Positions 1 through 38,076 of a stretch of 38,076 nucleotides of DNA are shown here, piece by piece. The position numbers were made by a program, and so were the translations under genes. The DNA lies in the IMG/VR virus record IMGVR_UViG_3300016666_000240, positions 1-38,076 of that record; one strand, written 5' to 3'. The first letter of the stretch is position 1. Each line of letters starts with the position of its first letter. Under the pieces are notes generated by a model that saw only the letters and a list, made by a program, of their open reading frames with translations, did not search any database and was not told where the DNA came from. This DNA comes from a virus (Duplodnaviria > Caudoviricetes).

Positions 1-857
1 TGCCAAAAGGTCCCGTTGGCACCGCCGTGTTCAGGTCGCGCGTCGATGGCGTGACACGCATCAACAGTTATCGACGAATCAGCGGATATCCGCTGGTGGT
101 CTCCGCCGCACTGTCGCAGGATGAGGTGCTCGCTGCGTGGCGCCTCGATACGGTGATGCAACATGCCGTGGGCGGGGTGCTGGTGCTGCTGATTGCATTC
201 ATCGGTTACCGCATGGTGCGGCAGATCGAGTTGCGGGTAAACAGCGAGGCGGGACTGGTCGAGGCGCGCAACGAACTGGAATTGATGAATGAAACCCTGG
301 CCCGGCTTGCCAACCAGGATGGGCTGACGGGGCTGGCGAACCGGCGCCACTTCGACCAGTCGCTGCTCGCCGAATTCAGCCGCGCCCAGCGCGAAGGCAG
401 CCCGCTAGGGCTGGTGTTGCTCGATGTCGATTGCTTCAAGCAATACAACGACCTGTATGGCCATGTGGCTGGCGACGAGTGCCTGAGAAAGATCGGCAAG
501 GTGGTGGCCTACAGCATGCGCAGGCCGGGCGACCTTGCGGCGCGCTACGGTGGCGAGGAAATGGTCATTTTGTTGCCCGGAACGGATCTGGTTGGCGCCC
601 TGGCAGTGGCGGAAAGCGTGCGCCAGGCCGTGCAATCGCTGGGCATCGACCATCGGGGCAATCCCCCTGGCGTGGTGACGGCCAGTGTCGGCGTGGCGGC
701 GTTTGTACCGGCACACCTGGAAAACCAGCCGGTCGAGCTGATCGAACTCGCTGACCAGGCTTTGTATGAGGCCAAGTCCTCCGGGAGAAACCAGGTTCGC
801 CATGCATCGTCGCGCGACAGTGCCGGACGGACAGCGAGCCTTCTTGCATTTCGCTAG
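1..857 (+). CDS. Sensor diguanylate cyclase (GGDEF), 5'-truncated by window edge; host gene
   Basis: DGLTGLANRRHF, DVDCFKQYNDLYGHVAGDECL, RPGD I-site, RYGGEEM active-site motif, ADQALYEAKSSGRN; preceded by a TM helix and a Cache-like segment. Confidence 0.93.
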   Translation, partial: PKGPVGTAVFRSRVDGVTRINSYRRISGYPLVVSAALSQDEVLAAWRLDTVMQHAVGGVLVLLIAFIGYRMVRQIELRVNSEAGLVEARNELELMNETLARLANQDGLTGLANRRHFDQSLLAEFSRAQREGSPLGLVLLDVDCFKQYNDLYGHVAGDECLRKIGKVVAYSMRRPGDLAARYGGEEMVILLPGTDLVGALAVAESVRQAVQSLGIDHRGNPPGVVTASVGVAAFVPAHLENQPVELIELADQALYEAKSSGRNQVRHASSRDSAGRTASLLAFR

Positions 858-1248
858 CCATGCTTGCCCCCGGCTGCGGGCGATACCACGGTCGCGTTTC
901 GCTTGACGGGAGCCGCCGCAAAAGACCTGTTCGACGCCAGCGTGACGGATTGCCGTTCCGGCATCGTCCCAGGGAGGGGTGCCGCTGTGGTTACGCTTGT
1001 GATGTGTCCACAGGGCCGAGCATTGGGGGAGCGGTGGCGGGGAGAGCGGGGCGGCGGAAGGTCCGCCATGCGTGGACGTCGCGCCCATTTTTTGTGTGCA
1101 GCGCGCCTGCTTGCGGCGGCTGCTGCCCGTGCCACGCCCATCAATCGGATTCATGCTGCAAGGATGAGCGATGCCCGGGTGTGCCACTGGCGAGGTCACA
1201 GGCAAACCCGCCAGCTGAATCGCCGCCGGTAGCTCAAGGCCGCGATTT

Positions 1249-1551
1249 TCAGCGCGGCAATTTATACCGGACCAGCAGCGCAGGTCCTTTGCCGCCGGGT
1301 GGCGTCAGCAGTACCTCGTCGCCCGGCTGCATCTCTTCATGCATGACGGTGCAACAGGTTGGCATCGAGTGGCCGCGCGCGGGATAGACGCCAACGTCGG
1401 TGTGCAGGGTTGCGGCGCGTACATCCACGCTGGACTTGCCGGCCTTTGCTTCTTCTTGCAGCAGCTTGCGCAGTGCGGTGACGAAGTCCCCTTTGCTGAG
1501 TCTGGCCGGTGTCTGGCTTGCTCGCGGGCGAGCGCTTGCGTCGTTTTTCAT
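1249..1551 (-). CDS. Conserved-looking hypothetical protein (100 aa), host side
   Basis: AAGGA RBS before ATG; protein-like sequence (LHTDVGVYPARGHSMPTCCTVM). Confidence 0.7.
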   Translation of the reverse strand: MKNDASARPRASQTPARLSKGDFVTALRKLLQEEAKAGKSSVDVRAATLHTDVGVYPARGHSMPTCCTVMHEEMQPGDEVLLTPPGGKGPALLVRYKLPR

Positions 1552-1768
1552 GGTAGTTTCCTTCAGTGACTATCTATATTTCCGCCACTATATCATTGGC
1601 CCCGGATGTTGCATGACGAAGCGAGGCTTCGGGCTGTCATTTGTATGCAGCCTGAACAACCAACGGAGGAGCGAGGGTCAGGTCCGGCATTCGTACGCAG
1701 CCTGAGCCGCTAAGGTTGTCGTTAGGAAAAACCGCCTGCGGCGTAAACCTGGCCGGACGAATCGGAGA

Positions 1769-1792
1769 GGGTTGCGCTTGCAAGCGCAACCC
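1769..1792. repeat. Perfect 24-bp palindrome GGGTTGCGCTTGCAAGCGCAACCC
   Basis: Read directly from the sequence; lies in the intergenic host flank. Confidence 0.8.
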
Positions 1793-1885
1793 GGTTTTGC
1801 GGCGCCGGGCTGCGCCCGCCGAAGTCCCGCAAAACCCCCGCGCCCGTACCGGACGCGGATGCGCTGCCCGCGTTCTGCATGCATG

Positions 1886-1939
1886 GAATAAATGAAAAGG
1901 GCCTCCCCGCCAAGACGGGGAAGCCCTTTTTATTTATTC
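1886..1939 (-). terminator. Rho-independent (probably bidirectional) terminator, the original ssrA terminator displaced by prophage insertion
   Basis: GAATAAATGAAAAGGGCCTCCCCG-ccaaga-CGGGGAAGCCCTTTTTATTTATTC hairpin with T tracts on both sides, directly downstream (minus strand) of the displaced ssrA 3' end. Confidence 0.85.
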
Positions 1940-1966
1940 AGTGGTGGAGACGGCGGGAATCGAACC
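1936..1966. repeat. att core (left copy; displaced 3' end of ssrA)
   Basis: ATTCAGTGGTGGAGACGGCGGGAATCGAACC identical to 37665-37695. Confidence 0.95.
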
Positions 1967-2122
1967 TACCGTAAAACTAGAATTCTTAGGTATCTTGAGG
2001 GCTTTGTTGTCAAAAAGTAGGCAAATCATCTAAGATGTTACCCATGACCAAGAGCAATTAGTCACATCTTTGTAGCACGATACCCAACGACAAGTTAAGT
2101 CGTCTATACATCTAGGTGAAAT

Positions 2123-2509
2123 ATGAAATTTTTAATTTCCGATAACGCAAAAGCATCTTTTCTGGATATCCAAGATCGCCATAAACCAGTAGTACTCATA
2201 GACGCCGCACCGTCAAAAATTCGTGAATACTACGAGAAAACATATGACGGCAGTCAATTCTATAGCGGAATTGGGGGCGTCGAGAAGTTCGAAAAGCTTG
2301 CCAGTGTGATGGAGTGGCTTAAAAATCATGATTTTGTATGGGCGCCAGTGATTGGTTTTATGGGAACGGATGAAACCCAATTGTGTTTTATGGATGGGCG
2401 TCATACTTGTGCAGGACTGGAGAGGAAAGGGTATAAATGTATCAAGGTCGCCGTGCCCGCGGACAGTGCCGCTCAACTAGCAATACTTCTCGGTTGTGTA
2501 TCCCCTTAG
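2123..2509 (+). CDS. AT-rich accessory protein with ParB/Sulfiredoxin-like motif (128 aa)
   Basis: AGGTG RBS; APVIG...FMDGRHTCAGLERKGYKCIKVAVP resembles the ParB/Srx P-x-V...DGxHR...G...I-x-V signature; low GC; sits between att and int. Confidence 0.6.
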   Translation: MKFLISDNAKASFLDIQDRHKPVVLIDAAPSKIREYYEKTYDGSQFYSGIGGVEKFEKLASVMEWLKNHDFVWAPVIGFMGTDETQLCFMDGRHTCAGLERKGYKCIKVAVPADSAAQLAILLGCVSP

Positions 2510-2620
2510 ATTAAGGTGAGGCATTTTAGCTTTAGGTAAGAGGCCTGTTGGCTGTCTTAGAGCGTTTTTAGCCCTTGGTTTCTGGCAGGACAGGCGGTAC
2601 GGGTATGAAATATATCGTCA

Positions 2621-3766
2621 TTATTTACCGAATGCACTTTCTGCTTTTGATCCCGCAGTCAGATCTGCATCTGGCATCCAGCGCCCATATACCCGCGCAA
2701 TCATTGTCCAATCAGCATGACCCATTTGCTTCGCGACCCACATAGGGTGTTCGCCAGCCGACAGCATCATGCTGGCATAGGTGTGCCGCGTTTGATAAGG
2801 GTTTCGATACCGTACGCCAGCGTTTTGCAGGACGCCAGTCCATAGTGTCTTACGGATCGGCTGGTCCCCCTCCCAGCGCCGCTCCAGGCGCGGATTTTGA
2901 AAGACCTCCTCGCCCTTGGCCCAGGTGAACGCCTTTTGCTCCTGCAACGCATGCGTGGCGCGCTCCAGCAGTTTGACTTCGCGGCGACCGGCATTTGTCT
3001 TCGTGCTTTCTGCCGCTTTGGAATGCTGGGTGAGGGCTCGCGTTACCATCACGACACCGCGCACGAAGTCCACATCGGCCCAATCCAGTGCCACCAGCTC
3101 GGACGTGCGCAGGCCTGTCCAGAAAGCAAACTGCAACAGGTTGCGCCCTTGGCCGGTTGCCTGCGCCAGAATCGCGGACTGCTCCTCCTTCGTGAACGGG
3201 TCGATATCGTCCTTCGATTGCGGCGCCTCGACTTTGGAATAGCACCAGCGCGCCAGTGGATTGACCTCGATCAGCTCGTCCTCTATCGCGTCGTCCAGCG
3301 CCTTGCGCAGCACGCTCTGGATGTTGGCCATGGTCTTGTTGGTCGCGTTCATGGGCTCGAGCTTCGCCCGCACGTCTTTCTTGCGCAGCGCCGACAGCAT
3401 GATGGTGCCGAACCAGGGGATCAGCTGGCCAACGACGATCTTGCGATAGCCGTTGTATGTGCTGGCCTTGAGGTGTTTTTTTTGCCTGTCGAGCCACTTA
3501 TCCAGAAACGCCTCGATGGTCTGCACGTCGCCGACCTGGTCGGCAAACTTGGCGGCATTGGACGATTGCGGAAAGGTGGCCGTGTAGTCAAAGCTGTTGG
3601 TGGCAATCGCGTGCAGGATCGCCGCTCGATGGTTCTCGGCCCGTTTTAGGTTAGCGGTGGTGGGCTTGAGCGCGATCCTTTCCCTGCACCTGGCGCCGCG
3701 ATACATGAAGGTGATTTCGATGCTGCTTTCCGATGCAGCTTTAACACCTCGCCCGTCTCTACCCAT
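2621..3766 (-). CDS. int: Tyrosine recombinase / phage integrase with N-terminal arm-binding (DUF3596-like) domain
   Basis: FWTGLRTSELVAL, TKT, YQTRHTYAS, MGHADWTMIARVY catalytic motifs; close to att. Confidence 0.95.
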   Translation of the reverse strand: MGRDGRGVKAASESSIEITFMYRGARCRERIALKPTTANLKRAENHRAAILHAIATNSFDYTATFPQSSNAAKFADQVGDVQTIEAFLDKWLDRQKKHLKASTYNGYRKIVVGQLIPWFGTIMLSALRKKDVRAKLEPMNATNKTMANIQSVLRKALDDAIEDELIEVNPLARWCYSKVEAPQSKDDIDPFTKEEQSAILAQATGQGRNLLQFAFWTGLRTSELVALDWADVDFVRGVVMVTRALTQHSKAAESTKTNAGRREVKLLERATHALQEQKAFTWAKGEEVFQNPRLERRWEGDQPIRKTLWTGVLQNAGVRYRNPYQTRHTYASMMLSAGEHPMWVAKQMGHADWTMIARVYGRWMPDADLTAGSKAESAFGK

Positions 3767-3924
3767 GTTTCATATCCTTTCACATCAATTAAAATTCGAT
3801 TGTCTGGCGCCTTGATCCAGACGGCGTCCTTCGGCCAGATCCCGTCCCGGATCTTTGTTCTGATCGCGTCAGGGGTGTAGCCTGATTCGCTGGAAAACTT
3901 CGGTATGGTCATGTAGCGAAGCAT
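3646..3924 (-). CDS. xis: Excisionase (winged helix-turn-helix)
   Basis: Small basic protein overlapping int start; YMTIPKFSSESGYTPDAIRTKIRDGIW...RILIDVKGYETWV is Xis-like. Confidence 0.8.
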   Translation of the reverse strand: MLRYMTIPKFSSESGYTPDAIRTKIRDGIWPKDAVWIKAPDNRILIDVKGYETWVETGEVLKLHRKAASKSPSCIAAPGAGKGSRSSPPPLT

Positions 3925-4124
3925 TTCTTTTTCCTATTCTTGGAATCGGTTTGTACCGCCAAAGCAAACGCTTCAGCCTCCGTGTATTGCTGCACCTCGG
4001 CACCTGGCTTGCGGTAATCGCGCAGTCGGCAGAATTCTTTGTATTGGCCCATGTGGATACTTTGTGATTCAGTCGATTGGTGAAATTGGCCGTATAGCCA
4101 TTTTTTGCGTTGTACGATGTCCAT
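3909..4124 (-). CDS. Hypothetical early phage protein (71 aa)
   Basis: Fills the early operon between neighbours and overlaps the xis start. Confidence 0.6.
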   Translation of the reverse strand: MDIVQRKKWLYGQFHQSTESQSIHMGQYKEFCRLRDYRKPGAEVQQYTEAEAFALAVQTDSKNRKKKCFAT

Positions 4125-4129
4125 GCTGG

Positions 4130-4423
4130 CTAAAACTCCGTGGTCAAACTGCCGTCTGGCAGCCTGAACATCACATCGAATCTCACTCCGCAGTCACTGC
4201 CCATTCGCAATGCCTCGTGGTATGTGCCGCACCTGCAATGGTCCCAAACGTATTCGTCCACCGTTCCAGGGTTCTCTACCACTACCCAGCGCTTCGCCTC
4301 GTGTTTCTCAGCCAGCTTCTGTGCGCGCAGCACGCGTGCCGCCTCACGATCTGCGCTGGTGATTAGTTTGCGCGGTGCGCGAACCTCTGGCGGGAACATG
4401 TCGAGGGTTGCGGTATCGCTCAT
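4130..4423 (-). CDS. Hypothetical early phage protein (97 aa, MSDTATLDMF...)
   Basis: Start ATG 4423 overlaps upstream TGA (ATGA coupling); the track start at 4495 is too long. Confidence 0.65.
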   Translation of the reverse strand: MSDTATLDMFPPEVRAPRKLITSADREAARVLRAQKLAEKHEAKRWVVVENPGTVDEYVWDHCRCGTYHEALRMGSDCGVRFDVMFRLPDGSLTTEF

Positions 4424-4650
4424 GCGGCCACCAACAGGGCAGGGCGGATGGAAACGATGGCCGCCAGCGGCACGGCCCGGAACATGCCCGCCCACTGATG
4501 GTCCAGTTCCACCCAGGCGTGCAGCTCGCCATTGCCCACGTCGCGGCGCAGGTCGTTGACGGTGCCGGCCTGGTAGCCTTCGTCGGTATCGAATGTCACG
4601 CGGTCGCCCAGGGCGATTTGCCGCGGTGAATTGGTCGAGGTGTTCAGCAT
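4420..4650 (-). CDS. Hypothetical early phage protein (76 aa, small beta-barrel-like)
   Basis: AAAGGAG RBS before ATG 4650; IALGDRVTFDT...GTV pattern. Confidence 0.7.
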   Translation of the reverse strand: MLNTSTNSPRQIALGDRVTFDTDEGYQAGTVNDLRRDVGNGELHAWVELDHQWAGMFRAVPLAAIVSIRPALLVAA

Positions 4651-4796
4651 TGCGGTGCTCCTTTCAGTTTGGCGGTAACGCCGCACACGCCGAAGTGGTC
4701 GAGGGCGGCCTGGATCGCGTCGCCGCTGGAAGCGGCAATCGCGGCGTATTCAAAGCGTTCGGTTTGCGTGCGAACGATCACGGCAAAGGTGCTCAT
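4644..4796 (-). CDS. Small hypothetical protein (50 aa, MSTFAVIVRTQTERFEYAAIAASSGDAIQAALDHFGVCGVTAKLKGAPQC), absent from the ORF track
   Basis: ATG overlaps gpA stop (ATGA); ends overlapping the next start; translated by hand. Confidence 0.65.
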   Translation of the reverse strand: MSTFAVIVRTQTERFEYAAIAASSGDAIQAALDHFGVCGVTAKLKGAPQC

Positions 4797-6631
4797 GTGC
4801 CATTTCCTTCATGGGGTGGGTTGTCGGGTACGATCAATCGGGGATACGGGCAGGCGTTGACGGCCGCCCAGGCGGCAATCAGTGCTGTTTTTGCCTCGTC
4901 CGATAGGTTCGGTATGGGGGCCGCTGGCGGCGGGGCCGGGGTAGGGCGGTCGGGGTGCGTACAGTTATTTACACGAGTCCGAGGAACGGCAACCCCAACA
5001 GCCACCCCGCGCCCGCCTGTGGCCTGTACCGGCGTCCACGTATGGCGCACGGACTTGAAGACCACGCCAATTAGGTCGCTGCAGCGCACGCCGTAGGGCG
5101 TGGTGCGCAGCGTTTCGCCGTAGCGGCCGATGACGGTCTTTTCGTCCTTGGCCAGGGTGACGACCAGTTCCTTGCGCGGCACCAGGGCGCCGCCCTGGGC
5201 GCGCAGGTACTCGGCCCAGCAGGCGCGCTTTTCGCCGTCGATCTTTTGCACGGCGTCCCAGGCGCGGCGCATGGCGGCCGGTGCTTCATTGAGCATGCTT
5301 TCCTCGATGCGGCGCAGTTCGCGCCATACGGTGACGGGCGCGCCGCCCCATTGCTGGAATTGCCGGATGCCCCAGCACGCGGCCCAGGACTCGACGCGCG
5401 CCGATGGCGTCAGCTCGACATCGCCTTCGGTGTCGGCCGTGACGACGTAGCCTTCCTTGGTTTTGTGGTCGGCCACGCCGTCGATGTTCTTGGCCACGTA
5501 CTTGGCGATGTAGCCGGCGGCGCTGCCCTTGGCCCAGTCGATGCGTTTCACGTCCAGGCGGCGCGCGAAGGCGCCCGGTTCGCCACGGTCCACGCGCCAG
5601 GCGTAGCGCTTCATGATGCGGATGGCGCGGCCTGCCACGTCCTGCAGGTGGGGCGTCTTGTATTTCACGGTGGGGCGCACGAACAGCAGCAGATGCCAGT
5701 GAGGACAGCCATCGTGGTGCGGCTCGGCGATGCGAAAGCCGTACAGGCCGATGCCCCGGCGCGCCAGCGCGGAGCGGCACAATGAAGTCATCTTGCCCAG
5801 GTAGGCGTTCGCCTCGCGCGGCGTGGAGCCGTCGAACTTATCGTTGGGCTTGCCGCTGTGCTGCATGGCGTGGAAACGCGATGGGCATGTCCAGGTGATG
5901 AAAATGCCTTGGTCGCCGCACTCGCGGGCGATCTGCTCAAAGCCGTTGATGCGCAACATCAGCTCGCCGCGCCGGATGGCTTTATTCGCAGTCGTTTTCT
6001 CGGCCAGCTCGGCGATGCTGAATTGCTGGCCGTTCTCGTTCTGCACCAGGGTGGCGGCCAGCGCTGCCGCGTTACGGCGGTTCTGCGCCAGGCGCGACAG
6101 CACGGCATCATTGCTGGCGTAGGGTTCGCCGCGATAGTTCACGTAGCCCAGGCGGATATTGCCGGCCTCGAAGGCGCGCTTGACGCGCTTGCGCAACTGG
6201 CGGCGCCACCAGCGGGCGTCCACCAGGCGGGCGATTATGTCGGCTTGATCGTCGAATTCCGGCAGCTCGATGCCATACGAGGCGCATTCGTCGGCCATGA
6301 TCTGCAGGGCGTGCCTGTCCGACGTGGCCGACCAGAGCGCCTTGACTACAATAGCCGCCGCACGCTCAGCGGTGGCCACGATGTCGGCATCGCTCTGCGA
6401 CAGGTCCACGCCGGCGGGCACGTACTGTTCGGCGAACTCGCGCACAAAGCTGGTGGCGATGGACTCATAGACCTTGTACCAGGACGACCAGGCCATTTTT
6501 GCCATGGCGGCCGTGATGACGCGGTTGCGCCACTTGTACGGGATGCGGGCCAGCTCGGGCGCGAACTGGGCGGATCGCAAAAAGGCTTCGTGGCGTTGCG
6601 GGGCTCGCAGCAGGATTTGTTTAGATTGCAT
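4793..6631 (-). CDS. gpA: P2-type rolling-circle replication initiator gpA (HUH endonuclease)
   Basis: FITWTCPSRFH, EPHHDGCPHWH (HUH) and YIAKYVAKNIDG (two catalytic Tyr), WGIRQFQQ, PVTVWRELRR. Confidence 0.95.
   Translation of the reverse strand: MQSKQILLRAPQRHEAFLRSAQFAPELARIPYKWRNRVITAAMAKMAWSSWYKVYESIATSFVREFAEQYVPAGVDLSQSDADIVATAERAAAIVVKALWSATSDRHALQIMADECASYGIELPEFDDQADIIARLVDARWWRRQLRKRVKRAFEAGNIRLGYVNYRGEPYASNDAVLSRLAQNRRNAAALAATLVQNENGQQFSIAELAEKTTANKAIRRGELMLRINGFEQIARECGDQGIFITWTCPSRFHAMQHSGKPNDKFDGSTPREANAYLGKMTSLCRSALARRGIGLYGFRIAEPHHDGCPHWHLLLFVRPTVKYKTPHLQDVAGRAIRIMKRYAWRVDRGEPGAFARRLDVKRIDWAKGSAAGYIAKYVAKNIDGVADHKTKEGYVVTADTEGDVELTPSARVESWAACWGIRQFQQWGGAPVTVWRELRRIEESMLNEAPAAMRRAWDAVQKIDGEKRACWAEYLRAQGGALVPRKELVVTLAKDEKTVIGRYGETLRTTPYGVRCSDLIGVVFKSVRHTWTPVQATGGRGVAVGVAVPRTRVNNCTHPDRPTPAPPPAAPIPNLSDEAKTALIAAWAAVNACPYPRLIVPDNPPHEGNGT
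4961..4984 (-). other. Probable rolling-circle origin (gpA nick site) inside gene A
   Basis: Minus strand CCTCGGACTCGTGTAAATAACTGT closely resembles the P2-family ori sequence (recalled as CCTCGGAGTCCTGTCAATAACTGT), which also lies in the 3' part of A. Confidence 0.7.
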
Positions 6632-6998
6632 TCAACAGTCTTTCGTACACACGGATAGCGGCAGAGGTGGCGGCGCGCAGCTCGATGCGCTCTTCCTCGG
6701 TAAATGAATGGATGGGCGATTCCCAGCGGTCGGCGTCCATGCCGGCGGCGATCAGCACGGAGCGGCGCGCGCCGCGTGGCGACAATCCCCAGGCCTGGGC
6801 GATAAAGCGCGCCTCGCTGGCACGCCGCTGCTCGATGGCGCGCAAGCTGGCCCGCTCGGCCAGGCTGGCTTTCGCCGCTGCAATGGCGGCCAGTGCTTCC
6901 GGCGCCCCTGGGGGCGTCGGCACGTCCCTGTCACGGGCGGCGAGGATGGCCGCCGCTGGCAGGAACGACAGGTGATTGTCGATAAGGGACGCCGGCAT
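6621..6998 (-). CDS. Hypothetical early phage protein (125 aa)
   Basis: AAGGA RBS; overlaps gpA start; typical position upstream of A. Confidence 0.75.
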   Translation of the reverse strand: MPASLIDNHLSFLPAAAILAARDRDVPTPPGAPEALAAIAAAKASLAERASLRAIEQRRASEARFIAQAWGLSPRGARRSVLIAAGMDADRWESPIHSFTEEERIELRAATSAAIRVYERLLNAI

Positions 6999-7001
6999 GG
7001 T

Positions 7002-7100
7002 TCAGTCCTTGATGGCGCCGATGGCCTGCAGCACGGCAGGGGCGATGACGATCAGGAGTGATAGCAGCCAGATGCCGCAGGTTTTCGCCAGGCGTAGCAT
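7002..7100 (-). CDS. Small hydrophobic membrane peptide (32 aa, MLRLAKTCGIWLLSLLIVIAPAVLQAIGAIKD)
   Basis: ATG overlaps upstream TGA (TGATG); AAGGGG upstream; fills the gap exactly; translated by hand. Confidence 0.6.
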   Translation of the reverse strand: MLRLAKTCGIWLLSLLIVIAPAVLQAIGAIKD

Positions 7101-7501
7101 CAGCGTGCCCCTTGCCTTGAAAAATACTCAGCCCAATAGGAGAGCGTGCGCGAGGAACCATTGCAGTGGCGAACGCCGTGTTCGCTGGCAAACATGAAGT
7201 GCAGTTCGATGGGCAGTTTGCCGACGAGCACACGCTGGTGGCTAGACGTGAAAAAGCCCGCGACGTTCAGTGCTTGCGCATCGCTGATGATGAAGGTGAG
7301 GCTGGTGGCGCCGAAGGCATGATAGGTTTTTGCAATCTCGCGTATGGAGTAGGACAGCGCGTCGATGTTGGCGCCAGCGCTGGCTTGCAGCAGGAAGCAA
7401 GCTGGAGCTACCGGAACAACGCATTGTTGCGGGGCCGGGCGGGCACTGCAGGGTGCGGAAAGAGTGCCGGTTTGCTTGGCGGCGTGCAGCGTGGTTTCCA
7501 T
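7100..7501 (-). CDS. Hypothetical early phage protein (133 aa)
   Basis: TAAGGA RBS before ATG; in the early operon. Confidence 0.7.
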   Translation of the reverse strand: METTLHAAKQTGTLSAPCSARPAPQQCVVPVAPACFLLQASAGANIDALSYSIREIAKTYHAFGATSLTFIISDAQALNVAGFFTSSHQRVLVGKLPIELHFMFASEHGVRHCNGSSRTLSYWAEYFSRQGAR

Positions 7502-7621
7502 CGGTTTCCTTATTTTTGGTTGAACGAATCCCGCACGCTCGAAAAGGGAGCGCTGCAGGGAGCAGCAAAAGAGGGGAGTTACAGCGGCCGGGCTACGGCG
7601 GCGCGAGGATCGGGATAGTCA

Positions 7622-7885
7622 TCAGCAGCCCGCTGTCAGGTCCAGGGCCAGCTGGCTGGTGGCTGCCGCGCGCGCATGCTGGGACATCGGGATGCGGATA
7701 TCCGGCTTGGGCATGGCGGACAGTGAGAGGGTGCGCAGCACTTCCAGGCCTGCCACGAAAGAGTGCCCGCAGTCCGGGTTCTGGCACATGTAGGTGATTT
7801 CCTTGAACATGGCGGACATCGTGCGGCTCTTGACGGCGCGGACGGTGTATTCGCAATGCGGGCAGGGCAGGCCGATGACTCTCAT
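7622..7885 (-). CDS. ogr: Ogr/Delta-family C4 zinc-finger late transcription activator (87 aa)
   Basis: CPHC...YMCQNPDCGHSFVA...RTLSLSA; start ATG 7885 coupled to upstream stop. Confidence 0.9.
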   Translation of the reverse strand: MRVIGLPCPHCEYTVRAVKSRTMSAMFKEITYMCQNPDCGHSFVAGLEVLRTLSLSAMPKPDIRIPMSQHARAAATSQLALDLTAGC

Positions 7886-8070
7886 TTCAGCTTTCTTTCC
7901 ACTTGGTACAGGGCGCGACCGCGACCTGTCATGTTTTTTGCCTGCTTGCGTAAGCGCGATTTGACGAGCCATTCAGCAGCCTGATCGATACTTGCCAGCC
8001 CCTGGCGTTGGCGCACGATTTCCAGCAGCGCGCGCTCGTCGTCATTGAGATTAATTTGGTGATCTGGCAT
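7882..8070 (-). CDS. Small DNA-binding protein, ribbon-helix-helix-like (62 aa)
   Basis: HQINLNDDERALLEIVRQRQGLASIDQAAEWLVK: beta-strand then two helices. Confidence 0.65.
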   Translation of the reverse strand: MPDHQINLNDDERALLEIVRQRQGLASIDQAAEWLVKSRLRKQAKNMTGRGRALYQVERKLK

Positions 8071-8117
8071 GTTGGTAGCTTTGCAGTTGCTTAAAAGTTA
8101 CTATTTAGTGTCTCGGA

Positions 8118-8321
8118 TTAAGCACCGCGAAGCTGTACGCTGTCGATGTTGGCTTCGTCACCTGCAATGACTGCTAAGGCTTCACGCATGACGATCTGAC
8201 GCACTAGAACCGCAAGCGCTTCGCCCTGGTAATCGGCGAGCGAGGAAACAAGCTGATGTTCGTAATCGTCCAAGCGCAACATGACGCGGTGGTTTCGGAT
8301 ACGTTTTGCATCTGGGTACAT
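8118..8321 (-). CDS. Small DNA-binding protein, ribbon-helix-helix-like (67 aa)
   Basis: RVMLRLDDYEHQLVSSLADYQGEALAVLVRQIV; TAAGGA RBS. Confidence 0.7.
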   Translation of the reverse strand: MYPDAKRIRNHRVMLRLDDYEHQLVSSLADYQGEALAVLVRQIVMREALAVIAGDEANIDSVQLRGA

Positions 8322-8331
8322 GGCGTCGTCC

Positions 8332-8535
8332 TTAGTGGGTGATTTGGGAAGCGATTTCGCGCTTGTAGTCGGCGAGGCCGCGCAAGATCAGAAAGCGCAA
8401 TAGCCAGGCACGGGATCGTTCTTGCTTGGCGGCAATGGCTTCAACCTCCAGCACTTCATCAGGCGCCAGGCGGACGCCCAAAGGCTGCGAAGTGACGCCC
8501 TTGGGAGTGCGCCCGATTTTGGATACGTTTTTCAT
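8332..8535 (-). CDS. CopG/RHH-like regulator, Cox/Cro-position first gene of early operon (67 aa)
   Basis: LGVRLAPDEVLEVEAIAAKQERSRAWLLRFLILRGL; divergent from the repressor. Confidence 0.75.
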   Translation of the reverse strand: MKNVSKIGRTPKGVTSQPLGVRLAPDEVLEVEAIAAKQERSRAWLLRFLILRGLADYKREIASQITH

Positions 8536-8537
8536 AA

Positions 8538-8546
8538 TGTTATGAT
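8538..8546 (+). promoter_or_regulatory. Candidate lysogenic (repressor) promoter, extended -10 TGtTATGAT
   Basis: TG-n-TATGAT about 70 bp upstream of the repressor ATG, facing the lytic promoter. Confidence 0.5.
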
Positions 8547-8570
8547 GTGTAATCGCTACAGGATGGCGTA

Positions 8571-8599
8571 ACTATAGTGGACGAATGTCCACATGTCAA
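8571..8599 (-). promoter_or_regulatory. Early lytic sigma70 promoter TTGACA-N17-TATAGT
   Basis: Plus strand TGTCAA (8594-8599) and ACTATA (8571-8576) give a near-consensus promoter pointing into the early operon. Confidence 0.8.
8577..8592. promoter_or_regulatory. Probable repressor operator GTGGAC-gaat-GTCCAC
   Basis: Inverted repeat filling the spacer of the early promoter; degenerate copy GTGGTCatatGTCGTA at 8608-8623 over the repressor start. Confidence 0.7.
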
Positions 8600-8615
8600 A
8601 TAAAAAAGTGGTCAT

Positions 8616-9077
8616 ATGTCGTATTTCAAAGATCGTCTTCGCGCCGAACGAAAGCGTTTGGGCTTGAGCCAGGAGAAGTTTGCGGCCCTGGCTGGCGTAA
8701 CAAAAGACACACAATTAAATTATGAGAGTGGCTCTAGGAAGCCCGATTCTGACTACCTGATAGCTATTTGCGGGGCCGGGGTGGATTCCCACTTTTTATT
8801 GCATGGCACGCCATCTTCGGACGAGCTACCTGCAGAGGAAAGCGAGTTGCTGCTAGGTTTTCGAAAGTTAGATCTTCGGGGAAAGTTGCGTCTGCTAGGG
8901 CTTGTTGAGGGTATGGCAGAAGGAACAGCGCCAACTCCAACTCCAGCTCCTGCGGCAGCTTCGCAGACCCAGCGCAAGCAAAAGATCACTATCAAAGGCG
9001 CAGTCGGACATCAGGTTAATGGTGACGTTGCCGGCCCCTTGACCGTCAATGTTGCCAATAAAAAGACTATTAAATGA
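8616..9077 (+). CDS. XRE-family HTH prophage repressor (153 aa) with C-terminal beta-rich tail and no S24 peptidase domain
   Basis: RLRAERKRLGLSQEKFAALAGVTKDTQLNYESGSRKP HTH; divergent from the early operon. Confidence 0.9.
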   Translation: MSYFKDRLRAERKRLGLSQEKFAALAGVTKDTQLNYESGSRKPDSDYLIAICGAGVDSHFLLHGTPSSDELPAEESELLLGFRKLDLRGKLRLLGLVEGMAEGTAPTPTPAPAAASQTQRKQKITIKGAVGHQVNGDVAGPLTVNVANKKTIK

Positions 9078-9424
9078 AGAAGAAAATACTGCTGGTAGTT
9101 ACTTTAGGCTTTGGCATGTCAAGTGTTTTTGCTGGCCCGTCAAAATTCAAGGCGGAGGATGTTGTGGAACCTATAGCACCGACTATCGCGTGCATATCTG
9201 CTGAAGATTTGATTACCGGGTTTAAATACGCAAGCGCAGGGGAGCAAACTCGATTACAGGCACTGTTTGATTCAAAGCGATGCCTACTAACAGGCCCTGG
9301 AGATAGGCTGAAAGTGATCACTGTTGAAAACTCACCTCTAATTGAGGCGGTTCCTGTTTCAGTTAAAGGTGCAGTGAATGGGATTCATATTGCCGAGCCG
9401 AACTATAGAAAAGTAAAAAAATAG
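9074..9424 (+). CDS. Secreted/periplasmic protein (116 aa, signal peptide, two Cys)
   Basis: MKKKILLVVTLGFGMSSVFA signal peptide; ATGA overlap with the repressor stop. Confidence 0.75.
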   Translation: MKKKILLVVTLGFGMSSVFAGPSKFKAEDVVEPIAPTIACISAEDLITGFKYASAGEQTRLQALFDSKRCLLTGPGDRLKVITVENSPLIEAVPVSVKGAVNGIHIAEPNYRKVKK

Positions 9425-9472
9425 GCCAGCAGTATCGTAAGGCGTCGTGAGAAATAGAGTTGGATTGGAAAA

Positions 9473-10132
9473 ATGGCAGAGAAAGTAGAATTTAAGCGGC
9501 ATGTTAGTAGCGCCGTGATGGGTGACTTGAATGAGGCGCCGCGCCAAAGCAACGTAGTAAATCTCACGATAGGCTCAAAAACTGAATTTCAGCCGCTGAC
9601 AAAGCTACAGCGGCAAGATGTAACGGCCAAGGTCAAGGTACTGGTCGCCCTGGAAGGAGGCTCTCCACTGAATGTCTACCGAGTGTTGCTGAATAGTTTC
9701 GGCGCTGCCAACATGGATGCATTCCCAGGGGACAAGTACATGGCGGCCATGGAATTGCTCGATGCCCGCATTGTTGCGCAGCAAAGTGCTCCTGTGTCTG
9801 CGGTAGCGCCAAGTCCGCCTTCGCGCCTTGCGGCGGAACCGGCGATATCGTGCCTCGCCTGTACTCGTCATCAAGCCGAAATCAAGCGAATACGGGCGAT
9901 TGTCGTGGTGCAATGGGCCTTGCTGGTGGGAGCAATCCTGTTTTGTGGCTGGCTGTGGTTGCCTTCCGCTGTCGGCACTACTCCTAAATCGTCTTTAGAT
10001 ACAAGTTGTCTGGTCGATGGAAAGGGATATTCGATGGGAAGCTCTATCAAGATGCCGAACGGATCTATACGTGAATGCATGAACAACGGTCCGGAAGGGA
10101 GTCCGCGCTGGTCCCTTAGCGACAAAAAATAG
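9473..10132 (+). CDS. Bitopic membrane protein: N-terminal beta-motif, antirepressor ORF6C-like helical domain, CxxC, TM helix, C-terminal DUF1496/YnjH-like periplasmic domain
   Basis: PLTKLQRQDVTAKVK...VYRVLLNSFGAANMDAFPGDKYMAAMELL; CLAC; IVVVQWALLVGAILFCGWLWL; CLVDGKGYSMGSSIKMPNGSIREC...W. Domain names are by eye. Confidence 0.65.
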   Translation: MAEKVEFKRHVSSAVMGDLNEAPRQSNVVNLTIGSKTEFQPLTKLQRQDVTAKVKVLVALEGGSPLNVYRVLLNSFGAANMDAFPGDKYMAAMELLDARIVAQQSAPVSAVAPSPPSRLAAEPAISCLACTRHQAEIKRIRAIVVVQWALLVGAILFCGWLWLPSAVGTTPKSSLDTSCLVDGKGYSMGSSIKMPNGSIRECMNNGPEGSPRWSLSDKK

Positions 10133-10155
10133 GATTTATTGTTGCTTGCTCCATT

Positions 10156-10410
10156 TTAGGTGCACGGATAGTGGCACCGTTCGCAGCATTTGCAGCGGTG
10201 AACTTCCCTATAGTTGAAATGTGTGAGCTGCCTACTAAGGGCGGTAGCAATCGACTCAGGGTTGGCATTCGCCAGAATTTTACGCCAGATTTCTTTGGAA
10301 TGAACTTGATCCGATATTCCAAGTATCTGTCGGTGGATGTGATTACTGATCTCGTTTTCCTCGCGCTCTACCTCGTCCGTATTTTTTGTGTTTCGATTGT
10401 TCTCTTTCAT
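10156..10410 (-). CDS. Small hypothetical protein with Cys-rich C-terminus (84 aa)
   Basis: GGAGAG RBS before ATG 10410; ends HRCKCCERCHYPCT; the 195-aa track ORF is an artefactual extension into gene D. Confidence 0.55.
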   Translation of the reverse strand: MKENNRNTKNTDEVEREENEISNHIHRQILGISDQVHSKEIWRKILANANPESIATALSRQLTHFNYREVHRCKCCERCHYPCT

Positions 10411-10477
10411 AGTTCTCTCCGTGTAATTGCATTCATGCGGCTTCCGCGATGTGGATTGAAGTTTTCTTACCTGGCGC

Positions 10478-11710
10478 CTAAGATTGCTCGCTGTTTTCTT
10501 TGATGATGTCGCGCACTTCCTTAATGTGTTCCCATGCCAGCTTTGCTGCCCGCTTGGCGCCATGCTTGCTTTTGTAAAGATGTTCCAGCGTCTTGAGCGT
10601 GCCAGCGGTGCCGGCCTGCTCCTGCCCCGCCTTTTTCTTCTTCGCCGCCACATCCTTCCATTTGGCCACCACGCCCGTGACGCCTTCGTCCGGGTCTTTC
10701 TCGTCCTCGCGCTCGGCCTCCACCGCTTCCGTCTTCGTCTCAAATTCCACCCGCGTGGTAAAGCCGCTGCCGCCCAGGCTGTGCGTGACCTTCACCGATA
10801 GCCATTCGGTGGCGTCGATCTCGGGCTTGAAGCCTTGCACGGTGACGGGCGATTGCGGGAACACGGCGGGGTTGCCCAGGGCCAGGCTCATTTCAAAGGT
10901 GGCCAGGCCGCGCAGGATGCGCTGCCATTCGGCCACGGCCGCCGCGCGCGCGTCGGTTTCGTTGGCGAAGGTGGTGCGCAGGCGCTTGCTGTTGCCCGGC
11001 ACGCCGGCCACGACGCTGCGGCGCCGCGCGTAGCGCTCGTCGTGCCAGAAGGCGCGCACGCCCGTGTAGGCGTCGCTTTCGGCGCTGTGGTAGCGGTGGC
11101 CGTCGCCCAGGGAACGCGTGATGGGAATGACGGGCAGCGCCTTGCCGCTGGCGGTGCGGCTCTGGTTGATGGGGATGAAGAGCAAAGTGTCGTTCTTGAC
11201 GGTGGCCACCGCGTCGTATTTCCTGCCCAGCCGGCGAAGGAAAGCCGCATCGCTCTCGTGGGTCTGGTCGATGTGCTCGACGGCTGTATCGCGCAGGCGC
11301 GCCGACACGCCCGATGCCAGCTCGTTGCGGAAGGCGATGGCCTCGATGATGGCGCCCAGGGTGGTCTTGTGAAAGCTGTGTTCCTGCTGCTGTTTGAATG
11401 TGTCGATCAGGTTGGCCGACCTGGCGCGCAGGGTGATGGTGTCGGGCGCGCCGCTGTGCTCCACCTCGTCGACGGTGAACTTGCCCATGTCCACCAGGCC
11501 AGTGGCTTGCCAGCCCAGCGCCAGGGCGATCTGCGCGCCGCGCGGCGGCAGGGCCAGCTTGCCGTCGCTGTCGTCCAGAGAAATATCGAGCTGGTCGCTC
11601 TCGTCGCCACGGCACAGGGTCAACGTCAGATTGATTAGCCGCGGTGAAACGATGGCCGTCAAATCCTTGTCCTCGATGCTGACCTTGAAGGCGGGGATAT
11701 GCTCGCTCAT
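10478..11710 (-). CDS. gpD: P2 gpD-like baseplate hub / late control D protein
   Basis: DQLDISLDDSDGKLALPPRGA, IDQTHESDAAFLRRL, GFKPEIDATEW; last gene of the tail operon. Confidence 0.93.
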   Translation of the reverse strand: MSEHIPAFKVSIEDKDLTAIVSPRLINLTLTLCRGDESDQLDISLDDSDGKLALPPRGAQIALALGWQATGLVDMGKFTVDEVEHSGAPDTITLRARSANLIDTFKQQQEHSFHKTTLGAIIEAIAFRNELASGVSARLRDTAVEHIDQTHESDAAFLRRLGRKYDAVATVKNDTLLFIPINQSRTASGKALPVIPITRSLGDGHRYHSAESDAYTGVRAFWHDERYARRRSVVAGVPGNSKRLRTTFANETDARAAAVAEWQRILRGLATFEMSLALGNPAVFPQSPVTVQGFKPEIDATEWLSVKVTHSLGGSGFTTRVEFETKTEAVEAEREDEKDPDEGVTGVVAKWKDVAAKKKKAGQEQAGTAGTLKTLEHLYKSKHGAKRAAKLAWEHIKEVRDIIKENSEQS

Positions 11711-12315
11711 TTGAACTTGTCCGCCGCGCTGCCGATGGCGCCGCTGATGCTGCCGCCGATCTTGTCTTTCATCTCGCTGACGACGCCGCCGTATTTCGAG
11801 GTGATGCCGCCGACCACATTGCCGACCACGCTGCCCACGGCATTCTTGGCAGCGCCCGCAATGCTGCTGGTCATGCCGTCGATGCTGAGCATGTTTTTCA
11901 GGTCGCCGATGTCGCCCAGGCCAAGCATGGCCAGCACGCCGTCGTCATCGCGCTTGAGCGCAATCGAGAACTCGACGCGGCGCGCGCCGCCGCTGCCGTC
12001 GAGGATGGTGCGGCCCTCGGTCATGCTGGTGATGCGGTAGGAGCCGAGAATGCGGCCCGTGCCCTGAATCAGTATCCACGATTTGCCTGTGTCGGCCATC
12101 ATGCGCAGCGCATCGAGCGAATACAGGGAGCCGGTCAGCTCCGGCGCCACCCAGCCCGACAGGGTGATGGTGTCGTCGCCGGGCCCCACGTACTGGTGCG
12201 CATCGCGCAGGCCCACGCGGGCCGTGCTGGCGTGCTTCCATTCCGTTTGCCGCTGCAGCTCGTGATAGGCCAGGGTCGGCAGGCTAAAGACGAACATTCC
12301 TAAAATCATCATCAT
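11707..12315 (-). CDS. gpU: P2 gpU-like tail protein
   Basis: MMILGMFVFSLPTLAYHELQR, QYVGPGDDTITLSG; follows tape measure. Confidence 0.92.
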   Translation of the reverse strand: MMMILGMFVFSLPTLAYHELQRQTEWKHASTARVGLRDAHQYVGPGDDTITLSGWVAPELTGSLYSLDALRMMADTGKSWILIQGTGRILGSYRITSMTEGRTILDGSGGARRVEFSIALKRDDDGVLAMLGLGDIGDLKNMLSIDGMTSSIAGAAKNAVGSVVGNVVGGITSKYGGVVSEMKDKIGGSISGAIGSAADKFK

Positions 12316-12330
12316 GGTGGTTATTCCTTC

Positions 12331-14985
12331 TTAATCGTGGTCGCGCAGGGACGAGCGGATGCGTGCCGCTTTTTCACGGTCGCGTTGTTCCATTGCCGCA
12401 TACACGGCGCGTGCGATGGCCTGCGGATCGGAACCAGCTTGCGCCTGGATCGTGATTTCGATCTTGTCGCCCTGAATCGTCATGCCGGCGCCGAACCCGC
12501 CTTGTGACAGCGGAGCGCGCGTGTCAAAGGCGCTGGCGGGCAGGGCGGTGGCCGTGCCGATGGCGATGCCGGCGCCCAATTGCGTCAGGCGCTGCGCCAG
12601 GCCGGAAACCTTGGCAATCGGCGCACCTTCGCTGCGGTCCAGGCCCACGGCCAGGCCTTGCATGGTGTAGTCGCCGAGCTGGGCAAACACGCGGCTCGGG
12701 CTATGGATGCCCAGCTTTTCCTTGAACCAGGCAATGGTGCTGGAACCGGCATTGCTGATGGCGTCCTTGACGGCGCCCATGGACCCGGTGATGCCGTTGA
12801 CCAGGCCGCGCAGGATGTTGGCGCCGAAGTCGGTGAATTTGGCCGGCAGCTCGATGCCGAACCAGCCCAGCACGCCCGCGAACGCCTGGTAGAACACGCC
12901 CAGCGGCGACCAGTTGAGGATGAGGTTATGCACGCCAACGACGCCACCAGCAAAGGCGGCTTTGACCTGTGACCAGATATCCACGAAAAAGGCCTTGATC
13001 GGCTCCCAGTTTTTATAGATCAGGTAGGCGGCGCCGGCAATGGCCGTCACGGCCAGGCCAATCGGGTTAAGCATGAAGGCGCGCCCCAGCCAAAGCACGG
13101 CGCGCCCCGCCCACATGAAGGCGCCACCCAGGCCGCGCAGGATGGGCGCGAGTACGCCGCCCGTCACGCCCATTTTGGCAAACATGACGTGCAGCATGGC
13201 GTACGGGCCGATCAGGGCTGCAATGCCCAGCATCAGCGGGCCGAGTACCAGCAGGATGCCGGCAAGAATGGAGAAACCAACGATCATGACTTTGGCCAGT
13301 GTCGGGTTGCGCTCCATGAAGCCATTCAGGCGCTGCACGGCACTGATGGCCAGTTCCAGCCCCTGTGCATATAGCGGCAGGATTTTTTCGCCCATGGTGA
13401 GCTTGAGGTTGGCCAGCTTCGACTGCGCTTCCAGTTCCTTGCCGGCGGCCGAGTCGCGGCCCAGCTTTTCCAGCTGGCCGATATTGGCGGCGCCACGGTT
13501 GAGCTTTTCGTTTTTGTGGATCTGCACGCGCTGCAAGTACATCTGCGAATACAGGTTCGACGCGGTGCGGTTGGAAAAGATGCTGCCGATGGCGTCGAGC
13601 ACGTGCTTTTTCTCCGTGATGCCCTTCTTGGCCAGTTGCGGCAACAGCACTTTTTCCATCCACTCGAACTGATTTTCTCGGAACAGCTCGGAACCCAGCA
13701 GCGCACCGGGATCAAGAAAAGCAATTTGCCCCGCCTTGTCAGGCGTGACTTTGCTTTTGTCACCAATTAGGCCGAACTCATCCAGCTTTTTGACCGACCG
13801 TTTCGTCGTGCGGCCCTGGTATAAGTTCTGGTAGGCGCTCATCAGGGAAGTGCCGACGCGATTGCCGCTCATTTCCTGCACCAGCGGTTCCATCTGGTAG
13901 TAAAAGGCGTCATCTTTCAAGCCCTTGGCGGCGATGCCGCCCGTCTTGATCATGTTCAGCCATTCATTCGGGCCGACGCGCCCACCTGTCGCCGTGATGA
14001 CCTGCTGCACGATGTTGGCCTGAGCTTCGAACTTTTCCTTGCTCTCCAGGCCGCCGCGCAGCTCGATGACCTTGAGCATGTCCATGAACTTGCGTTCGTT
14101 GTCGGCGCCTTCTTCCTCACCAAAGAAGGCGTGATTGGCAAACTTCATCTTGGCCAGGGTAGGGGCGACCATTTCCGCATGGTGCACATCGGCAAAGGCG
14201 CTCATGCCGTCGCGCATGAGTTGCAGGTTGTCGAGCTTGCTGGTGCCGTAGGTCTTCATGTTGCGCGCGAAGGCGACGGCCTCGGCTGACACCTTGTCGC
14301 CCAGGCCCAGCGCGTTGACGCGTCCCACTTCCGTTTGATAGTGCTTGGCCTCGTTCAGCCCCTTAACGACGGGCGCACCGATGACGGCGCCCGTGGCGGT
14401 CGCGCCCGCGCCGGCCATGGCCAGGTTGCCCGCCTTGCTGCGCAGCTTGTCGGCGTGCTGGGTGGCGTTGGTGACACGCTGCTGCTTGGCGGCCGCGTTG
14501 GCCAGCTTCTGCTGCTGCAGCGTCATGGTTTTGTTGGTGGCCTCGATCTCGCGGCGCAAGGTGCGCTCGTGGTTGGCCAGGTCTTTGGTGCCGATGCCGG
14601 CGGCGCCCAAGCGCTCGCGCATGACTTGCAGTTGCTGCGCTTGCTGCTGACCTGCCGTCTTGAGGGCGCTGGCCGCCTTGACGGCGGCGTTAAACTCGCG
14701 CGTCATGGCGCGCGTGGGCGCTTCCGTCTGTTTCATCTTGGCGGCCAGGCTGGCCACCTTCTGCTGGGCCGCTTCCAGCTTGGTGCGCGTGGCGTCCAGG
14801 CCACCATGCAGCTCGCGGAATTTGCCGATGTTCTTTTGCTGCGCGTTGAGGTCGCGCAAGCGGTCACTGGTGGCCTTCAAGGCCTTGGCCGTGTCGCTGG
14901 AGCCGCCCATGATTTTCTTGAGCGGGCCGGTGATCTTGTCCAGCGCCGCAAACACTACCTGTAATTTCAGATCCCGACCAGCCAT
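12331..14985 (-). CDS. gpT: Tail tape measure protein (884 aa)
   Basis: Long helical Ala-rich protein, TM segments, KLGIHSPSRVF motif; between E/E' and U. Confidence 0.92.
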   Translation of the reverse strand: MAGRDLKLQVVFAALDKITGPLKKIMGGSSDTAKALKATSDRLRDLNAQQKNIGKFRELHGGLDATRTKLEAAQQKVASLAAKMKQTEAPTRAMTREFNAAVKAASALKTAGQQQAQQLQVMRERLGAAGIGTKDLANHERTLRREIEATNKTMTLQQQKLANAAAKQQRVTNATQHADKLRSKAGNLAMAGAGATATGAVIGAPVVKGLNEAKHYQTEVGRVNALGLGDKVSAEAVAFARNMKTYGTSKLDNLQLMRDGMSAFADVHHAEMVAPTLAKMKFANHAFFGEEEGADNERKFMDMLKVIELRGGLESKEKFEAQANIVQQVITATGGRVGPNEWLNMIKTGGIAAKGLKDDAFYYQMEPLVQEMSGNRVGTSLMSAYQNLYQGRTTKRSVKKLDEFGLIGDKSKVTPDKAGQIAFLDPGALLGSELFRENQFEWMEKVLLPQLAKKGITEKKHVLDAIGSIFSNRTASNLYSQMYLQRVQIHKNEKLNRGAANIGQLEKLGRDSAAGKELEAQSKLANLKLTMGEKILPLYAQGLELAISAVQRLNGFMERNPTLAKVMIVGFSILAGILLVLGPLMLGIAALIGPYAMLHVMFAKMGVTGGVLAPILRGLGGAFMWAGRAVLWLGRAFMLNPIGLAVTAIAGAAYLIYKNWEPIKAFFVDIWSQVKAAFAGGVVGVHNLILNWSPLGVFYQAFAGVLGWFGIELPAKFTDFGANILRGLVNGITGSMGAVKDAISNAGSSTIAWFKEKLGIHSPSRVFAQLGDYTMQGLAVGLDRSEGAPIAKVSGLAQRLTQLGAGIAIGTATALPASAFDTRAPLSQGGFGAGMTIQGDKIEITIQAQAGSDPQAIARAVYAAMEQRDREKAARIRSSLRDHD

Positions 14986-15156
14986 CTATTCCGCTCCGCT
15001 TCGCTGCCGGGCGCGTTCGCGCCAGGCCATCAGTTCATCAATCGTAAAACCGTCCATCGCTGCCGGCGTCCAGTGGAAGACGCCGGCAATGTCGGCCATG
15101 GCGTCTTCTACTTCGCCGGGGATACCGAAAGGCGATCGGCTTTGCTCACCAAAAAA
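14986..15156 (-). CDS. gpE': gpE' extension reached by -1 frameshift (E+E')
   Basis: Slippery TTTTTTG at 15150-15156; -1 frame is open to stop at 14986 and encodes MADIAGVFHWTPAAMDGFTIDELMAWRERARQRSG, the P2 GpE'-type sequence. Confidence 0.85.
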   Translation of the reverse strand, partial: FFGEQSRSPFGIPGEVEDAMADIAGVFHWTPAAMDGFTIDELMAWRERARQRSGAE

Positions 15157-15416
15157 GCGCCTACCTCCGCGCCCACGCTCAGCAAGTCGGCCGGGTCCAT
15201 GTTGGCAATGTCGTGCGCGGTCAGGGTCGGCTCGGTGATGCGGGGCAGTACCACCTGCAGCGCCGTCACGCTCAGGTTGGCCAGGTCGATCAGGGACACG
15301 CCGCGCAGGGCGCCGGCCTTCGGTTTGCGCACGGTCAGCGTGGTGATGAAGGTGTCGCCGCGTTTGATCGGGTCGTCCAGTTCGATGACGGCGTGGGCTT
15401 GGTTGTCGTTGTTCAT
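15108..15416 (-). CDS. gpE: Tail assembly chaperone gpE
   Basis: LDDPIKRGDT...RKPKAGALRGVSL...VLPRITEP. Confidence 0.92.
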   Translation of the reverse strand: MNNDNQAHAVIELDDPIKRGDTFITTLTVRKPKAGALRGVSLIDLANLSVTALQVVLPRITEPTLTAHDIANMDPADLLSVGAEVGAFLVSKADRLSVSPAK

Positions 15417-15451
15417 GGTGTATTCCTTGTGGTGGGTGGTGGTTAAAAGAG

Positions 15452-15958
15452 TTACAGGCCGATGGCCTTGCGGATGGCGTCGTTGGTGCTGCCGCCGATG
15501 TTCTCGATGCCGCTCATGAAGTCCAGTTCGATGATGATGGCGCCGTCGATCATCAGCTTGTAATAGCTGCAGGCCATGGTGTATTTGTGCGTGGTGTCGT
15601 CGGCCATCTTGGCCGCGCCCATGTCGATTTCCTTGTAACGGCCGCGCACGACGACTTCCACGGCGGCCACGCTGCCGTCGTCGTCTTCCTGGAAGGCGCC
15701 GGCAAAGCGCAGTTGCACGGCGCCGTGCGAGCTGGCGCCGTACTGTTTCAGCGCTTCACCAATCAGGCCGCCAGCGCTCCATTCCAGCGACAACGCCTCG
15801 TTGCCGAAGTCGACCGACACGGGGCCGGTCATGCCGCCGGCACGGTACTCTTCCATCTTGCGGCTCAGTTTGGGCAAGGTGACTTCCGGCACCATACCCA
15901 TGAAGGACACGCCGTTTTGGAACAGGTTGAAATTTTTCAGTTTGCGGGGCAGGCCCAT
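15452..15958 (-). CDS. gpFII: Major tail tube protein FII
   Basis: MGLPRKLKNFNLF, LPKLSRKMEEYRAGGM, CSYYKL. Confidence 0.95.
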   Translation of the reverse strand: MGLPRKLKNFNLFQNGVSFMGMVPEVTLPKLSRKMEEYRAGGMTGPVSVDFGNEALSLEWSAGGLIGEALKQYGASSHGAVQLRFAGAFQEDDDGSVAAVEVVVRGRYKEIDMGAAKMADDTTHKYTMACSYYKLMIDGAIIIELDFMSGIENIGGSTNDAIRKAIGL

Positions 15959-16017
15959 AGTTTCTCCAATGATTTAAAGCGCTCGCGCTGGCGCGGGCAG
16001 GGTGGTGCTGTTGACGG

Positions 16018-17193
16018 TTATGCGGCGATGCGCGAGGCAAAGTCGGCCAGGTAGCGGTCGGTAATGCGCTGCTGGAATTTCAGGTTTTCCAGCGGCGGCA
16101 CGGGCGTGTAGTCGTAATCGATGGCGAGCTGGCCAGCCTTGAGCGTTTCTTTCTGGTTGAACTGCTCGTCATACCAGGCGTTGCCGTCGATGATGTAGCC
16201 CTGGCGTTTCAGGTCGCGGAACTTGGCGTTGATGCTTTCCAGTAGGTCGCGCACCAGCGAGGGATGCAAGGGCAGGTCGACAAATGCGAAATGCGCTTCG
16301 GCGATGGTGTCGGCCAGCACCTGGGCCGTGCGCGTGTAGCTCTCGAAATAGAAGAAGCCGCCCGGCTCCTCGCAGGTGCGCGAACCCCAGAAGCGGTAGC
16401 CGCCCATGTTAATCAGGGTGGTCACTTCCTCGGCGTTGAGCACGCCTGCGTCGGTGGCCGGGTCTTGCAAGTCGAAAAACACGTCCTTGCTGATGCCGGT
16501 CGGGCCGTTGATGACCACATTGGACAAGGTCTTGTGCCAGCCCGTGTCGTTGTCGATCTTCGCGCGCAGGCCCATGGCATAGGCGACGGCGGAGATGCTG
16601 GCTTCCGCGTCGATGGCGGTATCCCAGTTCACGAAGTCTGGCCAGATAATCATCACCTCGCGCTGGCCGAACTGGCCGCGATAGGTGGTGGCGGCCACCA
16701 CGTTGGCGCAGCCATAGGCAGATGCATACACGAAGCTGCGAAGCTGCTGCGCAACGCTGGCCAGCGCATTGGTGACGGCTTGCGTGTCCAGCCCCGGCGC
16801 GCCCAGGATGCGCGGTTTCACGCCCAGCTTGCTTTGCGCGGCCAGCAGCGCCTTGGCGCCCAGGTACTTGCCATCAGGCGAGACGCCGCCCACCACATTG
16901 GTGGTGGTTTCCGCTTCCGTCTCGCCTTCCGCCACGCGCACGACGACGGTCAGGGGCTTGGTCTGCGCGGCAATCGCTTCCAGCGCGCGGTACAGGGTGC
17001 CGCTCTTGCCGGCCTTGCCCATGGCGGCCAGCACGTTGGTGACGAGCACGGGCGTGTCGAGCGGGAAAGCGTCGGCATCCGCGTCGTCGGCCGTGGCGAT
17101 CAGGCCCAGCACGGCCGTGGAGACGGTACGGATCGGGCGCGAACCCTCGTTGATTTCAATGACGCGCACGCCATGGTGGTAGTCGGTAGGCAT
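16018..17193 (-). CDS. gpFI: Tail sheath protein FI (391 aa)
   Basis: MPTDYHHGVRVIE start with AGGAG RBS; KPRILGAPG, FWGSRT, YDYTPVPPLENL. Confidence 0.95.
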   Translation of the reverse strand: MPTDYHHGVRVIEINEGSRPIRTVSTAVLGLIATADDADADAFPLDTPVLVTNVLAAMGKAGKSGTLYRALEAIAAQTKPLTVVVRVAEGETEAETTTNVVGGVSPDGKYLGAKALLAAQSKLGVKPRILGAPGLDTQAVTNALASVAQQLRSFVYASAYGCANVVAATTYRGQFGQREVMIIWPDFVNWDTAIDAEASISAVAYAMGLRAKIDNDTGWHKTLSNVVINGPTGISKDVFFDLQDPATDAGVLNAEEVTTLINMGGYRFWGSRTCEEPGGFFYFESYTRTAQVLADTIAEAHFAFVDLPLHPSLVRDLLESINAKFRDLKRQGYIIDGNAWYDEQFNQKETLKAGQLAIDYDYTPVPPLENLKFQQRITDRYLADFASRIAA

Positions 17194-17240
17194 AGCAATG
17201 GCTCCTGGTGATGGGTCGATAAAAGTGTTTTTTCTTGCGC

Positions 17241-17537
17241 TTACTGCGTGCCGAGGTAGCCGGCCACGTCGGGATTGGCGGCAAGGAAGGCCCGAATCTT
17301 GGCCAGCGCATCGGCTTTGGCCGCCTCGGCGCTGTTGACGGCCGGGCGCGTAACCAGATCCCAGCCGGTGCCATTCCAGCGCGGCCACTGGCCATCGGGC
17401 CAGGTTTCCGGCGGCGCCGTGGCGATGGTGCTGGCTGGCATCAGCCAGACATCGGTTTCGCGCGGCGACATGTCGGCCACGGTGTCGCCGGCATAGTGGC
17501 CGGCTGCGTCGATCTGATACACGGTTTTCTGGTGCAT
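17241..17537 (-). CDS. Tail fibre assembly (Tfa-like) chaperone (98 aa)
   Basis: VYQIDAAGHYAG...SPRETDVWLMPASTIATAPP...WNGTGW; directly downstream of the tail fibre. Confidence 0.75.
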   Translation of the reverse strand: MHQKTVYQIDAAGHYAGDTVADMSPRETDVWLMPASTIATAPPETWPDGQWPRWNGTGWDLVTRPAVNSAEAAKADALAKIRAFLAANPDVAGYLGTQ

Positions 17538-17546
17538 GGCGCTTCC

Positions 17547-18971
17547 TCAGTATTTGATGCAGGCAAGCAGGGCGATGTTGCGGGGCCGCGATTCATTGCC
17601 GCCGCTGGCATCGACGGTCACGGCATGCTCATGCCTGCCCGCGCTGCTGGTCAGATACGACTGGTTGTCGTTGTCGGTCGATGCCGAGCCTTTGGCGTTG
17701 TAGCGCGCCACGCCATACGGTGCGCCGCTCGATTCGCCCCACGCCGAGTCGTGCTGGTGCTCGCCGCTGGCCGACGTTCTGGCCGCGTGGCCGTGCGCCT
17801 GGTTCTGGCCCGCCTGCGCCGTGTTCAAGGCGCGGCTGGGGTCGGCGCCGCGCCCGTCGTCAAAGCCCCGGATGAATTCGCCGCGCAGGTCAGGCAAGTT
17901 GAAGGTGTTGAAGCCGTCGCCAGCGCCGAAGCTCGTGCCAATCACCGCAAACAGCGCGGCATAGGCGGTGCGGCTGATGGCGGCGCCGTTGGCCTTCATC
18001 CAGCCGCTGGGCGCCGTCGCGCGCGGGAAGTACATCACCGCGCTGACGGGCGTTTTTTCGTCAGTCTCGGCCTGGCTGTACACGCCCAGGTTGGCGCGGG
18101 CCTCTGCCTTGCTCAGGATATCGCCCAGGTTCTTGCTTTGTTCCAGCGGCCGCGGCGCGCTGCCGGCAGGTTCGTTCTGCACCAGAATGAGCTTGGTGCC
18201 GGCGACATAGGCTTGCGCCAGCGTCAGGCGGGTAGCGTCGAGCGGATCGGGCGCCCATTGATCTTGCCGCAAGCGTTCTGCCGCATCGATGCTGCCCGGT
18301 TCGTTGACGTACACGGCCAGGCCCCTGGTTGTGACCGTGTTCAGGAGCACATCGGTTTGGCTGGCCGCCAGCGTCTGCGTTTCCTCGATCATGTCGACCA
18401 CGACGCTGACAGCGCTCGGGTCTGCCCACGCGGTGTCGCCTGGCGCATTCGATTTCTTCGTCAGGACCTGGTGCGTGGTGCCGCCCGGGATCAGCGCGGC
18501 GGCCGTGATATTGTTGGCAATCCATGCCTGTGTCGCCACGGCGACGTTGGGATCGACCTGCAGCGCGACTACGCCCGCATTGCTGACCATGAATTCCAGC
18601 CGCACGACGGTATCGGCATACGCCCCTTCGCTGATGACGGGCTTGTAGGTGGCTGGCAGATTGCCGACTGCAAATAGGGTGCCCGAGGCATCGAAAATGC
18701 CCACTTCCCGCATCGTGAAACCGCCTACCGTGGCCGGAATGACCAGCTCGGCCGTGTAGCGTGTTGGCGTAGCCGGGTCCTGGAATACGCGGTTGACCAC
18801 GGCACGGAACAGCTCGCGCGCCAGCTGCGTTTGTGTTTCCGACGGCAGCACGTCATTGCCCAGCCCGTCGCCGACCGCCATGTGGGGCAGGTTGATCGGC
18901 ACGCCGGATGCCTCGGCCTGGGCCATGCTTTGCAGGCCGTGGATGGTGTGGATAGTGCGAAAGATTGCCAT
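17547..18971 (-). CDS. gpH: Tail fibre protein gpH-like (N-terminal baseplate anchor, C-terminal collar domain)
   Basis: MAVGDG...GGFTMREVGI...YKP N-terminus; GWMKANGAAISRTAYAALF...FNLPDLRGEFIRG collar; ESRPRNIALLACIKY end. Confidence 0.9.
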   Translation of the reverse strand: MAIFRTIHTIHGLQSMAQAEASGVPINLPHMAVGDGLGNDVLPSETQTQLARELFRAVVNRVFQDPATPTRYTAELVIPATVGGFTMREVGIFDASGTLFAVGNLPATYKPVISEGAYADTVVRLEFMVSNAGVVALQVDPNVAVATQAWIANNITAAALIPGGTTHQVLTKKSNAPGDTAWADPSAVSVVVDMIEETQTLAASQTDVLLNTVTTRGLAVYVNEPGSIDAAERLRQDQWAPDPLDATRLTLAQAYVAGTKLILVQNEPAGSAPRPLEQSKNLGDILSKAEARANLGVYSQAETDEKTPVSAVMYFPRATAPSGWMKANGAAISRTAYAALFAVIGTSFGAGDGFNTFNLPDLRGEFIRGFDDGRGADPSRALNTAQAGQNQAHGHAARTSASGEHQHDSAWGESSGAPYGVARYNAKGSASTDNDNQSYLTSSAGRHEHAVTVDASGGNESRPRNIALLACIKY

Positions 18972-18977
18972 TTTTAT

Positions 18978-21962
18978 TTAGTGATACACGGGAGGTTGGC
19001 TGGTGAGCAAAAGGCGCAGATACTGAACCAGGCCCATATAGGCATTCCCCATCTGCGCGAAGCCCGCCTCGCTGCAGTGCGTGATGTCGGCCATGTATTT
19101 GTAGGTGTCCGGCCCGGCATAGTCCGCCATCGGTTTTTCGGGCGTGGTGTCGAACCCGTACACGCGATGCACGATCGAGTGATAGTCCAGCAGATAGATG
19201 CCCTCCGCCTCGCGGCCATCGAAATCGGCCACCAGGTACTTGGCCAGCAGCCACATCGCCCGCTTCACGCGCTCCGTGTTGAGCGTGCCGTATTCGCCCT
19301 GGCGCCCCGAGGACACAGGAATGCCGATGATGATTTTGCACGCCGGGCTGTCTGCCTTCACGCTGGCAATGAGCTGTTCATAGCGCGCCTTGTAGAGCGC
19401 ATAGGTGGCAGGGAAGGTATGTGCATCCGCACTGTAGAAGTCATTCGTGCCCAGCAGGACGTGCAGGATATCGGGCCGTGGAATGCCCCACGCCGCGCGA
19501 TATTTTGCATAGTTAAATGCAAAGCCGCCCAGCGTTTCCAGCGTAATGGCCGCCCAGGCAGCGCCCGTCCACACGATATAGCCGCCGCCCTCGCTCATTA
19601 CGTCACCCACGGCAGGGGCTTTCTTGCGCCCCGTGACCGTGTCGAACTGGTCCCGGATTCCAAAGAAGTAGGTGGCGTTGTAGCTGGGCGAGGCCGAGTT
19701 CGCATCAATCCAGAAGGACGTCGGCCCGAGGTGGTGGTACGCGTTGACCGGCTGCATGAACGGCGACAGGTATCCGCGGTTGTCCACTGTGAAATAGCTT
19801 TCCATCGTCCAGCCGCCCTGGCCCTCGCATTTCACGGGCTGATTGGTGGAATTGGCCGTGCGGTTGCCGATGTAGGTGATGCCGGCAGAGGCCGGTGTCG
19901 CGTTGAGAACGTTCACAAAGGTCATGCGGCCCGAAAAGCTGTCGCCGATGTTCCCCAGGTTGAGCGGCGTGGCGATGGTGGGGTCGGTAATTCGGACTTG
20001 ATACCATTTCCCGGCCGCGCCCTCCTCGAAGTCGAAGCTGCTGCCCACCACCGTGGCGCTGCCATTGACGGTGGTGTTGACCTGATCCGGCAAGGGCAGC
20101 AGTTTGCGCGCTTCGCCCGTTTCCCTGCTGCTCTCTTCACTGGCTGACATGGAAATGCCGATGTGGCCGGCATGGGCCTGGAAATCCTGGACGACGTTTT
20201 CGTAGTACAGCGCGAGTTCCTTGCCGGCCGGCACGTAGTGCGTCGTCGCCAGCACGGGCGCTTCCATGGCGGGCACGGCAGACGTGCCGGCGCCCTCGAC
20301 ATGAATGGGCGCGCCATCTGCAGCGCGCAGCTCATAGCGGTACGCCTCGAATGGCGTAGCCACATCGCCCTTTTCCAGCTGGATCGCGTCGAGGGCGTCG
20401 TGCGGCACGGTGATGCGGATGAATTCGACTCCAGGCGGGATGGTGAAGCGGTCAGCTGCCGCGTCATCGTAGCCGCCGGGAACGGGTTGTTTGTGCTGGT
20501 CGTAGAAGCAGACCATCCGGGCATACGTGCCATTGAGGACGTAGTGTCCAGGCGATACCGGGATAAAGTCCGAATAGTCGTAGGTCGCGTTGGCAACCGC
20601 TACGCCGCCGGCCGACATATAGAAGCCGGGCACCACGCTGGCCTTGTTAAATTTGTTCTTCCCCACTGGCAGGAAGGTGGTGGCGCGTGGCGTGACGCGA
20701 AGGGGTGCGCTGACGTCATCCCGCAAGCGGTAGCCGTATTCCTCATGGGCAGTGGCGACGCTGCCCGCTTCCAGCTGCAGCGAAGCGCTGTTATGCGCCA
20801 CGGCGATGCGGATGAACGCCACGCCTGCCGGTATGCGCAGGCTGTCCACCGACACTTCGCCGTTGTAGCCGCCCGCGACGACAGCCTTGTTTGCGTCGTA
20901 GCAGCACGAGAACCGGATGCCGGTCGTGTTGCACTTGTAGTCGCCGGGAACTACTGGGATGTAGTCCGAGGTGTCATAGCCGGCGTGATGGAAGAATCCA
21001 CCGCCCGAGGTGATGTACTGCCCGACGGTGACCGTGTGCGGGTTGAACACGTTTTTCCCGAGGCACAGGAAATTGGTCTTGTCCGGCGAAATGGCCTGAT
21101 TCTCCAGGTGCCTGTTGGCCACTGCGCCAGTTTCGATCTTGTCGCCGGGCAGCCAGCCGGCAGGCAGCGAAGCGGCCAGCGGCACAATCGGCACGCCAGA
21201 AGGCAGGGCGAGGCGGTACTGGAACGGCTCGTAGGCAGAAGTGGGACCGCGTTCAAGTTGAAACACCTCCATGTCCGAGGCGAACAGCGTAACGCGCACA
21301 TACGAAATGCCCTGGGGGACGATGAAGGGAGAGGTGCCGACATCCGAGCCGCCGACACGCACAATTTTGTCGCGGTCAAAGTAGCAGGAGTAACGCATGC
21401 CCGATGCATTGGCGTAGTACGTGTCTCCCGGCGTGACGGCAATGTAGTCCGACACGTTGTACACGGGATTGTCGGCCAGCAGGCCGGTTTCGGTGAGGTA
21501 CTTGCCAAGGGTGGTGGCCGTCTTGTCGAACAGGTTTTTTCCCGGCATCAGGAACAGGGTGCGCGAAGGGCCGATCAGGGCGCTGGCCGACGGATAGGCG
21601 GCGATCAGCATGGAAGCATCGCTGTTCGTCCTGCGGTATTCGAAAGCGGCGACGTCGCCATGGCCCTGCACCTTGAAAGCCTGGCCATCGGCCACGGCGG
21701 CGCGGCCCAGCGCCTCTGTCGCGTAGACGCCGGCCTGGATCAGGGCCGCATCGCGCGCGGCCAGCGCTGCAACTGTGGCGCTATTGACCTGGCCCAGCAG
21801 TCCCGCCGCATTGATCGCGGCATCGTTGTCCTTGATTAATTTGGCCAGCGAGCGTACCGGGCCGGATGCGGTGTGCACGACGGTGCTGTCATCACCGTGC
21901 GTGATCTGGTTCACCTTGTCGGCATCCGCATTGAACTGCGCCACTTTGTTTGCAAGAGTCAT
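18978..21962 (-). CDS. Extra tailspike-like protein (994 aa): three tandem ~110-aa beta-rich repeats plus C-terminal SGNH/GDSL esterase
   Basis: Repeats start GKN at residues ~141, ~302 and ~434; IGDSF (~673), EGQGGW, LGTND (~840), DITH (~962) SGNH blocks; inserted between I and H. Confidence 0.8.
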   Translation of the reverse strand: MTLANKVAQFNADADKVNQITHGDDSTVVHTASGPVRSLAKLIKDNDAAINAAGLLGQVNSATVAALAARDAALIQAGVYATEALGRAAVADGQAFKVQGHGDVAAFEYRRTNSDASMLIAAYPSASALIGPSRTLFLMPGKNLFDKTATTLGKYLTETGLLADNPVYNVSDYIAVTPGDTYYANASGMRYSCYFDRDKIVRVGGSDVGTSPFIVPQGISYVRVTLFASDMEVFQLERGPTSAYEPFQYRLALPSGVPIVPLAASLPAGWLPGDKIETGAVANRHLENQAISPDKTNFLCLGKNVFNPHTVTVGQYITSGGGFFHHAGYDTSDYIPVVPGDYKCNTTGIRFSCCYDANKAVVAGGYNGEVSVDSLRIPAGVAFIRIAVAHNSASLQLEAGSVATAHEEYGYRLRDDVSAPLRVTPRATTFLPVGKNKFNKASVVPGFYMSAGGVAVANATYDYSDFIPVSPGHYVLNGTYARMVCFYDQHKQPVPGGYDDAAADRFTIPPGVEFIRITVPHDALDAIQLEKGDVATPFEAYRYELRAADGAPIHVEGAGTSAVPAMEAPVLATTHYVPAGKELALYYENVVQDFQAHAGHIGISMSASEESSRETGEARKLLPLPDQVNTTVNGSATVVGSSFDFEEGAAGKWYQVRITDPTIATPLNLGNIGDSFSGRMTFVNVLNATPASAGITYIGNRTANSTNQPVKCEGQGGWTMESYFTVDNRGYLSPFMQPVNAYHHLGPTSFWIDANSASPSYNATYFFGIRDQFDTVTGRKKAPAVGDVMSEGGGYIVWTGAAWAAITLETLGGFAFNYAKYRAAWGIPRPDILHVLLGTNDFYSADAHTFPATYALYKARYEQLIASVKADSPACKIIIGIPVSSGRQGEYGTLNTERVKRAMWLLAKYLVADFDGREAEGIYLLDYHSIVHRVYGFDTTPEKPMADYAGPDTYKYMADITHCSEAGFAQMGNAYMGLVQYLRLLLTSQPPVYH

Positions 21963-21968
21963 GTTATT

Positions 21969-22613
21969 TCACCAATATGTTTGAATGTGCAGTGCATCGA
22001 CTGCGGCTTCGGTGGCGGCCATGCCATTGAGTGCCCCTTCAATCATCAGGTACACATCGGGCAGGCGCGCGTCGTACTGCACGGCCACGTCGCTGCCGAG
22101 CGCAGCGGCTGCGGCGACGCTTAGTTCGTTGCGCGTGACGACGGACGGGACGATGAGGGCCAGGTGCGAGCGCAGGTTTTTCGTGTTGTCGACGGCGGCG
22201 AGAATGTGCTGCAGTGCTGCCTGGCTGATGCCGACCTGGCTCGCTTCCAGCAGCAGGCGGAACGTGTAGGGCGCGCCGGCCGGGATCTGCTTGAACCATT
22301 CCTGCACTTGCACGGTAAAACCCAGCGCGGCCAGCGCACCACGCACCGAGCCGATGGTGCCCTTGTGGCGGTGGACAAACAGCGTGGACTTGATCGTCGC
22401 GCGCTTTTGCTCGTCGCTCCAGGCGCTGTCCCATTGCCCGACATCGTAGCTCCACGCCAGCCACGGCAGTGGCGTCGCCGGGCAGGTGTCCGGGTTCCAG
22501 AGATCGCGCATGGGCGTGGGCAGGTCCAGCGCGCGCGCGTTGACCTGCGCCAGCGCGCGCTCGATGCGCGTGGCGTTTGGCGGCAGCAGGGACTGGAACG
22601 TTGACTCAGCCAT
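21969..22613 (-). CDS. gpI: P2 gpI-like tail/baseplate protein
   Basis: LLPPNAT, LWNPDTCP...LPWLAW, HRHKGT. Confidence 0.93.
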   Translation of the reverse strand: MAESTFQSLLPPNATRIERALAQVNARALDLPTPMRDLWNPDTCPATPLPWLAWSYDVGQWDSAWSDEQKRATIKSTLFVHRHKGTIGSVRGALAALGFTVQVQEWFKQIPAGAPYTFRLLLEASQVGISQAALQHILAAVDNTKNLRSHLALIVPSVVTRNELSVAAAAALGSDVAVQYDARLPDVYLMIEGALNGMAATEAAVDALHIQTYW

Positions 22614-23517
22614 GGCTGGCCTTGCGCACGTTGAGCGTGATGCCGGTGCAATAGGCGGCCTGACCCTCGGCGATGACGATGTTGCCGGCCGGTGCTGCTA
22701 GGTTGACGGTTTTGACGCCTGGCTGGTGCAGTGCCTTGAAAAAGCCGGACAGCGCCACGTCGTAGCCGATCCGGTGGACGCTGTCGGCATAGGCCTGCGC
22801 GTCGCGGCGTGCCGCCGCTTCAACGGTGTCGGCATCCGGGCCGTCGTAGATGACCAGTTCGGCATCGAGCGCATAGGTGATGATCGAGGCCGACTGGACG
22901 TCGACCTGGTCGCTCATGGGCCGCACGATGTCCGCATTGACGGCGGCGCGCACCTTGGCGAGCAGGTCGGTGTCAGCCGTACCGTCGCCGAGGCGCGACA
23001 TGACGTACACCATGATGTTGCCGGGCGTCGGGCTGACGGGCAGGGCGTCCTTTACTTTGCCGTCGGCCGACATGGCGTGAAAGATGTAGCTGCCACGACT
23101 GCCGGCGGTCGAATAGCCCTGGAACGACAGCTGGATGCGGGCGCGGTAGTCGCTGTCGCTTTCCATTTCGGCCAGCGTCGGCGGCGTGGTTGTCGCATCG
23201 GCCTGGATAATGGTCAGGCGCGGCACGTCGACGTTGGCGCCGAGCTGGTCGAGGTCGGCCCCGATGGCGTAAGCTAGCATGACGGCGCGGCAGGCGTCGT
23301 TGACGCGCTGGCGCAGGAGCATTTCGCGGTAGGCGTTTTCCTGCAGGAGGATGGCCAACGGCTCGGACTCAAGCACGAGCGTGGCGGCGATGTTGGCCTG
23401 CTGTTCTTCCGGAAAGAGCGCGATCAGCGCGGCCTTGCGTTCGGCATAGATCGCTTCATAGTCAAGCACTTCGATGACGCTGGGCGCCGGCAGGCGTGAC
23501 ATGTCGATGGCGCTCAT
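22606..23517 (-). CDS. gpJ: Baseplate wedge protein gpJ (303 aa)
   Basis: IDMSRLPAPSVIE, LESEP, ESDSDYRARI, STAG, VRPMSDQV; start coupled to the W stop. Confidence 0.93.
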   Translation of the reverse strand: MSAIDMSRLPAPSVIEVLDYEAIYAERKAALIALFPEEQQANIAATLVLESEPLAILLQENAYREMLLRQRVNDACRAVMLAYAIGADLDQLGANVDVPRLTIIQADATTTPPTLAEMESDSDYRARIQLSFQGYSTAGSRGSYIFHAMSADGKVKDALPVSPTPGNIMVYVMSRLGDGTADTDLLAKVRAAVNADIVRPMSDQVDVQSASIITYALDAELVIYDGPDADTVEAAARRDAQAYADSVHRIGYDVALSGFFKALHQPGVKTVNLAAPAGNIVIAEGQAAYCTGITLNVRKASHG

Positions 23518-23861
23518 GCCGCACCGCCCTGGCCGACGGCCACTTGCAACTGCACGTTGCTGCCATTGGCAATGCCTTCCAGCGTCAGCGTGGCCGCGCC
23601 GGCCTGGCCGCGTTCCAGCTGCAAGCTGGTGAGGCGGATGCGCGGTTCCCAGCGCAGCACCGCATGCGCCACGGCGGCATAGATACGCAACTGCGTGGCG
23701 CCGTTCATCGGCTGGTCGATCAGTTCCGGCACTTCGGAGCCGTAGCTGCGCCGCATGACGCGCGAGCCGATGGGAGTGGTCAGGATATTGGCCAGCGACT
23801 GGCGGATATGCGCAAGGTCGCTGATGGTGCGCCCGGTGGTAGCGTGCATGCCCAACATCAC
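23514..23861 (-). CDS. gpW: Baseplate protein gpW (gp25-like)
   Basis: HIRQSLANILTTPIGSRVMRRSYGS, WEPRI. Confidence 0.93.
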   Translation of the reverse strand: MMLGMHATTGRTISDLAHIRQSLANILTTPIGSRVMRRSYGSEVPELIDQPMNGATQLRIYAAVAHAVLRWEPRIRLTSLQLERGQAGAATLTLEGIANGSNVQLQVAVGQGGAA

Positions 23862-24517
23862 AGCGGCCCGCCCGACTGGTCGCCGCCGGCCTTGACGCCG
23901 CTGTGCTGATGCTTGGCCAAGCTGATGGCGCCGGCCAGCACGTCCTCGCTGGCATGGACTTTCCCTTGCACAGCCATGGCCACGCCGCCAGCGGCGCCGG
24001 CCTTGGCGTTCACGCCGGCATTCAGGGCGGTGGCGCCGTTGACGGTGGCCGATTGCTCGACAAGCAGATTGCCCATGACGGTCAGGTCGCCCGTGCAGAT
24101 GGTGCTCGGTGCGTTCGACGTCACCTTGTCGGCGGTGATGGTGGCGGTGCCGCCGGGCAGGGTGGCCGTCAGGGTATGGGCCGCATGGTCGTACTGCACC
24201 ATGGCGCCGTCGGGATAATGCGTGGCGTGGATGGTGCCGCTGGTTTCGGGGGCGTCAAATTCCTTGGAGTACAGCGCCGGCAGGATGATGCCGCGTGTCA
24301 GGTCGCCGCCTGGGGAAAAGACGATCACTTGTTCGCCGACCGTGGGCGCCGACCAGGTGCGCGTGCTGCCGGCGCGCCGGGTGGCCCAGTTCAGCCATTC
24401 GGTGGTGAGGGTCGGCCCGAGCCGCACGCGCGCCTTGGCGCCGTCCACCTCGGCGATGGTGCCCAGGCGGATGAGGTTTTGCAGCAAGCGGAGGAGGTCG
24501 GACAGGTCGGCGTTCAT
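23858..24517 (-). CDS. gpV: Baseplate spike protein gpV
   Basis: NLIRLGTI, RAGSTRTWSAPTVGEQV, YPDGA, C-terminal HxH (KHQHSGV); start chosen from late-promoter geometry. Confidence 0.92.
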   Translation of the reverse strand: MNADLSDLLRLLQNLIRLGTIAEVDGAKARVRLGPTLTTEWLNWATRRAGSTRTWSAPTVGEQVIVFSPGGDLTRGIILPALYSKEFDAPETSGTIHATHYPDGAMVQYDHAAHTLTATLPGGTATITADKVTSNAPSTICTGDLTVMGNLLVEQSATVNGATALNAGVNAKAGAAGGVAMAVQGKVHASEDVLAGAISLAKHQHSGVKAGGDQSGGPL

Positions 24518-24559
24518 GCAGTGCATGTTGCCGAAGTCCGCGTGCGGATGCACGCGGGG

Positions 24560-24585
24560 GCGGGTTGATAAGCCGATTAGCGACT
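24560..24585 (-). promoter_or_regulatory. Candidate Ogr-type activator site of late promoter PV
   Basis: GCGGGTTGATAAGCCGATTAGCGACT matches 31549-31574; centred ~57 bp upstream of V ATG; -10-like CAACAT at 24525-24530. Confidence 0.65.
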
Positions 24586-24611
24586 ATGCCAAGCCGCGTT
24601 GTCAAAATTGA

Positions 24612-25523
24612 CTACGGCGCAAACGCCAAGATTGCGGCAGTAGCGTAAGTGATAATCTGCTCGATAGTTTTATCTGCCGCTATATCAACTGCAGCATCTT
24701 TGGTCTTTTCAAACCAAGCTTTGACCCTTGAGCCTATTCCCTTCTCGCCAGATATTCTATCGACATCGGCATTGTTCGCTAGCTCTGCTGCAGTTTCCTT
24801 CGACAAGCCTATTTTCTCAAGTGCCGCAATGAGCGAGGGGAGGTCGCCCGGCTTTATGCCGTTTACTATGCTCTGCTCGACTGAATGATTTCCGAATGCC
24901 ACACCACTCACATTTCCACCGTTTATTGTTGTATTGAATATTTGACTCACTATTTTCTCCTTTTCCCTCAAATTTTCATCATGTGCTGGTACTAAGCCAG
25001 CATCAGGATAGGTCGATTTTATTTCAAGCGAGAATGCAAGAATCTTTGTTTTTATTTGATCAATCAGCGACGTCAAATGTGCTATAGGGAGCTCCATCCA
25101 AGCTCCTGTGCAATGTGACCCTGGTGTCATTGCCGAGCCGTACTGAATTGCCAAAGCGATAGGCCAATCTCTTTTGAAAGTGCCTTTCCCCTCACTCGCC
25201 TCTACCATCTGTGCACACTCTGCAACTGGCCTGCGATACTGAATGTCCTCAAAAGCCTTGCGGATATCCTCCGGCAATACAGCAGCCGATAGCTGTACAA
25301 CTCCTTCGAGTCTTCCGATCATATTTCCTTTAATCGTCCCTACAAAAATCCGGTAAGGCGGAACACTGACATCGTCAGGATAGCCCTCAAGCTCATGCTT
25401 AATCCATGTCGAAAGCGGTTCGTGTCTTAGGTCATGAGCCAATACCATACAGAGGCGAAGCAATCGGGTAACACTAGAGTCCTTAGATATTGCTTCCTCA
25501 ACTATTTGCTGTAAAAGTGACAT
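24612..25523 (-). CDS. AbiTii-domain accessory protein (303 aa), putative anti-phage moron
   Basis: MSLLQQIVEEAI...LLRLCMVLA...LSTWIKHELEGY...VPPYR is the AbiTii pattern; low GC; inserted between S and V. Confidence 0.75.
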   Translation of the reverse strand: MSLLQQIVEEAISKDSSVTRLLRLCMVLAHDLRHEPLSTWIKHELEGYPDDVSVPPYRIFVGTIKGNMIGRLEGVVQLSAAVLPEDIRKAFEDIQYRRPVAECAQMVEASEGKGTFKRDWPIALAIQYGSAMTPGSHCTGAWMELPIAHLTSLIDQIKTKILAFSLEIKSTYPDAGLVPAHDENLREKEKIVSQIFNTTINGGNVSGVAFGNHSVEQSIVNGIKPGDLPSLIAALEKIGLSKETAAELANNADVDRISGEKGIGSRVKAWFEKTKDAAVDIAADKTIEQIITYATAAILAFAP

Positions 25524-25654
25524 GTAAATTCTTTCGATGGTTTTCGTCGGCAATTTAATTGAATGGATAGGCAAGGGGCGCGCTTAGAGGGCAGTATGAT
25601 GCGACTCTATCTCATTTGATAACTAATGTCAGGTGAAGTTTGCATTGATGCATC

Positions 25655-26122
25655 TTAGTTTTTTCCCATGTGACGCAGCAGCGATTCGCGTATCAACGTC
25701 CGATCCGGTTCACTTAATCCCAGCAGTGGCCGCTCCGGGTACTTGTATACCGGCCCTTTCTTGCTCAGGCGGTCTTGCCGGCCAAACTGATGCACATGTG
25801 CCACGCGCGCCACCCAACCAAAGAAGCCGACCTCGATCTGGTCGCCTGTTGCCTTTGCTTTCAGGTGTTTGGCGGTGCGAATCTTGGCGAACATGGCCGC
25901 CTTCTGCCGCTTGATGCGTCCATTCTTCCCCTTGAATTCCTTGCGCCGCTTGCGCGCCGGATAGGCCGTGCCGTCCGGCCCCTGCTGCGCCTTGATGCGT
26001 TGCGCCTGGCTGCGGCGCAGGTCGATGGCGACCTTGTGATTGATGGCGCGGCGCTGGGCTGGCTGCAGCTTGGCCAGCAGGGCGCCGGCCCAGGCTTCCA
26101 GCGCATGCAGGTCGTCGCTCAT
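25655..26122 (-). CDS. gpS: Tail completion / virion morphogenesis protein gpS
   Basis: LRRSQAQRIKAQQGPDG, AHVHQFG, YPERPLLGLS. Confidence 0.92.
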   Translation of the reverse strand: MSDDLHALEAWAGALLAKLQPAQRRAINHKVAIDLRRSQAQRIKAQQGPDGTAYPARKRRKEFKGKNGRIKRQKAAMFAKIRTAKHLKAKATGDQIEVGFFGWVARVAHVHQFGRQDRLSKKGPVYKYPERPLLGLSEPDRTLIRESLLRHMGKN

Positions 26123-26607
26123 GCCTTGGCCTCGGGCGTGCGCCATTCGGCCAGCAGCGTCTCGCCGTCGTACAGCTTCCAGAACTCGTCCGCATAGGCC
26201 GGCATGTGCTGTATCTCGGCCAGGTGCTTGATATCCAGGCGGCCCGCGTCGCCGGCTTTGACGGCCACGCGCTCGGTCAGGTCCAGCTTGATGGAAATGT
26301 CGACCGTTTCATGGTTGTTGAAGTCCACTTCGAAGGCGATACCGTGCTTGCGCGTTTCCTCGTTGGCCATCAGGTCGAGCTGGTGGACTTTCAGCCAGGC
26401 GATGAGGGCCACCATGATGGCGTCGGCGTCGCCCGCGTAGTCGGTGACGATCAGGTTGAGCTTGAAACGGTATTCGAAGGAGAGCGAGGCGGTGGCCGAC
26501 GCCACCACGTTGCCCTCGTCGGCGAAGACCAGCAGGCGGTCGGGGTCGCGCTGCAGGTCGGGGATGGCGGCGGCCAAGTGCTGGCGCAGGCTATTCGGTT
26601 TGTACAT
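26119..26607 (-). CDS. gpR: Tail completion protein gpR
   Basis: MYKPNSLR, LSFEYRFKL, DISIKLDLTERV. Confidence 0.92.
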   Translation of the reverse strand: MYKPNSLRQHLAAAIPDLQRDPDRLLVFADEGNVVASATASLSFEYRFKLNLIVTDYAGDADAIMVALIAWLKVHQLDLMANEETRKHGIAFEVDFNNHETVDISIKLDLTERVAVKAGDAGRLDIKHLAEIQHMPAYADEFWKLYDGETLLAEWRTPEAKA

Positions 26608-27103
26608 GGTAGGTGTCTCGTACTAGGTTGTAGGCATCAATGCAGGCGTTCAGCTGGCGGGTGGCGTCGTCGCCGTCGCCGGCAATGGTGTCAAGAGCTG
26701 CCGCAGTCGCCGGGTCAAGTTCGGCTCGCGCTTCTTGCTGATGGCCTGCGGCAGCGGCGGAATCAGCGGGGCCGGCGCACTGGCCGCTGGCAACGGGGAT
26801 TGACAGGCGCACAGCGCCGCTGCGCACGTCAGCATTGAAACGGTCACGCTCGGTCTTCGCATGGGTTTGCTCCTGGGTTAGGTGGTCGGCACGCTGCGCC
26901 AGGGCGGTGCCGGCGGCGCGCTCCAACGTGAGCACGCGGGCGGTGGTCTGGGCCAGCGCGGTGGCGGCGGTGGTTTTGCTGGTGGCGGCCGCTCGCTGCA
27001 GTTCGGCGATGCTGGCGTCCTTGCGCCAGCCCTGCGCCGTCCAGCCGACCAGGGCGCCGCACAGCAGGCAGGCGGCCAGCGGGCGCCAGGTGGTCGCGGT
27101 CAC
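26591..27103 (-). CDS. i-spanin (Rz/LysB-like), 170 aa
   Basis: GTG start overlapping endolysin stop; N-terminal TM, coiled coil, GAVRLSIP...ELDP...QLNAC. Confidence 0.8.
   Translation of the reverse strand: MTATTWRPLAACLLCGALVGWTAQGWRKDASIAELQRAAATSKTTAATALAQTTARVLTLERAAGTALAQRADHLTQEQTHAKTERDRFNADVRSGAVRLSIPVASGQCAGPADSAAAAGHQQEARAELDPATAAALDTIAGDGDDATRQLNACIDAYNLVRDTYHVQTE
26650..26862 (-). CDS. Embedded o-spanin (Rz1-like lipoprotein)
   Basis: Alternate frame within the i-spanin; lipobox-like AALCAC followed by a Pro-rich mature part. Confidence 0.65.
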   Translation of the reverse strand: MRRPSVTVSMLTCAAALCACQSPLPAASAPAPLIPPLPQAISKKREPNLTRRLRQLLTPLPATATTPPAS

Positions 27104-27660
27104 ATGGCCACCCGTTCCTTGATCCAGCCGAACAGATAACGGCGCTGGGTCTTGTTGGCCTCGGTGATTTCCAGGTAGCGCGCCGCCTGCAGGCCGTTCA
27201 GGGCGCGCAGCAGCACGGTGGCGCCATCCTGGCCGCGCCATGTCAGGAAGGCGGCGAGCGCGCCCAGCGACTGCGAACCCAGGCGGCCGTCGACAAACAG
27301 GGCAGGGTAGCGGGCGCCCGTGTCATTGAAACCGTTCAGCCAGCGCTGCAGGAACTCGGCCGCGCGGTGCGGCCCCATGTTGACGCCCGTGTCGATGACT
27401 TCGGCGCCGATGCCGGCATGCAGGGCCAGCACCTGGTCGAACTTCGGTTCCGTAATGTAGCGGGCCGTGTAGATGGCGCGTGCCACGGCCTCGGGCAGAT
27501 CGCGCATCGGCCCCGTGTAACCGTTGGCGCGGGCCACGGCCACAGTGATGCCGAAGTTGGTTGCGCCGCCTTTGTCTTGTGGGTCGTTCACATAGCCCCC
27601 TTCGGCGCGCAGGATGGCGTCGATGACGCGTGCGATCAGCGGGTTGTCGGTGGTGGCCAT
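27100..27660 (-). CDS. Endolysin, glycoside hydrolase family 108 with peptidoglycan-binding C-terminus (186 aa)
   Basis: EGGYVNDPQDKGGATNFGIT catalytic motif; VDGRLG; AAGGA RBS before ATG 27660. Confidence 0.9.
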   Translation of the reverse strand: MATTDNPLIARVIDAILRAEGGYVNDPQDKGGATNFGITVAVARANGYTGPMRDLPEAVARAIYTARYITEPKFDQVLALHAGIGAEVIDTGVNMGPHRAAEFLQRWLNGFNDTGARYPALFVDGRLGSQSLGALAAFLTWRGQDGATVLLRALNGLQAARYLEITEANKTQRRYLFGWIKERVAM

Positions 27661-28031
27661 TAGTGTTCCTTTGCGTCTTTGACCAGCTCGGCGATGTCCT
27701 TGTCGCTGCGGCGCTGGAACCACAGGGCCACGGCGCGCGATATCCACCAGCCAGGCGCGCCGACGATCAGGTCGATGGCGGAAGCGTTGACCATGGCGCC
27801 GATGGCCGGGAGCTGGGCGCATAACAGCTGGTAGACGGTGCCGCCCAAGAGGCACGAGAACACGCCGGCGCAGGCCAGACGGGCGACAAACTCGCCCTTG
27901 TTGAAGGTGCCGTCGCTGTTCAGCGGCGGCAGTACGATGTAGAGCATGGCGGCGCCGACCATGCCCAGCGCCGCCTTGAAGCCATACAGTTTGACCAGGG
28001 TGGCGAAACCACCAAACGATTCTGCGGACAT
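27660..28031 (-). CDS. Putative holin (123 aa, multiple TM)
   Basis: GGAG RBS; hydrophobic segments with charged C-terminus; between X and the endolysin. Confidence 0.7.
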   Translation of the reverse strand: MSAESFGGFATLVKLYGFKAALGMVGAAMLYIVLPPLNSDGTFNKGEFVARLACAGVFSCLLGGTVYQLLCAQLPAIGAMVNASAIDLIVGAPGWWISRAVALWFQRRSDKDIAELVKDAKEH

Positions 28032-28096
28032 TGCTTGAGTCTCCGGGGTGAAGTTAGATAGATTTTTCATGACGGTAAAAATGGTGGATTGCTGCG

Positions 28097-28312
28097 TTAA
28101 TCCCATAGCTGCACAAGATCGGCTTCCGCCACCTGGCCCGTGCTGGGCGCCGGCTCGGGCAGGGTGACGACCAGGCCGGCAGGCAGCACGGCGCCGTGGC
28201 GCGCCAGCGCGGGATTCATTTCCAGGGTTTGCTCGAAGTATCCCGCACCGTCGCCCAGGTAGCGCCACACCAGGGCGTCCACCGTGTCGTGCTGCTGCGT
28301 GCGCACCTGCAT
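28097..28312 (-). CDS. gpX: Tail protein gpX (LysM-like, 71 aa)
   Basis: MQVRTQQHDTVDALVWRYLG...NPALA...LPAG...VQLWD. Confidence 0.92.
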   Translation of the reverse strand: MQVRTQQHDTVDALVWRYLGDGAGYFEQTLEMNPALARHGAVLPAGLVVTLPEPAPSTGQVAEADLVQLWD

Positions 28313-28815
28313 CAGATCAATTCCACGGTCAAATGCGTGCGGCCGACGATATCGGCGATGGCCCATTGCGCATTGCGCCGCTGCGCGCCGGGGGCGTCGT
28401 CCAGCCACTCCATGCTTTTCTTGTCGCTGACGGACGTGGCCGTGCTGTCGTAGTCGCGGTAACGCTCGATCAGATCGGCTTTCGCCGTGCTGTAGACGGC
28501 GCGCCGGTACTGCGCCAGCAAGCGGGACTCGCGGTTGATGCGCGCGGCCGGCACGTCCACCAGGGTGGCGATGCCGGTAGCAGCCTGCTGGCCCTGCCAG
28601 TCGGCCAGCTCGCGGTTGACGTGCAGGATGGCATCGACCACGGCTTGCACCAGGCGCGCGTCGGTGACGGTGCCGTCGAGGCGCATGGCGTCGCGCATAT
28701 CTGCCAGGGTGATGTCGGGAAACCAGCCGTCGTTCTCGATGATGCCGGTGGCCGGTGCTGGCAGCGTGGTCGTGCTGCCAGGCTGGATTGACGGGGGCAG
28801 GGCCATGAAGGACAT
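28312..28815 (-). CDS. gpL: Head completion protein gpL
   Basis: NDGWFPDI, YRRAVY, ERYRDYD, WAIADIVGR...TVELI. Confidence 0.92.
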   Translation of the reverse strand: MSFMALPPSIQPGSTTTLPAPATGIIENDGWFPDITLADMRDAMRLDGTVTDARLVQAVVDAILHVNRELADWQGQQAATGIATLVDVPAARINRESRLLAQYRRAVYSTAKADLIERYRDYDSTATSVSDKKSMEWLDDAPGAQRRNAQWAIADIVGRTHLTVELI

Positions 28816-28910
28816 ACGGGGCGCTTTCAAAAGTGGGCGGTGGACGGGGTTCATCAGGCCTGTGGATTAGCCAGAAGCCCCCCGTGCCGCCGTGCTGCGG
28901 GGGATGCTCT

Positions 28911-29630
28911 TTACGTAGAACCGGCCGCGCGCTTGAGGCGCCGTTCCAGCCGTTCCATATCTTTCTTGACGCCGCACGACTCGGACAGGGCACGCGCGCG
29001 TTTCAGCTGGGTCATGGCCGTTTCCGCTTGGGTCACCAGCGCCGGGGCGATGTCCGTGTCGTCGGCCTGATCGAGCACGGCGATCATGGCCAGGCCGATG
29101 GCCTTATGCAGCTTGGCGCGCGCCTGGTCGGGCGCGTCGCTGGCGACCGTCAGCTGTTCCACCTGGCCCAGCACCTGGGCCGCGTGCTGCGGATCGGCGG
29201 CCAGCTTGCCGTGCAAATAGCCTTCGGCGAACTCGTCCAGCATCAGGGTGGCGATGTCGCGGCTGTAGCCATCTGGTAGGGTGAACTTGTGCGTCAAAGC
29301 ATATTCGGCCATGACCAGGGCGCGCTCATACTCGCCCGTGTCGATGTGCCACACCAGCAGGGTGGCGAAGACGTCATCCTGCGCACCCTTGCCGCCGGCC
29401 AGCACGCCGTCGATCCACTGCGCGTAATCCGGCAGCAAGGTGGCCTTGACTTCGATCTTGCGTTCGACGGATTGGATGGATTTCAGGCGACGCCGGTCGT
29501 CGGCCAGTTTGTAGAGCATCATTTCGTAGGCCGTGCCGGTGGTCACGCCTTGCGGCGCGGCGGCGCCGGCCGTGCGCTCGGCCAGCATGCGCGCGCGGTG
29601 ACGCAGGGCAGGGGATTGGTTCGCCATCAC
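28911..29630 (-). CDS. gpM: Terminase small (endonuclease) subunit gpM
   Basis: SPALRHR, LKSIQSVERKIEVK, WHIDTG, RAKLHKAIG, GVKKD. Confidence 0.93.
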   Translation of the reverse strand: MMANQSPALRHRARMLAERTAGAAAPQGVTTGTAYEMMLYKLADDRRRLKSIQSVERKIEVKATLLPDYAQWIDGVLAGGKGAQDDVFATLLVWHIDTGEYERALVMAEYALTHKFTLPDGYSRDIATLMLDEFAEGYLHGKLAADPQHAAQVLGQVEQLTVASDAPDQARAKLHKAIGLAMIAVLDQADDTDIAPALVTQAETAMTQLKRARALSESCGVKKDMERLERRLKRAAGST

Positions 29631-30646
29631 TTGTCTTTCAGCTCGATGTTTTCCACCAGTGCGGCCAGGCCCAGGTCTTCGATCACGTAGGCGTCATTCG
29701 ACGACTCGTAGTTCTCGATGCGGTCGCGCTTGGGCACGTCCTCGACACGGCGGCGGCGCGCGCCTTCCTGGAAGTAGATCGACAGGTTGTCGAAACGGGT
29801 AATCAGGATGGCGTTATCCGGGAAGTAGGGCACGCGCGCGGCCGGCAAGCCGCCGATGCGTTTCTGGCTGATGATGATGTCGGCCGCCAGGGTTTCCGTG
29901 GGCGCCTGCTTGGCGTTGACCAGCGGGAAATACTTGTCGTTCAACAGTTTTCGGCCGACGATGGCCACCAGGTTGGTGTCTTCCTGATACCAGGGGTCGA
30001 GCAGGTTGACGGCATCCGTGACGGCCGCGTCCAGGTTGGCATAGTCGGCGCCGTCCACGTCGCCGATGATGACCTTGCCAGGCATGCCGTTGGCCACCAG
30101 GCCCAGCACGCGCTCGGGCGCCAGCTCGCGCAGGTGCTGTAGCCAGCCTTTATTGACGTCCTGCAGCAGTGGATTGGCGTCCAGATCGGTGTCAGCCATG
30201 GCCTTGACGCCATTGAAGCCGATGACGATGCGGTCGAGCGCCTGGCGCGTCAAGATGGCATTGGCCACGCGCGACTGGAAGTCGGGGAACTTGGCCCAGG
30301 CGTCCAGCTTTGCATAGTTCAAATGCGTGTCGAAGTTGGTTTGCTCGCAGCGGTATTTGGTGCCGTCCAGGGTGGACAGGTCGCGCGTCTTGCGTTCCTT
30401 GTCCTTGGTGTTGGTGCGGCCGGCAATCGGGCCGGATACGCCCAGGCCCAGCTTTTCGCCTTCCTGCTCGGTCACGCCGATGATGTTCACTTTCGACAGG
30501 AACTCGCTCGATTCCTGCATCTTCGTTTCCAGCTTTTGCTGCACGCTGGGCGTGACGCTGAAGGTCTTGGCCACGTTGTCCGTGTCGTTCAGTTGGCCCA
30601 GGCGGGTTTCATACTGGCCAAAGACCTGGCGCGTTTGCTTTTTCAT
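29627..30646 (-). CDS. gpN: Major capsid protein gpN (P2 family)
   Basis: FSVTPSVQQKLE, LDAWAKFPDFQ, NPLLQDVNKGWLQ, YESSNDAYVIED. Confidence 0.96.
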   Translation of the reverse strand: MKKQTRQVFGQYETRLGQLNDTDNVAKTFSVTPSVQQKLETKMQESSEFLSKVNIIGVTEQEGEKLGLGVSGPIAGRTNTKDKERKTRDLSTLDGTKYRCEQTNFDTHLNYAKLDAWAKFPDFQSRVANAILTRQALDRIVIGFNGVKAMADTDLDANPLLQDVNKGWLQHLRELAPERVLGLVANGMPGKVIIGDVDGADYANLDAAVTDAVNLLDPWYQEDTNLVAIVGRKLLNDKYFPLVNAKQAPTETLAADIIISQKRIGGLPAARVPYFPDNAILITRFDNLSIYFQEGARRRRVEDVPKRDRIENYESSNDAYVIEDLGLAALVENIELKDK

Positions 30647-30693
30647 AAATCAGTGCTCCGTTGTTGAATGGGGGGAAGAAAGGGCGAAGGCGC

Positions 30694-31482
30694 TTAAAAC
30701 TCGGTCTGCACGGCGCCGTCGTTGCCGGTGGCGGCCGGGCGGCGCGGGCCGTTGCCGGGCGCTTCGTCCATCTGCGCCTTGAAGGCGGCCAGCTCGTCCT
30801 GCGTGGCCTTCAATGCCGTTTCGGTTTTCTCCAGGCGGGCCAAGGCGCCCGTGTAGTTGTCGTTGGCGGTGACGACGTGGCCGGCCAGCGCCTCGACGGC
30901 CTCGCTGATGTCGGCGAACTGCGCGGCGTCGGTGCCGGATTTATTGGAGAAACGCGACAGCAGGTTCTTGACGGCGTCGGCCAGCTTGGTGCCCTGCGGC
31001 TCGTCAAATTCCAGCGTCACCTCGACGGCCGAAGTAAACAGGTTGGCGCTTTGCTGCTTGCGACTGGCGGAGAACTTCAGCGCCTCGGTGCCCAGGCTGG
31101 CCGGGCTGTCGGTGACGCCCAGGCCGACCAGGTAGGGCTGCGACGAGTCGGCAAAGTCCGGCTGGATTTCCAGGCTGGTGTACAGCTTCTGTTTCGCCTT
31201 GTTGATGGCCACCAGTTCCGGCGTGGGTTCGATCTGCGCGAACAGGGCCAGTTTCTTGCCGTTGTCGGTTTCCACTTCCTCGGCCTTGACGGCGATCACG
31301 TCGCCGTAAGCCTTGAACTGGCTGTCGGGCAGGATGCCGCGAATGTGCTCCAGCCAGATGCGCGCGCCGTAGGTTTTCGGGTTGTAGGTGGCGGCGATCT
31401 GCTCGATGGTGGCGCGGTCGATGTTGCGGCCGTCCGTGGTGGCGCCTTCGGTGGCGACGCGGAAGAATTGGGATTTGGGCAT
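30694..31482 (-). CDS. gpO: Capsid scaffolding/protease gpO (262 aa)
   Basis: FFRVATEGATTDGR, YGARIWLEH, YLVGLGVTDSPASLGTE. Confidence 0.95.
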   Translation of the reverse strand: MPKSQFFRVATEGATTDGRNIDRATIEQIAATYNPKTYGARIWLEHIRGILPDSQFKAYGDVIAVKAEEVETDNGKKLALFAQIEPTPELVAINKAKQKLYTSLEIQPDFADSSQPYLVGLGVTDSPASLGTEALKFSASRKQQSANLFTSAVEVTLEFDEPQGTKLADAVKNLLSRFSNKSGTDAAQFADISEAVEALAGHVVTANDNYTGALARLEKTETALKATQDELAAFKAQMDEAPGNGPRRPAATGNDGAVQTEF

Positions 31483-31548
31483 GGTGGCGTGTCTCGGTTG
31501 ATCGGATAACGCCATGGTCAACGTCTTGGCGCTGCGATTCAATGCGCT

Positions 31549-31574
31549 GCGGGTTGCTATGGGCCATAGCGACT
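31549..31574. promoter_or_regulatory. Candidate Ogr-type activator site shared by divergent late promoters PO and PP
   Basis: Near-palindrome GTTGCTATGG-G-CCATAGCGAC; -10-like GACCAT (minus, 31514-31519) and TACGCT (plus, 31607-31612), each starting 44 bp from its centre. Confidence 0.7.
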
Positions 31575-31618
31575 TTTGCCTTTCCCCGCTCCGCGCGCGC
31601 GCGGCCTACGCTGGCGGC

Positions 31619-33418
31619 ATGCTAGCAATTGAACAAAAACCCGAAGAAATAATCGCCGAACTGGCCGTGCCCGAATCCGAGCCGCGCCGTGCCGCGCGCG
31701 CCCTGTACTGGAAAGGCTGGCGCATTTCGTCCATCGCCCGCCACCTGGGAATCAAGCGCAGCACCATCAATAGCTGGAAGCTGCGCGACGAATGGGACAA
31801 GGCGCAGGCCATCGAGCACGTCGAGGCGTCGGCCGAGCTGCGCCTGGTCAAGCTGATCGAAAAAGAGGTCAAGAGCGGCAGCGATTACAAGGAAATCGAC
31901 TTGCTAGCACGCACCATCGTGCAGATGGCGCGCGTGCGCCGCTACGAGCAACCGGGCGGCAACGAGGTGGACCTCAACCCCAAGCTGGCGAACCGCAACG
32001 CGGGACCGAAGAAGAAACCGACCCGCAACGATTTCAGCGAAGAACAGCGCATTCAGTTGCTCGACGCCTTCCAGGATTCGCTCTTCGATTATCAAAAGGT
32101 CTGGTATCGCAACGGCGACCAGCGCACGCGCGCCATCCTCAAGTCCCGCCAGATCGGCGCTACCTGGTACTTCGCACGCGAGGCGCTGGCCGACGCCATG
32201 GCGACAGGCCGCAATCAAATCTTCCTGTCGGCGTCGAAGTCGCAAGCCCACGTCTTCAAGCAATACATCGTGCAATTCGCGCGCGAGGCGGCCGGCATCG
32301 AGCTGACGGGCGACCCCATCGTGCTGCCGAACGGTGCCCATCTGTATTTCCTGGGCACCAACGCGCGCACGGCGCAGGGCTACCACGGAAATTTCTACTT
32401 CGATGAATTCTTCTGGACGCAGAATTTCCAGGAACTCAACAAGGTGGCCTCGGGCATGGCCATCCACAAGAAGTGGCGCAAGACCTACTTTTCCACGCCA
32501 TCCTCGACCACGCACCAGGCTTACCCGTTCTGGACGGGCGAGCTGTTCAACAAGCGCCGCGCCAAGGCGGACCAGGTCAACATCGATGTGAGCCACGGCC
32601 GCCTGTCGTCGGGTTTTACGGGCGAGGACAAGATCTGGCGCCAGATCGTCACCATCCTGGACGCCGAGCGCGGCGGCTGCAATCTGTTCGACATCGACGA
32701 GCTGCGCAACTTCGAATACAGCCCGGACCAGTTCGACAATCTGCTGATGTGCAACTTTATCGACGACTCGGCCTCGGTCTTTCCGCTGGCCGAGCTGCAG
32801 CGCTGCATGGTCGATTCCTGGGTCGAGTGGGATGACTACAAGCCCTTGCTGGGTCTGCGGCCGTTCGGCAACCGGCCCGTGTGGATCGGTTACGACCCGG
32901 CCTTGAACGGCGACAGCGCCGGCTGCGTGGTGCTGGCGCCGCCCATGACGGCCGGCGGCAAGTTCCGCATCCTGGAGCGCCACCAGTGGCGCGGCCAGAG
33001 CTTCGAAGACCACGCCGACGCCATCCGCCAGATGACGCAGCGCTACAACGTCGAATACATCGGCATCGATACCACGGGCATGGGCATCGGCGTGCTGCCT
33101 ATCGTGCGCGGTTTCTTCCCGGCTGTGACGGCCCTGAATTACTCGCCCGAAGTCAAAACGCGAATGGTGCTAAAAGCCAAAAACATCATCAGCAAGGGGC
33201 GGCTGGAATTTGACGCCGGCTGGACGGACATCGCGCAGTCCTTCATGGCGATCCACAAGACCCTCACCCCAAGCGGGCGGCACGTGACCTATGTCGCCGG
33301 CCGCAGCGATGAAACCGGCCACGCCGATCTGGCGTGGGCCTGCATGCACGCCCTCGATCACGAGCCCTTCGAAGGCACCACCGACAACCACCACTCTTTC
33401 ATGGAGATTTATTCTTGA
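31619..33418 (+). CDS. gpP: Terminase large ATPase subunit gpP (599 aa)
   Basis: LKSRQIGATWYFAREA Walker A, YFDEFFW Walker B, GYDP, HADLAWA. Confidence 0.96.
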   Translation: MLAIEQKPEEIIAELAVPESEPRRAARALYWKGWRISSIARHLGIKRSTINSWKLRDEWDKAQAIEHVEASAELRLVKLIEKEVKSGSDYKEIDLLARTIVQMARVRRYEQPGGNEVDLNPKLANRNAGPKKKPTRNDFSEEQRIQLLDAFQDSLFDYQKVWYRNGDQRTRAILKSRQIGATWYFAREALADAMATGRNQIFLSASKSQAHVFKQYIVQFAREAAGIELTGDPIVLPNGAHLYFLGTNARTAQGYHGNFYFDEFFWTQNFQELNKVASGMAIHKKWRKTYFSTPSSTTHQAYPFWTGELFNKRRAKADQVNIDVSHGRLSSGFTGEDKIWRQIVTILDAERGGCNLFDIDELRNFEYSPDQFDNLLMCNFIDDSASVFPLAELQRCMVDSWVEWDDYKPLLGLRPFGNRPVWIGYDPALNGDSAGCVVLAPPMTAGGKFRILERHQWRGQSFEDHADAIRQMTQRYNVEYIGIDTTGMGIGVLPIVRGFFPAVTALNYSPEVKTRMVLKAKNIISKGRLEFDAGWTDIAQSFMAIHKTLTPSGRHVTYVAGRSDETGHADLAWACMHALDHEPFEGTTDNHHSFMEIYS

Positions 33419-34476
33419 GCAAAGCACGACACTTGCGCGCGCGCGGCCGCCAGGCCGAGAGCGCACCATCAGCGGCCACGGCGCCGGCCGCCGCCGGCAT
33501 CGAGGCGTTTTCCTTTGGCGACCCGACGCCCGTGCTCGAGCACGCCGACATTCTCGACTGCTTCGAATGCTGGAAGAACGGGCGCTGGTATGAGCCGCCC
33601 GTCAACCTGGCCGGCCTGGCCAAGTCCTTCAATGCCGGCGTGCACCACAGCAGCGCGATCCACTTCAAGGCCAATGTGCTGACGTCCACCCTGATGCCGA
33701 CGAAATACCTGTCGCGCGATGGTTTCAAACGCATGGCCCTGGACTATCTGACCTTCGGCAATGCCTACCTGGAGGACCGGCCCAGCCGCAGTGGCAAGGC
33801 GCTGGCGTACCAGCATGCGCTGGCCAAGTACATGCGGCGCGGCGTCGATCTGGATACCTACTTTTTCGTGAACGGCTACCAGGCCGTGCACCAGTTCGAC
33901 AAGGGCCGCGTGTTCCACCTGATGGAACCGGACGTGAATCAGGAGCTGTACGGCGTGCCGCAGTACCTGAGCGCCCTGCAATCAGCCTGGCTCAACGAGG
34001 CGGCCACCCTGTTTCGCCGCAAGTACTACAAGAACGGCTCGCATGCCGGTTTCGTCTTCTACATGACGGACGCGGCCGCCAACACCCAGGACGTGGACAA
34101 CCTGCGCCAGGCCATGCGTGACAGCAAGGGGCCGGGCAACTTCCGCAACCTGTTCATGTATGCGCCGAACGGCAAGAAGGATGGTATCCAGATCCTGCCC
34201 GTGTCGGACGTGGCCGCCAAGGACGAGTTTTTCAACATCAAGAGCGTGACGCGCGACGACCAGCTGGCCGCGCACCGCGTGCCCCCGCAGCTGATGGGCA
34301 TTCTGCCGAACAATGCCGGCGGCTTCGGCGCCGTCGAGCCTGCCGCGCGCGTCTTCGCGCGTAACGAGCTGGTGCCGCTGCAGGCGCAGTTTATGGCGAT
34401 CAACGAGTGGGCCGGCGTGGAAGTGGTGCGCTTCGCTCCGTATGACCTGGCCACGGGCGGGGAGGGCGCGGCATGA
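33415..34476 (+). CDS. gpQ: Portal protein gpQ (PBSX family)
   Basis: TTG start overlapping the P stop with GGAG RBS; WYEPP, QELYGVPQY, FRRKYYKNGSHAG, AHRVPPQLMG. Confidence 0.95.
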   Translation: MSKARHLRARGRQAESAPSAATAPAAAGIEAFSFGDPTPVLEHADILDCFECWKNGRWYEPPVNLAGLAKSFNAGVHHSSAIHFKANVLTSTLMPTKYLSRDGFKRMALDYLTFGNAYLEDRPSRSGKALAYQHALAKYMRRGVDLDTYFFVNGYQAVHQFDKGRVFHLMEPDVNQELYGVPQYLSALQSAWLNEAATLFRRKYYKNGSHAGFVFYMTDAAANTQDVDNLRQAMRDSKGPGNFRNLFMYAPNGKKDGIQILPVSDVAAKDEFFNIKSVTRDDQLAAHRVPPQLMGILPNNAGGFGAVEPAARVFARNELVPLQAQFMAINEWAGVEVVRFAPYDLATGGEGAA

Positions 34477-34688
34477 GCGACCCTATCGACAACACGGACA
34501 AGATCATCTTTGCCGAAGTGGCGCGTGGCCTGGCTGCCGTGCGAGGCCGGCCCGCCCTGGTGGCGCACGGCTGCTGCCACTACTGTGACGAAGCACTGGC
34601 GCCCGCGCTGCTGTTCTGCGGCTTGGAGTGCCGCGACGATTACGAGAAGGAGCAGGCGGCGAAGGCCCGCGCCGGCCGCACAGGATGA
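34473..34688 (+). CDS. TraR/DksA-like C4 zinc-finger protein (71 aa)
   Basis: MSDPID N-terminal acidic motif; CHYC...CGLECRDDYE; ATGA overlap with the portal stop. Confidence 0.65.
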   Translation: MSDPIDNTDKIIFAEVARGLAAVRGRPALVAHGCCHYCDEALAPALLFCGLECRDDYEKEQAAKARAGRTG

Positions 34689-34761
34689 CCGCCACGCCGT
34701 GATAACCGGCGGGGCAGGGCCGCGACAGCCTAGCCGCGCCAGAGCGTCCCAGCCACCGCAC

Positions 34762-34785
34762 AAGCCGCCCATGAGGCGGCTTTTT
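34762..34785 (+). terminator. Rho-independent terminator of the P-Q operon
   Basis: AAGCCGCC-catga-GGCGGCTTTTT. Confidence 0.85.
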
Positions 34786-34843
34786 CACGTCCCGACGAAT
34801 GATGTTGCACCAGAAGCAAGAAAAAAGCCCATTTCGGCCCGGC

Positions 34844-34876
34844 GCGCGCAGTTGTCCCCCCTCCACACCTGCCCGC
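34844..34876. other. Probable cos site (19-nt core GTTGTCCCCCCTCCACACC, 34851-34869)
   Basis: Downstream of portal as in P2; 12/19 match to the P2 cohesive end GTGCTTTCCCCGCCTCGCC; near-symmetric flanks GCGCGCA / TGCCCGC. Confidence 0.65.
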
Positions 34877-35155
34877 TATACAGGGGTCTTTTGACTCAAA
34901 TTTGCGCCATGGCCGAAGGCGCATGAGGACTGGCGCGGCGGGCGAAGAGGGGGGGCATGCGATTTGACGCATTTTGACGCACTTTGAGCGGTTTTTGGTG
35001 CGGGTGGTGTGCGAACGTGGGAGCGGCGCTAATTTCGCGCTACGCCGGGCCCTGGCGCGGTTCTGGCCGCTGTACTGGCGTCCTTGTTCTCAGCATCATT
35101 CATCTTCATGCCCCTGCATCATTGCCGGGTATTGCGGCCTCAAGAACTCTTGATA

Positions 35156-35175
35156 TACTGTATGCATGTACAGTA
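35156..35175 (+). promoter_or_regulatory. LexA (SOS) box TACTGTATGCATGTACAGTA
   Basis: CTGT-N8-ACAG consensus with TA flanks, overlapping a -10-like TATACT and ~20 bp upstream of a start codon. Confidence 0.88.
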
Positions 35176-35193
35176 TCTTACTCAGGTGTCACA

Positions 35194-35532
35194 GTGATTG
35201 TTAAAATGTTAAAGATGCGCCTTGCTGGCGTAGAGGTGCCCAAGCGACGGCTGAATGATCGTTACAACTTGGCACGGCCCGGAACGTTGGAAGTCGTCGA
35301 AACGACAGACCAGGGCTTGCACCGTCTGGTGAGGCTTGCCCGCTTCACTTACGGAGAGAGCGGGAAGTATGTTGACACACTTTTCGATGTGAATTTGCTC
35401 TGGTATCGGGACGGGCGCATGGTGTTGTCAGGGTTTGAGCGCAGCAAAGTGGATATGCAATTCTGCGACTATGCGCAGTCCTGGCTGTGTTTTGTCGGGA
35501 CGGAGCCGCCGCCAATGCCGGAAGGCAGGTAG
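35194..35532 (+). CDS. SOS-regulated hypothetical protein (112 aa)
   Basis: GTG start after AGGTG RBS, just downstream of the LexA box; first gene of an operon with SRAP. Confidence 0.7.
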   Translation: MIVKMLKMRLAGVEVPKRRLNDRYNLARPGTLEVVETTDQGLHRLVRLARFTYGESGKYVDTLFDVNLLWYRDGRMVLSGFERSKVDMQFCDYAQSWLCFVGTEPPPMPEGR

Positions 35533-35542
35533 AATAAATCGC

Positions 35543-36181
35543 ATGTGCGCCGACTATACCCCCAGCCGTAGCGATCAAATCGAACAGCATTTCGCTGTCC
35601 GCTCCCCTCAATTCGACCTGCCGCCGGAAGCCTGGCCCGGCTACATGGCGCCGATCATTCGCGCGTTGCACGATGTGCCCGGTGAGCTGGAAGTCGCGCC
35701 GGCATGTTTCGGGATGGTTCCGCATTGGGCCGATATGAAGCTGGCGCGCCAGACCTACAACGCCCGCACCGAAACCGTGGCGCAGAAGCCATCCTTCCGC
35801 AATGCCTGGAAGCGCAAACAGTTCTGCATTATCCCTGCCGATAACTTCTTTGAACCCTGCTACGAGACTGGAAAGCCGGTGCGCTGGCGCATCGAGCGCG
35901 CCGATGGTATGCCGGCCGCCATTGCCGGGATATGGGAATTCCGGCCGCAAGATTTGCTGTTGTCGTTCTCGATGCTGACGATAAACGCCGATGGACACCC
36001 GCTCATGCAGCGTTTCCACAAGCCGGATGATGAAAAACGGATGGTGATGATCCTCGACCCGGACCAGTATCACAGCTGGCTAGATGGTTCCCTTGTGGCC
36101 GATGAGGATTTGTTCAAGCAGTATCCAGCAGAGCGCCTGGTGGCGGTAGCTGATCCACTTCCGCCGCGTGTGAAAAAATGA
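35543..36181 (+). CDS. SOS response-associated peptidase (SRAP / YedK / HMCES-like abasic-site protein), 212 aa
   Basis: MC start (catalytic Cys2), FGMVPHW, YNARTETVAQKPSFR, FFEP, FSMLTINA, HKPDDEKRM. Confidence 0.9.
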   Translation: MCADYTPSRSDQIEQHFAVRSPQFDLPPEAWPGYMAPIIRALHDVPGELEVAPACFGMVPHWADMKLARQTYNARTETVAQKPSFRNAWKRKQFCIIPADNFFEPCYETGKPVRWRIERADGMPAAIAGIWEFRPQDLLLSFSMLTINADGHPLMQRFHKPDDEKRMVMILDPDQYHSWLDGSLVADEDLFKQYPAERLVAVADPLPPRVKK

Positions 36182-36312
36182 ACACGAGCTGGGCGCTTGC
36201 GAGCGGGGGTAGGTCTGACAATCGGACAAAAGCTTAACAAACAGCGTTATGCTTCAAAGCAGGGTGAATATCACGACGCCATTTTTCTAAAAGCCGACGC
36301 TGCGTCAAAATG

Positions 36313-36882
36313 TCAGACTTGATTCGGCTCTGCCTTATCGGAGGCATCATCGCCGTCAGAAATTGCATTTAGAAATGCATCCGCAATACTATAGACTGAC
36401 TGATAGTCATATGTTCGCCCGAATTTTGGGGTCCAGTAACGACCGTGAGCAAGCCAATGACGGTAGTTAAAAGCTCCGATTAAGTCGCCGATCAACACTT
36501 TCGGCACATCCGAGTGTTGACGCCAACAATCGAGTAAGTCCGCATCTAGTCTGGCCCGCTCTTCTCTCTCCTTATATACTTGACGTAAGGCTCGTGACAA
36601 GGCGCTCTTTTCCTTGGCATAGACTCGCCTGAAGTAATCGGTGCGAATCGCAGCTTCCACACATGAAAGCACAGATAGGGCGCTACTGTGGTCTAACTCG
36701 GCCAATACAATCGAGCGGACTTCGTCCAGCGGTAGGCCAGCATATCCGGCAAGACTTTGGTTGCCCATCAGTACGACTGTGCCAAGCGCAAAGAACTCAT
36801 AAGTTGCGGTCTGCATCACCAAATGATGACGTGCGACCTCTGCCAATGTGAGTTCTAGCTGAGAAAGGCTGACTTTAGCCAC
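36313..36882 (-). CDS. HEPN-like putative RNase (189 aa)
   Basis: Helical protein with upstream E (VEAAIR) and Rx4H motif YRHWLAHG; GTG start overlaps the upstream stop; low GC. Confidence 0.6.
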   Translation of the reverse strand: MAKVSLSQLELTLAEVARHHLVMQTATYEFFALGTVVLMGNQSLAGYAGLPLDEVRSIVLAELDHSSALSVLSCVEAAIRTDYFRRVYAKEKSALSRALRQVYKEREERARLDADLLDCWRQHSDVPKVLIGDLIGAFNYRHWLAHGRYWTPKFGRTYDYQSVYSIADAFLNAISDGDDASDKAEPNQV

Positions 36883-37411
36883 CGCGCACAACCTTCATCA
36901 GCATCTCTAAAAATACTTCAGGCGTAAGCTCAACATAGCTAGTATTTGGAGGTGGAGGCATGATTTTCCATGCCAGATCTGGCTCATGCTCAGGTACTTT
37001 AGTCTCTGCTGAGACTGTGGTCGTATTGAAGCTAAAGTAAGGTGCTTTCGCTACTTTTGGAACAAGTATCAGGCGAACAACTCCGCGAGGTCCTTCCATA
37101 TCGACGCGTCCGAACGCACCTATCAGAAATGTGCCAATAGGCTTCAGCTTAACGACCGTCGGCCCTACGGAAATCTCAATTTGTGGCGCTTTATACGCAC
37201 CAGTTTGCTCCTCGGTTATCGACACCGGCCTAACCGACATTTTAATACCCGCTTCTTCATAAGCATGGAGTGAACTCTCGACAAATTTGCGCAATACGTC
37301 CAGATGGCCGAGCCAGCGGCTCTTCTCCCGCTCGATCGTTATTACCTCCTGAGTATCTTCCTTGCCCATAGCTGTTTGCGCTTGAACAAATTCCATGAAC
37401 TTATCAACCAT
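36875..37411 (-). CDS. Hypothetical protein (178 aa), coupled partner of the HEPN-like gene
   Basis: AAGGGAG RBS before ATG 37411; ITEEQTGAYKAP...LKPIGTFLIGAFGRVDM; low GC. Confidence 0.7.
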   Translation of the reverse strand: MVDKFMEFVQAQTAMGKEDTQEVITIEREKSRWLGHLDVLRKFVESSLHAYEEAGIKMSVRPVSITEEQTGAYKAPQIEISVGPTVVKLKPIGTFLIGAFGRVDMEGPRGVVRLILVPKVAKAPYFSFNTTTVSAETKVPEHEPDLAWKIMPPPPNTSYVELTPEVFLEMLMKVVRGG

Positions 37412-37644
37412 TTTTAGCTCCCTTGCATCTAATTTGTCAATTATCTCACCTATCCATGGCCATACGCACCTTACTGAGTGCAAAGTCTGTCCTGTCCTGA
37501 GGCAGGTATTGCGCTGCGAGTGTCGGATTGATTGATGAGTTGCAACAAGGACGCCAAGGGCGAAAAAAAAGGCTGTCATTTTGTTGTCATTCCTAGGCTA
37601 AAACAGCCCAAAAACAACCCAAATAATGACAGCCTTCGTCTTGC

Positions 37645-37657
37645 TAACTACTTGATT
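37645..37657 (-). promoter_or_regulatory. IHF-consensus site in the att arm
   Basis: AATCAAGTAGTTA fits WATCAANNNNTTR, 7 bp from the att core. Confidence 0.6.
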
Positions 37658-37664
37658 CTAAACA

Positions 37665-37695
37665 ATTCAGTGGTGGAGACGGCGGGAATCGAACC
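37665..37695. repeat. att core (right copy; reconstitutes ssrA 3' end)
   Basis: Exact 31-bp repeat of 1936-1966 covering the T-arm and CCA end of tmRNA. Confidence 0.95.
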
Positions 37696-38031
37696 CGCGT
37701 CCGCAAGCACTCCACAGACAGTTCTACATACTTAGCACTGCCATTTAATTTAACCGGTACAACGCGGACGTGCACGCTGTGTACAAGCGAGTTACCTATT
37801 ATTTAGTCGGACGCTAAGTAACCCAGCATCAGACGAGTCCCTGTAAATGACTCTAGAGCTTTTGACGGCCCACCCCAGGGACGAGGTGTTCTAGAGCTAA
37901 CAGCGATTAAGCTGCCAGTGCGTACGAGTTATCGTTTGCAGTTAAGTTTTTTCTGGTTGTATTTACGAGGTAGCCAGCCCTCGGTATGCCCTGCGCTGCT
38001 TTGCAACCCACGTCGAAACCAGGTCGTCCCC
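37671..38031 (-). ncRNA. ssrA: tmRNA (transfer-messenger RNA), tag peptide (A)ANDNSYALAA
   Basis: 5' GGGGACGACCTGGTTTCGAC, 3' GGTTCGATTCCCGCCGTCTCCACCA; tag frame at 37907-37939 GCAAACGATAACTCGTACGCACTGGCAGCTTAA. Confidence 0.97.
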
Positions 38032-38076
38032 ACAGAACCTTCATTGTAGCGCAATCTGCCCACTCTTGCATGATGC

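What the first reader, a model, noticed from the sequence alone, without database searches (positions are those of the whole stretch)
8616..10132. Candidate new system: transmembrane signalling module wired to the prophage repressor
Seen: a three-gene unit of (1) XRE repressor lacking any LexA-like autocleavage domain, (2) a translationally coupled secreted protein with two Cys, and (3) a bitopic membrane protein with a cytoplasmic helical domain, CxxC, one TM helix and a small disulphide-type periplasmic domain. By eye the cytoplasmic domain resembles ORF6C domains of phage antirepressors and the periplasmic one resembles DUF1496/YnjH. Inference: the periplasmic protein and the membrane protein sense an envelope cue (superinfection, cell-wall stress, a ligand) and relay it to the repressor or DNA, giving a RecA-independent lysis-lysogeny control. 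I know of no description of this in P2-like phages.
Basis: partly seen in the sequence, partly recalled or inferred. Interest (0 to 1): 0.85.

Follow-up and report, generated by a model that had tools for sequence, protein, structure and literature searches.

The report
Repressor tail matches membrane partner's head
This prophage's repressor ends in a short peptide that recurs at the start of the membrane protein two genes on, and across related prophages the two peptides change in step, so the membrane protein likely binds the repressor and would tie the lysis-lysogeny switch to a cue at the cell envelope, while the secreted gene between them is interchangeable.

Summary
The three genes are real and as described, in a P2-like Janthinobacterium-type prophage. 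The conserved unit is two genes, not three. The repressor ends in a ~16-residue motif (G-x-V-G-Q-x-V-x-G-D-V) that recurs at the N-terminus of the membrane protein. Among 104 repressor clusters, 51 of 63 tailed ones have this partner against 2 of 41 untailed; tail and head covary in register (p 5e-5). Gene 2 is Sap1-like and present in only 4 of 104; its slot holds four unrelated exported proteins. In a group of relatives the TM + DUF1496-like part has no conserved start and sits in the +1 frame behind an A9 run at the repressor's end (21 of 23 loci; dN/dS 0.17), which points to a slippage-made membrane-anchored repressor. Best reading: homotypic beta-motif coupling of repressor to a bitopic envelope sensor, laid out like amyloid-signalling gene pairs. 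Binding, signal and direction are untested; this window's own partner head is degenerate; ORF6C is weak (Flk_N closer); RecA-independence is unshown. The motif pair was already noted by earlier agents of this scan; the slippage isoform was not.

The parts
8332..8535 (-). Arc/RHH-like early regulator (Cro/Cox position), first gene of the divergent early operon
   Evidence: phrog_3431 Arc-like repressor E 3.8e-10; same position in phiE52237, KS5, phiE202
8571..8599 (-). sigma70-like early promoter TTGACA-17-TATAGT in the switch region
   Evidence: 11 of 12 matches; one such site vs 1.7 expected in shuffles, so position rather than count supports it
8578..10283 (+). immunity cassette, exchanged as a block in a related prophage
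   Evidence: a contig in run X8 joins 8577 to 10284 with 2157 other bases between (30 bases on the short side); loose ends at 8576-8578 in X1
8616..9077 (+). XRE repressor, 153 aa: HTH, helical region, P/A/T linker, C-terminal motif tail; no autocleavage domain
   Evidence: homologues annotated repressor in KS5 and Carl1
8985..9053 (+). repressor tail motif (residues 124-146, core ITIKGAVGHQVNGDVA)
   Evidence: G128, G136, N145 invariant in 16 homologues; PSSM 35.7 bits vs null 99.9th percentile 6.8, own sequence in the training set
9074..9424 (+). gene 2: Sap1-like exported protein, two Cys; exchangeable slot occupant
   Evidence: NCBIfam NF046013 Sap1 E 4.5e-6, below cut-off; ESM Atlas 0.96 to PF28314 Sap1 clusters; homologues carry PF28314; 4 of 104 clusters
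9473..10132 (+). gene 3: bitopic membrane partner, 219 aa (phrog_6521)
   Evidence: (241 relatives at E<=0.001)
9485..9532 (+). partner head motif (residues 5-20, VEFKRHVSSAVMGDLN), a degenerate copy of the repressor tail motif
   Evidence: aligns with FxGDVGQxVxGDV of relatives; scores only 1.1 bits under the repressor-only PSSM
9593..9787 (+). cytoplasmic three-helix domain (Flk_N/ORF6C-like lead), dispensable in many relatives
   Evidence: absent in P0105, P0125, P0143, P0150
9851..9955 (+). CxxC (127-130), amphipathic run and transmembrane helix (143-161), N-in by charge
10001..10117 (+). predicted periplasmic DUF1496-like beta domain with Cys179-Cys202
   Evidence: weak fold likeness to fibronectin type I / VWC modules (Foldseek E 0.24-1.3; Z 5.4)

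Best explanation
The repressor and the membrane protein share a short, covarying end motif and likely bind through it, so that the membrane protein would act as an envelope sensor that, once clustered by a cue at its periplasmic domain, is predicted to draw the repressor off its operators and favour induction. Shown: adjacency, the shared motif at repressor C-terminus and partner N-terminus, in-register covariation, a minimal partner of head + TM + DUF1496-like domain, and in relatives a start-poor TM + DUF1496-like ORF under purifying selection that opens in the +1 frame from an A9 run at the repressor's end. Inferred: that the motifs stack as beta strands (disordered in the monomer model, Gly/Gln/Asn/Val pattern, same gene-pair layout as amyloid signalling); that slippage makes a membrane-anchored repressor whose own tail replaces the partner head; that the output is derepression rather than stabilised lysogeny (about 55:45). 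Gene 2 is an exchangeable exported passenger or accessory. The cue is unknown; superinfection or envelope damage is a guess.
For: Linkage: 51 of 63 tailed vs 2 of 41 untailed clusters at 90% identity, p 1.7e-15; 20 of 21 vs 1 of 29 at 60%. One motif: 50 of 51 partner heads score above the null 99th percentile under a PSSM built only from repressor tails, and 50 of 51 tails under the partner-only PSSM. Covariation: cognate BLOSUM 33.5 vs 25.4 +/- 1.2 permuted (n 36, p 5e-5), still p 1.5e-4 at 50% clusters (n 14); in-register excess 8.3 vs 0.3 +/- 1.2 with columns permuted, neighbouring 16-mer control p 0.19. Unrelated TM proteins take the partner position yet start with the cognate motif: L084, L090, L097/L099, Mu-like phage B3 ORF18/ORF20. 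Slip loci: 10 of 10 (group A) and 6 of 6 (group B) have A8-9 then T and an open +1 frame, median dN/dS 0.17 vs 1.1-1.4 in the other frames; A>=8 in only 8 of 56 repressors with a separate full partner; searching with the ORF itself gave 23 unique loci, 21 intact in the same A9/+1 arrangement, 2 with extra indels. The window's nearest repressor N-domain (L014, 84%) carries the slip type. One repressor has the helical domain inside it, before the tail (P0161).
Against: No binding, fibril, expression or phenotype data. The window's own partner head is degenerate: 1.1 bits under the repressor-only PSSM, below the null 99th percentile of 2.8, 5 of 16 identities, no better than the non-cognate mean of 5.5. 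12 of 63 tailed repressors lack a family partner; about 8 remain after setting aside L084, L097 (other motif-headed TM proteins), L117 (slip ORF) and L056 (broken partner), so the tail can persist alone. Tail and partner are adjacent and travel as one block, so linkage counts are not independent events. Score thresholds were set after seeing the scores, and training rows are among the tested loci. In group A a TTG/ATG at codon 13 in most loci could start a separate secreted DUF1496 protein. A9 runs also occur with no long +1 frame (L009, L010, L054, L057). The motif lacks the G-phi-Q-phi-G core of RHIM/PP/BASS3.
Confidence: 0.55

Rival explanations
1. The two proteins do couple through the motif, but as a constitutive tuner: the tail is the repressor's own oligomerisation element and the partner or slip isoform buffers or anchors repressor, setting the spontaneous induction rate or strengthening immunity, with no envelope signal relayed.
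For: Tail-only loci exist; partners with no DUF1496-like domain, only TM helices, exist (L090, L097, B3 ORF20); lambda RexB is a membrane protein that modulates the CI switch (bioRxiv 2021.04.19.439022, abstract and two-hybrid section read).
Against: In this lineage the periplasmic domain keeps invariant Cys/Gly/Trp and is retained even in minimal and slip forms, and the slot beside it holds exported proteins.
Confidence: 0.22
2. Genes 2 and 3 are ordinary lysogenic-conversion or superinfection-exclusion morons riding on the repressor transcript; the shared motif is a relic of a local duplication without function.
For: Low GC and variable neighbours, including defence-like genes downstream (DUF4062, KAP NTPase, HEPN); gene 2 is Sap1-like and exchangeable; K139 carries a periplasmic immunity gene glo (PMC4870250, passages; its exclusion role recalled from Nesper 1999); degenerate head in this window.
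Against: In-register covariation down to 50% clusters, recurrence on unrelated TM proteins and in Mu-like B3, near absence of partners beside untailed repressors (2 of 41, both with divergent tails), and the selected +1 ORFs. Likely true for gene 2 alone.
Confidence: 0.13
3. One reading: gene 2 binds the periplasmic domain of gene 3 as an obligatory co-sensor and the ORF6C-like domain acts as the antirepressor or binds DNA.
For: Gene 2 was found only in this slot (2 of 401 genomes, both there); 13 of 14 inserts between repressor and partner are exported proteins; the helical domain is fused into repressor P0161 and resembles partner-binding three-helix domains of phage recombination proteins (Z 8.8 and 6.9).
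Against: Gene 2 in 4 of 104 clusters; slot occupants belong to four unrelated families; helical domain dispensable; ORF6C match weak or absent; Z under 13 for helical bundles may be a common arrangement.
Confidence: 0.1

Closest known systems
Amyloid signalling gene pairs: fungal NWD2/HET-S, bacterial BASS1-10 (Dyrka et al., bioRxiv 2020.01.06.895854, passages read) and E. coli Bab/Agp BASS11 (Ibarlosa et al., bioRxiv 2024.11.07.622273, introduction and passages read)
   Same: Adjacent genes; one short motif at the C-terminus of the effector and the N-terminus of the receptor; Gly-broken beta pattern; BASS11 residues given in the text (I-G-S-V-x-Q) resemble G-x-V-G-Q here.
   Different: Effector is a DNA-binding prophage repressor, not a Bell/HeLo/TIR death domain; receptor is a small bitopic membrane protein, not an NLR or TGP protein; no G-phi-Q-phi-G core; fibril formation untested; slippage isoform not described there. 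Motif logos are in figures I could not see.
Lambda RexA/RexB (Thomason et al., bioRxiv 2021.04.19.439022; abstract and two-hybrid section read)
   Same: Co-transcribed with the repressor; RexA binds CI and assists induction; inner-membrane RexB gives a two-hybrid signal with CI and modulates RexA.
   Different: No Rex family hit in Pfam/PHROGs/NCBIfam scans; CI autocleaves; no shared motif; RexB is polytopic.
phrog_6521 'membrane protein' of Burkholderia and Ralstonia P2-like phages (KS5 gp12, phiE52237 gp24, phiE202 gp22, RSA1 ORF33)
   Same: Same family and position.
   Different: Annotated only as membrane protein; Lynch et al. 2010 (PMC3091744, passages) list it without function. The Burkholderia copies seen lack the CxxC and gene 2.
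Sap1 (BPSL0097, PF28314/NF046013; PMC9884982, abstract and passages)
   Same: Gene 2 resembles it in length, signal peptide and profile.
   Different: 26.7 bits vs cut-off 125; here a prophage cargo gene in an environmental host; no adhesion data.
Flk (membrane-anchored flagellar regulator; Flk_N PF27202) and ORF6C (PF10552)
   Same: The helical domain gives weak profile hits to both; relative P0178 hits Flk at 3.8e-13.
   Different: Window protein is far below both cut-offs; different C-terminal part and gene context.

Membership tests
P2-like (Peduoviridae) prophage | gpA nickase, Ogr, P2-type head and tail genes, integrase | tested here: met
LexA/lambda CI-type autocleaving repressor | C-terminal S24 peptidase domain | tested here: not met
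   no S24 hit; unstructured tail
Amyloid signalling pair (FASS/BASS) | shared motif at effector C-terminus and receptor N-terminus in neighbouring genes | tested here: met
   (family level; weak in the window's own pair)
Amyloid signalling pair (FASS/BASS) | NLR/TGP receptor and Bell/HeLo/TIR/CHAT effector | tested here: not met
   XRE repressor and small bitopic protein
RHIM/PP/BASS3 | G-phi-Q-phi-G core (Dyrka et al.) | tested here: not met
   consensus is G-x-V-G-Q-x-V-x-G-D-V
BASS11 | motif consensus | tested here: inconclusive
   only residues named in the text could be compared; logo not visible
Amyloid signalling pair (FASS/BASS) | cross-beta fibrils and templated conversion | not testable with these tools
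   needs peptides, ThT/EM, GFP foci
DUF1496 (PF07383) | score over the Pfam cut-off | tested here: inconclusive
   window 11.8 bits vs 20.2; 8 of 18 members weak; family member P0071 22.2 bits
ORF6C (PF10552) | profile match | tested here: inconclusive
   none in window; 2 of 18 and 1 of 99 weak; no profile-profile test run
Flk_N (PF27202) / Flk | profile match of the helical domain | tested here: inconclusive
   NF007987 E 0.047 window, 3.8e-13 P0178, all below cut-off; Flk_N on 10% of the top Atlas cluster
Sap1 (NF046013 equivalog) | score over the cut-off of 125 bits | tested here: not met
   26.7 bits; broader PF28314 is on record for all 15 homologues
RexAB | RexA and polytopic RexB homologues | tested here: not met
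   no such hit; single TM
Programmed slippage/frameshift (relatives, not this window) | conserved slippery run, overlapping selected ORF without own start | tested here: inconclusive
   run and selection met; start-like codon 13 in many group A loci; product not observed; window has only A5

The most novel reading that the evidence does not exclude
A prion-like lysis-lysogeny switch: a bitopic envelope receptor nucleates cross-beta assembly of the prophage repressor's tail and inactivates it without RecA or proteolysis, and in one lineage the receptor is the repressor itself, made membrane-anchored by slippage on an A9 run. It would be amyloid signalling wired to a transcription factor, spread over P2-like and Mu-like phages.
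Probability: 0.3. Interest if true: 0.93.

Novelty: new variant of a known kind. Interest (0 to 1): 0.74.

Why it matters
P2-like repressors have no autocleavage domain, and what induces many such prophages is an open question. This gives a precise, mutable handle (a 16-residue motif on two proteins, an A9 run in relatives) for testing signal-controlled, cleavage-free induction, in cultured phages such as KS5, phiE202 and B3. If the motifs stack as amyloid, functional amyloid signalling would extend from cell death to gene regulation. It would also inform efforts to make temperate Burkholderia phages obligately lytic for therapy.

Tried and rejected
Complex prediction of 2 repressors + 2 partner N-terminal parts (residues 1-105) with 35-row alignments: 'no answer', score 0.00 against a mark of 0.32, controls not folded; it bears neither way. 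Foldseek of the gene-3 model: nothing at E<=0.001; the periplasmic domain was not folded alone. Gene 2 was not folded; tblastn of it against 50,697 phage records found nothing. No in-frame HTH-TM-DUF1496 fusion among 99 of the 150 listed relatives scanned (only P0161 had an HTH). L215, with A8, looked like a fixed fusion but has a second indel in a C run and is treated as a homopolymer error; L200/L217 have a downstream indel. The +1 frames behind A8 in L055, L149, L150, L154, L157 may be antisense shadows near gpD and were not counted. Repeat search gave no convincing operator. RNA runs: contigs only, partial cover, no evidence on expression. A class-wide sample found the repressor in 4 of 400 genomes, one genome unscored. 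Literature searches for a published description found none: (open-access PMC and bioRxiv only; most subscription papers and bioRxiv supplements not visible, and they may hold BASS motif tables that bear on membership).

Full report
Setting. The window is a P2-like prophage: integrase, gpA nickase, Ogr and P2-type head and tail genes. Named close relatives are from Janthinobacterium. The three genes lie between a divergent Arc-like gene (8332-8535) and convergent gpD, as in KS5, phiE52237, phiE202 and RSA1.

Observation. All three ORFs and the described anatomy are confirmed. The repressor has no peptidase domain and a disordered tail. Gene 3 is phrog_6521, with 241 relatives at E<=0.001 among 50%-identity representatives. 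The helical domain's best structural matches are a chain of the 80alpha Sak-SaPI2 Stl complex (Z 8.8, rmsd 1.5, 61 residues; I take it for the Sak C-terminal domain, from recall), NinB and the Red-beta C-terminal domain; for a small helical bundle that is not decisive.

What is conserved. I gathered loci with repressor queries (all 77 matches were fetched). Of 188 loci with a repressor, 182 had a whole gene and at least 700 bases downstream; 17 fetched through gene 3, hand-picked or the window itself were left out of the linkage count, leaving 165 loci in 104 clusters at 90% identity. A partner-family gene followed 51 of 63 repressors with the tail motif and 2 of 41 without (p 1.7e-15; 20 of 21 vs 1 of 29 at 60%); both exceptions have divergent tails. 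Gene 2 was in 4 of 104. Thresholds were set after seeing the scores, training rows overlap the tested loci, and kin share gene order, so the p values overstate independence.

The shared motif. The repressor tail and the partner's first 20 residues follow one pattern, about [FIV]-x-G-x-[VI]-G-Q-x-[VI]-x-G-[DN]-[VI]. In 51 pairs, 50 heads beat the 99th percentile of a null under a PSSM made only from tails (42 the 99.9th; the null used 50-residue windows, heads were scanned over 70), and 50 tails did so under the head-only PSSM. Cognate pairs are more alike than shuffled pairs at every clustering level from 90% (n 51) to 50% (n 14; p 1.5e-4), only in register (8.3 vs 0.3 +/- 1.2), and not for the neighbouring 16-mer (p 0.19). 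Unrelated membrane proteins take the partner position and still begin with the local variant: L097 tail FTDATIGQQFSGDV, head FDGATIGQVFTGHV; L090, L084 likewise; Mu-like B3 tail ISVTGDGNRTAGRDF, ORF20 head IEVTGSNNIVAGRDF. Untailed P2-like repressors of Mana and D14A have no such neighbour annotated. Minimal partners keep head + TM + DUF1496-like domain and drop the helical domain. Against this: the window's own head is degenerate (1.1 bits), and about 8 of 63 tailed repressors have no partner in the stretch read.

Slippage-type relatives. In ten loci the repressor ends in A9-T and a 91-94-codon TM + DUF1496-like ORF with no head motif opens in the +1 frame; in six more (A8-9) the ORF also has a head. 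Median dN/dS is 0.17 in that frame and 1.1-1.4 in the others, which carry stops. All 30 terminal Lys codons of the first group are AAA against 30 of 80 in the gene bodies; A>=8 occurs in 8 of 56 repressors with a separate full partner. Searching with the ORF itself returned 30 loci that I examined, 23 unique (several overlap the first ten; 9 weaker matches that lie in long full-partner frames were left out): 21 intact in the same arrangement, 2 with extra indels. Losing one A would give repressor-tail-TM-DUF1496. In the second group W1, C6 and W8 are conserved before any start-like codon shared by the group; in the first group a TTG/ATG/CTG at codon 13 (8 of 10) could start a separate secreted protein, though L196, L199 and L204 have no ATG/GTG/TTG in the first 20 codons. 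I put the fusion at about 70%. Of 53 motif-bearing partner clusters, 13 have no canonical start before the motif. The window itself has only A5 and separate genes, but its nearest repressor N-domain (L014, 84%) is of the slip type, and the N-domain tree shows tail + partner blocks shuffled behind different HTHs. One contig swaps 8578-10283 as a block.

Gene 2. It is Sap1-like; Sap1 is reported as a surface attachment protein of B. pseudomallei (PMC9884982, abstract and passages). Close homologues were in 2 of 401 genomes, both in this slot. Of 14 loci with an insert between repressor and partner, 13 hold an exported-type protein of four families (Sap1-like 4, tRNA_anti-like 3, two unnamed families of 4 and 2 grouped by eye) and one an IS. 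That fits exclusion or conversion cargo, or a swappable periplasmic accessory.

Mechanism. Most likely (0.55) the head binds the tail by homotypic beta stacking, and clustering of the partner through its disulphide-bonded outer domain, perhaps helped by a CxxC clasp, removes repressor from the early promoter. Partner and repressor share a transcript by layout, so the partner should be quiet until triggered. Binding, amyloid state, cue and direction are all inferred. RecA-independence is not shown: a LexA-box-like site sits before an unknown ORF and SRAP at 35158.

Comparison and novelty. It is laid out like amyloid-signalling pairs (Dyrka 2020, passages; Ibarlosa 2024, introduction and passages) but fails their receptor, effector and RHIM-core criteria; it would work on the switch like lambda RexAB (abstract and one section) without homology. 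Searches of open-access PMC and bioRxiv found no description. The scan's own notes already hold ten findings on the repressor-tail/partner-head motif, eight shown; I reached the motif, before that look-up, and they are not independent support. Look-ups for slippage fusion and for Sap1 returned nothing, so those two points and the demotion of gene 2 are what this report adds.

Noticed in passing
window 35158-35173 and 35200-36181 (+): LexA-box-like CTGT-N8-ACAG (box recalled; only match, 0.26 expected by chance) before a ~105-aa unknown ORF (phrog_5560, E 0.003) and an SRAP gene; an SOS-controlled cassette that could supply an SOS induction route.
   Followed up: partly
window 24612-25574 (-): AbiTii-domain gene (E 4.6e-35) inserted among tail genes, lower GC; likely anti-phage cargo.
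   Followed up: no
window 18978-21962 (-): 994-aa gene between baseplate and tail-fibre genes with a GDSL-like esterase domain near its end; possible capsule/EPS deacetylase spike.
   Followed up: no
window 10156-10422 (-): Small ORF right after gpD, phrog_25421 (E 1.6e-9), ending in a Cys-rich stretch, convergent on gene 3.
   Followed up: no
L175:1024-1683 (P0161): Repressor with the partner-type helical domain inserted before its tail, and still followed by a full partner.
   Followed up: partly
L007:3484-3938: The +1 frame behind the repressor's A9 run stays open for 151 codons into the Sap1-like gene; in close relative L009 it closes after 13.
   Followed up: partly
L015, L074, L075, L133, L137, L153, L164, L127: Motif-headed partner ORFs overlap the repressor end in the -1 frame with no ATG/GTG/TTG before the motif in those checked; L074, L137 and L017/L127 carry A_AAA_AAG, a known -1 frameshift heptamer (recalled).
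   Followed up: partly
L011/L056/L108, P0141: Partner head and a decayed helical domain fused to an unrelated two-TM protein.
   Followed up: no
L078:3665-4099: A second tailed XRE gene follows the tailed repressor in place of a membrane partner.
   Followed up: no
L006, L008, L010, L051, L060, L133 downstream of the partner: The slot before gpD is a cargo hotspot: DUF4062, WYL, KAP NTPase, HEPN/Toprim-N and exported proteins.
   Followed up: partly
window 27-857 and 36313-37579: GGDEF gene at the left end is probably host DNA; two low-GC unknown ORFs at the right end have no PHROG or Pfam hit.
   Followed up: no

What the first reader, a model, noticed from the sequence alone, without database searches (positions are those of the whole stretch)
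8982..9580. Matching beta-rich motif at the repressor C-terminus and the membrane protein N-terminus (homotypic, amyloid-signalling-like)
Seen: repressor residues 123-138 KITIKGAVGHQVNGDV align without gaps to residues 4-19 KVEFKRHVSSAVMGDL of the 219-aa protein (6/16 identical, plus I/V, I/F, G/S, V/L), each followed by a TVNV/VVNL strand. The repressor copy hangs on a flexible Pro/Ala linker (TAPTPTPAPAAAS). Established: in RHIM, HET-s and bacterial amyloid-signalling pairs, a receptor's N-terminal motif templates the matching C-terminal motif of an effector encoded next door. Inference: oligomerisation of the membrane protein co-assembles with the repressor tail and sequesters or activates it. 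The match is short and could be chance.
Basis: partly seen in the sequence, partly recalled or inferred. Interest (0 to 1): 0.8.

Follow-up and report, generated by a model that had tools for sequence, protein, structure and literature searches.

The report
Repressor tail mirrored in membrane partner
This prophage's repressor ends in a short glycine/valine-rich tag that is mirrored at the start of a nearby membrane protein, and the two tags change together across about a hundred prophages, which likely means the partner sticks to the repressor through the tag and would tune the dormancy-versus-lysis switch.

Summary
The match is real. In this P2-like phage the repressor's C-terminal tag and the N-terminal tag of the 219-aa membrane protein belong to one motif: the two family profiles align exactly there (E 6e-7). 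The window's pair alone is modest (6/16, p=0.017) and among the weaker pairs. Across 110 loci both genes carry it, and cognate tags resemble each other more than non-cognate ones (p<=6e-4 after clustering; neighbour contrasts 25:8), without shared synonymous codons. Other motif versions, each matched within its pair, occur in E. coli P2-like prophages (514 of 5,426 genomes), Pseudomonas B3 and Burkholderia KS10, on several unrelated partners, some soluble. The dependence is one-sided: partners sit beside tailed repressors, but complete prophages keep a conserved tail without a partner. Best reading (inferred): the tail is the repressor's own beta-strand assembly module and the partner is a mimic that co-assembles with it, tethering or disabling it. 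Amyloid is untested; the RHIM signature and NLR/Bell architecture are absent. No paper found in ten searches; this scan noted the pairing before on at least eight other genomes.

The parts
8616..9077 (+). XRE/HTH_3 immunity-type repressor, 153 aa: HTH, two-helix second domain, Pro/Ala linker, motif tail, basic end; no peptidase S24 domain
   Evidence: Pfam HTH_3 E 1.7e-8 and no other domain; PHROG repressor families; AF2 model ordered to residue 103, low confidence beyond
8925..8963 (+). Pro/Ala linker (residues 104-116), variable among close relatives
   Evidence: sequence; pLDDT <50 at 113-119; tails of relatives
8982..9053 (+). Repressor copy of the motif (residues 123-138) plus trailing strand (141-146)
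   Evidence: 61 of 70 homologues found with residues 1-101 only carry it; aligned to the partner profile
9074..9424 (+). 116-aa signal-peptide protein inserted between the pair; accessory, absent from most loci
   Evidence: no Pfam/PHROG hit; gap between repressor and partner is -4 to about 160 nt in most loci
9473..10132 (+). 219-aa single-pass membrane partner (phrog_6521 'membrane protein'; related to phrog_5825)
   Evidence: phrog_6521 E 6.7e-18, phrog_5825 E 4.6e-5; AF2 model
9482..9571 (+). Partner copy of the motif (residues 4-19) plus trailing strand (27-33); predicted cytoplasmic and disordered as a monomer
   Evidence: 82 of 88 homologues carry it in the first 50 aa; pLDDT about 50
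9596..9790 (+). Cytoplasmic three-helix bundle (residues 42-106); weak likeness to ORF6C and to the C-terminal domains of phage annealases Sak and Red-beta
   Evidence: pLDDT 96-98; ORF6C in 2 of 65 members, best E 0.017; VIA Z 8.5, rmsd 1.5 A, 61 aligned to 8qe9, below the tool's caution level for helical bundles
9851..9862 (+). CxxC ahead of the long helix
   Evidence: in the consensus of alignment A1
9899..9955 (+). Predicted transmembrane helix (143-161), N-terminus inside
   Evidence: Kyte-Doolittle 2.3; 4 K/R before against 1 after
10007..10117 (+). Small beta-rich two-Cys domain, DUF1496-like, predicted periplasmic
   Evidence: DUF1496 in 12 of 65 members at E<=0.05, best 1e-4; C179/C202 conserved
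8332..8535 (-). Divergent Arc-like ribbon-helix-helix gene heading the early lytic operon (context of the switch)
   Evidence: phrog_3431 E 3.8e-10
8577..8592 (.). Perfect 6-4-6 inverted repeat between the divergent genes; candidate operator (untested)

Best explanation
The repressor's C-terminal tag is likely a beta-strand self-assembly module of the repressor, and the co-varying N-terminal tag of the membrane protein likely mimics it and would co-assemble with it, tethering repressor at the inner membrane and so tuning the lysogeny/lysis switch. Shown: both tags are one conserved motif, they co-vary at the protein level, several unrelated partner architectures carry the tag of their own repressor, and the tail persists without a partner while partners were not seen beside tail-less repressors. 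Inferred: physical binding; that the tail oligomerises the repressor in place of a CI-type C-terminal domain; that the partner is made in the lysogen with the repressor (same strand, downstream); that clustering through its periplasmic Cys domain is the input; and the direction, where I favour antagonism (sequestration leading to induction without repressor self-cleavage) at about 60:40 over stabilisation.
For: Profile-profile match confined to the tags. 110 of 110 partners and 109 of 110 repressors score for the motif; no control window of 111 exceeds 9.9 bits. Cognate 33 vs permuted 25, p<=6e-4 at 92 to 14 clusters, p 3e-4 to 0.016 under stricter clustering (53 to 5 clusters); nearest-neighbour swaps 25 for, 8 against, 11 ties of 44, p=0.002; identical codons 182 of 486 (37.4%) vs 38.0% non-cognate, p=0.60. 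Non-circular test, repressors found by body only and partner defined as next gene: 24.0 vs 16.4+/-0.9, p=5e-5, 49 loci. Distinct motif versions matched within pairs: E. coli, B3, Ps59, KS10, L283, L290, L304, L311. Partners with and without the three-helix domain, with one, two or no hydrophobic helices. Of 14 phage records inspected, 7 tail-less repressors have no tagged next gene and 6 of 7 tailed ones do. Partner-less clade of 11 loci: tail 18 synonymous/3 non-synonymous changes, linker 16/14.
Against: No experiment. The window's own pair is weak (score 20, median 29) and its partner lacks the conserved Gly/Gln. Several clades show little pair-specific co-variation (11 ties, 8 negative contrasts). 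18 of 65 tailed repressors found by body have no tagged partner in the fetched flank, and 9 have a partner remnant without the tag, so the partner is dispensable. Contrasts were matched by identity, not on a tree, so are not strictly independent. The position-weight matrix was trained on these families and also rings on antisense shadows (3 of 5 six-frame hits in the window). Single-chain AF2 models give both tags pLDDT 50-59 with no assembled beta structure.
Confidence: 0.5

Rival explanations
1. True amyloid signalling: the clustered partner nucleates an amyloid fold that templates conversion of the repressor tail, giving an all-or-none, possibly heritable, switch as in HET-s, RHIM or Bab/Agp.
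For: Layout (N-terminal on receptor, C-terminal on effector, neighbouring genes), about 25-residue length, Gly-broken strands, G/V/Q/N/I enrichment and L depletion match the description of BASS motifs; several sequence classes each matched in pairs; Bab/Agp itself lies in prophages.
Against: G-phi-Q-phi-G absent in 0 of 107 + 0 of 107; no NLR/TPR receptor or Bell effector; tail conserved without any partner, less expected of a pure receiver; tail is followed by a poly-Lys end and holds a conserved Pro in the repressor.
Confidence: 0.2
2. Both tags bind the same third factor (a host protease or adaptor, or another phage protein) and the partner acts as a decoy or co-substrate rather than binding the repressor.
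For: Terminal, disordered, short tags are typical of protease/adaptor signals (own knowledge); convergence on one ligand also yields similarity; tail kept without partner.
Against: Tags differ strongly between prophages of the same host group yet match within a pair (for example L008/L010/L027 against L011-L018); one tag is at a C-terminus and the other at an N-terminus; no further tagged gene found in the window or in 3 whole partner-less proviruses.
Confidence: 0.15
3. The system is real in the family but the window's partner tag has decayed and is uncoupled from its repressor.
For: Loss of the conserved Gly and Gln; 64 of 107 foreign partners match better; an inserted gene separates the pair.
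Against: The deviant form persists in a lineage (P0004-P0007, P0017, P0018, L037, L170) with the strand-face hydrophobics and Gly-Asp kept, and all 5 such loci with context carry the same His-substituted repressor tag, which may be a shifted specificity class.
Confidence: 0.25
4. The likeness comes from local DNA duplication or gene conversion, or from low-complexity chance, and has no function.
For: The two segments often lie within 100 nt of each other; G/V-rich composition.
Against: No excess of shared synonymous codons; conservation across Burkholderiales, Pseudomonas and E. coli phages; purifying selection on the tail.
Confidence: 0.04

Closest known systems
Bacterial amyloid signalling sequences BASS1-10 (Bell/NLR gene pairs; bioRxiv 10.1101/2020.01.06.895854)
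   Same: Short shared motif at the N-terminus of one protein and C-terminus of a neighbour; about 25 aa; G/N/Q/V/I-rich; several sequence classes matched within pairs; Pro-rich linker next to it
   Different: No NLR and no Bell, TIR, CHAT or hydrolase effector; the C-terminal carrier is a phage HTH repressor; hosts are unicellular Proteobacteria; tail kept without partner; fibril formation untested. That paper's main text has no 'HTH', 'phage' or 'transmembrane'
Bab/Agp (BASS11) antiphage system of E. coli (bioRxiv 10.1101/2024.11.07.622273)
   Same: Prophage-borne adjacent genes sharing a Gly-broken beta motif in Proteobacteria
   Different: Output there is cell death by a Bell-like domain triggered by a TPR-GreA/B-PIN sensor; here the output would be transcriptional and the genes form the phage's own immunity region
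RHIM / PP / BASS3
   Same: Central conserved Gln between Gly and hydrophobic residues
   Different: Core G-phi-Q-phi-G not present (0 of 107 in either partner); here Gln is followed by three residues before Gly
Phage antirepressors and CI-type repressors with an oligomerising C-terminal domain (lambda CI, 186 CI/Tum, P22 Ant; recalled, not from a call)
   Same: An accessory phage protein that would control the repressor by binding; C-terminal part used for repressor assembly; weak ORF6C likeness in the partner
   Different: No folded C-terminal or S24 domain; control would run through a shared peptide tag on a partner encoded in the repressor's own operon and usually membrane-anchored
PHROG families phrog_6521 and phrog_5825
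   Same: The partner belongs to them; annotated members in phiRSA1 (ORF33), RsoM1USA, phiX216, KS5
   Different: Annotated only as 'membrane protein' or unknown; no link to the repressor is recorded

Membership tests
BASS/FASS amyloid signalling pairs | Shared motif at N-terminus of one protein and C-terminus of a protein encoded nearby | tested here: met
BASS/FASS amyloid signalling pairs | Motifs of a pair are more alike than motifs of different pairs | tested here: met
BASS/FASS amyloid signalling pairs | G/N/Q/V/I-rich, K/P/L-poor composition, about 25 aa | tested here: met
   (G 18-19%, V 13-20%, Q 8%, L 1-2%) against section read
BASS/FASS amyloid signalling pairs | Receptor is an NLR or TPR-type sensor | tested here: not met
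   no such Pfam domain in 65 partners; 219-aa single-pass protein
BASS/FASS amyloid signalling pairs | Effector is a Bell/HeLo, TIR, CHAT, hydrolase or cyclase domain | tested here: not met
   HTH_3 repressor only
BASS/FASS amyloid signalling pairs | Motif forms cross-beta fibrils and cross-seeds its partner | not testable with these tools
   needs ThT, EM, ssNMR, seeding
BASS/FASS amyloid signalling pairs | Sequence match to one of the BASS1-11 profiles | not testable with these tools
   logos and profiles are in figures and supplements that could not be seen
RHIM/PP/BASS3 | Core G-phi-Q-phi-G | tested here: not met
   0 of 107 tails and 0 of 107 partner N-termini; signature from passage
XRE (HTH_3) phage immunity repressor | HTH_3 domain, divergent from an early operon with Arc-like, Ogr and replication A genes | tested here: met
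   homologues annotated as repressor in KS5, KS10, Carl1
RecA-cleavable CI repressor | Peptidase S24 C-terminal domain | tested here: not met
   no S24 hit; chain disordered after residue 103
ORF6C-domain antirepressor | ORF6C domain above threshold | tested here: inconclusive
   2 of 65 members, best E 0.017

The most novel reading that the evidence does not exclude
Temperate phages from E. coli to Burkholderiales run their lysogeny switch on a prion-like code: a membrane sensor nucleates an amyloid fold in the repressor's tail, with diversified tag versions insulating each prophage from co-resident ones, and one clade builds the membrane-bound form by slippage at an A9 run that fuses the repressor to the sensor's membrane part.
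Probability: 0.2. Interest if true: 0.93.

Novelty: new variant of a known kind. Interest (0 to 1): 0.72.

Why it matters
Many P2-like and Mu-like prophages have repressors without a self-cleaving domain, and what induces them is largely open (own knowledge). A co-evolving tag shared with a membrane protein names a concrete input path from the cell envelope to the switch and makes it testable with 25-residue peptides and single-gene deletions. The module is common (514 of 5,426 complete E. coli genomes; named Burkholderia, Ralstonia and Pseudomonas phages). If the tags are amyloid, it would extend amyloid signalling from cell death to transcriptional control of a phage decision.

Tried and rejected
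Single-chain AF2 left both tags unstructured. Foldseek on the partner: no match at E<=0.001; VIA best Z 8.5 for the three-helix bundle, a lead only. Tail peptide against PDB sequences: one chance hit, E 0.52; a recalled likeness to 8-residue triple-beta-helix repeats (T4 gp5 type) was therefore not supported or tested further. DNA duplication/gene conversion rejected. A third tagged gene in the window was sought: hits at 14845 and 16036 are antisense to tape-measure and sheath genes and 24917 is internal to a tail-fibre-region frame; the 16036 shadow recurs in three other proviruses. search_genome_index gave only 1 of 20 aligned genomes; order- and class-wide genome samples were nearly empty (5 of 401, 1 of 350). 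phrog_17822 matches both repressors and a partner and may be a natural fusion; not followed up. The L260 whole-record hit is the repressor's own tail, not a partner. Literature: ten searches returned no description of this pairing; the library lacks most subscription journals.

Full report
Context. The window is a whole 38,076-base virus record with P2-like genes: integrase, replication protein A, Ogr, Arc-like repressor; close relatives of both proteins are from Janthinobacterium. On the + strand, between the early operon and tail gene D, lie the repressor (8616-9077, HTH_3), a 116-aa signal-peptide protein (9074-9424) and the 219-aa membrane protein (9473-10132, phrog_6521).

The observation. 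Repressor 123-138 and partner 4-19 align with 6 of 16 identities (score 25); the best 16-mer score of 26 has shuffle p=0.017, and 0 of 24 other window N-termini reach it. So the pair alone is suggestive only.

Family conservation. Partner homologues (15, 75) give a 65-row alignment whose consensus begins F-x-G-D-V-G-Q-x-V-x-G-N-V with Gln and the last Gly at least 90% conserved; the window has Ser at that Gln. 82 of 88 homologues carry the motif in the first 50 residues; 61 of 70 repressor homologues found with residues 1-101 alone carry it; 0 of 111 control windows pass (the matrix was trained on these families). Profile-profile comparison of the two families aligns only the tags and their trailing strands (92%, E 5.9e-7).

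Cognate pairs. Loci came from viral contigs, GTDB genomes, metagenomes and named phages. Of 130 non-redundant rows, 110 had a partner N-terminus and an upstream HTH gene; 110 of 110 partners and 109 of 110 repressors scored for the motif. Three rows were dropped (two failed anchors, one second partner in L045), leaving 107. Cognate tags score about 33 against 25 for permuted pairs, p<=6e-4 with 92 to 14 clusters and p 3e-4 to 0.016 with 53 to 5 stricter clusters. Swapping partners between nearest neighbours lowers the score in 25 of 44 contrasts, raises it in 8, ties in 11 (p=0.002; 0.001-0.02 under other matchings). Codons at identical residues are shared no more often in cognate pairs (182 of 486, 37.4%) than in others (38.0%), so the likeness is kept at protein level. 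The window's pair scores 20 against a median of 29.

Reverse search. Repressors found by body only (108 distinct) allow a non-circular test with the next gene as partner: 77 had such a gene, 49 after collapsing similar tails; cognate 24.0 against 16.4+/-0.9, p=5e-5. New motif versions appear, each matched in its own pair: an Asn/Ala-Gly-Arg-Asp version in E. coli P2-like prophages (514 of 5,426 complete genomes hold at least 80% of that locus) and in Pseudomonas phages B3 and Ps59, others in KS10, L283, L290, L304 and L311. Of 16 such partners, 4 share the window partner's three-helix domain (E<=1.5e-5) and the rest do not; some have two hydrophobic helices and some none. The tag, not the carrier, is thus the common unit. 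I inspected 14 of 91 phage records, chosen for spread: 7 tail-less repressors had no tagged next gene; 6 of 7 tailed ones had (the partner is frameshifted in the 520873 record); Komp_PAO1_1 had none.

One-sided dependence. Of 65 body-found repressors with the window-type tail, 33 have a homologous partner with the tag, 4 an unrelated or distant tagged next gene, 1 a partner 2.4 kb away, 9 a partner remnant without the tag and 18 none in the fetched flank (four of the 18 have only about 1.35 kb of flank). Six proviruses of one partner-less clade, 92-100% complete, have no partner anywhere, and a six-frame scan of three found only the repressor tail and an antisense shadow. In 11 loci of that clade the tail shows 18 synonymous and 3 non-synonymous changes, the linker 16 and 14. 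The tail therefore has a job without the partner, most simply repressor self-assembly (inference).

Anatomy. AF2 gives the repressor an ordered HTH plus two helices to residue 103 and a low-confidence tail; the partner a low-confidence N-terminus, a confident three-helix bundle (42-106), a long helix holding the membrane segment and a small beta domain. Charge bias puts the tag in the cytoplasm. The bundle resembles the C-terminal domains of Sak and Red-beta (Z 8.5 and 6.7) and weakly ORF6C; the beta domain is DUF1496-like in 12 of 65 members. These are leads.

Mechanism. Best reading (0.5): the tail assembles repressor molecules through short Gly-broken beta strands, and the partner, made from the same strand, presents a mimic that joins the assembly and holds the repressor at the membrane; a periplasmic cue would cluster the partner and shift the balance, more likely toward derepression. 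Rivals: templated amyloid switch (0.2), shared third ligand (0.15), functionless likeness (0.04); separately, the window's own partner tag may have decayed (0.25). Binding, oligomer state, signal and direction are all unshown.

Known systems. It works like a BASS pair in layout, composition and pairwise matching, but is not a member on the features I could test: no NLR or Bell protein, and the RHIM/PP/BASS3 core is absent in 0 of 107 on both sides. Papers seen: bioRxiv 10.1101/2020.01.06.895854, found passages and section 9; bioRxiv 10.1101/2024.11.07.622273, abstract, outline and section 4; PMC8195603, found passages only, all in references; all others as search listings. BASS logos and pair tables sit in figures and supplements I could not see, so a sequence match to one BASS class is not excluded. 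Ten searches found no account of the pairing. Eight earlier notes of this scan, on other genomes, report the same pairing (none by sequence); I read them after my co-variation tests, and they are not independent evidence. The one-sided dependence and the A9 clade do not appear in the lines of those notes that were shown.

Verdict. A real, widespread, co-evolving tag pair in the immunity region of temperate phages, undescribed in the literature I could search; mechanism inferred; amyloid unproven. New variant of a known kind; interest 0.72.

Noticed in passing
L240:2400-2721, L247/L261/L262:2400-2721, L326/L327, L054 (repressor 3' ends): In one clade the repressor gene ends in a run of nine A, and a tag-less frame with the membrane helix and DUF1496-like domain is open through that run in the +1 frame with no evident ribosome-binding site: a candidate slippage fusion giving a membrane-anchored repressor. 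A9 in 7 of 10 tag-less loci against 5 of 104 with full partners, but the 7 are related and an in-frame ATG lies upstream.
   Followed up: partly
phrog_17822: This 267-position family matches repressors at positions 4-103 and a partner domain at 128-195: possible natural repressor-partner fusion.
   Followed up: no
window 9074-9424: The slot between repressor and partner or gene D is a variable accessory site; a similar signal-peptide protein appears there in L249 and IS elements in phiRSA1 and RsoM1USA.
   Followed up: no
L045-L048, L114-L125, L333, L338: Short partners keep tag, membrane helix and Cys domain but lack all or most of the three-helix domain (20 loci).
   Followed up: partly
L283, L290, L304, L183 (KS10 gp12): Tagged partners with no hydrophobic helix; L304 appears to repeat the tag.
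   Followed up: partly
window 8532-8545 and 8577-8592: Two perfect inverted repeats between the divergent Arc-like gene and the repressor; candidate operators.
   Followed up: no
L182:1891-2512 (Escherichia phage 520873): The partner gene is in pieces in this record but intact in E. coli chromosomes such as L193.
   Followed up: partly
window 16036 (+ strand, antisense to the sheath gene): A strong match to the motif in the antisense frame recurs in three other proviruses; most likely a shadow of the conserved sheath C-terminus.
   Followed up: partly
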